From: Octopus vulgaris
Lineage: Eukaryota
Direction of reading: 5' to 3'
Length of the DNA: 64,000 nucleotides
Assembly (NCBI GenBank): GCA_951406725.2
Contig: OX597834.1
Coordinates: 27,280,001 to 27,344,000 of the forward strand
Part shown: positions 1 through 64,000 of the stretch, in pieces
Layout: each line of letters begins with the position of its first letter
How positions within the stretch are numbered: the stretch's first letter is position 1
Made by a program: the position numbers and the translations under genes
The notes under the pieces: model-generated
Seen by the model: the letters and a program-made list of their open reading frames with translations, nothing else
Databases searched by the model: none
Told to the model about the DNA's origin: nothing

Positions 1-386
1 GTCATCATCATCATTATCGTCGTCGTCGTCGTCATCATCATCACCACCATCATCATCATCGTCGTCGCTGTCGTCGTTCTCTTCTACATCGTCTTGGTCA
101 TCACCATCATCATCATCATCATCATTATCATTATCATCGAGGTCATCGGCATCGTTATCATCATCATCGTCATCACCATGATCATGATCATCATCATCAT
201 CATCATTGCTATCGGCATCATCTCGAAAATCGTCACCACCATCGCCACCTCTAATCCAATATTCATCATCATCATCATCATCATCACCATCATCATCATC
301 ACCACCATCATCATCATCATCATCATCACCATCATCATCATCACCACCATCATCATCATCATCATCACCATCATCATCATCACCAC

Positions 387-432
<46 letters not shown>

Positions 433-436
433 GTCG

Positions 437-496
<60 letters not shown>

Positions 497-497
497 G
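1..497. repeat. (ATC/GTC/ACC)n trinucleotide microsatellite
   Basis: Directly visible; source of the poly-Met/Ile/Ser ORFs at 84-734. Confidence 0.97.
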
Positions 498-955
498 GAG
501 CAGAAACACCACCACCAACATCAATATACCCAACATCAATTTCTCCTCTTCTTTCCTCCATCTCGTGCCATCTATAAATTCATTGTCAGCAGCAGCACCA
601 GCACCACCATCATCATCATCATTATCCCCATCATCACCACCACCATCCTCCTCACCAGGTTTTTGTAAATAGGCGGCATACGAACAAAACTGAGAGAGAG
701 AGTTCATAAGGAACGAGACGTCCATGTCGCTCATTCTTCGTTCGTTGACGAAATGAGACGACGACGACGCTGTGTGAAGTTTGACCTGGTGACCTTTCTT
801 TGATGCAGCTTCGAGTGTGGGTCACTTGAAATATATGTTACAGTAAGGAGGACATGGAATGTTGGAGGATAATAGAGGCGTGTCAGCGACATGTCTACAG
901 TACAGGTGACATACAGTAATATCATACACACACACACACACACACGCATATATAT

Positions 956-1260
956 GTTTCTTTATTAGCCACACAGGGCTGCACCATAGACAGGACAAAT
1001 TTCAAGGTAGAGCTTTTCTTTTGGGGGTAAAAAAAAAAGGGGGGTTTGGTTTTCGATCAAAAGGGATCGTAAAGGGAAAGAAAGAGGACAAAAAAAGAGG
1101 GGAATAAAATTTAAGAAAAAAAAAGGGGGGGAAAGGGGGAAAGGAAAATAAATTGATCAATAGGGATCGTTATCACAGAAATGTCAATATGAAGTGTAAA
1201 GGGGAGGACAGGTGAGGTTTACCCGTGGAAAGAAAAGCCTGCGGAAAAGACCACGGTAAA
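956..1260 (-). mobile_element. Probable 3' UTR/tail fragment of a LINE whose 3' end matches the family B SINE tail
   Basis: Minus strand ends ...GCAGCCCTGTGTGGCTAATAAAGAAA, close to the family B end GCCCCTTGTGGGTAATAAAGAAATA. A similar stub lies at ~46258-46285. No coding part is visible. Confidence 0.5.
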
Positions 1261-1511
1261 CGTTTGTCATGTTTGCAGTATAAGTGAGTTCGCATTACAC
1301 CAGCAGCCTTCCACTTTTTTTTTTCGTCCAAGGGATTTTTAAGCCAAATATTGTACACATATCTTTTACTCGTTTCAGTGTTTCAGTGTTTATACCTCGT
1401 TCAGAGATTTATTATTGTTTGCATACAATTTTTCGAGATCAGTGACGAAAAGTTACTGGAAAAACGATATAAGTATTTGCATTGGGACCCCTTTCATCGA
1501 AAACCGGTGAT

Positions 1512-2027
1512 AAGATGATACCGCCAACTGGACTCTCGAAGGAAAGTGAGGCATGTTTTCACTGCACGGTTGCAGTCATAAAAGAATGCATGTGGCGTAC
1601 AAGAATGGAAGGAGTCGCAATAGGATCCTTTGTCTCAGGCCCTGGCTTGCTCACTTACTTCAGATATCATCTGAAGAGCAAAATGGGGCTGGAAAAGAAG
1701 ACCTTACTACGAGGTGTGTATGAAAAAAGATGGAAGGAAGTGGCAAAAAAGGTGGGTGTCAGAAACCCAGTTTAACTAAGGATGGAGAAGAGGAAAGGAA
1801 AGCTGCGGGGCCTTATAGGTTGCCGGGGTTTAAAATATATCGGTAAGATTTCAATCTAATGTAATGTTATATTAGTCAATGCAAAGGACAATTTAAATAC
1901 AGTTTTTTTGTATAATGAATAATCCATATATTTTGGAAATTTTTAAACGAACCACTTAACTGTTTTTTGTGTGTATGTCCTGTATTGTTCTTCTATGTAC
2001 TGATTTTATAATCGTAATAAAGAATTA
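1512..2027 (+). mobile_element. 5'-truncated L1/Tx1-type LINE (ORF2 C-terminus + 3' UTR)
   Basis: Perfect 16-bp TSD ATCGAAAACCGGTGAT at 1496-1511 and 2028-2043. ORF ending at 1775 reads ...VAVIKECMWRTR...YEKRW, like the K-x-x-W-x-x-R...W tail of L1/Tx1 ORF2. AATAAA at 2016-2021. Confidence 0.72.
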
Positions 2028-2046
2028 ATCGAAAACCGGTGATTGT

Positions 2047-2091
2047 CGTACGCTGATGACAGGTCGAAACCTAGAAACTGCAGTCCGTGCG
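2047..2091 (+). ncRNA. Minimal type I hammerhead ribozyme motif
   Basis: Stem I CGTACG/CGTGCG; core CTGATGA (2053-2059); stem II AGGT-CGAA-ACCT closed by a non-canonical C.A; GAAAC-TGCA-GTC with palindromic loop. Predicted cleavage after C2085. Confidence 0.72.
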
Positions 2092-2296
2092 TATTACTTA
2101 GGTTGACGAGGGAAGGATGACCTCCCTTTGCAAATACCATAAGAGCACAGATAGTGTGCCTAAAGCCAGCTGGAGACGATGTTCTCCTGGGGTTACAAGC
2201 CACAGTAACACCCACCCTTAGTGGTTAGCCATATTGAGATGGCTAGTATACCTCACATTGGCGTGCAGTTACTGTTTATACCTCGTTCAGAGATTT

Positions 2297-2672
2297 AATG
2301 GCCCAGTGGTTAGGGCAGCGGACTCGCGGTCATAGGATCGTGGTTTCGATTTCCAAACCGGGCGTTGTGAGTGTTTATTGAGCGAAAACACCGAAAAGCT
2401 CCACGAGGCTCCGGCAGGGGATGGTGGTGATCCCTGCTGTACTCTTTCATCACAACTTTCTCTCACTCTTACTTCCTGTTTCTGTTGTACCTGTATTTCA
2501 AAGGGCCGGCCTTGTCACTCTCTGTGTGACGCTGAATATCCCCGAGAACTACGTTAAGGGTACACGTGTCTGTGGAGTGCTCAGCCACTTACACGTTAAT
2601 TTCACGAGCAGGCTGTTCCGTTGATTCGGATCAACCGGAACCCTCGTCGTCGTAACCGACGGAGTGCTTCCA
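2297..2672 (+). mobile_element. tRNA-derived SINE family A (OR-like), missing first ~10 nt
   Basis: A-box TGGCCCAGTGG, B-box GTTTCGATTTC; near-identical to copies at 24974, 27976, 37540, 57750. Confidence 0.92.
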
Positions 2673-3220
2673 TACCTCCATAGTGTTTCAGTCATTGGCT
2701 CATGCTGGGGCACCGGCTTGAAGGGTTCAGTCTAATTAATCGGCAATGTAACTCATACCCATAAATCACACTCGAAACAAAAACAAAGCAAAACAGACCT
2801 CTTCGGGCATCAATTGTTGCGTTGTCTGTATTTATGTCGAAAGATGAACTAGTTTCATTCAAAGACAGAGCTTTGTATGATACTTACATACTCTTTTCCA
2901 TCTCTCTCTCTCTCTTCCCCTCTCTCATTGCCTCTCTCTCTTTCTTTCTTTATCTCTCTCTGTCTCGCTCTATCTCTTTCTTTCAGTTATAAACAAGGGA
3001 CTCCTTATGACTGTTACCTCTTTTATCTCCCCTTCTGTCTGTCTCTCTTTCCCTCTCTGTTTCTGCCCTCTCTCTTTCCTTCATAGCTTCTATCTCTTCA
3101 CTCACTCTCGCTCTTTTCTGTCATGTTTTCATGATTCTTTCTTTCTTTCTTTCTTTCTTTCTTTTTTATTTGCTAGTGCTTTCTTACAGTTTTTTTTCCT
3201 CAGCTCAACACAACGACCTT

Positions 3221-3510
3221 CACACACACACACACACACACACATACTAACACGCACACACACACACACATACTCACACATACAAAACACTCCCCCCACC
3301 CCCCACCCCCACATACTCACACACACATACTCACACACACACACACACATACACACACACACATACTCACACACACACACACACACACACATACTCACAC
3401 ATACAAAACACACACACACACACACACGCATACTCACACGCACACACACACACACATACAAAACAACACACACACACACACACACTCACACACACGCACA
3501 CACACACATA

Positions 3511-3549
<39 letters not shown>

Positions 3550-4160
3550 GCACACACACACTTTCTCTCTCTCTCTATCCCCGCCGTTAAAACCACAATC
3601 AAACTCCTCAAACTCTCTTCTTCAGCCACATTATTTATTTATTTATTTATTTATTTACTAATGTTCTTCCGTCTACAATTCGTCAATCTTGTAACGATTA
3701 CCACACCTTCATCATCATCATCACCATCATCATCTCATCATCGTCATCATCATTATCATCATCATCATCATCATCATCGTCGTCGTTGTCGTCCCCGTCG
3801 TCATAATATTGTCATTATCGTCTTCTTCTTCCTCTTCTTCTTCTTTCTTCTTCTTCTCCTCCTCCTCCTCCTTCTTCTTCTTCTTCTCCTTCTCCTCCTC
3901 CTCCTCCTCCCCATCTGCTTCTTCTTTCTTCTTCTTCTTCTTCTTCTTCTTCTTCTTCTTTCTTTTTCTTCTTCTTCTTCTCCTTCTCCTTCTCCTTATT
4001 CTTCTTCTTCTTCTTCTCCTTCTTCTTCTTCTTCTTCTTCTTCTTCTCCTCCTCCTTCTTCTTCTTCTTCTTCTTCTTCTTCTCCTTCTCCTCCTCCTCC
4101 TTCTTCCTCTTATCTTCTTCTTCTTCTTCTTCTTCTTCTTCTTCTCCTTCTTCTTCTCCT

Positions 4161-4192
<32 letters not shown>

Positions 4193-4290
4193 TACTTCGT
4201 CTGCTTTCTTTCTTCTTCTTTTTCTTCTTCTTCTTCTACTTCGTCTGCTTTCTTTCTTCTTCTTCTTCTTCTTCTTCTTCTTCTCCGCCT
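3221..4290. repeat. Compound microsatellite block (CA)n, (ATC)n, (CTT/CCT)n
   Basis: Directly visible; produces the spurious 523-aa ORF 3007-4578. Confidence 0.95.
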
Positions 4291-4840
4291 TCTTCCCGCT
4301 CTTCTTCTCCCGATCTACCAACCACCCCACCAACCTACCTACTTTCAAAAAATCTCGAACCCTCATCTCGAGCCCCACACCGCGCCTCTTTCTCTCTCTA
4401 CTTGCCAAATCTAGACAATCTGCTTTTATACGAAATTAGTGGAGAGACACACAGACTCATGCATAGATTGACAGAGGAGTTAATCCCACTGATTAAAGAG
4501 CTCCAAATTCAGTCCATTGTTCTTTGTGTGATAAATGAGAAGAAAAAGCACCCGTTTGAACAGCCACCCGAATTATGATTTTCAATAAGAACTCAATCAT
4601 TCCAATGTACCCGAGTGTAAATACTTTGTTGCTTCAGTATTACGTTGCTGCCTCTTCTTCTCTCTTCCCTCTTCTCTTTTTCCCTCTCCCATCCCTCTTT
4701 CCCTGTTTTTCTCTGTCTCTATTTTTTCTTTCCTTTTCCCGTCATTCTTTCTTCCTTTCTCGCTTTTTTTTTCTTTCCTTCTGTCTGTCTTTCTTTCTTT
4801 CTTTCTATAAATCATCAACTGTTTTCAAAAATGGCTGTTC

Positions 4841-5253
<413 letters not shown>

Positions 5254-5630
5254 TATATCTCTAGTCTTATTCTTGGCTTCAATTGTTGGATTGCAGATCG
5301 TTAAAAATGCGAAAGAACGAGAGTTACAATAAAGTGAAAATATATAGGATGGACCAAATAGACTAGACGCAAAAGTTGCGATTCAACGTCCCATAAATAG
5401 TGGAAAAAACAAAAAAAGAAAATAAAAAAAGCATGAAAGTTTCATTTACAACACAAAAACGTAAACGATAAAGCTTTATTCATTCTTGCTCGCACAGATC
5501 AGCATGGTGGCCTTGTGGTTAAACCTGTAGGGCGCACAAACATAATAGCGTGGTTTCGATTCAAAGTCCGCACATCATTTCACCCTTTTATGCAAACTGT
5601 AAAATTTTGCCCGAACACCCTATATATATA

Positions 5631-6038
5631 TACTCTTTTACTCTTTTACTTGTTTCAGTCATTTGACTGCGGCCATGCTGGAGCACCGCCTTTAGTCGAG
5701 CAAATCGACCCCGGGACTTATTCTTTGTAAGCCGAGTACTTATTCTATCGGTCTCTTTTGCCGAACCGCTAAGTGACGGGGACGTAAACACACCAGCATC
5801 GGTTGTCAAGCAATGCTAGGGAGACAAACACAGACACACAAACACACACACACACACATACATACATATATATATACATATATACGACAGGCTTCTTTCA
5901 GTTTCCGTCTACTAAATCCACTCACAAGGCATTGGTCGGCCCGAGGCTATAGTAGAAGACACTTGCCCAAAGTGCCACGCAGTGGGACTGAACCCAGAAC
6001 CATGTGGTTGGTTAGCAAGCTACTTACCACACAGCCAC
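5631..6038 (-). mobile_element. tRNA-derived SINE family C with internal (TA)/(TG) microsatellite
   Basis: Minus strand: TGGCTGTGTGG A-box, GGTTCAGTCCC B-box, TTGGGCAAGTGTCTTC CORE-like motif, (AAAAGAGT)n tail; matches copies at 17032, 18144, 39411, 61926. Confidence 0.92.
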
Positions 6039-6052
6039 ATAAAAATATATCG

Positions 6053-6514
6053 TATAAAATAAGGGCAAAAGAAAAAATCTAATGCCAAATATGCCGAAAA
6101 AAAGACAAAATTGTCAATAGCCATTATAATTTATGCGTCTCGAAAGAAGCCGATAGAAATTTCTAAAAAATTCCGTTATTACCGTATTGGTCCCAATTTC
6201 GGGGTTAATTCATAAGAATTTTCCCCTCCTCAGCGATAAATACGTAAGACATAAATGAAATACTTATTCATACCCATGGAAAAAGCAAGCACTAAGTACC
6301 CCAAATATAATTAGAAATTTCTATCGGCTTGTTTCGAGACGCATAAATTATAATGGTTATTAACAATTTTGTCTTTTTTTCGGCATATTTGGCATTAGAA
6401 TTTTTCTTTTGCCCTTATTTTATAAGTTATTTATAAATTTAACCTTTAAAGGTATCTTTTGATATGCTGGGCATTGATAAAATTTTTTCCGAAAAAAATT
6501 TTGTCCTACATTAG
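6053..6514. mobile_element. Family F non-coding repeat as an inverted pair (Penelope pLTR-like) with HHR-like motif
   Basis: 114-bp inverted arms 6053-6166 and 6311-6424. Homologous to 26690-27034 and 41430-41603. HHR-like motif on the minus strand at 6185-6238. Confidence 0.72.
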
Positions 6515-6526
6515 TTGTATATATAA

Positions 6527-6608
<82 letters not shown>

Positions 6609-6722
6609 GTATGTATACACAAATTATTAAGTTGGCTATTTGCAATTTACAGCCGAAAGTCATAAGTATAGTGGTCACTATAGTGACGGAGGGTGCTCGT
6701 CAGCACCAGCATTCTGTTATTG

Positions 6723-6920
6723 TTTTATTTGGTTCAGTCATTTGGTTGCAGCCATGCTGGAGCACCGCCTTTAGTCGAACAAATCGACCCCAGGACTTAT
6801 TCTTTGTAAGCCTAGTACTTATTTCATCGGTATATTTTTGCCGAACCGCTAAGTTACGGGATGTAAACACACCACCATCGCTTGACAAGCGATGGTGGGC
6901 TGACAAACACAGACACACAG

Positions 6921-6986
<66 letters not shown>

Positions 6987-7170
6987 ATATGTATGTATGT
7001 ATGTATGAATGTATACGATGGGCTTCTTGCAGTTTCCGTTCACAAAATCCACTCACAAGACTTTAATTGGCTTGAGGCCATAGTAGAAGACTCCTACCCA
7101 AGGTTCCACGCAGTGGGACTGAACCTGGAATCATGTGGTTGGGAAGCAAGCTACTTACCACACACCCACT
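6723..7170 (-). mobile_element. SINE family C (diverged copy)
   Basis: Collinear with 5631-6038, with an expanded internal microsatellite. Confidence 0.88.
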
Positions 7171-7191
7171 ATATACGTATATGTGTGTGTG

Positions 7192-7248
<57 letters not shown>

Positions 7249-8731
7249 TTGTTCTATTTTATCTACTAGACCTCCCTCCTTATGTCCTTCCCACACAAAT
7301 CTGTGGCCTTGTTCTAATTTAAGGAAATCCTTAATTGTTCCTGTTCACTTTTCTCTAATGTCTCAAAACTATAAAAAAAAACCAAAAAAAAAACAAAAAC
7401 CAAAACCAAACCTCTTTCCCAACCCTCATCCCCCAGAAAATAAACCGGCAAAAAACAACCCAACAAAACAAAAATACAATAATTCTACATTCATACATCA
7501 TAATTCTTGCCTAAATCATTTACCATTTTCAGTAGGTATGTGATGTTGGCGGTGGCGGTAGAGGTGATGTTGACGGTGGTAATGGTGATGTTGGTGAGGT
7601 GGTGGTGGTGGTGGTGACGGTGAAGAGATGATGAGTAATGTTCGGTGAGAGGTAGGGTGGGGGAATTATACCTATTTTCATGCATTTTTTATATTTCATA
7701 TATATCTTATATTTATTATATTTACCTACATTATTAATGTACATAATCTCCCTCCTCCTCAATCTCCCCATTTCCTCTCAGATATCTCCACTCATATTAG
7801 TCTGTGATGGTGGTGGTGGTGGTGGTGGTGGTGGTGGTGGTGGTGGTGGTGGAGGTGTCGGCGTTGGTGGTATTGATGGAAGTGATGGGTATGATGGTGG
7901 GGATGGTAGTTTTGTTGATGGTGGCGGAGGTGGAAGCGTTATTATGGTACATATTTAATGCTGCCTGTCTGTTGGTACCATATACCCGAAATATGTTAAT
8001 AGTGTCTTACAAGAATCCAAGCACTTCACTCTGTCAGATGTCGACGTGAACGGCACTAGAGGAACGCCAGCTGACAATGGAAACACTTCGCTACAGTTGA
8101 CACACACGCTCTACAAACACTACTTTACTTCTCCTAACCCACCTCCTTACTACTCCTTTCTCCTCCTTCTCTACACCCCTTCTCTCCCTCTTCTTCTTCT
8201 TCTTCTTCTTCTTCATCATCATCATCATCATCATCATCTTCTTCTTCTTCTTCTCTTTCTTTCATTCTTTCTTTCTTTTGTAGCTTCTCTTTCTTTCATT
8301 CTTTCTTTCTTTTGTAGCTTCTCTTTCTTCTCATTCATCTACTTCTTCTTCCCTCCTTTTCCATCTCTCTTCTTCTTCTTCTTCTTCTTCTTCTTCTTCT
8401 TCTTCTTCTTCTTCATTTCCCCCTCCTCTCCTTTTCTATTTCCATTTCTTTTTCATCTTTGGTTTCACCTTCTTCATTCTTCGTTTCCTCGTCCTTTTCT
8501 CGCCGCTTCCTCCACCACAAACATATCCACGACCTCACACTGCTTCTCCATAAATACTTTTAAAAGCAGTTCTTGAAGGAATAATACGATAACCGGTTTT
8601 GTAATAGGCAGCTAAACCCAATCAATACATACACTTCCATATTTGCCTACCACCCCTGATCTACATTTATGTCCTTGTGTATATGTATTTGATAAATAAC
8701 CATACCCATAGTTAAAATAAAAATAAATACC

Positions 8732-9150
8732 TATTTCTTTACTACCCACAAGGGGCTAAACACAGAGGGGACAAACAAGGACAGACAAACGGATTAAGTC
8801 GATTATATCGATTCCATTGCGTAACTGGTACTTACTTTATCGACTCCGAAAGGATGAAAGGCAAAGTCGACGTCGGCGGAATTTGAACTCAGAACGTAGC
8901 GGCAGACGAAATACCTTTTTTTTTTCTTTTTACTACCCACAAGGGGCTAAACACAGGGGACAAACAAGGACAGACAAACGGATTAAGTGGATTATATCGA
9001 TTCCAGTGCGTAACTGGTACTTAATTTATCGACCTCGAAAGGATGAAAGGCAAAGTCGACCTCGGCGGAATTTGAACTCACAACGTAACGGCAGACGAAA
9101 TACGGCTACACATTTCGCCCGGCGTGCTAACGTTTCTGCCAGCTCGCCAC
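8732..9150 (-). mobile_element. SINE family B head-to-tail dimer
   Basis: Full unit plus a second unit starting at internal GGTATTTCG. Central GGTCGACTTTGCCTTTCATCCTTTCG...GTCGATAAA...AGTACCAG resembles, from memory, the Nin/Deu-type SINE domain. Confidence 0.9.
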
Positions 9151-9372
9151 TTTGTAATTTTAATACATCAAGAATTTAAATTGAACGCTATTTAACATAT
9201 CTGCGTGTCTATGTCGTAAAACGCATGTCTCTGGCCACTCTCAGTTCTCTTAGGTCACTTTTGTTTTACATATACAAACATACATACATATATACATACA
9301 TATACAAACAAACATACATATATACATACATATACAAACACACATACATATATACATACATACGTGAACACA

Positions 9373-9593
9373 GATTACCGCTATGGGCTCCGTGTGAGCA
9401 ATCATCTGAAAGTTTTTTTGTGCATTTTGATGTTGACATAAGTTCCTTGCTTTTCCTGATGAGAGAGCGCCATAATGTACTCCTTATTCCTTCGCAATTA
9501 GGAATATGGAGCCTTCGAAACATATGTCGAAAATAAAGGAATTTTGTTAATTCGTCGTTCAGCTCCATTCTTTCATATATTTATATTTTCAAA
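9373..9593 (+). mobile_element. 221-bp non-coding hammerhead element with 13-bp TSD
   Basis: Flanked by ATACGTGAACACA at 9360-9372 and 9594-9606; contains the HHR at 9443-9541. Confidence 0.78.
9443..9541 (+). ncRNA. Type I hammerhead ribozyme, canonical core
   Basis: Stem I TTTTC/GAAAA extended by TTCCTT/AAGGAA; CTGATGA 9456-9462; long stem II closed by G-C (GAGAGCGCCATA/TATGGAGCCTTC); GAAAC-ATAT-GTC. Predicted cleavage after C9528. Confidence 0.85.
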
Positions 9594-9784
9594 ATACGTG
9601 AACACATATATACATTCATATATTTACACATATAAATACATATATATATATGCATACAAAATAACCAATAAATAATAGATAAACCATGAATTTATGTTTT
9701 ATGGTTCTTGATGTACCTGCATTTGTCTGTTACTGGCAATTCTGAGAACTCTTAGCTCATTTTTGTTTAAATTATGCATGTTTC

Positions 9785-10490
<706 letters not shown>

Positions 10491-10854
10491 ACATATCTGG
10501 CTCGTGCCGTTAGTGAAATCTCATGCTAAGCAATAGGCATTACTTAAGTAAACTAGCAACAAAAGACCTTATCACGATGAGAACAATACACAGCAGATCT
10601 GCTATGTTTGTTTTTCCTTACAACATTGACTAAATTATTTCAAACACAATATCCAGATCTTATACACATATACACTTTGACAACATGACACAAAACATTA
10701 AGTATGAAACAAAAGTCTCTGTTTTCTTATCACCGCAGTCACACAACAACATGACAAATTTATCCTGATGTACCGCGTGGTTTAGAATATTCTCTTCATT
10801 TTTGTATCATTGTGCTTTTCATGTCCTTTCTGTTTAAAGCGTTGGCAGATCAAT

Positions 10855-11800
10855 TTTGTGAAGTCCCTTGGACTAGTGGTTTTGCTGTTGCATTCACGAT
10901 CGAAAGATCGTGGTTTCGATTCCCGGAGCGGGTGGTGGAGTGTGTTCTTGAGCAGGCGGTGCATTGAGTTCGAAACACTTCTTTTCACGTTGCTTCCAGT
11001 CCACTCAGCTACAAATGAGTAACTTTGCAACGGACTGGGGTTCCGTTCTGGGGAACTTTGCAACGGACTGGGGTTCCGTTCTGGGGTAATGTTGTGTTCC
11101 CAGTCACTTTCATGCCAAGGAAATCGGGTTTAACTCCGGCTCGATGAGACCTAAGACTTGAGAGAGTAATACCCAAGAGGTGAGGCGCATGGCCTAGAGG
11201 TTACACACACGATTGTACGATCGCGATTTAGGATACCGGACCGGGAAGTAAATTGTGTTCTTGACCAAAACACCTCATTTCACGTTGCTCCGGCCGTAAA
11301 CGAGTAAGCATGCGACAGGCTGGCATCCCAGTAATCATGGTTTTGATTCCCAGAGCGAGCTGTGCGCTATGTTCTTAAGCAAAACACTCCATTTCACGTT
11401 GACCCAGTCCACTCAGTTGTAAAATAAGTAATCCCGCAAAGAACTGGCGTCCGTCCAGGGGAACTTATGTGACTCGGTCATTTATATGACAAGGAAAGAG
11501 GGTTCATCTCTGGCACCCAATGAGACCTAGGACTGAAGACATTAATGCCTAAAGGTTGCGGTGCATGACTTAGACGTCAGAACGTTGCACTTACGATTTC
11601 GGTTCCCGGACCAGGAGGTGAATTGAGTTCTTAATCAAAACACCTCACTTTACGTTGCTCCAGCTGTAAATGAGCAACCCTGCAAAAGACTCGTGTCTAG
11701 TTCAGGATAGCTGTTGTGATCTTAGTCACTTATATGCCATAAAAACCGGATAACCAGCCCTATGAGTTGTAGGACTAGAAGCAAAACCTTGCTTTTACTT
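10855..11800 (+). mobile_element. Tandem cluster of about four diverged family D tRNA-SINE units
   Basis: Repeated module GGTTTCGATTCCCGG...TGTGTTCTTGAGCAAAACAC...TTCACGTTGCTCCAG...AAATGAGT...GACTGG near 10915, 11240, 11340, 11600; related to 53690-53946. Confidence 0.72.
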
Positions 11801-12563
11801 TATCACGCAACCTCTCTATTTTTATGTTCGAGACATCGTTTCAGTTCAATTGTAAATGTAAATAATTTTTGATCAAAATCCTGAAAATCTTCATTATGGA
11901 ATTCAGAAAAAAACTTTTAAGATATTCGATGTATCTATTTCAAAAAAGAAAATTCTAATTCAACTTTGGAATACAATCAATATTTTAGATATTTGTACTT
12001 TTATGTGAGAGTGAATTTACGTAATGAATATTCAATATATACAGTACATTGTGCCAATGACCTGACCACAGAAGTGCAATGACTATTTTTGAGATTTCAT
12101 TGCATACTCTATTCTAATGAACCAAATGAAAGTAAATATTTTTTCTCGGTATGTATGTGAATATGTATTTGTGCATATATATGTTTATGTATGTATTTCT
12201 GTGTGTGCATGTGTATGTGTCTGTGAGTGTTTGTGCGTGCGAGCGTGTGTATATATATATATATATGCACACATCTCTCTCTCTATATATATTTATATAT
12301 ATATTATACATATATATACACACTATACATATACGTATATAGTTACATCTATACATATATACATTTATAAATATATGTATGTATCTGTATGTATATATAT
12401 TTGTATATCCATGTATGTTTATATTATATATATGTATATATATATATATTATATATACATTCTCAAACACACATATATATTATGATGCATATCTTGTGTG
12501 TATATACATACTCGTATACAAATATTATAAATATGACATATGTACTTAAGTATATTTATACTT

Positions 12564-12605
<42 letters not shown>

Positions 12606-13445
12606 TACACACACACACTGTGTGAGAACAACAGCTTTACATAGGAAGCCTGTCTAGATATGGCCCTCACGCTGTGCCATTCTACTTACAGCTGTGCCTC
12701 AACATGTTTCACATCTTTGCTCCGTTTATCGTGGGACTGTCTGTGGAATTGGTATTCTTATAATTCTAGCAGGCATAAACACGTTAGAGAGTGCTACACG
12801 CATTCTCGCCCCACCACACACATATATTCACATAAGTATGCACACACATACATTTGCATACATTCACATACATTCACTTACAATCACATACACATACACA
12901 GGCATTCTCGCAGACAAGCAAATACGCAGCCTCACACAAACATACACACATTGACAAACACCCATACATATAATAAATGCACAAACATGCACAGCCACCT
13001 ATATTTATACATAGCCATATGCATAAAAATATGGCGTACATTCAACGCATACACACACATAAACACACACAAACATATAGCTATAAGATTTCACGATCCA
13101 AATCTCTCTCCATGTTGCAAGTATAAGCACATCTACACACTTTTACACACATGTATGCATATATCTACGCATGTACATACATATACTTGCATATACGCAT
13201 AATCGTCATTGAGTATATCATTTGCGCACATGCATACCACACACGTATTGAGACACATATACATATACGTATACACGGATGAGAAGAGAATTGAACACAC
13301 ATACATCCATTTACGCAAATATATATACACATACGCATACACAAACAAAAACATTTACTAATGCACAAAAACCAGAAACACACGCATTCATGCATTATCC
13401 CACAAGTACTCATATCATGAAAGTACATATCTTGAAGATAATACG

Positions 13446-14043
13446 TATTTCTTTATTACCCACAAGGGGCTAAACATAGAGGGGACAAACAAGAACAGAT
13501 ATAGGTATTAAGTCGATTACATCGACCCCAGTGCGTAACTGGTACTTAATTTATCGAACCCGAAAGGATGAAAGGCAAAGTCGACCTCGGCGGAATTTGA
13601 ACTCACAACGTTACGCAGACGAAATACCTATTTCTTTATTACCCACAAGGGGCTAAACATAGAGGGGACAAACAAGAACAGACATAGGTATTAAGTCGAT
13701 TACATCGACCCCAGTGCGTAACTGGTACTTAATTTATCGACCCCGAAAGGATGAAAGGCAAAGTCGACCTCGGCGGAATTTGAACTCACAACGTAACGCA
13801 GACGAAATACCTATTTCTTTATTACCCACAAGGGGCTAAACATAGAGGGGACAAACAAGAACAGACATAGGTATTAAGTCGATTACATCGACCCCAGTGC
13901 GTAACTGGTACTTAATTTATCGACTCCGAAAGGATGAAAGGTAAAGTCGACCTCGGCGGAATTTGAACTCACAACGTAACGGCAGACGAAATACCGCTAA
14001 GCATTTCGCCCGGCGTGCTAACGCTTCTGCCAGCTCGCCGCCT
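13446..14043 (-). mobile_element. SINE family B trimer with a single 18-bp TSD
   Basis: One full unit plus two ~182-bp units. TSD TATCTTGAAGATAATACG at 13428-13445 and 14044-14061. Confidence 0.93.
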
Positions 14044-14061
14044 TATCTTGAAGATAATACG

Positions 14062-14355
14062 GCTTGATTCTCAAACAACAGGCTTCCAGGTTCAATCCCA
14101 CTGCGTAGCACTTTGGGCAAGTGTATTTTACAATAGCCCCGGGTTAACTAAAGCTTGGTGGGGGGGAGGGCTTGGGAGACGTGAACAGAAAAACGTCTGT
14201 CGTATATACATACATACATACACACATTCACACAAACACACACAAATGCATGTAGCTTGCTTACCAGCAACATGTGTCTTCTACTATAGCCTCGGGTCGA
14301 CCAAAGCCTTGTGAGTGAATTTGGTAGACGGAAACTGAAAGAAGCCCGTCGTATA

Positions 14356-14408
<53 letters not shown>

Positions 14409-14620
14409 ATATGTTTGTGTGCCTCTGAATGTCCCCCCCCCAACATCGCTTGACAACCGATGCTGGTGTGTTTACGTCCCCGTAACTTAGCAGTTCGGCA
14501 CAAGATATCGATAGAATAAGTACTAGGCTTACAAAGAATAAGTCCTGGAGTCGATTTGATCGACTAAAGGCGCTGCTCCAGCATGGCCGCAGTCAAATGA
14601 CTGAAACAAGTAAAAGAGTA
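14062..14620 (+). mobile_element. SINE family C: diverged 5' half followed by a 5'-truncated copy
   Basis: GGTTCAATCCCACTGCG...TTTGGGCAAGTG at ~14090-14125; second copy from TGTGTCTTCTACTATAGCC (~14273) to the AAGTAAAAGAGTA tail. Confidence 0.85.
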
Positions 14621-14669
<49 letters not shown>

Positions 14670-14682
14670 CACATACAAATAT

Positions 14683-14739
<57 letters not shown>

Positions 14740-14754
14740 TGTATATATACATAC

Positions 14755-14806
<52 letters not shown>

Positions 14807-15185
14807 ATACATATATACATATATACATACACATACACGCACACACACGCGCGCACACACATATATAAGCCGTCAGAGGGAGCCTCATAAACCTCCCCAG
14901 GAGTACAAACTTCATTTACGCGTTTATGGCATCACTCCATTGTAGTTCTGGTATTTATAATAGTCTTTTCTTTTATAATCCGAGAAAACGGTGGAGTGGA
15001 GTGGAGGGTTTGGTGTTGGGGGGATGTGATGTATCGGGGTGTGGTGTGTGTGTGTGGCATTGGAATACTGTGCTAATGTGTGTGTATGTATGTATACTGG
15101 AATGTCTCGTCGAGTATCAGTTATACAAGTGCATATATGTATGCGTATGGACGTCTGTGTTTGTGCGCGTGTGTGTTGTGTGTCA

Positions 15186-15239
<54 letters not shown>

Positions 15240-15615
15240 AATAAAATAAAATATATATATGTATGTATGTATGTATGTATGCATGTGTTTGTATATGTAC
15301 ATGCATCTATATGCACATATATGTACATATATACGCGCACACGATTATATACATACATACATACATATATATATATATACATACACACATACATATATAC
15401 TCATTGATATGTGTATGTATATGTGAATATGTATACATTTGTAGGCACACACACACACACATACCCACATATATATGTGAGTGTGTGCTTGCATGTATAT
15501 ATGTATCTAGGTTTTATGACAAGTTGTTGTCTGTGCACTCATGATACATTTTTAGAGACACATAGCATATCACACTTTTCCAAAAAATGGTACAGTGCCG
15601 TGACCGAATTTTCCA

Positions 15616-15657
<42 letters not shown>

Positions 15658-15954
15658 GCGCTGACAATTGTTCCTCTGCAAATTTAAAAGTACTTCAAGT
15701 TAAACTAATGATCTCTGTTAGATTATAACACGTGGTCAGTAGCTTCGTGTAATATCATACGTAACTGAAGGTGCTAATTCCACTGTTAATTAAAGACGGT
15801 CATAAATGTTGCTTAAACTGGTGATTCAAGTGTATTTATAGTAATAGGTCTTCAATATATTATTGGTAGGGATATATATATACTATCATATGTTACTTTT
15901 TAAACGTGAGTGTGCATGTGACTGAGTGTATATATAGCTATATATGCTTATATA

Positions 15955-16256
15955 TCTTTATATATAAAAGTGAAGCTGTGTGAGTGTCTGTCTACTCCGA
16001 TTTAGATTCCTAACTACTCCCACATTTTGCGGTGCAGTTTAACCAAAAGCGGGTATCTTATAGTCGTGATTCATATCGAGCCCTTCTGGGTATTAGCGCG
16101 CGTCTACGATGAGTCTACGATTTTAAAAATAAATTACCATAATTTCTTCCCATTTTTAATGCATTTTTTGCTATTATATAAGGGAAGTAACTCTCTAAAA
16201 ATGCTTATATAGTTATTTCCCTTACAAACCCGAGCAACGCCGGGCGATACTGCTAG
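15955..16256 (+). mobile_element. Non-autonomous Helitron (short variant)
   Basis: 5' TC after A, 3' CTAG before T, subterminal hairpin CCCGAGCAACGCCGGG; matches copies at 41609 and 56769. Confidence 0.85.
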
Positions 16257-16522
16257 TATATATATAAAACATCTAATAAAATACATATATTATATATGGC
16301 ATTTTATGCTGTATAAAACATACACGCCTTTCAATAAACTATTGCCAGGATTACATAATTGCTTGCGGAAATATTTTATAATCGTGTTAAATTAACTCTT
16401 CAGTGTTTAGCGAAATCTACAAAGAATGGTGTTAAATGCTCAATGTATATATTCCTGCGTACATTTACATTCTATAACACCATTTTGCTTTTTGTTTCTC
16501 CCATCTGTCTGTCTGCCTGTCC

Positions 16523-16577
<55 letters not shown>

Positions 16578-16587
16578 TGCATATACA

Positions 16588-17022
16588 AGCGTTGCTGTGT
16601 AGTAAGAAGTTTTCTACTCAGCCACATGGTACGGTATCACTGCATGTCACCTTGGGCAGGCGTCTTTTATATAGCCTTGTCTTTTATATAGCCTTGTCTT
16701 TTATATAGCCTTGGGCCAACCAAAGCCTTGTGAGAGATTTCGTAGACAGAAACTGAAGGAAGCCCGCCGTGTGTATACTTGTTTGTGTGTATGTGTGTGT
16801 ATCAGTGTGTGTGCGTGCGTGTATCTTTGTATTTCTCTTTATTCGCACAAACGCTTGACAACCGGTGTTGGTGGCGTTTACGTTCCCCTAACTTAGAGGT
16901 TCAGTAAAAGAAGCCACTAAAATATGTACCTGGGTAAAACAAATATACTATTTCCTATTCGTTCGACAGAAATTCTTCGACGCAATTCCCCAGAAGTCTG
17001 ATGGCTTAAAGAATTAAAAGTT
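16588..17022 (+). mobile_element. Old, diverged SINE family C copy
   Basis: CCTTGGGCAGGCGTCTT...CCAAAGCCTTGTGAG...GTAGACAGAAACTGAAGGAAGCCCG...GCTTGACAACCGGTG collinear with family C. Confidence 0.75.
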
Positions 17023-17031
17023 ATATATATA

Positions 17032-17208
17032 CAGGAGTGGCTGTGTGGTAAGTAGCTTGCTAACAAACCACATGGTTCCGGGTTCAGTCCCACTGCGTGG
17101 CACCTTGGGCAAGTGTCTTCTGCTATAGCCCCGGGCCGACCAATGCCTTGTGAGTGGATTTGGTAGACGGAAACTGAAAGAAGCCTGTCGTATATATGTA
17201 TATATATA

Positions 17209-17242
<34 letters not shown>

Positions 17243-17458
17243 TGTGTCTGTGTTTGTCCCCCTAGCATTGCTTGACAACCGATGCTGGTGTGTTTACGTC
17301 CCCGTCAGCTAGCGGTTCGGCAGAAGAGACCGATAGAATATGTACTGGGCTTACAAAGAATAAGTCCCGGGGTCGATTTGCTCGACTAAAGGCGGTGCTC
17401 CAGCATGGCCGCAGTCAAATGACTGAAACAAGTAGAGGAGTAAAGGAGTAAGGAGTAT
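17032..17458 (+). mobile_element. SINE family C
   Basis: Near full-length, with A/B boxes, internal (TA)(TG)n and tandem-repeat tail. Confidence 0.93.
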
Positions 17459-17553
17459 ATACATAAATCTTGATTTATAAGTATTCAAAAGACAATTTAG
17501 AAAATGGAGATGTAGTATTAGTATAATTTGTTAACTGCAAAAAATCCAACGTG

Positions 17554-17595
<42 letters not shown>

Positions 17596-17664
17596 GTACA
17601 CACACAAACACACATACACACACACACATGCACACACACACACGCACACACACACACTCACACG

Positions 17665-17695
<31 letters not shown>

Positions 17696-17787
17696 TAGCT
17701 AAATAACTTGTTGGAGAAAACACGCACACACAAAGAGAAGCACACGTATACATACACACATACATGCTTACATACATACATACATGC

Positions 17788-17818
<31 letters not shown>

Positions 17819-18143
17819 CATACATACATACATACATACATACATACATAGTACATGCACACACACACAGAGGCATACGTGCATATACATACAGACAGAC
17901 ATAATACATACATAAAACATATATACATACATAATACATACATTACATACGTACATATATACATATATGTGTGTGTATACACATACCTACTTGCATATAA
18001 ACAGACACATCCTTGTACTGAAAAATAATCACACTCACATACACACATTCAATGGTGACAAATCTATTCTTTATTCTCATCAACTGAGTTTGTCTTGTCG
18101 CATCATGACGATTGCGACACACCCACGTTTTGGTATATATATA

Positions 18144-18550
18144 TACTCTTTTACTCTTTTACTTGTTTCAGTCATTTGACTGCGGCCATGTTGGAGCACC
18201 GCCTTTAATCGAGCAACTCGACCCCGGGACTTATTCTTTTGTAAGCCCAGTACTTATTCTATCGGTCTCTTTTTGCCGAACCGCTATGTGACGGGGACGT
18301 GAAAACACCAGCATCGGTTGTCAAGCAATGCTAGGGAACAAACAGAGACACACAAACACACACACATACATATATATACATATATACGACAGGCTCCTTT
18401 CAGTTTCCGTCTACCAAATCCACTCAGAAGGCATTGGTCGGCCCGGGGCTATAGCAGAAGACACTTGCCCAAGATGCCACGCAGTGGGACTGAACCCAGA
18501 ACCATGTGGCTGGTTAGCAAGCTACTTACCACACAGCCACTCCTGCGCCT
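18144..18550 (-). mobile_element. SINE family C, full length
   Basis: Begins AGGCGCAGGAGTGGCTGTGTGG on the minus strand and ends in (AAAAGAGT)2. Confidence 0.93.
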
Positions 18551-18736
18551 ATATATATTTAATGTATATACATTCATATTAACATAGATACACATACACT
18601 TATAGGTCCCTGATGACTGTTGAACATGTGTTTACACAGAATCGCAGGACAACTGTTTTAGTTGACAGCAAACGTTCCTGTATAATATTGTACAGCCTAC
18701 ATACATAATGTTATATAATGATATGTAATGATACAA

Positions 18737-18788
<52 letters not shown>

Positions 18789-19638
18789 GTCTCTGTGTGT
18801 GTATCTGTGTGTGCATTTGTTATATATATATATATATATATATATAACTGTGGTAAACCAGATCGTACTGAAGAGGGTACAATTACGGCGAAGCAACAAA
18901 TAGCAAAGCGATTTTGATGAAATAACCAAATTCCTGCCCAAACTATAGAATATACATTATATACACAGACGACAATCACAATAACAACAACAACACGCAA
19001 ATGACCAAAAACACAGAGAAAAATAAAATATAACCATCATCACCCCGAACAGAAATAACTAAGTACAAATACACAAACATGGCGGAAAAAGTTTTTAAAA
19101 AATGAAAGAAAAGAAGGAAAAAGAGGATAAATTTCTACGCAAACGGATTGGCAAAAAGTAAGCAGCAAACAGAACCACAGTCTGTTCATGTGAAACAAGA
19201 CAAGGCGAATTCTGATGATGTATTTTTGTATTTGGGCGGGTTTTTGAATCGCCTCTAACGATGTAGCCTGCAGCAAACGTATTAAGTCTCGGGCGAAAAA
19301 AACCGCCATTAATGTGCTGCTGGTGTCCACCAGTTCGAAAAAAACTAACAAACTACATGTGAATGTCTTATAGTAGAAACGGCGACACCCTACAGAGCTC
19401 AAGCCATTACGGTCGATCTCCTCTTTGTGTTTACAAACACACACATACATGTCTATATATATATATGTGCATATATACATGTATATATATAGATATGTAT
19501 GTATGTATACATATGTATGTATATATATATGTATGTATTATGTTTATATACATTCGTATGCTTGTCGTTATTCTTTGCCAACCTATTATCTATCTTGTAT
19601 TGCATTTTGTTGCATTTATCATCATTACTATTCTTCTT

Positions 19639-19717
<79 letters not shown>

Positions 19718-19947
19718 GTAGTAGTTGTAGTAGTAGTAGTAGTAGTTGTAGTGGTGGTGATGGTCGTCGTCGTCGTGGTGATGTTAGTAGTGGTAGCAAT
19801 AGTAGTTCTAGTAGTAGTTTATTGTTGTTCTTGTTGTTTTTTTTAATTTTACTTTACTGTTCTTTAATTAATATCTTAAACTTTTGTATGCGTTTCACTT
19901 GTTAGTAGAGGTCGTGGCTGCTGAGCTATGTATACATACAAATTTCC

Positions 19948-20009
<62 letters not shown>

Positions 20010-20020
20010 ATATGAAAAAA

Positions 20021-20053
20021 TATATGATAAAATATATGATGAAATCTGTATTA

Positions 20054-20099
<46 letters not shown>

Positions 20100-20225
20100 G
20101 TACTATATATATATATATATGTACATATATGAATGTTTGCATACATATATACATACATATATGCATGCGTACACACGAACATCACCGTTAATGTACGTTA
20201 ATAGGATGTTTATATGTATGTATAC

Positions 20226-20274
<49 letters not shown>

Positions 20275-20309
20275 CTTATATATGATAAAATATATGATGA
20301 AATCTGTAT

Positions 20310-20353
<44 letters not shown>

Positions 20354-20464
20354 GTACATATATGAATGTTTGCATACATATATACATACATATATGCATG
20401 CGTACATACGAACATCACCGTTAATGTACGTTAATAGGATGTTTATATGTATGTATACAGATAT
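20021..20464. repeat. Local tandem duplication (~200-bp shared block) anchored on (TA)n
   Basis: TATATGATAAAATATATGATGAAATCTGTATTAAA...CGAACATCACCGTTAATGTACGTTAATAGGATG at 20021-20231 and 20279-20464. Confidence 0.9.
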
Positions 20465-20778
20465 GTATTTAGGCACATAGGTATATATTATATGCATGTG
20501 CATGTGTGTGTGTATGTGACTATAGAGAAGTATGAGTGAACGAAATTATCTGTATGTATGTGCATACGCGCATATAGAGAAATATGTATGCTTGTAATTT
20601 ATTGAAGAATATACGCCATGATTAACGACTATATATTACTATGTTTGAACTGGTTTGTATGTACCTATTCGTATAACGGACGGGAGTACGACTGTTTTTC
20701 AGTGCATATGTTTGCACGTGTCCATGCCTATATAGGTGTATGTGCGTGCATATGTACAAGTAGATGTACAAGTATAGG

Positions 20779-21017
<239 letters not shown>

Positions 21018-21104
21018 GTATCTATCAATCTGTCTATCTCTCCATGTGCATGTGTGTCTATCTGTGTGTGTATACACTATTTGTAGTTTCACAAGTCTTT
21101 GTAG

Positions 21105-22830
21105 GTTCTCCCGGATCGCATAAACCAGACCTTTGTCATTGAATCACTGAAGTTCATCCTACAAAACAATTACTTCCTATTCGATGCAACATACTACCGC
21201 CAAAAAATGCAGTATTGCGATGGGAACGAAAGCAGCGCCTTTCCTTGCGAACCTAATAATGGGTTTCTTTGAATCAACCCTATATGAACTTTTGCTCCAA
21301 AAATTTGGACACCCCATTCCACCATTATATAAGAGAAAACCGGAAAAGGTACCTAGACGATTGTTTTATCATCTGGAATGAAACCTCTGATAAACTCCTG
21401 GATTTCAAATCCACACTGAACAATATAAACTCCAGTATTCAATTTACAATGGAATATAGCAAGGAACAGCTCCCATTTCTGGACATTTTGTTTATAAAAT
21501 ATCCAACAACCAAATTGCAACTGTGATTACTACAAACCAACACACTCAAAACAGTATCTCCTTTTCAGTCCATGCCATCCTAAACACACCAAAATAGATA
21601 TCCCATTCAATCTAGCTAAAAGGATCTGTACAATTGTATCTGACACAACCACTCGGGAACTTCGCCTACAAGACCTCAAAATAACACTCATTGAACGTCA
21701 ATACCCACACGCACTTACAGAGCAGGGAATTGAAAGTGCGAAGAAACTGGACACAGACACATTAAGGACAACAAAATAAAACACCACACTTCACTTTAAA
21801 TCACTCCCATACATATCAACCCGCAACCTCAGAAACAAAGAAGCATACAACACAATTGTACAAAATCTCCCTCTGCTCACTCAGGACCCAAAAGTGAACA
21901 GCATCCTATATACACACAAACTACTAAAATGCAAAAGACAAGACAAATCACTCAAGAGACTCCTAACAAATGCAAAACTATACTCAATACATACAATACC
22001 AACAATTGAAAATGCAGATGACCTGATTGTAGTACATTCCCATACCTAACTGAAGACTTGGTATTCACATTCTAGGCGGCGAGCTGGCAGAAACGTTAGC
22101 GCGCCGGGCGAAATGTTTAGCGGTATTTCGTCTGTCGTTACGTTCTGAGTTCAAATTCCGCCGAGGTCGACTTTGCCTTTCATCCTTTCGGGGTCGATTA
22201 AATTAAGTACCAGTTACGCACTGGGGTCGATGTAATCGACTTAATACCTATGTCTGTCCTTGTTTTTCCCCTCTGTGTTTAGCCCCTTGTGGGTAATAAA
22301 GAAATAGGTATTCACATTCAAGCAAGGAGAAAAATTCTCAATTAAGACCAACTTCACATGTACTTCCCAGAACCTTCTCTATGTCCTAACCTACTCAGAT
22401 TGTGGCCGCAATTATGTGGGCCAAACGAGCCTTATTTTCTCACGTTGCATAAAGAACAGGTTCTTTTCCCTCAGTACAAGCAGATAGCCCTGAGCGAACA
22501 TATCGACAGAGGCGCAAGAAATAAAACGCCGAATTTCCATATCTTTCTATTATACCAATGCAAAGATTCAGTCTCCTTACAAGAACGCCTAAACAAGGAA
22601 ACCTGTTCATACAAAAGTACAGATCACATCTTAATATACAAACTTGACCACTTCAGAAGTTATACTGAGGAGATAGTTGTCCCCCTTGCCACCTGTACCC
22701 ACCCTTGGTCCACTCTCTCGACTCATCCTTATTTTTCAAGCATCCAAAATGGCGAGACCCATTTGTCACAAGATTACTTCAAAATGTCTCTTGAAAAGCT
22801 AATTTAAATAGCGAAAACCGGTTAAGTTGG
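21105..22830 (+). mobile_element. Decayed Penelope-like element (RT + GIY-YIG region)
   Basis: Frameshifted motifs NNYFLFD, IAMGTKAAPFLANLIMG, RYLDDCFIIW, IQFTME...LPFLD, YKPTHSKQYL..CHP.HTK..IPF.LAKRI, NFTCTSQNLLYVL...CGRNYVGQT. Degenerate HHR at ~22790-22826. Confidence 0.9.
22075..22306 (+). mobile_element. SINE family B monomer inserted in the Penelope element
   Basis: TSD GGTATTCACATTC at 22060-22072 and 22307-22319. Confidence 0.94.
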
Positions 22831-22989
22831 ATATCACTACATCCATAAAATATGTATATATTTTGAAAAATATGTATTTTGAAAAAGTTCTTTATAAAAA
22901 GATATCAAACTATGTGAAACGAAGGCATTTCTCTTCCACTTTTTACATGTTATCCACATATTTTCAATATACATATATATATATTTATT

Positions 22990-23025
<36 letters not shown>

Positions 23026-23069
23026 AGTATGCATCCTAATATTTATGACCAAATCAGGGATGGGATTCT

Positions 23070-23230
23070 ACGTTGTTTCCGTTCGAAAAATTCTCTCATT
23101 TGGCATTATTCGATCCGAGACTATAAGAAAACAAATGATCAAGATACCGCAGATGCCGTGCAGCGGGACTGAACCCGAAACCATTCTTGCGAAGCAAGCT
23201 TGTTCATGACTCACCCATGTCTGCACCTAT
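23070..23230 (-). mobile_element. Old SINE family C 5' fragment
   Basis: CCGTGCAGCGGGACTGAACCCGAAACCAT...GAAGCAAGCTT matches the family C head on the minus strand. Confidence 0.6.
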
Positions 23231-23739
23231 ATAAATAAATGACGTAGATTTGAATAATAAGCCATGATTCTGTAGAGTCTGAAAGGTCGAAGCGGTAGCG
23301 ACTACAGGACTCGAACTTAGATCTACCAGTTCACATGTAAGCGGAGCACAGACTGATCTAATTTCCTCCTCTATAATCAACGTACCTTCTGTTGCCATTA
23401 TTCTCGTCGTCGCCGCCATTTTCATTGTTCTAGTCTATTCTCGTTTCACCTTTGACCTTGTGTGTCCTCGTTTCACCTTTGACCTTGTGTGTCCTCTTGT
23501 TACTATTGTCTTCGTTATTCTTTTGTAGCGTCGTTTTACTTTTAACCTTTTGTGTTCTCTTCAGGTCATTGTCCACGTAGCTGCCATCCACATACTCATT
23601 GTTCTCCTGTAGCTTCATTTCTCTCTTGACTTTGTGGACCAATGATCAAAAGCATACCAACCGTGGCCATCTCATCTATTTATAATTACACACAGTACAA
23701 TTAAAATGGTATTTATTTAATGTGTCCCTTTTTTCTCTG

Positions 23740-24028
23740 ACGTGGTCTGATCAATAAGTATCCGGACTGTTGTCATAGTTATGTAGCTAAGGCACGGAGA
23801 GTGAAGCCGCTAGGCACGGATTGACCTTAAACTTTACTGTGCTTACTTACTAAATTTTAACGATCTAGCTCGCTTCCGCTGTTTATAGCTGTGATTAGAA
23901 GGAAGGTGTGTAGTGTGTGAACGTCGCATTGACCATGACAGAGAAATCTGAGCAGAGAATTTGCATCAAAATTTTCCAAAATCTTGGCGATACCTGATCA
24001 GAGACCTACGCAAAGTTTTCAAAGACTT
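23740..24028 (+). mobile_element. Mariner element 5' fragment (TIR-like end + transposase N-terminus)
   Basis: Begins ACGTGGTCTGATCAATAAGTATCCGGACT. ATG at 23935 gives MTEKSEQRICIKIFQNLGDT*SETYAK, a mariner HTH start. Confidence 0.8.
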
Positions 24029-24486
24029 TTAATTTTTCTCGGCACAATCAAGGTGATCTTGTGCAACTGAAACCCGAGTGTCTTTTTGGTCAGCTGAAAG
24101 CAGTTTTGGTACAAACTTGGCAGATATGAGTCTCATACCCAAATTTTCAGTGATAATGGACTGAACTAAACCGTAACTTATCTGCACATCTGATAACTCA
24201 CGGATGGTGATTCGACGATTTCCCCACACAGTCGCACGCAAATCTGCGATGCTTTTCTCAGTTCTGCTGGTTATGGGTCTCCGAGAACGTTCGTCAATAT
24301 CAACATTTTTCGGCCATCTTGAAAACGTCTGAACCACTTGTACACTTGTGTGCGGCTCATACACTCCTCTCCATACACTTTATACAACTTTCCGTAGGCC
24401 TTTGAGCAGGTATCGCCATGACAACTTTCTCTATCGTAGTCAATGCGACGATCACATGCTACACACCTTCCTTCCAAGCACTGCTA
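24029..24486 (-). mobile_element. Mariner transposase pseudogene fragment
   Basis: GDTCSKAYGKLYKVYGEECMSRTQVYKWFRRFQDGR / DERSRRP...NRRITIRELS...LGMRLISAKFVPKLLS (WVPxxL-type linker). Confidence 0.9.
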
Positions 24487-24973
24487 GTGTACATATACAT
24501 ACATATATGAGTTTAAGAGGCATAAGGCACTCAGGAACGTGTAAATATTCACTTGTTCGTCTAGTATTATCACCACTTTGAAGATGTCAGATTTTGCATT
24601 ATATTTCGAAGGTAATTTCCACTAGCATTCACCTCCCTATCAATAGTCTCCCCTTAACGGTAAAAAAAAGTTAGTAGTCGTATTGGTTGCTAGTACTTAT
24701 CTTATTTTTACTTTTATTTTATGTTGAAATGGTGTAGAAGGGTATAAGCGGCCTTGTGACACTTATGACCTAGTCTTCTCCCCAACACCTTTTTATTTAC
24801 TGGTTCATTTCTTCTTCTTTATTTATGTCTGCCCCTGTAACGGTCTCAACTTGCCCTTGTATTAAATATAACTGAATAATTGTAGAGATGGCTAGACGTT
24901 GGTCAATTTCATTACAGACAACAGGTGTTTGGTCTCCAGAATACTTCAGTAAGTACACCATTATAAAAATTCT

Positions 24974-25366
24974 GTGGAGGCGCAATGGCCCAGTGGTTAG
25001 GGCAGCGGACTCGCGGTCGTAGGATCGCGGTTTCGATTCCCAGACCGGGCGTTGTGAGTGTTTATTGAGCGAAAACACCTAAAAGCTCCATGAGGCTCCG
25101 GCAGGGGATGGTGGTGATCCCTGCTGTACTCTTTCACCACAACTCTCTCTCTCTCTCTCTTACTTCCTGTTTCTGTTGTACCTGTATTTCAAAGGGCCGG
25201 CCTTGTCACTCTCTGTGTCACGCTGAATATCCCCGAGAACTACGTTAAGGGTACACGTGTCTGTGGAGTGCTCAGCCACTTACATGTTAATTTTACGAGC
25301 AGGTTGTTCCGTTGATTCGGATCAACCGGAACCCTTCTAGTCGGAACCGACGGAGTGCTTCCATCC
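24974..25366 (+). mobile_element. SINE family A, full length
   Basis: tRNA-like head with TCG anticodon-like loop; TSD ATAAAAATTCT at 24963-24973 and 25367-25377. Confidence 0.94.
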
Positions 25367-25907
25367 ATAAAAATTCTACGGGATTCGTTTTGGATAAATA
25401 TTATTTAGCTCTATTTACGGAATCATAACTACTATTCGTTTTCTAGGCATATTGGCGGTTCCTGTTTTACTTTAGCACTAGGTTTATCCTACTGCTATGT
25501 ATACACTCTGGTATCCCTACATAAAGGGATGAGCAATAAATTATTTCTGTAGTTCATTTGCTAGTTCACTCTTTTGCATATCGACTTCAAGCTTCACACT
25601 GCAAAATGATATGATTCTAATTTATTGAGCCTTCTGGCCTCATTTCGAGGCCCTGTTCTTCCCTTTTCCCTTCTATAATTTTATGTATTTGTATTCACTC
25701 TGATGAAGCTCCATGCACTAGATCGAATGTGCTATAAAGATTGCAAATATTATTTTCGGAATTTTCTTTGTAAACACCGGTTGACATCGGCAGCCGAAAC
25801 GGCAGTAAGAAACGTTACGTAATGTTATGTTTCGTATTAAAAAATAATTAACCAATGTTGGTCAATTTATTTATTTCTTGATCAAAAGTTTTCTCCATTT
25901 TATGCTT

Positions 25908-25962
<55 letters not shown>

Positions 25963-26376
25963 CATATATGTATATGTTCACACTTATACGCTTGTAGGCA
26001 ATGATATGTATCTAATCATTACATCCAATGACAAAGAGTTTCACTGGTTCCTGCACCAACCTGGCTCTACTTCTCACCTTTCTAATTTGCATGAGATTGA
26101 AAGAGAGAGACAGAGACAGAGACAGAGGGACAGAGAAACAGAGAGACAGAGACACATAGTGGTAAAAGATGTAGGGGGAAGATCTAAGAGCTGTCTCTTT
26201 GTCAACATAACACACACATATCGACCCAAACAGATCTTTGGTGCAACATAGGAAGCGCAGATTGAAGGATTGGTGGTTAACCTCTAACCTGGAGTTGATA
26301 TTAGATAGGACTCACTTCAACAACACGTCACCAGATGGTGTCTGTTGGTAATTATGTACATACATGCATATATATG

Positions 26377-26515
<139 letters not shown>

Positions 26516-26689
26516 AATTGCAGCGTGGAAGGTGTTTATAAGCCAGTCAAGAAACACACAAAAACCGTTAGATTCACTTCAACATTTAAATTTAATTTGT
26601 CAAAATATTTTCGTCGCTTTGAGACTGCGACGTGTTCACTGATAAAACTTCGTGCAGCACGAAACCAGCTGGATACTTAAGTGTGCTCA

Positions 26690-27034
26690 TGACTTAGTGT
26701 TTGCTTCTTCCATGGATATAAGTAAATATTTCATTTATTTCTTACCGTATTTATCGCTGACGAAGAGAAAATTCTTATGAATTAACTCTGAAATTGGGAC
26801 CGATACGATAATAACTGAATTTTTTAGAAATTTCTCTCGGCTTACTTCGAGACGCGTGCTTATAGTGATAAATTATATGGTTATTGACGATTTGTCTATT
26901 TTCGGCATATTTGGCATTAGAATTTTCGTCTTTTGCCCTTGTTTATAAGTTGTTTATAAATTTAACCTTTAAAGGTATTTTTTAATATGCTGGCCATTGA
27001 TAGAATTTTTTCGAAAAATTTTATCCTATATTAG
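26690..27034 (+). mobile_element. Family F non-coding repeat with HHR-like motif at 26752-26805
   Basis: Homologous to both arms of 6053-6514. TATCG-CTGACGA-AGAG...CTCT-GAAATTGGGAC-CGATA. Confidence 0.72.
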
Positions 27035-27045
27035 ATATATATATG

Positions 27046-27277
27046 TGTTTCTTTACTGCCCACAAGGGGCTAAACACAGAGGGGACAAACAAGGACAGAC
27101 AAACGGATTAAGTCGATTACACTCGACCCCAGTGCGTAACTGGTACTTAATTTATCGACCCCGATAGGATGAAAGGCAAAGTCGACCTCGGCGGAATTTG
27201 AACTCAGAACGCAACGACAGACGCAATACCGCTAAGCATTTCGCCCGGTGTGCTAACGTTTCTGCCAGCTCGCCGCC
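27046..27277 (-). mobile_element. SINE family B monomer
   Basis: Collinear with 22075-22306. Confidence 0.93.
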
Positions 27278-27292
27278 ATGTATATATATATG

Positions 27293-27915
27293 TTCTTGGC
27301 TTCGCTTTGCTGATGATGATTAGGATGGCTGTTGTCCACGTGGTCTTTACGCTCATCCGTGGCTGACAAGGCCGATGTAGGATCGACATATTCGATTGCA
27401 GTGATGACAGGGGTATGGTTGTTCAGAGTCTGATGAAGCAGCTGTATTTCTTTTACATCTCTGATGTTTGTCTTGGAGAGAAGAAATGTGAGAGATCTTA
27501 AGGGAGGAAACACCATCGCTGACGGTATGGCGCCAAGCGACTTGGTTAGCTGCTAGTGTGGACCACTCCCGATAATCAATGTCACAAATGCTAAGGAACT
27601 GCCTCAGATAGTCCTTGTAATGCAACCTTGGTGCCCCTCTAATGCGGTGGCCGATGGTGAGCTCACCTTACATGAACTTGGGCAGGCGGTTGTCTTTCAT
27701 TCTGTTAACGTGCCCTGCCTAACGCAGTCGTGTCTTAAGTAAAATGGCTCCCAGGCTGGTGACCTTTGCTCGCTCAAGGACATCAGTGTTGGTGGTGTAG
27801 TCGCTCCAGTAAATGTTGTGGATGGTACGGAGGCACCGTTGGTGAAAACGTTCGAGAAGTCTGAGATGATAGAAGTAGGGGACACAGAACTCAGAGCTAT
27901 ATAAAAGCGACATGA
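27293..27915 (-). mobile_element. RTE-clade LINE 3' fragment (frameshifted)
   Basis: LLYSSE...LERFHQRCLRTI..IYWSD.TTNTDVLERA...TRLR*AGHVNRM.D.RLPK...GEL..G.R.RGAPR.HYKD; C-terminal YPCHHCNRICRSYIGLVSH zinc finger. Confidence 0.9.
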
Positions 27916-27975
27916 GAACGATGCCTCTGTAGACGTTGACTTATGTGCTGTTCTTATAATTGTAATTGGCACAAA

Positions 27976-28348
27976 GTGGAGGCGCAATGGCCCAGTGGTT
28001 AGGGCAGCGGACTCGCGGCCATAGGATCGCGGTTTCGATTCCCAGACCGGGCGTTGTGAGTGTTTATTGAGCGAAAACACCTAAAAGCTCCACGAGGCTC
28101 CGGCAGGGGATGGTGCTGATCCCTGCTGTACTCTTTCACCACAACTTTCTCTCACTCTTACTTCCTGTTTCTGTTGTACCTGTATTTCAAGGGGCCAGCC
28201 TTGTCACTCTCTGTGTCACGCTGAATATCCCCGAGAACTACGTTAAGGGTACACGTGTCTGTGGAGTGCTCAGCCACTTACACGTTAATTTCACGAGCAG
28301 GCTGTTCCGTTGATTCGGATCATCGTCGTAACCGATGGAGTGCTTCCA
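27976..28348 (+). mobile_element. SINE family A
   Basis: Full head; small deletion near the 3' end; imperfect TSD AATTGGCA(C/G)AA. Confidence 0.93.
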
Positions 28349-29329
28349 ATTGGCAGAAGCTACAAAAGTGAATAAAGGCCGAGAGCCTTGTACATGGCAT
28401 TTTTCAGGCGGTATATGAAATGTAACTGGCGCAGCTAGATGAATTGAGCCAAGGAATTTCAATTCCTTGGAATTTAAACATACCGAAACTATGCTGATTG
28501 TGATCCCTTTGGCTGATGAGAGGATTTCCACGTTTATTTGCCCTTTTCCGTTCATCGTTTCCATGTTCCACTTCGATTTTCACGTTGTACATACATGCAT
28601 ACACAGCATGCACACACACACACACACACATTCATACATTCATACATAATACATACACACATACCTACATACATGCATACATAAAGGGAAGAGAGGGGGA
28701 GCGAGAGGAACAGAGAGAGAGGGAGGGATAAAGTTTTGGGAAAACTAAGCAGAAAACACTGGAATAATTGTGGCACAAAAGAGATAGAGAGAGATAACGG
28801 GAGAAATATTTGAGAGCAAGAGAGAGGAGAGAGGAGAGAGGAGAGAGAGACAGAGAGATTAGGAGATATGATGAAAGGGAAGAGAAGGTGACAAAGAAGA
28901 AAAGAGAGTGATGCAGATATATAGAGGAGACACGATGAAGACGGGGAAGAGACTGGAGAAGACAATAACACGCCATTGTGTGTGTTTGTGTATGCGTGTG
29001 TGTTTGTACATGTGTGTGTTTGTGTATGTGCATATGTGTGTATGCAAGTTAGTGTAGAAGTGTATATATGTGTATGTGTTCAGTGTACGTATATGTATGT
29101 TAATTTATGCGTGGTGTATGTCTGTGTGTGTATGTGTGTAATAATAGGTTTGATGCGTGTGAAAGTATGTTAGTGCATATACACTCATGCACGCACGCAC
29201 ACACGCACACACATACATACACATACACACACACGCACGGACTCACACACATATGCTTGCTGACTGTATGCGTATGTGCATATGTATGTGTGCGTATGTA
29301 CGCAAATGTTTCTGTTATATGTTTCTCTC

Positions 29330-29360
<31 letters not shown>

Positions 29361-29909
29361 ATGGAATTGTTTCTGTGGTGTGTATATATGCGTGTGTGCA
29401 TGAGTACGTACAAATATGTGTATGTGCATGTGTGCGTAGAAATACACACACACACACACACGCACACATATTCCTATATATGTATTCACACATGCGTATG
29501 CACACCAGAGAAGCAAATTCACACATACAACGCATATATATATATATGGATGTCCATATACACCCACAATCATATATACACACATGCTAATGCACATATA
29601 CACATATATACGCATGTGTGTGAGTTTATGTAATGCGTACGGTCACCGTGTATATGTGTGCATGTACAAATATACATGTATGTATATGTATATAAATACA
29701 CGTGCATCAATCCGTATGTATAGATGTGTATGTATGTATATGGGTATATATGTTTTCCATGTTTGTATGTAATATATCTGTGTGTGTGTGTGTGTGTGTG
29801 TGTGTGGTATATGCTGACCAATCAGTCACTCTATATCACCGGTGACATTTAACTTATGGCGCATCGGCCCGAGAGGAAATCGAGCCTAAATGCAGTAATA
29901 ACTATAGAG

Positions 29910-30001
<92 letters not shown>

Positions 30002-30119
30002 ACACATTCACGCATGCACACCCGCAAGCACACACACGCACGCAGTCACACACATAGCTAGATGCCCCTATGTATTCATGCAAACCTCTATACATATATA
30101 CATATATACATATACGCAT

Positions 30120-30153
<34 letters not shown>

Positions 30154-30558
30154 GCTTTTATAAATATATATATATATATGCTTTAATCTATATGTGTGTG
30201 TGTGTGTGTGTGTGTGTATGAATACACATGCACTTACACACAAACACGCATGCTCTTACAAACGTATACACCATACATACTCACTTGCAAACGCGCCCAC
30301 ACCCGTATACATGACGGACATACATGAACATACATAAAAATACACATAGACCCACACATACACATACATACATACATACATACATACATACATACATACA
30401 TACATACACTGACACATGGATGCGCCTATACGCATCCAGTGACTGTCATACAAAGGAAGAGCCACGTATTTACACTCAGCCATACACAAAACCATACGTA
30501 CATGCACACATGTACATCTGTATACATCTGTACACACGCGTACACACATACACACATA

Positions 30559-30599
<41 letters not shown>

Positions 30600-30819
30600 G
30601 CAAATATATGGTGTCTCCGCGCACCCACAACACAGGCTGAAACACATGTATGCGTACACATACATATACACACGCATATAAACGCACAAACACTTGTGTT
30701 GTCGCATATATATATATATACACACCCGTCGCCACTCACCTACACAACCGTTGTGAAAATGTCAGGGTTGAAAGGTTCGGGCAAGTAGCTTCAGTGATGG
30801 AATGGTCTCGGTTGTAGTC

Positions 30820-31680
30820 GTAGAGTTGGTGGTGGTGGTGGTGGTGGTAGTAGTGATGGTGGTAGTGGTGGTGGTAGAGATTATGGTGGTGGTTGATGAT
30901 GATGTTGCTGTTTGTGCTGGTGGTGGTTGTGGTAGTTGTCGTAGAGGTGGTGGTGGTGGTTGTGGTAGTTGTCATAGAGGTGGTGGTGGAGGTGGTGATA
31001 GTGATGATGGTCTTGTTATAGTGGTAGTGCTGCTGGTGATGGTGGTGGTGCTGGTGGTGGTGGTAATGATGGCAGTGGTGGTAGTGGTGGTGATGGTGCT
31101 GGTTGTAGTAGTGGTGGTGGTTGTGGTGATAGTGATGATGGTCTTGTTATAGTGGTAGTGCTGCTGGTGATGGTGGTGGTGGTGGTGGTGGTGGTGGTAA
31201 TGATGGCAGTGGTGGTAGTGGTGGTGATGGTGCTGGTTGTAGTAGTGGTGGTGGTTGTGGTGATAATGATAGTGGTGGTAGTGATTGTGGTGTTGCTGGT
31301 AGAGGTGGTGGCAACGGCTGTGTTGATGGGGCTAGCCCTAGTGGCGGCGGTAGTGGTGGTGGTCATGATGGGAATGGTGATGGTGCTGGTGCTGATGATA
31401 GGCTTGAATATATAGCGAGAAGACAAATGAAATATTAATGCGACATCATTCTCCCTCAACACCCGCACACCTATTCCCCCATCATTATCATCATCATCAT
31501 TATCATCACCACAGCTAACCCCACCACTGGTCCCACCACCCCTACCACTACCACTGTCTTTGCCACAGCCGCCACCTTTGCTAAATCTGCTGCCACCACC
31601 ACGCCAATCGCCGCCGCCGCCGCCGCCGCTGACACCACCAGTGCCGCCACCATGGCCACCATCACCACCATCACCACTTT
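30820..31680. repeat. Degenerate (GGT)n tract with ~130-bp internal duplication, followed by an (ACC/GCC)n tract
   Basis: GTGATAGTGATGATGGTCTTGTTATAGTGGTAGTGCTGCTGG occurs at ~30994 and ~31126. Confidence 0.85.
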
Positions 31681-31777
31681 TCCATCCTCATAATCATTCA
31701 TTAATGGCCACAGCTTTCCTCTCTGCAGAAACTTGGAAAACATTGGTTCTCCTCACCCAACCCACCCCGTCTTTTAT

Positions 31778-31813
<36 letters not shown>

Positions 31814-31820
31814 CACGCAT

Positions 31821-31863
<43 letters not shown>

Positions 31864-32581
31864 TGCATCCACATACAAACGCATCGTCACACACACACAT
31901 ATACTATACCCATACACATGTATTTGTGTGTGTGTTTATATATATATATAGATATATATATGTTCACATACATATACATACATACGTGTTTTCTCGTTCA
32001 TCTCCGCGTCTATGCTACATACTCTTGCGCATGTGCGCATATTCACACACGCATACACACACATGCACATATATAGACGCACATATTCTTGAACACACAA
32101 ATCACACACAAAACACACACACACACACACACACATATATGTATATATAATCACACACATATACCCTCATACACAAAAAGTATTTTCTAGTTCATCTTTA
32201 CGTTCATCTATCATAGAAACACACACACACACACACACATACACATACACACATACACATACACATACTCACACAGTCGGATTCTCACCCACCCACAACC
32301 TCATCACCGGAACACGCATCACCATCAACACATATGTACTAGAACCTCAATAAAGTCGCACCACATGCTAGTAGTAGCAGCTGAACCTCCTATGTATCAA
32401 ATCCTACCGTTTTAAAGTACTAACGTTTTCGATTAAATGAGTCTAAATAACTCATGTTTGAAAAACCGAAATTTTTGCTGATGTCGCAGTTGCACCTCAA
32501 ATCGTAAATCTGCTCGAACGGAGTCGTCCTGGAGCTGAATAACAACAACTATAACAACACTAATCCAATTCAACATGTGTT

Positions 32582-32611
<30 letters not shown>

Positions 32612-32615
<4 letters not shown>

Positions 32616-32795
32616 GCTAGCCACTACACATTCTTTATTTTCTCTGCTTGCTTTTTTGTATGTTCCTTTCTGTGGAAGAGCATAGGCTCGAAACATTAAA
32701 GACATTTTCCCTTTCCGAGCGTTAAACTAATACATATGTTTGTTGTCTACACCACCTGTTTTTGTCTTTTGCTTTCTTTTTGTGAATTCTCCCCC
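32612..32795 (+). mobile_element. Short pLTR-like element with degenerate minimal HHR (32666-32701)
   Basis: CTTT-CTGTGGA-A-GAGC-ATAG-GCTC-GAAACATT-AAAG; embedded in (TA)n; architecture parallels 35727-35860. Confidence 0.5.
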
Positions 32796-32799
32796 TATA

Positions 32800-32854
<55 letters not shown>

Positions 32855-33154
32855 CAGTAAAGGTACAGGTATCTCTACTGCTATTCATTTATATTTTATT
32901 CACTTGCCTGGAATCTGCCCTTCGTAAATATTAGGGACCGTATATTCAATATATTATACATGTCTGAATAGCTCAAGAGCGGATTTCTTCACTCAGCTGT
33001 GTCTAAATGTCGACATACACTGTAAGAATATCATTCGGTCGGTACTTTTGTACCAAGTTTGATATTTACATAATATTGTTGTGTGTGTGTATATTATTTC
33101 GACCTAGCGAGCTGCCTCAATTTAAGTACCTAATTCAACTGAATCTTACTGATG

Positions 33155-33259
<105 letters not shown>

Positions 33260-33339
33260 CATACATATAGAGAGAGAAATACATATATATATATATGCGT
33301 GCATGTGTATGTGTGTGTGTACTTATACAACCTACATAC

Positions 33340-34810
33340 ATAGCTTTATATAATCGGTCAAACAAAAAAAAACATGACATTTCTTTCGTAGAGAGGAAAG
33401 CAAAGTGAAAATATGACACTAGACTATCCAACTTTATTTGGAAATTGAAAGACGGTGGAATTTCTACATCCGATGGAAAAACTTTATGAACAATGGAAAT
33501 TTTACACCACTGGAATAAGAATTTGCAGCTTGTGTAATTCGGAAAAATCTTTGATCCTAAGAACTTTAAACAAAATACTGTATAAACATCACATATGAGG
33601 GTTTCAATAGAACCGTTTCAAATGTTGCTATGTTGTACATTGGACTCATAATTCTATATTAAACATCTACGGTGTAGAAATCGTAAGATTTTCATTTACT
33701 TTGTACATATTACTGTCTGTGCAGTTATTCCTAGATGTTTGCATTTATTGACAATTTAGGATCTGACTTTTTGTTGTGTGAGATTTCTTAAAAATTGAAG
33801 CTATTTCCGAATTCCATAATCATCAAATTCTTAATCATTTGAAATAAAAATTTGCATGGTTCCAAAACGTTGAGTGGAGGCAGAATTTGTTCGCATCTAT
33901 CATTTAAATTCCAAAAGAAGTTGAAAACTTTGACGACATTTATGTTATATATAATTCCATGGTAAAAAAAATGTCAATGAAATAGTAATATTTGAATTTG
34001 AATCTTCCATTCTGTCATAAAGAGTATTTGGGTTTTGCTTTATGAAAATCACCGAGGTTCAGTGAATAATTACCCCAGCGTTGCAGGAGATATTTATTCC
34101 TGTTGGTCTGGCTGGGTTTTCTTCTGAATGTACTTTTCTTGTTTAATATACAACTTTATTTCCATTTGCTTTTAGAACATAATTTTCCATAACAATGGCT
34201 AACTGGAAAATGTTTACTGATTAAGCATGTGCATTTTTTTAAATATTAGATTTGACATTTATTACGGTGGGATCTTTGAAACAATTGACTTCCTGTTAGT
34301 GGGTGGCAGGAAATAAGGGGTGATATATATCTCACCTTTCTCTGCTGCTAGTTTTGGAAAACTAAATTTATGACTAGAACTTTTGGTTGCCTATATTACT
34401 TGTGCTTTTCCCGGTGTTAGTAAAACCTCAAAGAATTCTACTGCATTTATGCTTTTACATTTTGTTATTTTAAGGCCTGTAATTGGGAAGGTATTGGTTA
34501 AATCTTTCGAACTGTCTAGTGTCTCATCATTGACAAACTGTGAAAATGATAAGTTGTTATATATCTATATGAATAACTGCAAGTGTCTCTAGGACATAAC
34601 GGTCGATAAAGGCCCATTTTTTCATTGTCGAAGGGTCCCATGCTGACATCGAACAAAAAGCCTATCTTTTTGACGTAGTCGATTATTTTGTCGAAAAATA
34701 GCATGTATTATGTTGTACATAACGATTTCTAACTTTACCGGTTTATTCGATATTAGTACGAGGTCTTCTGACGTCGCTGAGATATGTGAACTTGTCAACG
34801 TTTATACTTT
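33340..34810. mobile_element. Highly decayed Penelope-like fragments in mixed orientation
   Basis: + strand 33340-33570: [11 protein letters not shown]...[13 protein letters not shown] (EN C-terminal-like). - strand ~34520-34700: LFDVSMGPFD...GLYR. + strand 34743-34811: LFDISTRSSDVAEICELVNVY (FDVxMGSxDGAExCELV-like). Confidence 0.65.
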
Positions 34811-35103
34811 AGACCAGCATCGGACTAACGTACATAACGAACGCGTGAACACACCCATATACAAAATGTGAGGTCATCGTCGTTGTGGTGGTGATATAAA
34901 ATGTCCTTTACGATAGGTGACTAAAAGAAAAATTATAATGTAAAAAGGTGACTAAAAGAAAAATTATAATGTTAAATTTTTGTGATGCAAATATGTGAAT
35001 GAAAATATAGACTAGTTGGTAGCCGAAAGCTCACTGAATCTTTTGATACCCCATACGTCAAAATCGGCAACTCGGTTTTGGAATGCGTAAGGAATATACG
35101 CGC

Positions 35104-35148
<45 letters not shown>

Positions 35149-35726
35149 CATACAAACACTCTTTTATAGATATAGATAATTTTAACAAAACAAGCTCGAT
35201 GATACCACTTTACTTGCCAGAAACCTAAATAAATTAATATTGGTTCATCAGCCAATGAACACCTCACTTTACTGCAAGTGTAATTCCAACATTAACAAAA
35301 ATAAATTTTCGTAGCTGCCACAGATTTTGCTTCCAACAAATCCAATTAACGCTAATCGCTGAGCTCGTGTTTTTCTCTCCTTATTGCAACGATAATTTTA
35401 ATTAACAGAAATTAGTTTCTTCTCTACATTAAGCAATTTACTACTCGCTCAAGTATAGTGTTTCACACGGATGACATCAGGTAATTTCCGTCACTCACTC
35501 ACTCAATAATCATAAACCCACATGTTGCTTATCTCACTCTTCAGCGGATTTCTCCCTCTCTAATTATCGATAAATCAGAAAATCAATAAGACAATTGTGC
35601 TATCTTTCTGTTTTGAAGGAATTCTTCTTGTCCTCTCTCTCTCTCTCTCGCTCTCTCGCGCTCTCTCTCTCTCGCTCTCTCTCCCTCTTTTTCTCTCTCT
35701 CACACACACTCTCCCTCTATGTATAT

Positions 35727-35860
35727 ATATGTTTCCGACGAAGAGCTCCGCTCGAAACGTCATACCCTCCTTCTTCCCGTTTTCCTGAGCGCCCAATAAT
35801 ACTTTATTTGTTCCACATCCTCGCGTTGTTGTCTTTTTGTTTTCTTGTTTGGATTAACTT
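35727..35860 (+). mobile_element. Short repeat family G with minimal HHR-like motif (35731-35765)
   Basis: Homologous to 45146-45350 (-). GTTT-CCGACGA-A-GAGC-TCC-GCTC-GAAACGTC. Confidence 0.65.
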
Positions 35861-35924
35861 TATATATGTATATATATATGTATATATATATATATATATA
35901 CATATATATGTGTGTGTGTGCATG

Positions 35925-35960
<36 letters not shown>

Positions 35961-36099
35961 TACCTTTGTGGTGTGCAAGTGTGTATGAATGTGTGTGTGT
36001 ATGCACATACTTATGAGCATACACAAATATATATATGAAAGGATACGTATAACCACGATGATAAACAAATGCACAAATATAGACACACATGAATAAGTA

Positions 36100-36135
<36 letters not shown>

Positions 36136-36437
36136 GATAGATAGTTAGATATATAGATATACATGCACACATAAGTATATAAATACATATATTCATAAGC
36201 ATACACACTCGTATGCTTATTAGTATGTATCTGTGTATACAAACACGCTACAGGGTCATTGTCCTGTAGTTCCACATGTTGTCTGCGGTGTCCACGTTCC
36301 TCGTGTTCGTCGGCTTCATCTACAGGAATGTAATAGTTTTGTCTCTATACACCACAGTAACCTGAGTAAACATACCGTATACGAAATACAAATGCACTTA
36401 TTATTTAGCATGTGCACACATACGCACACTAATTCCC

Positions 36438-36468
<31 letters not shown>

Positions 36469-36678
36469 CCCTCATACACATATATACATACCGTATGCAG
36501 AGACGCTTCCATACTCAACAGCATAGGTACATATGATGCATTACTACGCGTTTTCCCTTATATGCGTTTACGTACGCAGATAGTTATATGCTTACATGCA
36601 TACATGCATACATATACATAAATACATCCATATATATGTACATATGCATGCACACATACACACAGAGACGCTTGTGTA

Positions 36679-36843
<165 letters not shown>

Positions 36844-37539
36844 CATGGAACAAAAACGCAATAGAGAGCATTAAAATGTTCCGACAGATGGACGATACAA
36901 GGTGGACAAGGGAAAGAGCAATTAGAAGGACAGGTAAAAAAAAGACGAGTCATTCTTGGCTTCCTTTCATCAGTGAAGTCCCAGGAGTCACGACCATTTT
37001 AGGCAGTTACGCTTGTGATGGTTCGATCTGGTTGCCCCCAAAAATGTCTAAGCTAAGAACCTTAGACTCATTTGTAAGAAAGCTAGAGAATGTGTATGGC
37101 AACTAAGACAAAAAAAATAAATAAAAAGACGGAGAACATGGTACACAATTGCAAATACAAACAACAAGAAATAGCAACAGGCGTCTTTCGACTGAGAACG
37201 AATCAAATTGAGCTGGCGTGTATGAAGTGAAAGCCTGAAGGCAGGAACATGGGAGATGGACACAAGAGGTGTTGAGGGTCAGCAGTCAGGCGAAGAAAGA
37301 AAGATCATGGCTGGCCGGACTCCGGTCACGTGGAAGGAGGAGAGATGGGTAGGAGACAGCGGGATTGAAGGATTACAAAGAATCAGAGACAAAGAGAAAA
37401 GTACAGGGGAGATAAATGAGTGAGAAATAGTGGGAGTTACAGAAAGAGAGGGCCAAGAAATGTGAGAGAAGGGGAGCGAGAAAAGGAAGGAAAATTAGAG
37501 GGGGAATATATACACACACACATATATATATATATATAT

Positions 37540-37907
37540 GTGGAGGCGTAATGGCAGCGGACTCGCGATCGTGGGATCGCGATTTCGATTCCCAGACCGG
37601 GCGTTGTGAGTGTTTATTGAGCGAAAAACACCTAAAGCTCCACGAGGCTCCGGCAGGGGTTGGTGGTGATCCCTGTTGTACTCTTTCACCACAACTTTCT
37701 CTCACTCCTACTTCCTGTTTCTGTTGTACCTGTATTTCAAAAGGCCGGCCTTGTCACTCTCTGCGTCATGCTGAATATCCCCGAGAATTACGTTAAGGGT
37801 ACACGTGTCTGTGGAGTGCTCAGCCACTTACACGTTAATTTCACGAGCAGGCTGTTCCGTTGATTGGATCAACCGGAACCCTCGTCGTCGTGACCGACGG
37901 AGTGCTT

Positions 37908-37910
<3 letters not shown>
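37540..37910 (+). mobile_element. SINE family A with deletion in the A-box region
   Basis: GTGGAGGCGTAATGG joined directly to CAGCGGACTCG; the remainder is collinear with family A. Confidence 0.92.
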
Positions 37911-37976
<66 letters not shown>

Positions 37977-38555
37977 CACGTATAAACATATGTATACGTA
38001 TAAACATATGCATACGTATAAACACACTCATGCATAGACACAGTCACACTTCCATATGCCCTAACATACATACAAAACACAGAGGACACACACATACAGC
38101 CCGTACTTATGTAGAAAACATTGTAAATCAATACTCCCACTTTCACTATCTCTCCTCCTCAACTACCAACACTCCATGATCCAACATGGAACCTTTGATG
38201 AAACCACGCAACCTGTTGTAAATGATAGCCAGGACTCCTCTAAATCGTACATACCCTTGTTAAAAGCAGATCCAAGTGAAACACATTTGACATTTTAGCT
38301 GAGTACCATATTGAATGTGAAAGATAGAATAGGAATGATCCCTGTTGGAAGGCATTTGATTATCGATGTACTGGGTCAGAGTTGGCCTAAGGTTTCACAA
38401 AAAACTAAAATGGGAGCTTCTACGTAGCTACTATACTTAATAGAAAAAGTAACCGATTTTTCCTCACATAGCATTGTGTTATCTTAATAAAATCGAAGGG
38501 AAGAATACATTAGATATAGATATAGATAGAAAATGCAAAATATAAAAAATATATA

Positions 38556-38726
38556 CTGTAAATCCTCGAGTATAGCCCGCCCTTGAGTAGGGGATTTTTA
38601 GGGGGCTGTACTTCTGAAAAACCTAAACCTTGTGTATAATACTTGAATCAAGGAGGTCTATATAACGTCCTTGGTTTGTAAAACTGTATACGGTAACGTC
38701 TTTTATTATTATTATTATTATTATTA

Positions 38727-38818
<92 letters not shown>

Positions 38819-39155
38819 TAACATAATGCAAACGTGTTGATTTTTTGTGCATTTTGTTTGCAGAAAATAAAGAAATAACAGTAATAGCTGTAATAACGTT
38901 TAATAAATGTTGCTTACTGCAAGTTATGGATGATTCTTTTATGACTTCATTGCTTCCAGGCTTAGCTTAAAGTATTTTCGCGCCCGACATCACAAAATGC
39001 GTCTGAATAAACATTGCCGGACAGCAAATATAGACTCGGACATTGCTTAGAAAATAATTTTCATTTTTAACTTCGTATATATTACGCACTAGGGATTTTG
39101 ACCGTTAAATTTTTTTTTTGGGGGGGGGATGCGGATTATACTCGAGGATTTACGG
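38556..39155. mobile_element. MITE, Tc1/mariner superfamily (Tc2/pogo-like ends)
   Basis: 25-bp TIRs CTGTAAATCCTCGAGTATAGCCCGC / GCGGATTATACTCGAGGATTTACGG (3 mismatches), TA on both sides, internal (ATT)n. Confidence 0.88.
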
Positions 39156-39410
39156 TATTTGAAAGAATAGTCATGGCTAGATTGTCTTTCAGCGTATGTC
39201 TGCGTCATCAGAGACCATTGTATGATGATGAGCTTACTAATTCGTATCATTTACACCGTGCTGCTCCATATACAGCAAACTGTAGCAACCCGCCTTATGT
39301 ATATGAAGGGATAATGCACACTTTTGCTCCAATAGTGCACCATCCCAGAAAAAGGTGTAAAGAACCATCTACATTTGCCTGTCAATCACTTGCGAGAGCT
39401 TCATCAGTGA

Positions 39411-39813
39411 TACTCTCTTTTACTCTTTTACTTGCTTATGTCATTTGACTGCGGCCATGCTGGAGCAACGCCTTTAGTCGAGCAAATCTACCCCGGGACT
39501 TATTCCTTGTAAGCCCAGTACTTATTCTATCGGGCTCTTTTGCCGAACCGCTAAGTGACGAGGACGTAAACACACCGGCATCGGTTGTCAAGCAATGCTA
39601 GGGGGACAAACACAGACACACAAACACACATACATACATATATATACATATACATATATACGACAGGCTTCTTTCAGTTTCCGTCTACCAAATCCACTCA
39701 CAAGGCATTGGTCGGCCCGGGGCTATAGCAGAAGACAGTTGCCCAAGATGCCACGCAGTGGGACTGAACCCGGAACCATGTGGTTGGTTAGCAAGCTACT
39801 TACCACACAGCCA
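39411..39813 (-). mobile_element. SINE family C
   Basis: Collinear with 18144-18550. Confidence 0.93.
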
Positions 39814-40836
39814 TTATTTATTAATACTATTCGAACCAACAGGAAGGGCCTCCCGAACACCCTTTTATGTGATCAGCATCATGGGATGATTTTTCTGCTT
39901 CCGTACGTGTCTATTCACAACAACTATAACTTTTTACGCTCCGTTTTCATCTGGGCTTTCTGCATTTTATATATATTTTTCTGCCCACTTCTGTATAAAA
40001 CACTATAAATCTGTCGATGGTTTGCAACAACTTGTTAAACATTTATTTTATTATATCTGCATCGGCTCGACCATTACACTGCGTATAACCAATTCTTATT
40101 TCTACGGATCCTGTGTCTCCCCACCAAACGTCTGAGTTTGGGTACTTCGTTTGATTGAGTATTTATTGTATGTATCTATTACATGTCCTTTCACATTTTA
40201 TTCCCTTTTTCCCATTAATATATACATACACACCCACACCCTCCACACATATGCGTGTGTGTATATATTTCATATATATATATATACATGTATGTATGAA
40301 TGTATAAATATATATATATATATATATGTATGTATATATATACACACATATACATACTTACATATATATACAAATATATATATATATATTGTTATTATTA
40401 TTGCTGTATTTTATATCATTTAGATAAAAAGATAGATTGATTAGTTTCTCGACGACCAATGAAAAATTGATGAATGTAAATTAGTTGGAAGAGTCTCAAT
40501 TGAGCTACTCCCTGTCCATAAGTATGTGAATGTGTATATCTATGTATATATAAAAACAATGCACATACACATATATATTTATACACACACACACACACGC
40601 GCACAAAACACAAAACAAAATACAAAATACAAATTACATGAACATATAAAATTACAAATTACATGAACATATATAAACAGAAGATACAAATATTACAGGC
40701 ATCCCCCACATACACACACTAAATAAACATAAACGCACATAGAGATATAAGCATGCGCAAATGAAGACATACAATAGAAATACAAAATGGCTGACAGTTA
40801 GTAAGGAGAGACACAAATAAGTAAGAAGAAAACAAA

Positions 40837-40881
40837 GGACCACTGATGCGGTCACAGGAGTGTGACGAAAGAACTCTGGCC
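40837..40881 (+). ncRNA. Degenerate minimal hammerhead motif
   Basis: GGACCA-CTGATGC-G-GTCAC-AGGAGT-GTGAC-GAAA-GAAC-TC-TGGCC; A9 replaced by C. Confidence 0.55.
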
Positions 40882-40993
40882 GAAATAAGATTAAGATTAA
40901 TGTAAAAAATAAATAACACTGAAGCACAGTAACACCAAATATATAGTGCGTATGTTTTTATTGGCTAAACTGGCAAAATGACCATTCCTAAAT

Positions 40994-41047
<54 letters not shown>

Positions 41048-41076
41048 CTAAACTGGCAAAATGACCATTCCTAAAT

Positions 41077-41145
<69 letters not shown>

Positions 41146-41429
41146 CATGTATATGTATGTATAATTTTGTGTACCTCTCTCTCACTCTCTCTTTATATAC
41201 TTGGTAAAAACTACATGCGGTCGCGAATGAGCTTAGGATTGCAACTAGAAATTTAACCTCCGAGGCACAAGTCCGGACAAAGGTAGTTTATGGAAGACTA
41301 GCAGTCACCCATGCACACCAGCCTCCTCTCTCCACGCCATTGGTGTTAAACAAAGGAAGGGCAAAGGTCGATACATTTCTACAGCTGCATGAACTGGAGC
41401 AACGTGAGAAGTGCAGGAATTGTCTAATT

Positions 41430-41603
41430 GAACTAACCCTGAAATATGTCCGATATGGTAATAATGGAATTTTTTAGAAATTTCTGTCGACCTTTTTTGA
41501 GTAGCGTGCATATTGTGAAAAAAATTATATGGTTATTGACAAGGTGTCTAATTTCGGCATATTTGGCATTAGAAATTTTTTCGTTTGCCCTTATTTATAA
41601 GTT
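41430..41603 (+). mobile_element. Family F fragment, truncated at a Helitron
   Basis: TTTCGGCATATTTGGCATTAGAA...TTTGCCCTTATTTATAAGTT shared with 6311-6514 and 26690-27034. Confidence 0.75.
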
Positions 41604-41608
41604 ATATA

Positions 41609-41982
41609 TCTTTATATATAAAAGAGAAGTTGTGTGTCTGTCTCCTACGATTTAGATTCCTAACTACTCCCACATTTTGCGGTGCAGTTTAACCAAAACC
41701 GGGTATCTTATAGTCGTGATTCATATCGAGCCCTTCTGGGTATTAGCGTGCGTCTACGATGAGTCTACGATTAAAAAATTTTAATGCATTTTTTTCGCTA
41801 TTATATAAGGGAAGTAACTCTCTAAAATGTCTACGATGAGTCAACGATTTAAAAAAAAATTTACCATCATTTGTTTTCCATTTTTAATGCATTTTTTTGT
41901 TATTTTTTGGCTATAACTCTCTAAAAATGCTTATATAGTTATTTCCCTTACAAACCCGAGCAACGCCGGGCGATACTGCTAG
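41609..41982 (+). mobile_element. Non-autonomous Helitron (long variant)
   Basis: A|TC...hairpin...CTAG|T with an internal tandem duplication. Confidence 0.87.
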
Positions 41983-42579
41983 TATATATATATATATATA
42001 TAAATGGTGGAAGTTATAATATCATACCAGCTAATTTCCAGAATTATAGATCTCACTTTCGAGAAATGAGTAAACATATGCCTCCTGACAATTGCAAACA
42101 ACTCTGAGAAGGGGAGGCACGATTGTTTCGGGTACTAGCAGAGAGTTGGAGATGTTGTCTATTCTGCTTGTGTTGTTGTTATGATGATGATGATGATGAT
42201 GATGAAGAGGAGGAGGAGGAGGAGGAAGAGGAGGGCAATGATGAGGTTCCTGGTGGTAGTGGTGATGATGATAACGATGACGGTGGTAATGATGGTCTTG
42301 GTGCCAACATGGCAGGCACTAAATTCTTTTGTCGCTTTTTTCTTTTGCCCCCTCCCCGTAAATATTCCACAGATTCCAAATAACTAATACAAATCTCCGA
42401 TTAATGGGTCCTCCTTTGATTATGGACTCGTCATACACACGTGATTGTAGTGATGAGGGTGACGGTAGTGGTGGTGGTAATAGACTCTCTCACCCCCACA
42501 CTCACATACATATACATATAGCCCACAGTTCACTCTCTGTACGACGGGGATGATATTTGCTATGATATTGGGGAAGCCC

Positions 42580-42620
<41 letters not shown>

Positions 42621-43499
42621 CTACTCTCTCTCTCTCTCACTCATTCTCTGATTCTTTTCTTTCCTCTCCTTCCTCTCGATTCCTCTCTCTTCTGGCTGTC
42701 ACGACCTTACTCTCTTTAATACCATCCTCGTTCTTCTCCCAGACTCTCTTTTTCTCGCCCAGACTCCCCTTTTTTCCTCAATTTCCATTTCGTCTCACAC
42801 TTTTTACCCTCTATCTTCATTCTCTTTCTGCTGCTCTCCTATCTTATTCGCAAGTCCTCCTTTAAGGCCACCGCACCTTCTTTTTTTCTGTCTTTCTCCT
42901 TCTCAGCCCCTCCTACTATCAAGGCACACCCACCCACTCATCTTTCCTCACTCTCTCACTGTCTCCCTTTCGCCCATCTCACACTTCCATCCATACTCTC
43001 CCTTCCTCTCTGGCTCTGCTTCGTTTACTTAGCCCTATTTCGCGCAACCAGATTCATCTTGTTCTCTGTCTCCTCACTGTGCTTAGGCCAAACTCTAAAC
43101 CATTTCCAAATCCATTCCTCCTTCCCTCTCTCTCCTTTCACTCTCTCTCTCTCTCTCTCACTCTCTCTCTTTCACACATACGCACAAACACATTCTCTCA
43201 CCCTTTCTCTTTCGCGCAAACACACTTTCCCTCTTACACAGTCTTTCATATACACACGCCCTTGCCTTCTCCTCTTAACTAACCCTTTCTCGCTTACTCT
43301 CTGTCCCTCAATCTTACATACGTACTCTTCCTCCATCCTCTCCCTCTCCCTCTCTCTCTCTCTCTCTCTTCACACATACTATCCTTCTCTTGTCCCTCAA
43401 TCTCTCTTTCTCTCTTCCTGCCCTCTATCTTTCAATTTGATACACAACTAGCCCTTTCCGTTCAGGATCTCTCTCTCACACATACACACACTCGTAAAC

Positions 43500-44130
43500 A
43501 TTATCTCTCTTTCTCTTTCTCTCTCAGCCCCTCTATTTCTGTCTCTCACTCCCTTTCTTATTTCTCTCCCAGTCTCTTTGTATTTATCTCTCTGTCTTCC
43601 TCTCTCTGTCATTCTCCCTGCTCTCTCTTTCTTCCTCTCTATTTCTCTCTCTCTCTTTGTCAGTCACCCTTGTCTTCCTGTCTCTCTTTCACTCTCTCTC
43701 TCTTTCTCTCTCAGCCCTTCTATTTCTGTCTCTCAATCCCTTTCTTATTTCTCTCCCTGTATATTTGTCTTTCTCTGTCTTTCTCTCTCTGTCATTCACC
43801 CATCTCTCTCTTTCTTCCTACCTATTTCTCTCTCTCTCTTTGTCAGTCACCCCTGTCTGCCTGTCTGTCTGTCTGTCTCTCTTTCACTCTCTCTCTCTTT
43901 CTCTCTCTCTGTCATTCTCCCTTCTCTCTCTTTCTTCCTCTCTATTTCTCTCTCTCTCTTTGTCAGTCACCCTTGTCTTCCTGTCTCTCTTTCTCTCTCT
44001 CTTTCTCTCTCTCTCTTTCTGCTCTCTCTTTCTCTCGCTCTCTTTCACTCTCTCTCTTTCTCTCTCTCTCTTTCTGCTCTCTCTTTCTCTCGCTCTCTTT
44101 CACTCTCTTTCTCTCTTTCTCTCTCTCCTG
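43500..44130. repeat. Polypyrimidine minisatellite with repeated higher-order units
   Basis: CTATTTCTCTCTCTCTCTTTGTCAGTCACCC recurs three times (~43640, 43822, 43943). Confidence 0.85.
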
Positions 44131-44636
44131 ATTATCCCTCATACATATTGAGACATCTCTGTAGGACCCTGCCTAAATGTCAAGCTGTCATCTAGTAACA
44201 AGCAAACAAGGCCCCCGCCATCAACTCTAACATCGTCACCCCGACCCTCACCATCCCCTCCTTATCGTCTGCTTATAGAAAGTGGAGATAAGGAAGTACA
44301 AATTATTTTAACAACCTATTTAGGGTACAGGATGGGTTTTTAATATATATTCCATGATTTATAGAACTAAGGCTTTGATTTATCAACAGGTGTGTTGGCG
44401 CTAGTATGAGTGTGTTTATGCGTGAGAGTGTGCGTGCGAGTGAGTGTGTGTGTGCGCGCGCATTTGTGTATGTGCGCACGCATGTGTGTGGTGTGTGAAA
44501 ATATGTGTGTATGCCTACGTGTTATGTGTGTTATGTCCCTACATGTAGATATATGTTTGCAGATAAGTATGTATATCTATGTATATCTATGTATATGATA
44601 ACAGGTTATATGAATATAAACATGTGTAGGCACATC

Positions 44637-45087
44637 TTAGTATATAGCCCGGCGTTGCTCGGGCTGGTTTTTTTTAGTTGCGCTGAAAACGGCAGACTTT
44701 GATGTCACGTTAACAAAGTTTTGACATAGTTTCAATCTTTTTTGTAAAGTAAAAATTTTGCATTATGTAGCTTGTTATTCTCTTTAAGTGAGCTTTTTTC
44801 TGGTTGAAATACACCGAAAAATGGCGACATAGCAGTCAAAAAATCGTAAAAAAATAGAGATTTTTCATAGACAAAAAGCACCTTTTTGATGTAAATAATT
44901 TTTGGTGTTAACATGGTCCGATTTGAATTTTTTTCTTCTACGGAATGAAGAGCAAGCCTTTTTCTATCATACTTTCAATTTTGGTCAACTTGCGCCGCAG
45001 GGTCTCGGAAGAGATAGTGTCAGTTGAAGGCTACCAAACCTTGAAGGCCACACACACACATACACAAAAACAACTTCAGCTTTATAT
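44637..45087 (-). mobile_element. Second non-autonomous Helitron family
   Basis: Minus strand has 5' ATATAAAGCTGAAGTTG...TGCGGCGCAAGTTGACCAAAA and the 3' hairpin CCCGAGCAACGCCGGG then CTAA; the interior differs from the other three copies. Confidence 0.65.
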
Positions 45088-45093
45088 GTGTAC

Positions 45094-45145
<52 letters not shown>

Positions 45146-45150
<5 letters not shown>

Positions 45151-45350
45151 ATCAAAACAAGAAAGCACAAATAAATACAACAACGCGAAGACGTGGAACA
45201 AATATAGTATTATTGGACGCTCAGGAAAGAAGGAAAGAAGGAGGGTTTAACGTATCGAGCGTAGCTCTTCGTCGGAAACATAGGAGAAGGAAAGATCCAG
45301 AGAAGGGAAGACAGAGGGAAAAAAATCGCCAACGGTACACACGCGGTCAC
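45146..45350 (-). mobile_element. Short repeat family G with HHR-like motif (45245-45279)
   Basis: Reverse complement aligns with 35727-35860. Confidence 0.65.
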
Positions 45351-45691
45351 GATGGCTGCAAACTTGTGTTCGAGTATTGTCATTACCTGATCGAAAGTCC
45401 CACACATGCGAAGGCTACAACCAGCTCTTCTTATGATAGATCTTTACTCTATTTTCAAGCGATGCCTGTGCATGATGGTTTATTTTTTTTATAGTGGGGA
45501 AAGGATTTGCACAGATTCAATTCCACTCTCTAAAACATGGACAACATAAACTCGAAAAGAACTAGTCTACATCACTGAATATTGCCAGTGCTGCAGGTTT
45601 TCTCTCAGAGTTTGCCGCTTCTAGCGACATGTTGCGACAACAGAGGGACCGTTCACTCCAAGAGGACCAACCGTGCGCCTAGACACCAGCA

Positions 45692-45762
<71 letters not shown>

Positions 45763-46034
45763 GTGGGTACATATATAAGAGAGAAAGCGTGGCTCACTGT
45801 TGCAGTACTCAGCTTCACTAGCAAACGAGAAAATAACAAAGTGGAACTCGGGAGTATTTGAAATCAGAACGTTGAGCTGTGATAACAATAACATAAGGAT
45901 CACTTTTTAGAGGAGTGGGTTTAGTCGACAATGAAAGAATGAAAGGCAAATTTGACCTCAGCAGGATTTAAATTTAGCATCACCATCATCATCGTCATCG
46001 TCGTCGTCATCATCATCATCATCGATTACAATAA

Positions 46035-46222
46035 TAATAATGGTTTCAAATTTTGGTGGTGGAGTTAAGTCGACTATATCGACCATAGTGCTCAACTAGT
46101 ACTTATTTTATCGACCACGAAAGAATGTAAGACAAAGTCAACCTCGGAGGAATCTGAACTCAGAACGTAAAGACGGATTTTCGTCCGGCGTGCTAACGAT
46201 TCTGCCAGCACGCCCGCCGCCT
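46035..46222 (-). mobile_element. Older family B-related SINE
   Basis: Same head (GCTGGCAGAATCGTTAGCACGCCGG) and central domain, different tail. Confidence 0.75.
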
Positions 46223-46612
46223 TAAACAACATAAATTCTAATGATAACAAAAGTTTTTTTTTCTTTATTAGCCACAGGGGCTACAAAAACATTTAAGCCA
46301 ATAGAATGTCGAAGGGTAGTGGGGATTTACCTAAGCAAGTGTAAACAACAAAACAGCACAATAGCAAGAATTGTTCAGGGGTACAAAGGAACCCACCGAT
46401 TCTGAATCTCCCTGACCACTGGTACTTCTCCACATACACTCGAGCCATATTCACCAAATTCACTCACTTTTAAAGACATTTTTCTGAGGGGCAGCAGCTT
46501 CTCTCTACTCTCATCTTGCTTTCGAAATGGAACTTTAAAAACAGCCGCTCCTCTACCATCCGTTTGCACCGTCCTACAAGTGCAAGCTAGGCCCATACGC
46601 TCGATCCATATT

Positions 46613-47015
46613 TATTTCTTTATTGCCGACAAGGGGGCTAAACATAGAGGGGACAAAGGGTTTCAGTCGATTACATCGACCTCAATGCGTAGCTGGTACT
46701 TATTTAATCGACCCCGAAAGGATGAAAGGCAAAGTCGACCTCAGCGGAATTTGAACTCAGAACGTAACGGCAGACGAAATACCTATTTCTTTATTACCCA
46801 CAAGGGGCTAAACACAGAGGGGACAAACAAGGACATACATAGGTATTAAGTCGATTACATCGACCCCAGTGCGTAACTGGTACTTATCTAATCGACGCCG
46901 AAAGGATGAAAGGCAAAGTCGACCTCAGCGGAATTTGAACTCAGAACGTAACGGCAGACGAAATACCACTAAGGATTTCGTCGGGCGTGCTAACGTTTCT
47001 GCCAGCTCACCCCGC
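46613..47015 (-). mobile_element. SINE family B dimer
   Basis: Same GAAATA|GGTATTTCG junction at ~46783; flanking direct repeat CTCGATCCATATT at 46600-46612 and 47027-47039. Confidence 0.9.
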
Positions 47016-47192
47016 TTCCATCCACACTCGATCCATATTCGCCACATTCACTCACCTTTAATCAAATTTACTGATAGATGGCAGTACCTTCTATCTGTTC
47101 TCACCTTGCCGAAAAGGAAGTGTCGGGTTTTTAATAATTTTAATTTCGCCCATCAAAAACTCTAATAATAATGGGTTTCTACTCAAGGCCCG

Positions 47193-47430
47193 TTGGAGGC
47201 CTGTGGTTTAGAGGTAGAGAGTGTTGGGCTTACGATTGTAAGAGTGTGGTTTCATTGGCCGGGCGATGCATTGTGATTTTGAGTAAAGCATTTCATTTCA
47301 CGTTGCTCCAGGCCACTCAGCTGGCAAAAATGAGCAGCCCTGCGACAGACTGATGTCCAGGAGGTGAATATATACACCACAGAAACCGGTCCTATGGCTC
47401 AATATGGCTCGGAAAAGATCTTTATCCTTC
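47193..47430 (+). mobile_element. Diverged family D SINE
   Basis: TTTCATTTCACGTTGCTCCAGGCCACTCAGCTGGCAAAAATGAG..CCCTGCGACAGACTG...AGAAACCGG. Confidence 0.72.
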
Positions 47431-47962
47431 GTCCGAATTGAGGCTCAGGACCAACAATTTTTGAGGTGAGGAGACGTATCGAATACATCGACCACCTCCT
47501 GTATTTGACTTGTACTTCATTTCATCGACCCCCAAAGAATCTATAATAATTGTGGAAGGAGAGTATTATGGATTAAATTGACCGGCCCAAGCATATGACT
47601 GGTGCATTATTCTAAAGAATGGAACCTTAGGTCCTAATACTTATTAAATATATTTAGAAGTATTATAAGTGTAAACATGCATGTACAGTTAAACATTCAC
47701 ACGAGCGAAACACGTCACAAACAAACATAGATTTATAAATGTATTGGGATGAGAGAGATATTGATAGTTAGAGAGAGGGGGGAGGAGAGAGAAAGGAAGA
47801 GAGGGGTGAGAGAGGATGGGAGAGAGAAATAAGAAGAGGGAGGAAAAAGAGTAGGGTGGAAAAAAAGTGATGCAGTGGGATAATTAGACTAATTAATGAA
47901 TGCACACCTACATATGTGCGCTTGTGCGCATGTGTGTGTATATTTATCTATCTATCTATCTA

Positions 47963-48019
<57 letters not shown>

Positions 48020-48054
48020 GTGTGTGTGAGTGTATGTGTGTGTGTATGTATGTA

Positions 48055-48108
<54 letters not shown>

Positions 48109-48329
48109 TATAAGCATGTATTTATGTATATAAAGCAGAGAGGAAAAAAGACATATCTAATGTGGGTGCGTATATACACATACATGTACACACCCTTTAC
48201 AAGTTCGTTTGCAAGTGTTTCTATGCGTGTATATGTGCATGTTTATATGTGTGTGTGTGTGTATGTGTGTGTTCATGATTTAAGTACAAATAATTGTTAT
48301 TTGAAGCGCCACATATATTTTTTATATTG

Positions 48330-48362
<33 letters not shown>

Positions 48363-48365
48363 ATG

Positions 48366-48404
<39 letters not shown>

Positions 48405-49251
48405 GTGTGTGTGTGTATATAAAGAGAAAAAGAAAGCGGAGAGACAGAGAGATGAAGGGAGGAAGAGAAGCCTAATGGTACGGGAGTGTCCAATTATGAT
48501 TTTTCCCTCCCCAGCCAGCATCCAGCATCCTCTGTCATTCCCAAAACACCCACCCCAATCACGAACTCTGACACCACCACAACCACCACCATCACCATTA
48601 TCACGACCATCACCACCAATACCACTACCACAGCCACAACCACAACCAACACTATTACCGTTACTGCAAGCTCACCCCTGCTCAATAGCACCGACGACAT
48701 CACAACAGGCATCACAGCCTCTTCATCCTATGAAATTAGATAAAAAACAAAAAAAAAAAACATTTACATAGATACACATAGACACACATACACAAATGTG
48801 AACACATATCTACACACACACACACATTAGATGGTCACATACACACACGCACACATACATACATACACATACATACACATGCATACATGTTCGACAATCG
48901 TCTCCATGAAAGACACAGAAGCCCCCAACCACACACCGCCCCATCCATGCAAACTCACTCCTTCCAGCCCCTCCCCCCCACACAGTCACCAATCAAACGA
49001 CCAGGCGTTTTCCACCACCATCACGTGGCTTCATAATCATGCTACGGATAATTAGCACCACCCCTACCTCACCATCCCACGCTCCCCCCACTTCCCCCCT
49101 TTCTTCTATGTTTCCTTCCATCAAGAGAACAAACCACTCACACAAACAGTCGTTCATATATATGTATGTGTGTGTATATATAAATGTATGCATATGTGTG
49201 CCTGTATAAATGCATGTGTCTGAGTGTGTGTGTATATATATATATACATAT

Positions 49252-49293
<42 letters not shown>

Positions 49294-49337
49294 GTATATA
49301 CATATATACAGACGTATACACATATATACATGTACAT

Positions 49338-49405
<68 letters not shown>

Positions 49406-50089
49406 ATGGCGGGTTGGATAAAGCGTTAAAAAATAAAACACTCTGTAATGCATCCTGTTGTTGTTGTTTATTTATTTTGCTATCCATCTACCGCCATTTT
49501 TCTACTTCTATCTTTTTTTTATATTCACCATTATCGTTGTTTGTAGTTGTTGTTGTTGTTGTTATTGCTTAGCTACCCCTCCCCCTCATACACACGCATC
49601 ATTCTGGCTCTCCTCTTTCCCCCCACACACATCGAATGTTGACACCAGGCAATGAAGGCAAAGCAAGGCAAGGCAGACAGACCGGCAGGCAGGCGAAGCA
49701 GTCGGCGGTTGTTTAGTATATGGCTATTTAACAGGAATGCTCCAGGGGACTTAATCTTGCTAATAATTTTTACACATAAGGACGCCATTTTGCTTTGATA
49801 TATTTTGCGTCGTTCTTCCTTCTTTATTTTGTTTTTCATATTTTTTGTTGTTCTTTCTTCAACAGTATTTGTGTATCTATCTATCTATACATATTTTTAT
49901 GCCCATTTTTTTATACCAGTATGGAAAAATGATGTGTGATATTTTTATTGCTTTAATTATGATTAAATTGAAAAACATCTCGTGTGTGTGTGTATGTGTG
50001 TGTGAGTGTGTTTCTGTGGGTGTATAGATATATATACATATAAAAATAAATATATGAATGTACGTATATGTGTATATATGTATATGTAT

Positions 50090-50129
<40 letters not shown>

Positions 50130-50140
50130 ATATATGCACA

Positions 50141-50211
<71 letters not shown>

Positions 50212-50308
50212 GCATATATATACATACATAAAGCGGTTCTTATTTTTTCTTTTGGAGTTTAAGCTGGAAAACGAAAAAATACCACGTACTTGTGTGTGAT
50301 AATGATTG

Positions 50309-50389
<81 letters not shown>

Positions 50390-50926
50390 CATACATAAAT
50401 ATATCTATATATATATATATATAAATATATATATACATATATAGACACGCTCACGCACACATATATCTATATATATAGATGCATATTCACATATATATAG
50501 CCACACACACGCACATATATGTATACATATCTATACATACATGTATATGTGTGTGTGTATGTGTGTTTCCATATATTTGTATAGGTGAGTGTGTCACCTT
50601 TATATGATGTAACAATTAGTCGAGTGAGTAACGCTGCGCTTTATGTACGAAAGTGTTTATTGCACATTCTCTATACCGCCGTGCCGCGTATATAAACATA
50701 CACACGCACATACATCGATGATTCCACATACGCACGCACACACACACATTCACACACGCACTCACACACATATCTATTTATGAATAAGAGCATTGTTACA
50801 TATTTACATGTTTATACGTACAAATATGCATTGAGAGAGGAGGGGAGAGAGAGAAATCAGGGATGGGGAGAAAAATTTATATAATTACATGCTAGATATA
50901 TTTTAGATATATACGAAAATTAACAC

Positions 50927-50927
<1 letters not shown>

Positions 50928-50978
<51 letters not shown>

Positions 50979-50982
50979 GTTG

Positions 50983-51013
<31 letters not shown>

Positions 51014-51084
51014 CATTATTGCTATCATTATCATCATCATTATCGTTATTATTGCTATCATCATCATTATCATTATTTTTGTTG

Positions 51085-51127
<43 letters not shown>

Positions 51128-51191
51128 CATTATTACTATCATTATCATCATCATTATCGTTATTATTGCTATCATCATCATTATCATTATT

Positions 51192-51238
<47 letters not shown>

Positions 51239-51260
51239 CATTATTATTATTATTATTATT
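50928..51260. repeat. (ATT/ATC)n tract with ~120-bp higher-order duplication
   Basis: ATCATTATCATCATCATTATCGTTATTATTGCTATC occurs twice. Confidence 0.92.
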
Positions 51261-51377
51261 ACATACAAATGTATAAATATATACATGTTTATGTATATAC
51301 GTGTGAATCTCCATCTGATTTCATTCATATAAACACTTCATTAAACTTGTGTACTTGATAATCACCTCTGTGTGTAA

Positions 51378-51410
<33 letters not shown>

Positions 51411-52112
51411 TGTGTATGTATGTATGTATACATATATATATATATACATATGTATATATATATATATATGTCCATATATATATATATGTATGTATAGATA
51501 TAGATAGATATATAGATATATAGATAGATATATAGATTGATAACTTATATATGTATGTAAGGTGTGTGTATAATGAATCTATAAAGATGTGTGCATATTC
51601 ATATATACATACTCATATATATGTATACACACCTTCATACCCGCAAACACATACACACACACAAACACACACACACACACACACACACTCACACACACAC
51701 ACACGCACACACACACACACACACATTTCCAATATAATAAGGCAAACACCTATAAGCCTGCATGTTTCTGTGTACGGTCTCTATTATATATATATATACA
51801 CTTATACATTCTTTTGGAAAATATCCGGATTAAGATATTTGGGACAAACATCATCCAAAAGATCGATACAGTTTCATAAACAGCCCTTTTACCAACACAC
51901 CACCAGGTATACGCTGTTACACGCGCACAAACAATGTAAAAGCAATGATATGCACAAACACAACCATACATATCTACCTACCTACCGATCTACCTATATA
52001 CCTACCTACCTAAGGACATATCTACATACCTACATACATACATACAAACACACACATACATACACACACACTCATTACATACACACACTCATACATACTC
52101 ACACATATCCAA

Positions 52113-52343
52113 GGCGGCGAGCTGGCAGAAACGTTAGCACGCCGGGCGAAATGCTTAGCGATATTTCGTCTGCCGTTACGTTCTGAGTTCAAATTCCGCC
52201 GAGGTCCACTTTGCCTTTCATCCTTTCGGGGTCGATAAATTAAGTACCAGTTACACACTGGGGTCGATGTAATCGACTTAATCCCTTTGTCTGTCCTTGT
52301 TTGTCCCCTCTGTGTTTAGCCCCTTGTGGGTAGTAAAGAAATA
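52113..52343 (+). mobile_element. SINE family B monomer
   Basis: Full length, GGCGGCGAGCTGGCAG to GTAAAGAAATA. Confidence 0.94.
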
Positions 52344-52870
52344 TATACACACGTATATACACACACAAACATACATACATACGCACTTATGCATACACAC
52401 ACATATTCACACATACATACATACATACATACATACATACATACATACATACATACATACATACATACATACATACATACATACATGTGTGTGTATTATG
52501 TATGTATGTATTCCTTATTTACTCATTTATAAGTCGTACTTATAGTATTAAACCTATAATATTAGTTTTTTTCTATTTACATCTAATTTGATATCATTTT
52601 CGCTTCGTGTATAGGCCACAACTTAGTCTTTACAATTAAAATTCAATGGTAAATACAACAATTTATCCACGAGTAAATATATATGTTTCTCATTCAAGCA
52701 CCAAGACCAGTTGATGTCACCAAGAGAATGGTCTCCAACGATTATTTGTTGTATCGGCCCTGTACGTTAACACTTTTTCGTTGCTGGGTCAGTAGTGGTG
52801 GCCAACTAACTGTTCATCTTCTCTACCCTGGTTTCCAAATATGCTCCTCCCACTTGTTTAATATATATAA

Positions 52871-53022
52871 TGTGTGTTTATGTCCCCGTTACTTAGCGGT
52901 TCGGCAAAAGAGACCGATAGAATAAGTACTGGGCTTACAAAAGAATAAGTCCCGGGGTCGAGTTGCTCGATTAAAAGGCGGTGCTCCAGCATGGCCGCAG
53001 TCAAATGACTGAAACAAGCAAA
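52871..53022 (+). mobile_element. SINE family C 3' fragment
   Basis: Matches the post-microsatellite half of family C. Confidence 0.88.
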
Positions 53023-53689
53023 AAAAAAAAATAATAATAGAATCCAGGGAGATTGGTGGTTGTTGCGTCGGCAAAATTCCAGTTATTTGAAAAAAAAAAT
53101 GAGAGTATAATGAAATTGCTATGGGCAGTGCAGTATCTGACGTTTTGGAAAGAGTATTTCGTCAGAGTAAAGTTGGCTGGAAGGAAATGAAAGAGAGCCA
53201 TCAAAATTTTACATCTGTTTTTTTTGGGGGAGGGGGGGATTGAATACAACCTATGTGGTACGTAAGACAAATCTTGCATCTGTAGACAGGAGGTAGCAGC
53301 AGAGTGATTCTGATTGTGAAAAAGAGAAGGAAGAAGTCATGAAAAGAAGAAGATAGAATCTGTCCTTGTTTGTCCCCTTTATGTTTAGCCCCTTGTGGGT
53401 AGTAAAGAAATATATATGTATGCATATATGGATGGATGGAGGGATGGATGAGTATATATGTGTGTGTGTATGTACGTATGTATGTACGATGTATATGTAT
53501 GTGCATATATATGTACGATGTACGATGTACGATGTATATGTATGTGCATATATGTACGTATGCATGTACGATGTATATGTGTGTGCATATATGTATATGT
53601 ATATATGTATATATGTATATATGTGAGCGAGGTGGTGGTGTAGGAAAATTTTGAGGTAAGGGGGAAACTGACCAAGCACCTATAAAAAT

Positions 53690-53946
53690 AAATAAATGCG
53701 CCCTTTTTTAAAGCCTAGCCAGGCTCGTGGGCCCGATTTCCCGGTTTCTATGGTACATGTGTTCCCCAGCTGGACGGGACGCCAGTCCATCGCAGCGTTA
53801 CTCATTTTAGCGAGCTGAGTGGACTGGAGCAACATGAAAGGAAGTGTTTTGCTCAAGAATACAACGTGTCACCCGGTCCAGGAATCGAAACCACAATCTT
53901 ACGATCATGGTACTGACATCCTAACCACTAAGCCACGCGCCTCCAC
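53690..53946 (-). mobile_element. tRNA-derived SINE family D, best-preserved copy
   Basis: Head GTGGAGGCGCGTGGCTTAGTGG...GGTTTCGATTCC similar to family A; body TTCTTGAGCAAAACACTTC...CTGCGATGGACTGGCGTCCCGTCCAG. Confidence 0.85.
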
Positions 53947-54565
53947 ACCATACACCTATATTAAAAATAATAATTGTTGTTGTTAATTGATAATGATTTT
54001 GATTTCCTTCGTTTTTGTTTGTTTTTGTATAAGTTTCTTCTGCCAGGAACCATACCTTTATATTTCTTTCTGTATAAATAACTGTGATCCCTATGCTAAC
54101 CCCAAACCTTCTTTCCACCCGTTCCTTAATTCTGCTAGCTATCTACCCACACGCTTAGCAACCTAACTATCTACTGCCCGCATCCTCCCTCCCTCTCTCA
54201 CCCCTCCTTTCTCCCTCCCTCCCTTCCACCCTATCTCATGCCTACCTATCTCATACCTACCTACCAACATATCTACATACCTACCTACCTACCTACCTTC
54301 CTACCTACATACGCATCTCCACTCTTTCTACGTTCCCCACCACCACCACCACCACCACTCCCATAGATGTCTTAATCACAGACGAAGCTGAATTCCTTTA
54401 AGTACCCAACATAATTCGAAATAGTTGTGGAATGCTATTATGCAAAAAGACTGATGATGACATTCCATAATAAATTAGACAGAGACATTTTAATAGAAAT
54501 AAACCCTGTAAAAGAAAGGAGAGGTGGAAACGAAGAAAACGATATGAAACTGTGAATATATTTAC

Positions 54566-55163
<598 letters not shown>

Positions 55164-55529
55164 TTTTTCGCATGAACGAAAGACAAAGAATTTGGCAGGC
55201 TGGGAACAATCTTATAATTCTTTGGACAGGACTTCATTTCCTCGAACCCGGAAGAATATATATAAAAAAAACAAAAAAGAAAACAAAGATGACCTGAGCA
55301 GGATTTGAACTCAGAACGTAAGCAGCCGTCACTAAATACCGTAAAGCATCTTAGTCTAACGCTCCAGTGGTTCTACCAAATAGTAACAATGATATCTTTT
55401 ACTGCCTGCCACGAGAGATGACAGAAGTGTTGCATTACAAAAACGGCGGGGGTTTATAAGATTGATGATCATTAGGGAAATAATTACTGAATGAAAACAA
55501 ACATATAATGAGTAATATATACTTATATA

Positions 55530-56295
55530 CATACAAACATACATACATATATGCACACACATATACATCGTACATGCATACGTACATACATACAAACGTA
55601 CATACATATATGCGCACACAAATACATCACACGCACATACGTACATACATACAAACGTACATACATACATATATGCACATACATATACATCGTACATACA
55701 TACGTACATACATACGTACATACATATAAACGTACATATATATATGCACATACATATACATCGTACATACATACGTACATGCATATAAACGTACATAAAT
55801 ATATGCACATACATATACATCGTACATGCATACGTACATACATACAAACGTACATACATATATGCACACACAAATACATCACACGCACATACGTACATAC
55901 ATACAAACGTACATACATATATGCACATACATATATCGCACACACATACGTACATACATACAAACGTACATACATACATATATGCACACACATATACATC
56001 GTACATACATACGTACATACATACAAACGTACATACATACATATATGCACATACATATACATCGTACATACATACGTACATACATACAAACGTACATACA
56101 TATATGCACACACATATACATCGTACATGCATACGTACATACATATAAACGTACATACATATATGCACACACATATACATCGTACATATATACGTACATA
56201 CATACATAGAAACGTACATACATATATGCACACACATATACATCGTACATACGTACATACATTTATACATACATTTATACGTACATACATACAAA
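55530..56295. repeat. Minisatellite of ~54-60-bp units derived from (TACA)n
   Basis: Unit ATATGCACACACATATACATCGTACATGCATACGTACATACATACAAACGTACATAC repeated roughly a dozen times. Confidence 0.92.
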
Positions 56296-56539
56296 CATAC
56301 TTCTGAATATTCATGCGTATACACACGCATACACACATATATCGTATATAAATGTATACAATTGTGCACTCATGCGTACTTACATGAACAATGCAAAATA
56401 GCATTGCTAGAATGAGTGACAAGGTCCCGTGCGGCAAAACAGGGGTCACTGAATAATTTCCTTCAAAATCAGGGTTTTTATAACTGCCGTAAACCCGATT
56501 CTAAGAAAGTTTCTTCATGGAGAAGAAACTTTTCTTGAA

Positions 56540-56752
56540 GTGTGTTTGTATTTGTCTCCCCACCGCTTGACAACCGATGTTTGATTATTTACGTCCCTGT
56601 AAATTAACAGTTCGGCTACAGAGTCCGATACAATACGTACTAGACTTTAAAAAATACCGGGATCGAATAGTTCGAATGAAACCCTTCAAGGTGGTTCCCT
56701 AGCATGATCGCAGTCTACCTCAAACTGAAAATAGTAAACGATAAAAGATAAA
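56540..56752 (+). mobile_element. Old family C-related 3' half
   Basis: CCGCTTGACAACCGATG...TTTACGTCCCTGT...CAGTTCGG...CAGCATGATCGCAGTC...ACTGAAA. Confidence 0.7.
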
Positions 56753-56768
56753 TGGTAATGAATATATA

Positions 56769-57164
56769 TCTTTATATATAAAAGTCAAGTTGTGTGTCTG
56801 TCTCCTACGATTTAGATTCTTAACTACTCCCACATTTTGCGGTGCAGTTTAACCAAAACCGGGTATCTTATAGTCGTGATTCATATCGAGCCCTTCTGGG
56901 TATTAGCGCGCGTCTACGATGAGTCTACGATTTAAAAAAAAATTTACCATCATTTTTTCCATTTTAATGCATTTTTTCGCTATTATATAAGGGAAGTAAC
57001 TCTCTAAAAATGTCTACGATGAGTCAACGATTTAAAAAAAATTTACCATCATTTTTTTTCCATTTTTAATGCATTTTTTTGCTATTTTTTGGCTATAACT
57101 CTCTAAAAATGCTTATATAGTTATTTCCCTTACAAACTCGAGCAACGCCGGGGGATACTGCTAG
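56769..57164 (+). mobile_element. Non-autonomous Helitron (long variant)
   Basis: A|TC...CTAG|T; near-identical to 41609-41982. Confidence 0.87.
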
Positions 57165-57749
57165 TATATATTAAATTGCTAATTACACCATCTCTGATGA
57201 TGCATAGGTGATTAACTGACGGCAATCAGCCAAAAACCAGTAGAAAACTTCTTAACGACACTTAACGAACGAACGAACGAGCAAAGCGACCAGACATTTT
57301 GTTTTTATTTTGCTGCTTCCGCGTATTCCCTTGACTCTATCGCTAACCATTTCCATTATCAGAATTTGAATCGGGAGCCTGTGGTCATAGTGCAGCTTTC
57401 ATTAGCTGATTACATAGCTATGAACGCCACTTCTATGGATGCGTTGCAGTTACTCACTTGATAAAGTTTGCTGACCTGATTATTGATCTACGATTCCTCC
57501 GCTCAGCATCAATGTATGAAGCACCGTGGGCTCAGTTGAACTCTTCCGCTACCTCTTCACAATCCGCCATGCTGCAGTCCCATTATTTCACTATATCCTG
57601 GCCAGGATAACCGAACGCGTACTATGCTTTGCCAAAGGTAACCCGTAATTATGCAAGGGTTCAGTCGTCACTCCTTGAGGTATTTTCCAAATATCCGCAT
57701 ACACAGACTTATAGCTAATATTCGACCGTACGTCCATTTCAGGAGTATC

Positions 57750-58135
57750 TGGGAAGCACTCCGTCAGTTACGACGATGAGGGTTCCGGTTGATCCGAATC
57801 AACGGAACAGCCTGCTCGTGAAATTAACGTGTAAGTGGCTGAGCACTCCACAGACACGTGTACCCTTAACGTAGTTCTCGGGGATATTCAGCGTGACACA
57901 GAGAGTGACAAGGCCGGCCCTTTGAAATACAGGTACAACAGAAACAGGAAGTAAGAGTGAGAGAAAGTTGTGGTGAAAGAGTACAGCAGGGATCACCACC
58001 ATCCCCAGCCGGAGCCTCGTGGAGCTTTAGGTGTTTTCGCTCAATAAACACTCACAACGCCCGGTCTGGGAATCGAAACCGCGATCCTATGACCGCGAGT
58101 CCGCTGCCCTTACCACTGGGCCATTGCGCCTCCAC
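57750..58135 (-). mobile_element. SINE family A, full length
   Basis: TSD TTCAGGAGTATC at 57738-57749 and 58136-58147. Confidence 0.94.
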
Positions 58136-58194
58136 TTCAGGAGTATCAACACCAGTTAGACTGTGGAGCCATGAAGGTTTGACTTTCTAAACAG

Positions 58195-59072
58195 GCAAAC
58201 TTTTGCCTTTCTTCCTTTTCGAGTCGATAAAATAAGTACTAGTTAAGCATCAGATTCGAAGAAAATTAACTAACTCATTGCTCCAAAAACTGCTGGTTCT
58301 GCACCATAATTTGAAGCAAGAAGGTTGTGATCTAGTATAATGGTTAGCGTGTCGGATAAAATAATTACTGGCATTTCTTCGGCTTCTTACAAGCTGATAT
58401 TTAATTCCGTCGAGATCGGTTTTACCTTTCACCCTTTCGGAGTCGATAAAATAAAAACTAGTTAAGCACTGTGAACGATGTAATCGATTTACACACTCCT
58501 AAAATTCATGGTCTTTTGTCAGAATTCGAAGTAATGTATTATTGTTACCATTTTTAATTTTATACGTCAGTACCGGTATATTTGCATATCAAGGTCTTTG
58601 TACCTTTGACAGCTTCACCCCATTTGCAATATTTTGATCAGAAGAGGTCGAGTTGTCAAACAAAGTAGAGACACGTTGTCATACTATTCCTATGTATTAT
58701 ATCTGGCACGGTTTGTCTTGATCTTCGTGTCAGTCTTGACAAACAATATCCAAGAGGTTTGTAATCATGTCGCAGTGACCCGAGCTTTTATCGGCATTTC
58801 TTATTATGTCCCTACGTCGCAGTGACGGCACATTTTATAACGAACCTCTTCACACACTCGATCGCCAATAATCTTTTGATTGGCAGAATCGTTAGTAACC
58901 AGACAAAATGTTTAGCGGCATTTCCTCCGTCCTCACATTCTGAGTTCAAATTCCGCCGAGGTCGACTTCGCCGTTTATCCTTTCGGGTCGATAAAATAAG
59001 TAACACTGAAGCGCTGGGGCTCGATGTAATCAACAACCTTGACTTCTCAAAAATTTTGGGCCTTGTACCTGT
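58195..59072 (+). mobile_element. Cluster of three old family B-related SINE remnants
   Basis: TTTGCCTTTC..CCTTTCG.GTCGATAAAATAAG domain near 58200, 58420 and 58965. Confidence 0.68.
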
Positions 59073-59087
59073 ATTATTATTACTATT

Positions 59088-59639
59088 GAGTGAGAGAGCA
59101 GTGCATGCCATCAAAGTGACACTGGGGTAAAATATACGAAGCCCAGTATACCCATCATGACTAGCCGTCTGATAAGAGTACACCAGGCCATGCATCACAA
59201 CTATATATGCGCGACATGGTGATCTCATATCAAGATAAACAGCATACGACTTTGCAGGTGGGGCCCAGGTAGAATTTTCTTCTGCTCGGGTAGCCCAAAC
59301 CACTCAGATGTCCTTTAATGAGAGTTGTTTAAGAATGTTGAACGAAATAGTTATGGTTCCAAAGGTGAATTATTCAAATCCCAAAGAATCCCTCTCAACA
59401 CATGGCTATGATGCTCCCCCACAACTTCTCCTCGTGATCAGAGATGCACATATCATCAGCCACCACGGGATATGCTCAACTGGTTAAGGCTAAACAACTG
59501 ATAAGCAAATCTGTGGTATTGAGCAGAATATTTGCTGTAGCCTATCTTTAATACGAACACAAAACAATGAACAAGATAACACTTCCAATCACTTAAGATC
59601 AGAAGCCACGAGAGCCAGTGCCTGGTACTGCATCAGTGC

Positions 59640-59645
<6 letters not shown>
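59088..59645 (+). mobile_element. Putative retroposed element between (ATT)n tracts
   Basis: Complex sequence ending abruptly in a long (ATT)n tail; single copy here, family unassigned. Confidence 0.35.
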
Positions 59646-59962
<317 letters not shown>

Positions 59963-60315
59963 TGTTGCTTTTGCTGCTGTTGCTACAGTATTTAATTGGC
60001 CACTCTGCGATTGTCTCTTTCCACCGTTTCTTCACCTACATGAGACAGTCCCTCCCTCCCTCCCTCCCTCCCTACCAAACCCTATCCTTACCCCTACACA
60101 CTTCCTCTACCACCCTCCGTCACTCCCTAGCTCTCTCTCTCTCTCTCTCTCCCAAATCTCCCCTCCCTCCCTCCTTTCTCTCTCTGTCTCACTCCGTATT
60201 AAAGTCTCATCAGTATCTCTATATATTTCCCATCACGCAGATGAATTTTGCGTTTTTTCTTCACAAATATGGTTTTTTAAAATACTAATTTACAGTTTTT
60301 ATGCCCATCACAAAT

Positions 60316-60355
<40 letters not shown>

Positions 60356-60698
60356 ACACACACACACACATATTAAACCTGAATTACGAAGTTTGTGTGT
60401 TTGTCTGTGTATGTGTGTGTGTGCGTGAGTGTGTGTTCGTGTGTGTGTGTGAGCGCATATGTTTGAGAGAGAGAGAGAGAGAAAATGTAGCAGATGCGCA
60501 CATACACACAAAAATATTTTCATTCGTTATGTATACATATATTTCAATGTATATTACCTGTATGTATACATGCCTCTGTGCTTACATATCTATATGTAAA
60601 AATGTGTATAGATAATATACGCATATGTATGTATATATACATGCATTTGTGCTTACATATCTATATGTAAAAATGTGTATAGATAATATACGCATATG

Positions 60699-60748
<50 letters not shown>

Positions 60749-60838
60749 CGTATGCAATATATATGTGCGTATGCAAGCACACGTTTATATCTGTATATAT
60801 GTGTGTGTGTACTTATGTGTATGTATGTATATCTATAT

Positions 60839-61140
60839 CCCCGTGAACGACTAGGCTATCAGATGTTGCTACACATCGCTGGTCACAATGCGTTTTTCAT
60901 TGTTTTAGCCTTCAAATGACGCCACCCCACTGGCTAAGCGAGCAGGCCAACAGAAGAAAGAGTGAGGGAAAATTGTGGCGAAAGAGTACAGCAGGGATCA
61001 CCACCATCCCCTGCCGGAGCCTCGTGGAGCTTTAGATGTTTTCGCTCAATAAACACTCACAACGCCCGGTCTGGGAATCGAAACCGCAATACTACAACCG
61101 CGAGTCCGCTGTCCTAACCACTGGCCCATTGCGCCTCCAC
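60839..61140 (-). mobile_element. SINE family A' (family A head and core, different 3' tail)
   Basis: Matches family A for ~180 nt to ...CTCACTCTT, then an unrelated tail ...GGCCTGCTCGCTTAGCCAG...TGTGACCAGCGATGTGTAGCAACATCTGATAGCC. Confidence 0.88.
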
Positions 61141-61221
61141 ATGTACATATCTGTATCAAATGTATTTATTTCTTTATTGCATGTATATGTTTAAGTTTAT
61201 ATACGTGTACATTTTTTAGTG

Positions 61222-61408
<187 letters not shown>

Positions 61409-61925
61409 CATACATATATATATATATACATACACGCATACATACAAACATACATACACTAAACACACACACACATATCTGTCTCTCTCTCTTAGACAGT
61501 CTGATAGTCGCTATTCCTGTCTCTGTGCGTCTCTATGGAAGAATGCGAATATTAAAAAATACTGTATCCCCTTACACTAGCACGAAATCTAGTTTTAAGA
61601 ATCTCACCAATTCTGTTTGTACAATAGGAGCGGCAATATCTTATTGAGCAAGAGGGGTGAGGTTTATAAGAGGGAGCAGCAGGGTTTGTAATTTTGATGG
61701 TTTTGGTGGTGGTGATGGTGAAGGTGGTGTTGCCGCTGATAGCAGCGATAGCTGTGTGAGATTGCGGGCGCAATCCAAGAAATGGTTGAAGCCGTGGCAA
61801 CTGCCTACATTTGTGTATGTATGTATGTATGTATGTATGTATGTATGTATGTATGCCATTATTTAGTTTTATTTCAAGATTTCTTGCCAATAGTGAAAGA
61901 GGCGGTTTCTAACCTTGATCTAAAG

Positions 61926-62286
61926 CTTTAGTCGAGCAAATCGACCTCAGGACTTATTCTTTGTAAGCCTAGTGCTTATTCTATCGGTCTCTTTTGCTGA
62001 ACCGCTAAGTTACAGTGACGTAAACACACTGGCATCGGTTGTCAAGCGATGTTGGGGCGACAAACACAGACACATATATACACACACATACGTATATATA
62101 TATACATATATATACATATATACGACGAGCTTTTTTCAGTTTCTGTCTACCAAATCCTCTCAGAAGGCTTTGGTTGGCCCGAGACTATAGTAGAAGACAC
62201 TTGCCGAAGATATCACGCAGTGGGACTGAACCCGAAACCATGTGGTTGGTAAGCAAGCTACTTACCACACAGCCACTCCTACGCCT
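61926..62286 (-). mobile_element. SINE family C, 3'-truncated
   Basis: Full head AGGCGTAGGAGTGGCTGTGTGG; lacks the last ~50 nt. Confidence 0.9.
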
Positions 62287-63009
62287 ATTATATTTAATGA
62301 TTAATCAATGGTATGACCAGCCACTACAAAGTCAGACAGTTAGTCGTTGTAGGAGGTTAGTAGTAGAGTCGTTGTACGAATTCTCAGTTTGAGTCAGTGT
62401 CAGTTATGTGATATATACGAGTTCAAGTCAAGGTAGACGTTTCAAGTAATAGTTTGGCGGAGCTATCGGCGGACAACTTTATGCAACTACGCAATATAGA
62501 GTTATTTATATAGCTGATTCAACCCACCACCCAATTTATTGGAAAGGGTGGAATCGAATGGTTCGGGGAAAATGTCACCTCCGAGCAATATATGAGTCAT
62601 GTGACCACATTGAGTACTTGCTGTTTGAATGAAAAACGGGGTGGCCACGGATGGAGCAACTTGCATCACTTTCGATCGTAGTTGGTTTGAGAGTGAACAA
62701 TAACAGCGACAGCAAGCAGACATTTTGGAACACTGATCCAATGGTGAGAGAAAGAGAGAGAGAGAGAAAGATGACAGAGAAAGAGGATTCGGGAGAAAGA
62801 GAGAGAGAGAGAGAGAGGGGGGGGAGAGGGGGAAAGATAGCTTCCAAATAATGATGTCAAGACTCGTTACACTTAGAGACACACAAACATAAACAGAGAC
62901 ACAAGTGCAGCAGCAAACAGCTCTCGGCGATTTTTGTCGCGGTGAACAATAATGATTCATGCATACATACATACATACATACACATACATACATACATAC
63001 ATACATACA

Positions 63010-63043
<34 letters not shown>

Positions 63044-63071
63044 CATACATACATACATACACGCATACATA

Positions 63072-63113
<42 letters not shown>

Positions 63114-63156
63114 CATACATATCTATGCAAGTATGTATATGTATATATATATATGC

Positions 63157-63221
<65 letters not shown>

Positions 63222-63305
63222 ACATACATATGTATTATATACGTATACTATTTACATTACATATGCATGCATATGTTCATGTATGTATATAAATGTATGT
63301 GTGTG

Positions 63306-63339
<34 letters not shown>

Positions 63340-63367
63340 CACATATATACATATATACATACATACT

Positions 63368-63431
<64 letters not shown>

Positions 63432-63644
63432 CATACATACATATATATATTTATATATACACATGCATACACGAGCATACCTTTGCTTATACTGTATTTG
63501 GTGAGTTCCTCTTCAGTAATATATATATCCTGCAGCCATATTACCGGAACTGAACACTTGACACAGAATAAGAAACACACACACACATACAAAAACAAAA
63601 AATAAAGGAAATTAATAAAACCCACAGCAAACAAGCGATAAGAA

Positions 63645-64000
63645 TAATAAAATATATATATAAGTAATAAAAGTAATACAAAAATATATCCCTTAAAAAG
63701 ACTGGAAATTGTGCGAGCCATAGAGTGTGTCTCTAAGTTAGGGCAGTGAGCGAGCTTCTACGCGGTCGGTTTGTGCGCTAGAGATAGCTGCCAAATCGCT
63801 CTCAAATCGCAAGTCACTGACTTGATAAAGGAAATAGCATAAAACATTGGATAACTTAGCCGATCCAAATGGAGAATGTCGCTCACTGCCCTACCTTAGG
63901 GACACACTCTATGGTCCGCACAATTTCCAGTCTTTTTTAAGGGATATATTTTTGTATTACTTTTATTACTTATATATATATATATATATTATATTATATT
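63645..64000. repeat. Long inverted repeat (foldback), arms ~110 bp, spacer ~125 bp
   Basis: 63645-63753 is the reverse complement of 63879-~63995 (ATCCCTTAAAAAGACTGGAAATTGTGCG...TAGGGCAGTGAGCGA); runs to the window edge. Confidence 0.9.

Follow-up and report, generated by a model that had tools for sequence, protein, structure and literature searches.

The window analysed here comprises 64,000 nt of the Octopus vulgaris genome (assembly GCA_951406725.2, contig OX597834.1, positions 27,280,001 to 27,344,000 of the forward strand). Between positions 1377 and 2691 it contains a copy of a hammerhead ribozyme repeat which is interrupted by the 3' part of a LINE and followed by a SINE-like sequence (Table 1). 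Positions within the repeat are counted from the A of the sequence ATCG (1496 and 2028 in the window) as +1. The copy amounts to 379 nt, i.e. one 354-nt unit and 25 nt. The first-pass annotation had described it as a terminally redundant monomer of about 354 nt with a LINE inserted between target-site duplications, and this description holds. The terminal 25-mer occurs exactly twice in the window (1387-1411 and 2273-2297; none of 100 shuffled sequences gave two occurrences), the insert is flanked by a 16-nt repeat at 1496-1511 and 2028-2043, and the length of the monomer follows from 886-532=354; uninterrupted 354-nt units are found elsewhere, for example at L003:1376-1729. The copy slightly exceeds one monomer, and the 25-mer, which belongs to the element and not to flanking host DNA, marks where the copy runs on into the adjoining tandem unit. 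The unit is devoid of a credible ORF, the sole notable one being the C-terminus of the LINE. The four hairpins listed downstream of the ribozyme are present, and folding of 2044-2297 predicts them (z -2.35); the z score of an uninterrupted copy is -3.76.

Table 1. Features of the interrupted repeat copy at 1377-2691 of the window.
Feature	Position	Strand	Remark
10-nt direct repeat, likely target duplication	1377-1386 and 2682-2691	+	Brackets repeat unit plus SINE
5' part of the repeat copy	1387-1511	+	Overrun, putative promoter segment and 16 nt from the putative +1
Overrun of the 3' end (25-mer)	1387-1411	+	
ATCAGTG, PSE-like motif	1438-1444	+	-58 from the LINE target; motif and distance as before U1/U2 genes
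AT-rich TATA-like segment, putative role	1468-1473	+	-28 to -23; judged by sequence and similar position in families C and D
Upstream target-site duplication, 16 nt	1496-1511	+	A1496 is the putative +1
5'-truncated LINE of the L1/Tx1 group	1512-2027	+	Last ~515 nt of a 5.3-kb element
LINE ORF2 stop codon	1773-1775	+	
LINE AATAAA	2016-2021	+	No poly(A) tail
Downstream target-site duplication	2028-2043	+	5' strand of the extended hammerhead stem I
Type I hammerhead	2047-2091	+	Predicted cleavage after C2085; loop 2 TCGAAA; palindromic stem III
Hairpin-rich 3' region	2092-2297	+	Common to families A, C, D and F
SINE-like high-copy repeat	2298-2681	+	Lacks first ~8 nt; abuts the unit directly

At the junction of the unit with the SINE both partners are incomplete: about 8 nt of the SINE and about 5-6 nt of the unit are missing, and a single 10-nt repeat flanks the two together. 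A template jump between both RNAs or a later insertion at this point may have produced this arrangement. Further upstream, on the minus strand at 952-1237, lies the 3' end of another L1/Tx1-type LINE family, which is 80% like the tail in L445 and is not located at a repeat target.

The type I hammerhead of the first-pass annotation was recovered with CTGATGA at 2053-2059, GAAA at 2074-2077, GTC at 2083-2085 and stem I at 2047-2052/2086-2091. The stem III region contains the palindrome ACTGCAGT at 2077-2084. It is the single match to a loose hammerhead core pattern in the window, which is weak evidence alone (10 of 100 shuffles had one), and Rfam at gathering scores returned no match in the window. 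A comparison of 24 chosen members of families A-H argues strongly for covariation of the hammerhead fold: both partners have changed in 17 of the 19 named pairs, and 91.6% of the cells are paired, a level reached by 0 of 500 shuffles, a count that is no probability since the rows are related. The C3-G8 pair covaries as well (CG in 12, UA in 11 and UG in 1 of the 24 rows). The pair 10.1-11.1 is a C.A mismatch in the window (2060/2073), which may lower the activity of the ribozyme, and is unpaired in 12 of the 24 family rows, the window included. In family D the stem III palindrome is imperfect; in the commonest forms of A, B, C, E and F it is perfect, in keeping with cleavage as a dimer, a mode established for retrozymes (PMC7229834). 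The hammerhead of the repeat is predicted to self-cleave after C2085.

A search of the 2.8-Gb genome with 2044-2297 as query yielded 3531 first-look candidates, 40 of which were scored; with queries from the divergent families the numbers were 2343 (D) and 2861 (C), and these sets overlap. The period is 354 nt in family A and about 357-364 nt in C and D, and tandems are partial. These data support the assignment of the unit to a non-coding type I hammerhead repeat of the retrozyme kind with thousands of candidate copies. The ends were compared in two samples of 29 copies each, which share 4 loci; the first was selected for lengths of at least 254 nt and the second is less biased. The 3' terminus is shared by 27/29 and 25/29 copies and lies near +274, about 217 nt past the cleavage site, and the 5' end varies; the copy in the window stops about 5-6 nt short of this usual end. 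The leftmost piece is inverted in 18/29 and 23/29 copies, and in 15 of the 18 and 18 of the 23 cases this inverted piece ends at +227 to +234 (window positions 2254-2261), which is about 43 nt before the direct end. Repeats of at least 7 nt flank 19/29 and 16/29 copies; some of them lie within (TA)n runs and are therefore weak evidence. The targets are AT-rich, and most copies in the less biased sample are only 96-240 nt long. An apparent pile-up of copy 5' ends at +1 in the first sample was dropped, as it was seen in 0/29 copies of the less biased one.

The first-pass annotation had taken the ends to be permuted relative to the cleavage site and had asked whether copies are tandem or circularly permuted with variable start points. 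The survey shows partial tandems but does not support free permutation, because the 3' end is constant and variation is confined to the 5' end, together with the inverted pieces. Partial tandems, an inverted 5' copy and a tail are reported for Penelope elements in a section of PMC8557442, and a section of PMC11167929 describes internal initiation downstream of the ribozyme. A fixed 3' end combined with 5' truncation and inverted pieces thus corresponds to the published Penelope signature, and no circle is needed to explain it. The unit is very probably a retrozyme mobilised by a Penelope protein. Two further arrangements of the repeat were seen in this genome: a tandem array with a period of 119 nt which includes the 3' 83 nt of the unit (C1:11168332-11169128), and a 62-nt piece in antisense orientation in the spacers of tandem U2 units (L421, L423, L427, L434-L438).

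The insertion pattern of the Penelope type might also arise if an autonomous Penelope element simply had the unit as its pseudo-LTR and left the short copies as truncated ends. An autonomous Penelope-like family of this genome does carry a hammerhead in its 3' repeats (L149, L141, L140, L155), with U3-A8 and a 4-nt palindromic stem III, and its core resembles those of families C and F. However, long copies of the unit run upstream into a further 354-nt unit and not into an ORF, and sampled PLE repeats share no sequence with the unit (blastn, nhmmer). Among the matches listed, no RT or GIY-YIG ORF is contiguous with the unit, and the upstream neighbour is another unit, an inverted piece, the LINE or unrelated DNA; constant attachment to a Penelope ORF, which the first-pass annotation had named as a refuting outcome, was not seen in the copies examined. 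No autonomous Penelope element sharing the sequence of the unit was detected in 30 of 148 scored GIY-YIG loci (6136 candidates) and four extended loci. The pseudo-LTR origin is accordingly very unlikely. Many GIY-YIG matches lie in open frames of 781 aa, which suggests recent activity of such elements.

A second alternative concerns the template. The copy in the window was proposed to derive directly from a 354-nt circular RNA around which the reverse transcriptase had run slightly more than once. Copies indeed cross the cleavage site and +1, one of them (L007) with a direct run of 670 nt, and for mussel retrozymes of 350-390 nt circles are documented in a part of PMC7229834. At common polymorphisms, tandem units within a copy differ at 0.19%, compared with 0.81% between copies, but this low variation fits a circle and a uniform tandem locus equally, and read-through of such a locus would give the identical pattern. 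The fixed 3' end and the predominance of short copies speak against the circle, as does the Anolis Penelope element, for which a section of PMC11167929 names unprocessed RNA as the dominant substrate in vitro. Contigs from six RNA-like sequencing runs cover the unit, with a depth profile shaped as in two large, probably DNA, runs. We give the circular template somewhat less than an even chance; it is compatible with the explanation developed below.

The first-pass annotation had treated the LINE as an incidental insert to be removed, an assessment we do not share, because its insertion is site-specific and the most unusual part of the locus. The 5.3-kb element (L062:3694-9016) encodes an ORF1 with a CCHC knuckle and an ORF2 with APE endonuclease, RT and zf-RVT domains, and both copies examined for ORFs are broken. 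The closest solved structures to its endonuclease are LINE-1 endonucleases, and the nearest named protein relative stems from Argonauta hians (48%). The LINE was assigned to the L1/Tx1 group by its domains. Using a LINE1 search pattern which lies within the tail and contains no host sequence, all 37 exact tail matches were found to be followed by the target; this was a hammerhead unit in 34 cases and the target 14-mer plus another LINE in 3. The host repeat families are 63-95% alike, and the insertion base is identical in all 37. Target duplications measure 14-16 nt (14 in most full-length insertions, 16 in the window) and follow the local host family. In full-length copies the LINE is preceded by the upstream half of the unit and flanked by duplications of 14-15 nt, and the truncated copies have variable 5' breakpoints. 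The LINEs show a mean pairwise identity of 96.8% versus 82.5% for their hosts and no significant correlation between the two (Mantel rho 0.14, p 0.09; n=33 of 41 rows, after removal of 6 that were tandem, short or of family D and 2 without a tail). Of the sister family LINE2 (82% in ORF2), 12/13 cases lie at the target, as do 25/28 of those copies of LINE3, a 1.7-kb family with ORF1 only, that possess a 3' end; the latter count is biased by about 16 nt of host sequence in the query. Off-target insertions comprise 1/13 LINE2, 3/28 LINE3, the U1-headed copy L444 described below and L227, in a host that lacks the upstream motif.

Orientation and junction are alike in nearly all LINE copies, as they would be if LINE and repeat formed one composite element that was amplified jointly, and L212 may be such a co-duplicated pair. 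Against joint amplification stand the near-identical LINEs in hosts down to 63% alike, the differing 5' breakpoints of truncated copies, the target 14-mer that separates tandem LINEs and the occurrence of the same lineage in U1/U2 genes. The host-matched duplications refute it, unless they are assembly artefacts, and this origin can hardly be correct. Host-matched duplications and near-identical LINEs in divergent hosts mean that the insertions occurred independently, and the LINE is site-specific.

Tails of sister LINEs also end exactly at +1 of snRNA genes, in 3 of 48 U2 and 1 of 42 U1 matches in this genome. At U2 the insertion is accompanied by a duplication of U2 nt 1-14; the insertions are not of the internal Keno type, as the tails end at U2 +1. 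Two of the U2 cases consist of the promoter, U2 nt 1-14, a second 14-mer of the form ATCG..GGTG, the LINE and the whole U2, and the third is a tandem of LINEs with a matching head (U2 14-mer and ATCG..GGTG 14-mer). Some LINEs thus carry host-derived heads of 14-17 nt. The off-target copy L444 opens with 17 nt of U1, and at L063, L066, L111 and L206 a family-A-like 5' duplicate is present in a host of family B or C. Such heads suggest that the LINE RNA started at +1 of the host. In a quick RT tree the snRNA-inserted and the repeat-targeting LINEs form one branch (SH-aLRT 99). A related LINE at L443:6777-7050 has three repeats of a U2-derived head at its 5' end.

The common feature of these sites appears to be a promoter. 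Upstream of the LINE site a motif RTCAGTG lies at -56 to -61 (42 scored 5' junctions; 3 rows unscored), and ATCAGT occurs at the same distance before 35/42 U1 and 42/48 U2 matches of this genome. The distance from the LINE site to the hammerhead core is 25 nt in families A, B, C and E and 32 nt in D and F; the site therefore keeps its distance to the upstream motif and not to the ribozyme core. With a PSE matrix built from 7 distinct U1/U2 types and anchored on the motif noticed by eye, the best match is found at -58, -59 and -55 in families A, C and D and at -58 in the window, but the matrix score alone is not significant, since a score this high occurs at some position in 25-67 of 500 shuffled units. 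The motif is kept at 31/31 scored LINE1 sites compared with 50/67 LINE-free sites (p 0.0007), a baseline in which at least 4 rows are misclassified and one is adjacent to a LINE. Because the motif also forms one side of a conserved hairpin, it might have been conserved for the RNA structure. There is nevertheless good reason to regard the LINE target base as the likely start site of an snRNA-type promoter.

Two other promoter elements were considered and rejected. The U6 element (-78 to -60 plus TATA, 7/20 U6 loci) is absent, by eye, upstream of the target, which speaks against a U6-type Pol III promoter; the element upstream of the U6 genes of this genome (L287, L289, L294-L298) looks different from the U1/U2 motif. 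An octamer reading of ATTTGCAT at 1476-1483 was abandoned, as this sequence is not conserved across the families and pairs with 2127-2137.

Taken together, we explain the locus as a non-coding hammerhead repeat, likely copied by a Penelope protein, in which a LINE lineage inserts at a single base, as it does at +1 of U1 and U2, this base being likely an snRNA-type start (probability about 0.7). RNA polymerase II would start at ATCG under control of an internal PSE-type promoter, and the tandem read-through RNA, or a circle derived from it, would be reverse-transcribed from a fixed internal site by the Penelope protein. The PSE-bound start site would in turn draw the LINE complex, whose endonuclease, with a loose preference for AT-N6-YYGG, would nick at +1 and cut the other strand about 14 nt further. 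The captured promoter could then transcribe the inserted LINE, whose RNA would begin with the first 14-17 nt of the host, and the displaced repeat or snRNA gene would lose its promoter.

For the choice of the site itself, tethering to the promoter complex appears to have a slightly better than even chance of being the main determinant. The targets in U1, U2 and families A, C and D share AT at positions 1-2 and YYGG at 9-12, so direct reading of the sequence contributes. In the extreme form of this view, the endonuclease would read DNA alone, as in Tx1L or Keno, with no role for the promoter; the site in the repeat resembles the 5' ends of U1 and U2 in having a pyrimidine before AT-N6-YYGG. A part of PMC4494074 attributes target choice mainly to the endonuclease, and the insertion at L227 lies in a host without the upstream motif. 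On the other hand, we infer that about 6 informative bases cannot yield 37/37 in 2.8 Gb; in addition, the sites in families F and G deviate from AT-N6-YYGG, and sites without the -58 motif are under-used. Reading of the DNA alone is therefore improbable. A wider extension of promoter tethering, to which we assign just short of an even chance, is that this L1/Tx1 lineage binds the promoter complex, homes to snRNA-type Pol II starts and takes over the promoter, with thousands of ribozyme repeats with internal U1/U2-type promoters serving as a spare landing field. Within such repeats the hammerhead, located 58 nt past the LINE end, could then clip the read-through RNA, and the LINE would acquire a 3' end devoid of a tail and able to base-pair with the following target.

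The hammerhead unit by itself adds one more ordinary, if new, member to a known class, and the novelty lies in the relationship between LINE and promoter, as a variant of target-specific retrotransposition. According to sections of PMC7229834 and of the preprint bioRxiv 10.64898/2026.07.22.740005, animal non-LTR retrozymes share with the octopus repeat the non-coding unit of 350-370 nt, the type I hammerhead with its loop 2 and bulged stem I, the partial tandems and the co-occurrence with Penelope-like elements. Compared with the retrozymes in these sections, the octopus copies are mostly dispersed, truncated and inverted instead of forming long arrays, and the repeat has several families with a broken 10.1-11.1 pair, an internal PSE-like motif and a site-specific LINE colonist; the words promoter, snRNA and Tx1 are absent from the preprint. 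With the Penelope-like elements covered in portions of PMC8557442 and PMC11167929 the repeat has in common the fixed 3' end past the ribozyme, 5' truncation, partial tandems, the inverted 5' piece, a tail, and AT-rich and (TA)n targets. It differs from them in that it lacks an ORF, its tail measures about 43 nt instead of 30-40, and a partner element was not found in the sample.

Target-specific LINEs of the Tx1 clade described in sections of PMC4494074 and PMC4640811 include Keno (U2), Tx1L (Tx1D) and Tx1-Mar (Mariner-N4). In contrast to these, the octopus LINE targets +1 of U1, U2 and the ribozyme repeats, i.e. three unrelated RNAs with one promoter layout. A passage of PMC4494074 further mentions U2, transposons, microsatellites and satellites as targets of the clade and U1/U2 heads in some elements, and a passage of PMC4640811, from 2015, names only Keno, Utopia, Dada-U1 and Dada-U6 as elements targeting snRNA genes. 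An internal snRNA-type Pol II promoter in a hammerhead repeat has been reported for newt satellite 2 (passage in PMC2220036); the octopus promoter is deduced from sequence only, and the newt passage mentions no targeting by a LINE. For the octopus, a repeat annotation counts 13 recent L1-Tx1 families, with no targets given in the section concerned (PMC13282606). A description of a LINE targeting retrozymes or snRNA +1 was not found in the literature listings searched; Repbase, Dfam and subscription papers (Kojima and Fujiwara 2004) were outside the scope of this search, and prior annotation is possible.

Through the LINE insertions, the probable start of transcription in the ribozyme repeats can be located and an snRNA-type promoter inside them is suggested, so that the way in which animal retrozymes attain their high expression becomes testable. 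If correct, our explanation would reveal a tethering mode for L1/Tx1 elements, which are otherwise thought to read DNA sequence, and would account for snRNA-derived LINE heads and for the survival of an snRNA-targeting element despite the small number of snRNA genes. The lineage could also serve as a possible model for promoter-directed gene insertion. Ty3 and the Dictyostelium TRE elements are tethered to promoter factors, and their position is set relative to the transcription start. Those elements use Pol III and tRNA genes, whereas the octopus lineage would use PSE-type starts.

Distant relatives of the LINE (27-37% identity) were found beside U1, U2, U5, 5S and tRNA genes. Near 80 such metagenome relatives no convincing hammerhead was detected, with 2 weak pattern matches in 425 kb and an Rfam run on 59 of the 80 loci. 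Relatives at L306, L307, L332, L322, L353 and L309, at L346, at L328 and at L360 lie in or beside U2, U5, 5S and tRNA genes. The insertion site of Keno lies inside U2, and the U2 genes beside L306, L307 and L332 are split, consistent with a Keno-type internal site. Relatives at U1 5' ends form a separate branch, the deep nodes of the quick tree not being settled. On the metagenome contigs L310, L317, L372 and L374 such relatives are located at the 5' end of U1 genes, and at L310 about 15 nt of U1 are duplicated on both sides.

What the first reader, a model, noticed from the sequence alone, without database searches (positions are those of the whole stretch)
1377..2692. Ribozyme unit and a tRNA-SINE apparently integrated as one chimera inside a single TSD
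Seen: AGTGTTTCAGT occurs at 1377-1387 and 2682-2692, enclosing both the HHR unit and a family A SINE that lacks its first ~10 nt and is fused directly at 2297. The target looks like the tail of an old family C SINE (CTTTTACTCGTTTCAGT...CATT...CATGCTGGGGCACC) split by the insertion. Inference: reverse transcription began on the SINE RNA and switched template to the HHR RNA. This would mean the LINE machinery that mobilises family A can also copy the ribozyme RNA.
Basis: partly seen in the sequence, partly recalled or inferred. Interest (0 to 1): 0.72.

Follow-up and report, generated by a model that had tools for sequence, protein, structure and literature searches.

The report
Retrozyme–SINE chimera hosting targeted LINE
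A small self-cutting-RNA repeat and a tRNA-type jumping element sit fused inside one target duplication, likely because one copying enzyme jumped from one RNA to the other once; a third jumping gene that lands at one fixed spot in such repeats likely inserted into it afterwards.

Summary
An exact 11-bp repeat (1377-1387/2682-2692) encloses a hammerhead (HHR) element fused to SINE A lacking 10 nt. The 'HHR unit' is actually a 354-bp repeat (1.07 units) split by a 516-bp LINE 3' end with its own 16-bp duplication. The repeat family inserts with a Penelope-type footprint (fixed 3' end, inverted arms, own TSDs). This copy stops short of that end, has no TSD of its own, and its junction is unique in the assembly. 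Best reading: one SINE-primed insertion with a template switch (0.55), a known kind of chimera with a new partner pair. The SINE's LINE is not the repeat's regular mover. Two separate insertions (0.2) and read-through from a lost source locus (0.15) remain open. Contigs in 2 of 4 runs lack the SINE and keep the 11-mer, but their upstream letters were not seen. The nested L1/Tx1-type LINE is site-specific: 27 of 30 copies run into the HHR unit at one site. The scan found this targeting before on other DNA of this genome.

The parts
1357..1387 (-). 3' tail of an old SINE C copy, the target, left part (includes the left TSD)
   Evidence: Left and right flanks align without a gap at the break to SINE C copies at 5620 and 18140
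1377..1387 (+). Left copy of the 11-bp TSD; its last base is also unit position 1
   Evidence: chance about 0.1%
1387..1511 (+). HHR repeat (retrozyme-like, 354-bp unit), positions 1-125
   Evidence: Matches family loci, up to 97.6% among the loci held; 3531 first-look candidates in the genome
1496..1511 (+). Left copy of the nested LINE's TSD (14 bp in full-length copies, plus 2 nt here)
1512..2027 (+). 5'-truncated L1/Tx1-type LINE: ORF2 C-terminal codons (frame ends at 1775) and 3' UTR
   Evidence: 95-98% identical to the 3' ends of about 5.3-kb elements with CCHC ORF1 and APE-RT-zf-RVT ORF2
2028..2043 (+). Right copy of the LINE TSD
2044..2297 (+). HHR repeat positions 126-354, then 1-25 (25-bp terminal redundancy at 2273-2297); stops 3-9 nt before the family's usual 3' end
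2047..2091 (+). Type I hammerhead motif: stem I 2047-2052/2086-2091, CTGATGA 2053-2059, GAAA 2074-2077, palindromic short stem III, predicted cut after 2085 (unit position 167)
   Evidence: MFE fold alone not significant, z -1.0; cleavage not tested
2297..2681 (+). SINE A lacking its first 10 nt; A-box-like 2299-2309, B-box-like 2343-2354 (box consensus recalled); core ends 2671, stutter tail 2672-2681; 1-nt (A) overlap with the HHR part
   Evidence: 98.4% to nearest copies held; ARAGORN and Rfam do not call the head
2682..2692 (+). Right copy of the 11-bp TSD
   Evidence: SINE-free contigs in runs X4 and X5 match from exactly 2682
2693..2760 (-). Remainder of the old SINE C target; the flank to 2890 has no close second copy

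Best explanation
An HHR repeat segment and a 5'-clipped SINE A lie fused inside one 11-bp duplication, likely from a single target-primed insertion in which the SINE's partner reverse transcriptase switched onto the ribozyme-repeat RNA; a site-specific LINE likely inserted into the repeat afterwards. Steps: (1) inferred: the SINE's LINE enzyme nicked the old SINE C tail and primed on SINE A's 3' end; (2) inferred: 10 nt short of the SINE 5' end it moved, across a 1-nt overlap, to an HHR-repeat RNA at unit position 25, near the end where Penelope-type priming normally starts; (3) shown: the copy spans 379 nt of repeat, across the predicted cleavage site, so the template (inferred) was uncleaved, multimeric or re-ligated circular RNA; (4) shown: one 11-bp TSD closes the whole; (5) shown: a LINE 3' end sits at the family's fixed target with its own TSD; inferred: it came last. 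The product is a one-off dead retrocopy, not a composite family.
For: One exact TSD of the size SINE A makes. SINE A is 3'-most with a normal tail. The HHR part ends at position 25, against 28 or later in 29 of 29 best copies. It has no duplication of its own (longest match 5 nt), whereas 15 of 21 non-microsatellite HHR insertions have 7-14 nt; 2 of the 3 other copies ending at 25 show their own 7-11-nt repeat. The downstream side is a G+C-rich SINE head, unlike the A+T-rich flanks of ordinary copies. The junction is unique: 1 exact-pattern match and no second junction-spanning hit among 40 scored of 4193 candidates. In 2 of 4 runs laid, a 282-nt contig matches 2682-2890 from the first TSD base and does not continue into the SINE, so a SINE-free allele with the whole 11-mer exists. 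The LINE's truncation point is not shared by 29 other copies. Same-sense 5' partner plus 5'-truncated 3' element inside one TSD is the published signature of template switch or ligation (10.1101/2025.02.02.635956; PMC2104539).
Against: Single case. The junction lies within 3-9 nt of the repeat's normal priming end, which is what a separate Penelope-type insertion would also give. Such insertions can end at 25 (3 of 29 other non-canonical ends), and 4 of 21 have no duplication. The left junction shares TGT with a SINE-only allele, a plausible 3-nt microhomology for a second insertion. Rough estimate (my assumptions: 3531 HHR loci x 14,493 heads x 10 nt, same strand, 2.8 Gb): about 0.09 chance co-locations per genome before the extra conditions. 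The letters upstream in the SINE-free contigs were not shown, and an HHR-only allele ending in A would also match from 2682. No other chimera was found among 29 plus 30 SINE copies. The SINE's partner LINE was not identified.
Confidence: 0.55

Rival explanations
1. Two insertions: SINE A came first with the 11-bp TSD; a Penelope-type enzyme later put the HHR repeat at its 5' boundary, deleting 8-10 nt and making no TSD.
For: The 3' junction is close to the normal HHR end. Ends at position 25 occur. 3-nt TGT overlap at the left junction. SINE heads are abundant: 14,493 exact matches, sister families included. An older HHR-to-SINE A junction without an enclosing TSD exists at L254, so such adjacencies also arise without a clear single event.
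Against: Needs four things together: exact boundary, rare end, no TSD, and a deletion. No SINE-only allele was listed, though the tables were cut.
Confidence: 0.2
2. 5' transduction: at a source locus a 5'-clipped SINE A had inserted at position 25 of an HHR array; a read-through RNA was then copied as one template by the SINE's LINE.
For: Explains the single TSD with no enzyme jump. The A+T-rich repeat end is a plausible SINE target. 5'-clipped heads exist (4 of 30, all sister families).
Against: No source or sibling junction in this assembly (exact pattern, only 40 candidates scored).
Confidence: 0.15
3. RNA ligation (RtcB-type, as for U6/L1) joined an HHR-repeat fragment to a clipped SINE RNA before reverse transcription.
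For: Gives the same DNA structure (10.1101/2025.02.02.635956, discussion). RtcB circularises retrozyme RNA in vitro (PMC7229834, passages).
Against: The ribozyme's cyclic-phosphate end is predicted at unit position 167, not at the junction (25), so the obvious ligation substrate does not fit.
Confidence: 0.1

Closest known systems
Chimeric retrocopies by template switch or ligation: U6/L1, Alu/L1 (10.1101/2025.02.02.635956: abstract, introduction, discussion part 1 of 2 read); WEIRD/Mg-SINE/MGL in Magnaporthe (PMC2104539: abstract and outline)
   Same: Same-sense 5' RNA copy fused to a 5'-truncated 3' retroelement inside one TSD.
   Different: The 5' partner is a ribozyme repeat that normally shows a Penelope-type footprint; it is longer than one unit and spans the predicted cut site. 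Single case, not recurrent.
Animal non-LTR retrozymes (PMC7229834, passages; 10.64898/2026.07.22.740005, parts 1-2 of 5 and passages)
   Same: Non-coding unit of 170-400 nt (here 354), one type I HHR per unit, partial tandems, larger TSDs, proposed PLE dependence.
   Different: Expression, cleavage and circles not tested here; this copy entered through a SINE-primed event; stem II has a C-A first pair in 39 of 46 copies.
Penelope-like elements (10.1101/2021.04.23.441226, passages)
   Same: 5' truncation, partial tandems, adjacent inverted copy, extension on one end only (inverted arms mostly end at 337-342, direct arms at 28-34, about 44 nt apart).
   Different: No ORF; the RT+GIY-YIG elements found carry another HHR and no similarity to this unit (30 loci).
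Target-specific Tx1-clade LINEs: Tx1 in Tx1D, Tx1-Mar in Mariner-N4, Keno in U2 (PMC4494074, passages)
   Same: APE-type LINE with a CCHC ORF1 that inserts at one site of another repeated element, with a fixed TSD.
   Different: The target is a ribozyme-bearing retroelement, about 25 nt upstream of the HHR core; no such target turned up in the listings of paper searches.

Membership tests
Chimeric retrocopy (single TPRT event) | One TSD around both parts | tested here: met
Chimeric retrocopy (single TPRT event) | Direct same-sense fusion, 3' partner 5'-truncated, 5' partner without its own TSD | tested here: met
Chimeric retrocopy (single TPRT event) | Both parts absent together in the pre-insertion allele, no intermediate allele | tested here: inconclusive
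   SINE-free contigs in 2 of 4 runs, upstream letters not shown
Composite HHR-SINE family | Same junction at several loci | tested here: not met
   1 match; none besides this locus among 40 scored
Non-LTR retrozyme | Type I HHR core with covarying stems | tested here: met
   copies were picked by a motif pattern, which fixes some core letters; no Rfam hit
Non-LTR retrozyme | Non-coding 170-400-nt unit in dispersed partial tandems | tested here: met
   354 nt
Non-LTR retrozyme | Self-cleavage and linear/circular RNA in vivo | not testable with these tools
PLE-dependent element | Fixed 3' end, inverted 5' arm, one-sided tail, variable TSD | tested here: met
   inverted arm in 17 of 29 and 18 of 40
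PLE-dependent element | Autonomous PLE sharing the pLTR | tested here: inconclusive
   no convincing match in 30 GIY-YIG loci fetched of 150 scored, 6136 candidates
tRNA-derived SINE | tRNA-related head | tested here: inconclusive
   A/B-box-like motifs by eye (consensus recalled); ARAGORN 0 of 3, Rfam none
tRNA-derived SINE | 3' tail shared with a partner LINE | tested here: inconclusive
   no LINE with this tail among the loci held
Tx1-clade target-specific LINE | ORF1 with CCHC knuckle; ORF2 APE + RT + zf-RVT, L1-like | tested here: met
   best PDB match human L1 ORF2p, E 9e-53
Tx1-clade target-specific LINE | One target in more than 20% of flanks (criterion of PMC4494074) | tested here: met
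   27 of 30 run into the HHR unit; the other 3 show the 14-bp target followed by another LINE start
Tx1-clade target-specific LINE | RT phylogeny inside the Tx1 clade | not tested
   no named Tx1 reference among homologues; the label Tx1 rests on architecture and recall

The most novel reading that the evidence does not exclude
A LINE-type reverse transcriptase captured the RNA of a Penelope-dependent ribozyme element by jumping onto its free 3' end. Because a foreign enzyme landed within a few bases of the Penelope priming point, the locus is a fossil showing that retrozymes retrotranspose from a linear, longer-than-unit, uncleaved RNA ending near position 25-34, not from a circle. A LINE specialised on ribozyme repeats then found the copy, so three retro-machineries meet on one non-coding RNA.
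Probability: 0.3. Interest if true: 0.62.

Novelty: new variant of a known kind. Interest (0 to 1): 0.45.

Why it matters
Chimeric retrocopies are known, so one more is a modest result. This one crosses machineries (a Penelope-type client RNA inside a SINE-primed insertion) and constrains the template: uncut, longer than one unit, entered near the normal priming end. That bears on the open question of whether retrozymes move through circles or linear multimers. The nested LINE is the stronger result: a young family that inserts at one base of a ribozyme-bearing retroelement, a target class that did not appear in the papers searched, with a simple endonuclease test available.

Tried and rejected
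Composite HHR-SINE family: rejected, junction unique. LINE+HHR as one co-mobile unit: rejected. In 19 loci the LINE 3' ends are 97.5% alike while the HHR flanks are 81-82% alike; up- and downstream flanks correlate (rho 0.68) but LINE 3' end and flank do not (-0.08), and the TSD variant matches on both sides in most loci (pairs not independent; 1 of 20 loci dropped for lacking the upstream unit). TSD length as proof of the enzyme: rejected. Ligation at the ribozyme cut: does not fit position 25. More chimeras: none among 29 SINE copies or 30 with an altered head; the 20-bp repeat at L271 comes from a local tandem duplication (part of that script's print-out was mis-oriented, the self-alignment is what I use). 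An adjacency screen of 253 loci (190 with the unit, many of them repeat fetches of the same places) gave only this locus and L226/L254. Autonomous PLE partner and SINE partner LINE not found. Paralogous empty site: none. Rfam, ARAGORN and MFE fold uninformative. Pfam on the truncated ORF: none. Sequencing contigs were swamped by repeats; runs X1 and X2 gave no listed piece at the right junction, which shows nothing. The letters of the SINE-free allele remain unseen.

Full report
Setting. The window lies in a 2.8-Gb assembly (G000:C21). A cephalopod is inferred from a 48% protein match named Argonauta hians and from the scan's earlier notes; I did not test this further.

Observation. The 11-mer AGTGTTTCAGT occurs at 1377-1387 and 2682-2692 and nowhere else on the + strand of the window. 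In 207 of 200,000 random position pairs drawn from the window an 11-mer is shared in the same geometry. The flanks join colinearly to the tail of an old SINE C. SINE A begins at 2297/2298 without its first 10 nt. Two more exact repeats matter: 25 bp at 1387-1411/2273-2297 and 16 bp at 1496-1511/2028-2043. The second encloses 516 bp that match the 3' end of a LINE. Removing it leaves a 354-bp unit, present here as 1.07 copies.

The HHR repeat. The unit has 3531 first-look candidates in the genome. In 46 motif-selected copies the type I hammerhead stems covary (7 of 15 pairs, 34 cells; shuffled mean 8.3; slid controls at most 7). Related copies inflate such counts, and Rfam and MFE folding give no support. 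In the 29 best other copies the direct arm ends at unit position 28 or later (27 of them at 28-34), and 17 have an inverted arm, mostly ending at 337-342; 18 of 40 loci fetched from the first of 473 exact-end matches are also inverted. 15 of 21 non-microsatellite loci carry a 7-14-nt repeat of their own, microhomology included. This is the Penelope footprint described in 10.1101/2021.04.23.441226 (passages) and fits the view of retrozymes as PLE clients (PMC7229834, passages; 10.64898/2026.07.22.740005, parts 1-2 of 5 and passages). The autonomous partner was not found: 30 GIY-YIG loci show no convincing match to the unit, and those with a hammerhead-like motif carry a different one.

The SINE. 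14,493 exact head matches exist, sister families included. Of 29 near copies, all have the full head and most have an adjacent TSD, mostly 11-12 bp. ARAGORN and Rfam do not call the head. The partner LINE was not found among the loci held.

One event or two. For one event: the single TSD; the SINE at the 3' end with its normal tail; an HHR part that stops at position 25 and has no duplication of its own (longest match 5 nt); a 1-nt overlap at the fusion. Ends at 25 are rare: of 37 non-canonical matches 30 were inspected, 4 stop at 25 (this one and three others), and two of those three show their own repeat. The junction is unique, so this is no composite family. In runs X4 and X5 (two studies, two species labels) a 282-nt contig matches 2682-2890 with 4 and 3 other letters and 2 gaps, starting at the first TSD base, and its remaining 33-40 letters on that side do not follow the SINE. 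The flank has no close second copy in the assembly, so these are SINE-free alleles of this site that keep the whole 11-mer. Their upstream letters were not shown, and runs X1 and X2 listed nothing there, so an HHR-only allele is not excluded and a SINE-only allele was not properly looked for. Against one event: the junction is near the repeat's own priming end, the left junction shares 3 nt with a SINE-only allele, TSD size fits both enzymes, and a rough count gives about 0.09 chance co-locations per genome before the extra conditions (my assumptions). No further chimera was seen in 59 SINE copies. One older HHR-to-SINE A junction (L254) has no enclosing TSD that I could see. I put template switch at 0.55, two insertions at 0.2, read-through from a lost source at 0.15, RNA ligation at 0.1. 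The ribozyme's predicted cut is at position 167, so ligation at that end does not explain the junction, and the template must have spanned the site uncut or re-ligated.

The nested LINE. Full copies are about 5.3 kb with a CCHC ORF1 and an APE-RT-zf-RVT ORF2, closest to human L1 ORF2p among solved structures. Of 30 copies fetched from 38 matches to a LINE-only pattern, 27 run into the HHR unit at the same site (one of them lacks the LINE's last bases); the other 3 show the 14-bp target followed by the start of the same or a sister LINE (two of the 30 share one locus). In 19 of 20 long loci the unit also lies upstream, the 14-bp TSD mostly carries the local variant on both sides, and the flanks (81-82% alike) are far more diverse than the LINE 3' ends (97.5%). 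These are independent, site-specific insertions. This copy's truncation point is not shared by 29 others, so it most likely arrived after the chimera. Tx1-clade elements targeting DNA transposons, LTR elements and U2 genes are known (PMC4494074, passages); clade membership was not tested by phylogeny. The scan noted this targeting and the Penelope footprint before on other pieces of this genome; its promoter reading was not tested here. A look-up by sequence returned nothing.

Novelty. Same-sense fusions inside one TSD are known (10.1101/2025.02.02.635956; PMC2104539, abstract; module exchange in mollusc SINEs, PMC4758252, passages). Six paper searches (listings only unless cited above) showed no retrozyme-SINE chimera and no LINE aimed at a hammerhead repeat; the library lacks most subscription papers and Repbase reports.

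Verdict. Real, one-off, mechanistically ordinary chimera with a new partner pair, holding a more interesting site-specific LINE. New variant of a known kind; interest 0.45.

Noticed in passing
L254:759-1600 (G000:C1:66.605 Mb): Older locus: inverted plus direct HHR arms fused at unit position 54 to SINE A positions about 45-315, then to a third repeat; no enclosing TSD seen.
   Followed up: partly
L024:2055-2374; L188, L199, L207: A 74%-identical sister LINE lies just upstream of the same unit site in L024; in three loci LINEs are stacked at the target, behind their own or a sister family's copy.
   Followed up: partly
window 2298-2490 versus 60949-61130; L045, L137, L042: SINE A is modular: its first 180-198 nt are shared with sister families that have other tails, and positions 187-368 also occur behind a different upstream sequence.
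   Followed up: no
L148, L153 and other GIY-YIG loci: A young PLE family with 781-aa open frames (RT and GIY-YIG found in L148); several of the GIY-YIG loci carry a different hammerhead-like motif downstream of the frame.
   Followed up: partly
window 8738-9103 and 13440-13995: 189-bp and 183-bp tandem units (1.9 and 3.0 copies) of another repeat family.
   Followed up: no
L008, L014, L016, L019, L020, L024, L027, L029: Direct arms of 8 of 29 HHR copies begin at unit positions 106-111, at the LINE's insertion site; only 2 of 40 in the less biased sample.
   Followed up: partly
window 1372-1387: The target holds an 8-bp tandem doublet (GTTTCAGT twice) in place of the second 8-bp tail unit of SINE C; one search suggests it predates the insertion.
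   Followed up: partly

Follow-up and report, generated by a model that had tools for sequence, protein, structure and literature searches.

Is the 221-bp segment that carries a hammerhead ribozyme between two copies of a 13-bp repeat a mobile element in its own right, or a fragment of something larger? Scans of the window (the whole 64-kb stretch of Octopus vulgaris DNA analysed), genome-wide searches for further copies, protein comparison and RNA folding point to the second answer. The segment is almost certainly the pseudo-LTR end of a Penelope-like retrotransposon, ~3.5 kb long and protein-coding, with Hydra-clade motifs. Its insertion as a short cDNA, from internal priming, was probably the work of the reverse transcriptase (RT) and GIY-YIG-type nuclease that the element itself encodes.

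The insertion and its family

A script covering both strands of the 64-kb window found the 13-mer at 9360-9372 exactly repeated at 9594-9606, with no third copy on either strand, which bears out the perfect direct repeat that a first-pass annotation had placed around the element. The 221 bp between the two copies are numbered q1-q221 here (9373-9593). Homology to other family copies spans about 9368-9596, so that both junctions overlap the repeat by a few bases, and we regard the repeat as a likely target-site duplication of the 221-bp insertion. The features of the insertion are the following.

9266-9359, no strand: degenerate (ACAT)/(AT) microsatellite where the element inserted, read from the sequence
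9360-9372, + strand: left 13-bp direct repeat, likely target-site duplication; absent from the flanks of other copies
9373-9593, + strand: q1-q221, almost certainly a solo pseudo-LTR, assigned to a Hydra-type Penelope-like retrotransposon
9374-9389, + strand: hotspot of family 5′ ends (q2-q17), predicted transcription start
9574-9593, + strand: AT-rich "short" 3′ end (q202-q221), likely first reverse-transcription start site
9594-9606, + strand: right 13-bp direct repeat

The same annotation had noted that the element lacks a tRNA-like head and is unrelated to a unit at 1387-2297; a tRNA gene search indeed found none, and the two sequences share only chance matches of 8-23 nt (best E 0.08). 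The 1387-2297 unit bears an 18-nt terminal direct repeat and, at 2040-2080, a minimal hammerhead-like core (CUGAUGA, short stem II, GAAA) as read from its letters. Two adjoining copies of a common short repeat, putatively of an octopus SINE type, lie at 8800-9150. None of the 72 non-repetitive ORFs scanned in the window (72/72) matched a host gene family, a scan that short exons would escape.

Far from being isolated, the insertion belongs to a large and young family. In a genome search that gave 1,955 candidates, all 40 that were scored showed 95-100% identity, and a 28-mer from the 3′ half of the hammerhead, common to several subfamilies, has 1,620 exact matches in the 2.8-Gb genome as against 0 for its reversed control. 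The family is also represented in contigs of four sequencing runs from four organisms, all of which cover the element deeply (within 9140-9600) and none of which covers its flank. Private substitutions average 1.06% from the majority among 79 fetched close copies; with a published calibration in which a distance of 0.09 corresponds to 25 million years (PMC13282606, whose main text mentions neither ribozymes nor hammerheads), this would make the family copies, as a rough estimate, about 3 million years old. The earlier description of a recent, non-autonomous ribozyme retroelement survives in part: a young retro-insertion is supported, a separate non-autonomous element is not, the 221 bp being almost certainly the pseudo-LTR end of a coding Penelope-like element.

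That distinction rests on sequence continuity with the coding element, and here the link to Penelope ORFs proposed for checking was found, the same sequence joining an RT and GIY-YIG-type ORF in other copies. Among the 29 other top loci, homology continues upstream into a 3′ UTR and ORF in 20 and downstream past q221 into a 5′ UTR in 22. Longer copies carry ~520 nt of 3′ UTR upstream of q1, preceded by an ORF end of GIY-YIG type, and downstream a 5′ UTR that leads to the next ORF ATG at q417, ~415 nt away. One locus (L037) runs unbroken from 3′ UTR through hammerhead and 5′ UTR to ORF start; another (L031), interrupted by one frameshift and one stop, comprises a 5′ UTR, RT (YRDD), a C-terminal nuclease and a 3′ UTR followed by the hammerhead and the tail; and in the sisters L115 and L116 an open 899-aa frame has a hammerhead at either side, a pLTR-ORF-pLTR layout. 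In a protein search in which 124 of 6,740 candidates were scored, the five closest matches (90-100% identity) had open frames of only 321-555 aa, while many matches at 74-85% identity had open frames of 888-908 aa. Since none of the five closest matches has an intact ORF, the enzyme may derive from a sister subfamily. A different Hydra-type ORF, frameshifted and with a cysteine linker, lies on the minus strand of L035 (2304-3772), between family copies inside a 1.77-kb inverted duplication. A literature search, with Repbase/Dfam entries and subscription papers outside its reach, found no paper on this Penelope-like family.

Clade motifs of the coding element

The nearest Atlas clusters of the ORF protein carry HTH_animal, GIY-YIG and RVT_1, and 481 homologs pass E 1e-10 among 7,997 scored candidates; Pfam scans of the ORF gave no RT or GIY-YIG family match, and a PDB sequence search returned nothing relevant. 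The ORF proteins have DKT, lack the CCHH cysteine pair and carry CxxC and CxH near the C-terminal end, where these motifs flank the conserved E and N of the C-terminal nuclease as in the Hydra clade. A Neptune-clade reading was dropped because the CCHH pair and the CX2-5CxxC finger are absent and DKT is present. Judged by its motifs, the parent element is likely a Penelope-like retrotransposon of the Hydra group.

The resemblance to the Hydra clade, Hydra-1_Obim included (PMC8557442), extends to the single ORF with RT and C-terminal GIY-YIG-type domain, DKT without CCHH, CxxC/CxH near the end, a hammerhead in the pLTR, (TA)n targets, an inverted arm and a one-sided tail. The octopus group departs from it in several respects. 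Its RW motif is RWL, against RWK in the clade description and RWK or RWR in 8 aligned homologs. The CxCX5C linker, kept in 8/8 aligned homologs, is missing in 3/3 sister proteins of this genome, for which reason we file the element as Hydra-like, and a long Asn-rich insert occupies its place; Asn-rich inserts are known in rotifer Penelope (PMC3846280). Three sister loci (L113:2462-5173, L114:2647-5343 and L117:2242-4929) hold open frames of 896-904 aa without the linker, and this group inserts into (TA)n. The ORF of ~900 aa and unit of ~3.5 kb contrast with Hydra elements, which are usually <3 kb, and the tail of ~155 nt with the 30-40 nt described. Compared by eye only, Hydra-1_Obim has a 7-bp stem II and keeps the linker, whereas the element here has a 54-nt stem II domain.

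Insertion ends and the proposed route

The two ends of the 221 bp are each recurrent in the family. At the 5′ side, 31 copies extend as far as q17, and 15 of them end inside q2-q17, where neighbouring rates predict 1.85 (P about 1e-9; two samples pooled, 57 distinct copies after removal of three duplicates), although BLAST ends may shift by a few bases in diverged subfamilies. Copies that extend further have TATAAA starting 28 nt upstream of q2 and TGACGTCA starting 41 nt upstream of it, and q2 itself lies within TCATT; the TATA spacing varies among sister subfamilies. We infer from these letters that the TATA/Inr-type elements may act as a pseudo-LTR promoter with an RNA start near q2. A comparable arrangement is described for rotifer Penelope, in which a 218-bp pLTR bears TATA and Inr, and in which solo pLTRs occur, as do duplications of 8-10 bp (PMC3846280). 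The pile-up of 5′ ends at q2-q17, 28 nt past a TATA-like box, suggests that the 221 bp are likely a cDNA that runs from an internal priming site to the RNA 5′ end. A small GCTC/GAGC hairpin beside the hotspot (window 9387-9399), kept in most sister subfamilies, could stop reverse transcription.

At the 3′ side, two samples of 30 copies each, chosen by exact pattern in chromosome order, show two fixed ends ~155 nt apart: copies end at q202-q229 in 22/30 and 19/30, the others (8 and 11) at a long end near q370, and (TA)n then follows. The two ends are also coupled within single insertions. An inverted arm is present in 20/30 matches of the second sample, corresponding to 14 insertions, all of which (14/14) pair one short with one long end; in a second count, 28 of 32 two-arm insertions clearly did so, one had two long ends and three were unclear, both counts having been made by hand. 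A simple repeat stands within about 25 bp of an end in 74 of 84 family insertion units, as expected of (TA)n insertion, and a complex end repeat in 3 of the 84 only, the clearest being that of the window copy. The pseudo-LTRs occur as direct partial tandems or inverted, with a tail at one end, the arrangement of Penelope-like elements; an inverted arm with a one-sided tail is the published Penelope pattern (PMC8557442) and has been traced in PAc, a Poseidon element of Anolis, to two internal priming sites (PMC11167929).

In 5/5 copies folded, a stem-loop is predicted in the 5′ UTR, and the long end falls within its AC-rich loop, as for the two internal start sites of PAc. This conserved structure (L037 5540-5660, minus strand, and the same region in L041, L045, L115 and L118) closes just before the ATG and contains an inner hairpin besides the AC-rich loop. 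A 66-nt 5′ UTR intron, guessed from GT..AG, was dropped because one sister subfamily lacks the AG and the GT falls within a conserved stem.

We consider the following route probable. The RNA would start near q2, driven by a TATA/Inr-type promoter; the element's enzyme would nick AT-rich DNA and prime inside the RNA at the short site; and the cDNA, copied back to the RNA 5′ end, would leave a solo 221-bp copy without a promoter. The template would be uncut or re-joined RNA, as the copies read through the cut site: GTC is read through in 576 copies, while 25 differ three bases upstream, and in only 6 of these 25 are the last two bases absent, a count that leaves out copies with a chance G at that position. 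The hammerhead would then travel as pseudo-LTR cargo, and it would cleave only when two copies dimerise via the palindrome or when a protein assists.

A solo repeat inside an intact duplication could also arise, as solo LTRs do, if an originally full-length insertion had recombined between its two pseudo-LTRs. Recombination or deletion has been proposed for solo pLTRs (PMC3846280), and repeats of the octopus unit about 3.5 kb apart do occur. We nevertheless consider this origin unlikely, as full-length copies are rare (4/30 extend past q-828) and the commonest form of the family, short copies whose 5′ ends are ragged and whose inverted arms start at q2-q17, makes recombination unnecessary.

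The view nearest to the first-pass annotation, a stand-alone 221-nt non-LTR retrozyme spreading via circular RNA processed by its hammerhead, seems to us highly improbable. The length falls within the 150-450 bp range of retrozyme monomers (PMC7229834), q2-q221 does recur as a discrete unit, and both solo monomers and an ancestry of retrozymes in Penelope-like elements have been described (10.64898/2026.07.22.740005). However, tandem arrays did not appear: across 148 loci the closest same-strand hammerhead pair is 814 bp apart and short head-to-tail tandems are absent, so retrozyme-type arrays are absent from the sample. Moreover, short and long copies (95-98% identity) cannot be told apart by any diagnostic sequence, the ends coincide with the fixed 3′ site of the parent and not with a permuted circle, and copies almost never start at the hammerhead cut site.

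The hammerhead and its fold

The hammerhead core spans 9456-9528 in type I order, and all core nucleotides are present, as had been reported: CUGAUGA at 9456-9462, the closing pair G9463-C9516, GAA at 9517-9519 and C17 at 9528, which also agrees with cleavage predicted after 9528. Its parts are these.

9439-9455, + strand: 5′ strand of the bipartite stem I, pairing with 9529-9542 in the constrained fold; read from the sequence
9456-9462, + strand: core CUGAUGA (CUGA[U/A]GA in 14/14 subfamily rows)
9463-9516, + strand: stem II domain, with a 12-bp outer helix (9463-9474/9505-9516, two mismatches) and an inner hairpin
9517-9528, + strand: GAA, palindromic stem III (9520-9527) and cleavage nucleotide C17 (9528)
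9529-9542, + strand: 3′ strand of stem I, from sequence reading and the constrained fold

A type I descriptor finds this hammerhead among three matches in the window, the others being at 26757-26805 (+) and 6233-6185 (-), against a mean of 0.07 matches per shuffle in 30 dinucleotide shuffles, or 0 with a stricter stem rule. No Rfam model matched the window at the gathering score. Over 9200-9800, hammerhead families were missing even with E up to 10 allowed, for which the 54-nt stem II domain is the probable reason.

Conservation across the lineage speaks for the motif. The whole core is intact in 64 of the 79 fetched family copies. In 14 natural rows, which represent seven subfamily types, 88.2% of the structure pairs and 7 pairs carry changes at both positions; 0/500 shuffles score as high and slid controls reach 28-41%, although the 14 rows are related, the structure was drawn from the same rows and one changed pair is the window copy's own. 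In the outer helix of stem II the paired fraction is 90%, and 6 of its pairs differ at both positions between subfamilies. The 8-nt palindrome of stem III (9520-9527) is conserved in 14/14 rows, in two of them, from one sister subfamily, through a double change. An RNAalifold consensus recovered distal stem II and a competing pairing rather than the full hammerhead, and per-region conservation rates were set aside because copies had been chosen by similarity to the 3′ half. We conclude that the hammerhead motif is under selection in the lineage.

The window copy itself is another matter. The region 9435-9550 folds with z = -4.5, and its minimum-energy fold is the alternative inner hairpin that had been noticed within the long stem II, not the hammerhead. 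In a monomer model that omits tertiary contacts, the gap between the hammerhead-compatible fold and the minimum is 9.5 kcal/mol for the window copy, against 6.1 for a majority-type copy and 1.4-1.6 for two sister subfamilies. Stem III requires a partner: no monomer hairpin is predicted for the palindrome, whereas its 8-bp intermolecular duplex is worth -7.0 kcal/mol. A palindrome that cannot fold on itself and can form a duplex fits the dimer dependence of hammerheads in pseudo-LTRs of Penelope-like elements, which are also weak in vitro (PMC4209133). The window copy, lacking promoter and partner, is thus a poor candidate for cleavage and is predicted by the fold model to be a weak cutter, more prone to misfolding than its siblings. 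It had been put forward as the best candidate for self-cleavage here, a rank that is not supported: the hammerhead at 6233-6185 has stems I/II/III of 6/4/4 bp against 5/3/3 and, by this stem count, is the better candidate for monomer cleavage in the window. That copy and the one at 26757-26805 (+), also with 6/4/4-bp stems, belong to a second repeat family (1,855 candidates, 40 scored at 90-100%) with some inverted pairs.

Only three substitutions (9465, 9470 and 9509) are private to the window copy; all three fall in stem II and keep its pairing, and 9470/9509 together turn a G-C into a C-G pair, a kind of compensatory flip that 1 of 79 copies shows. Three random substitutions would give such a pattern with a chance of 5.6e-4, a figure to be read in the light of its having been noticed after the fact; with at least 1,600 copies in the genome, about one of this kind is to be expected. 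Genome-wide, the 5′ variant occurs only once (1 match). A subfamily with the flipped pair was not found, the 12-mer having 41 matches against 45 in the control and L080, the second copy with the 3′ variant, having the 3′ change only. The window letters at 9465 and 9470 are absent from the contigs of three runs, and the fourth shows a trace of ~0.1% non-majority depth that is not assignable. Possible origins of the three changes are an uncommon source copy, repair templated by a hairpin, misassembly and selection.

Under the last of these, selection would have acted to keep stem II in the window copy or in the RNA from which it directly derives, and the copy would be a working ribozyme at the locus or a trace of evolution at the RNA level. 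The kept pairing and the unique 5′ variant would suit it, but given the number of copies, the 9509 change that strengthens the competing fold, the want of a host exon in the ORFs scanned and the room for an assembly or repair artefact, we think it very unlikely. A broader version, in which the copy is a DNA snapshot of Penelope RNA under RNA-level hammerhead selection (compensatory flip plus editing-type A-to-G) from a (TA)n-targeting lineage without the linker that primes at two sites 155 nt apart, also strikes us as improbable, if slightly less so. Internal priming on a pseudo-LTR transcript of the coding element remains our preferred account.

Known systems and what the family adds

The literature already describes pseudo-LTR hammerheads of Penelope elements as well as solo copies, (TA)n targets and inverted arms, and with >1,600 related copies of a known kind the 221-bp insertion is an ordinary member. 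The ribozyme shares with the published pseudo-LTR hammerheads (PMC4209133) the type I order, a long stem II, G10.1-C11.1 and a small palindromic stem III, as well as their occurrence mostly as single motifs or as opposite-strand pairs 100-700 bp apart; it differs from them in a stem II that is longer and branched into an inner hairpin, in having no extra base between 9 and 10.1 and in the 8-nt length of its palindrome. With metazoan non-LTR retrozymes (PMC7229834; 10.64898/2026.07.22.740005) it has in common a short non-coding unit, one type I hammerhead and a derivation from Penelope-like elements, but not their head-to-tail tandems, and its sequence is continuous with a coding element. The closest functional parallel is PAc (PMC11167929), which also has two fixed 3′ ends, AT-rich targets, an AC-rich stem-loop at an end and an uncut RNA template with no ends at the cut site, and whose insertion did not need cleavage. 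Unlike in PAc, both ends and the hammerhead lie here upstream of the ORF start, and the ends are ~155 nt apart.

By combining end mapping with protein motifs, our analysis shows a lineage that lacks the CxCX5C zinc-finger linker and still targets (TA)n, which questions the role proposed for this linker in (TA)n targeting. With two fixed 3′ ends and none at the cut site, the family offers genome-scale support for internal priming on uncut RNA and, through its predicted start site and the intact ORFs of its sisters, the latter suited to an in vitro assay, serves as a clean test case.
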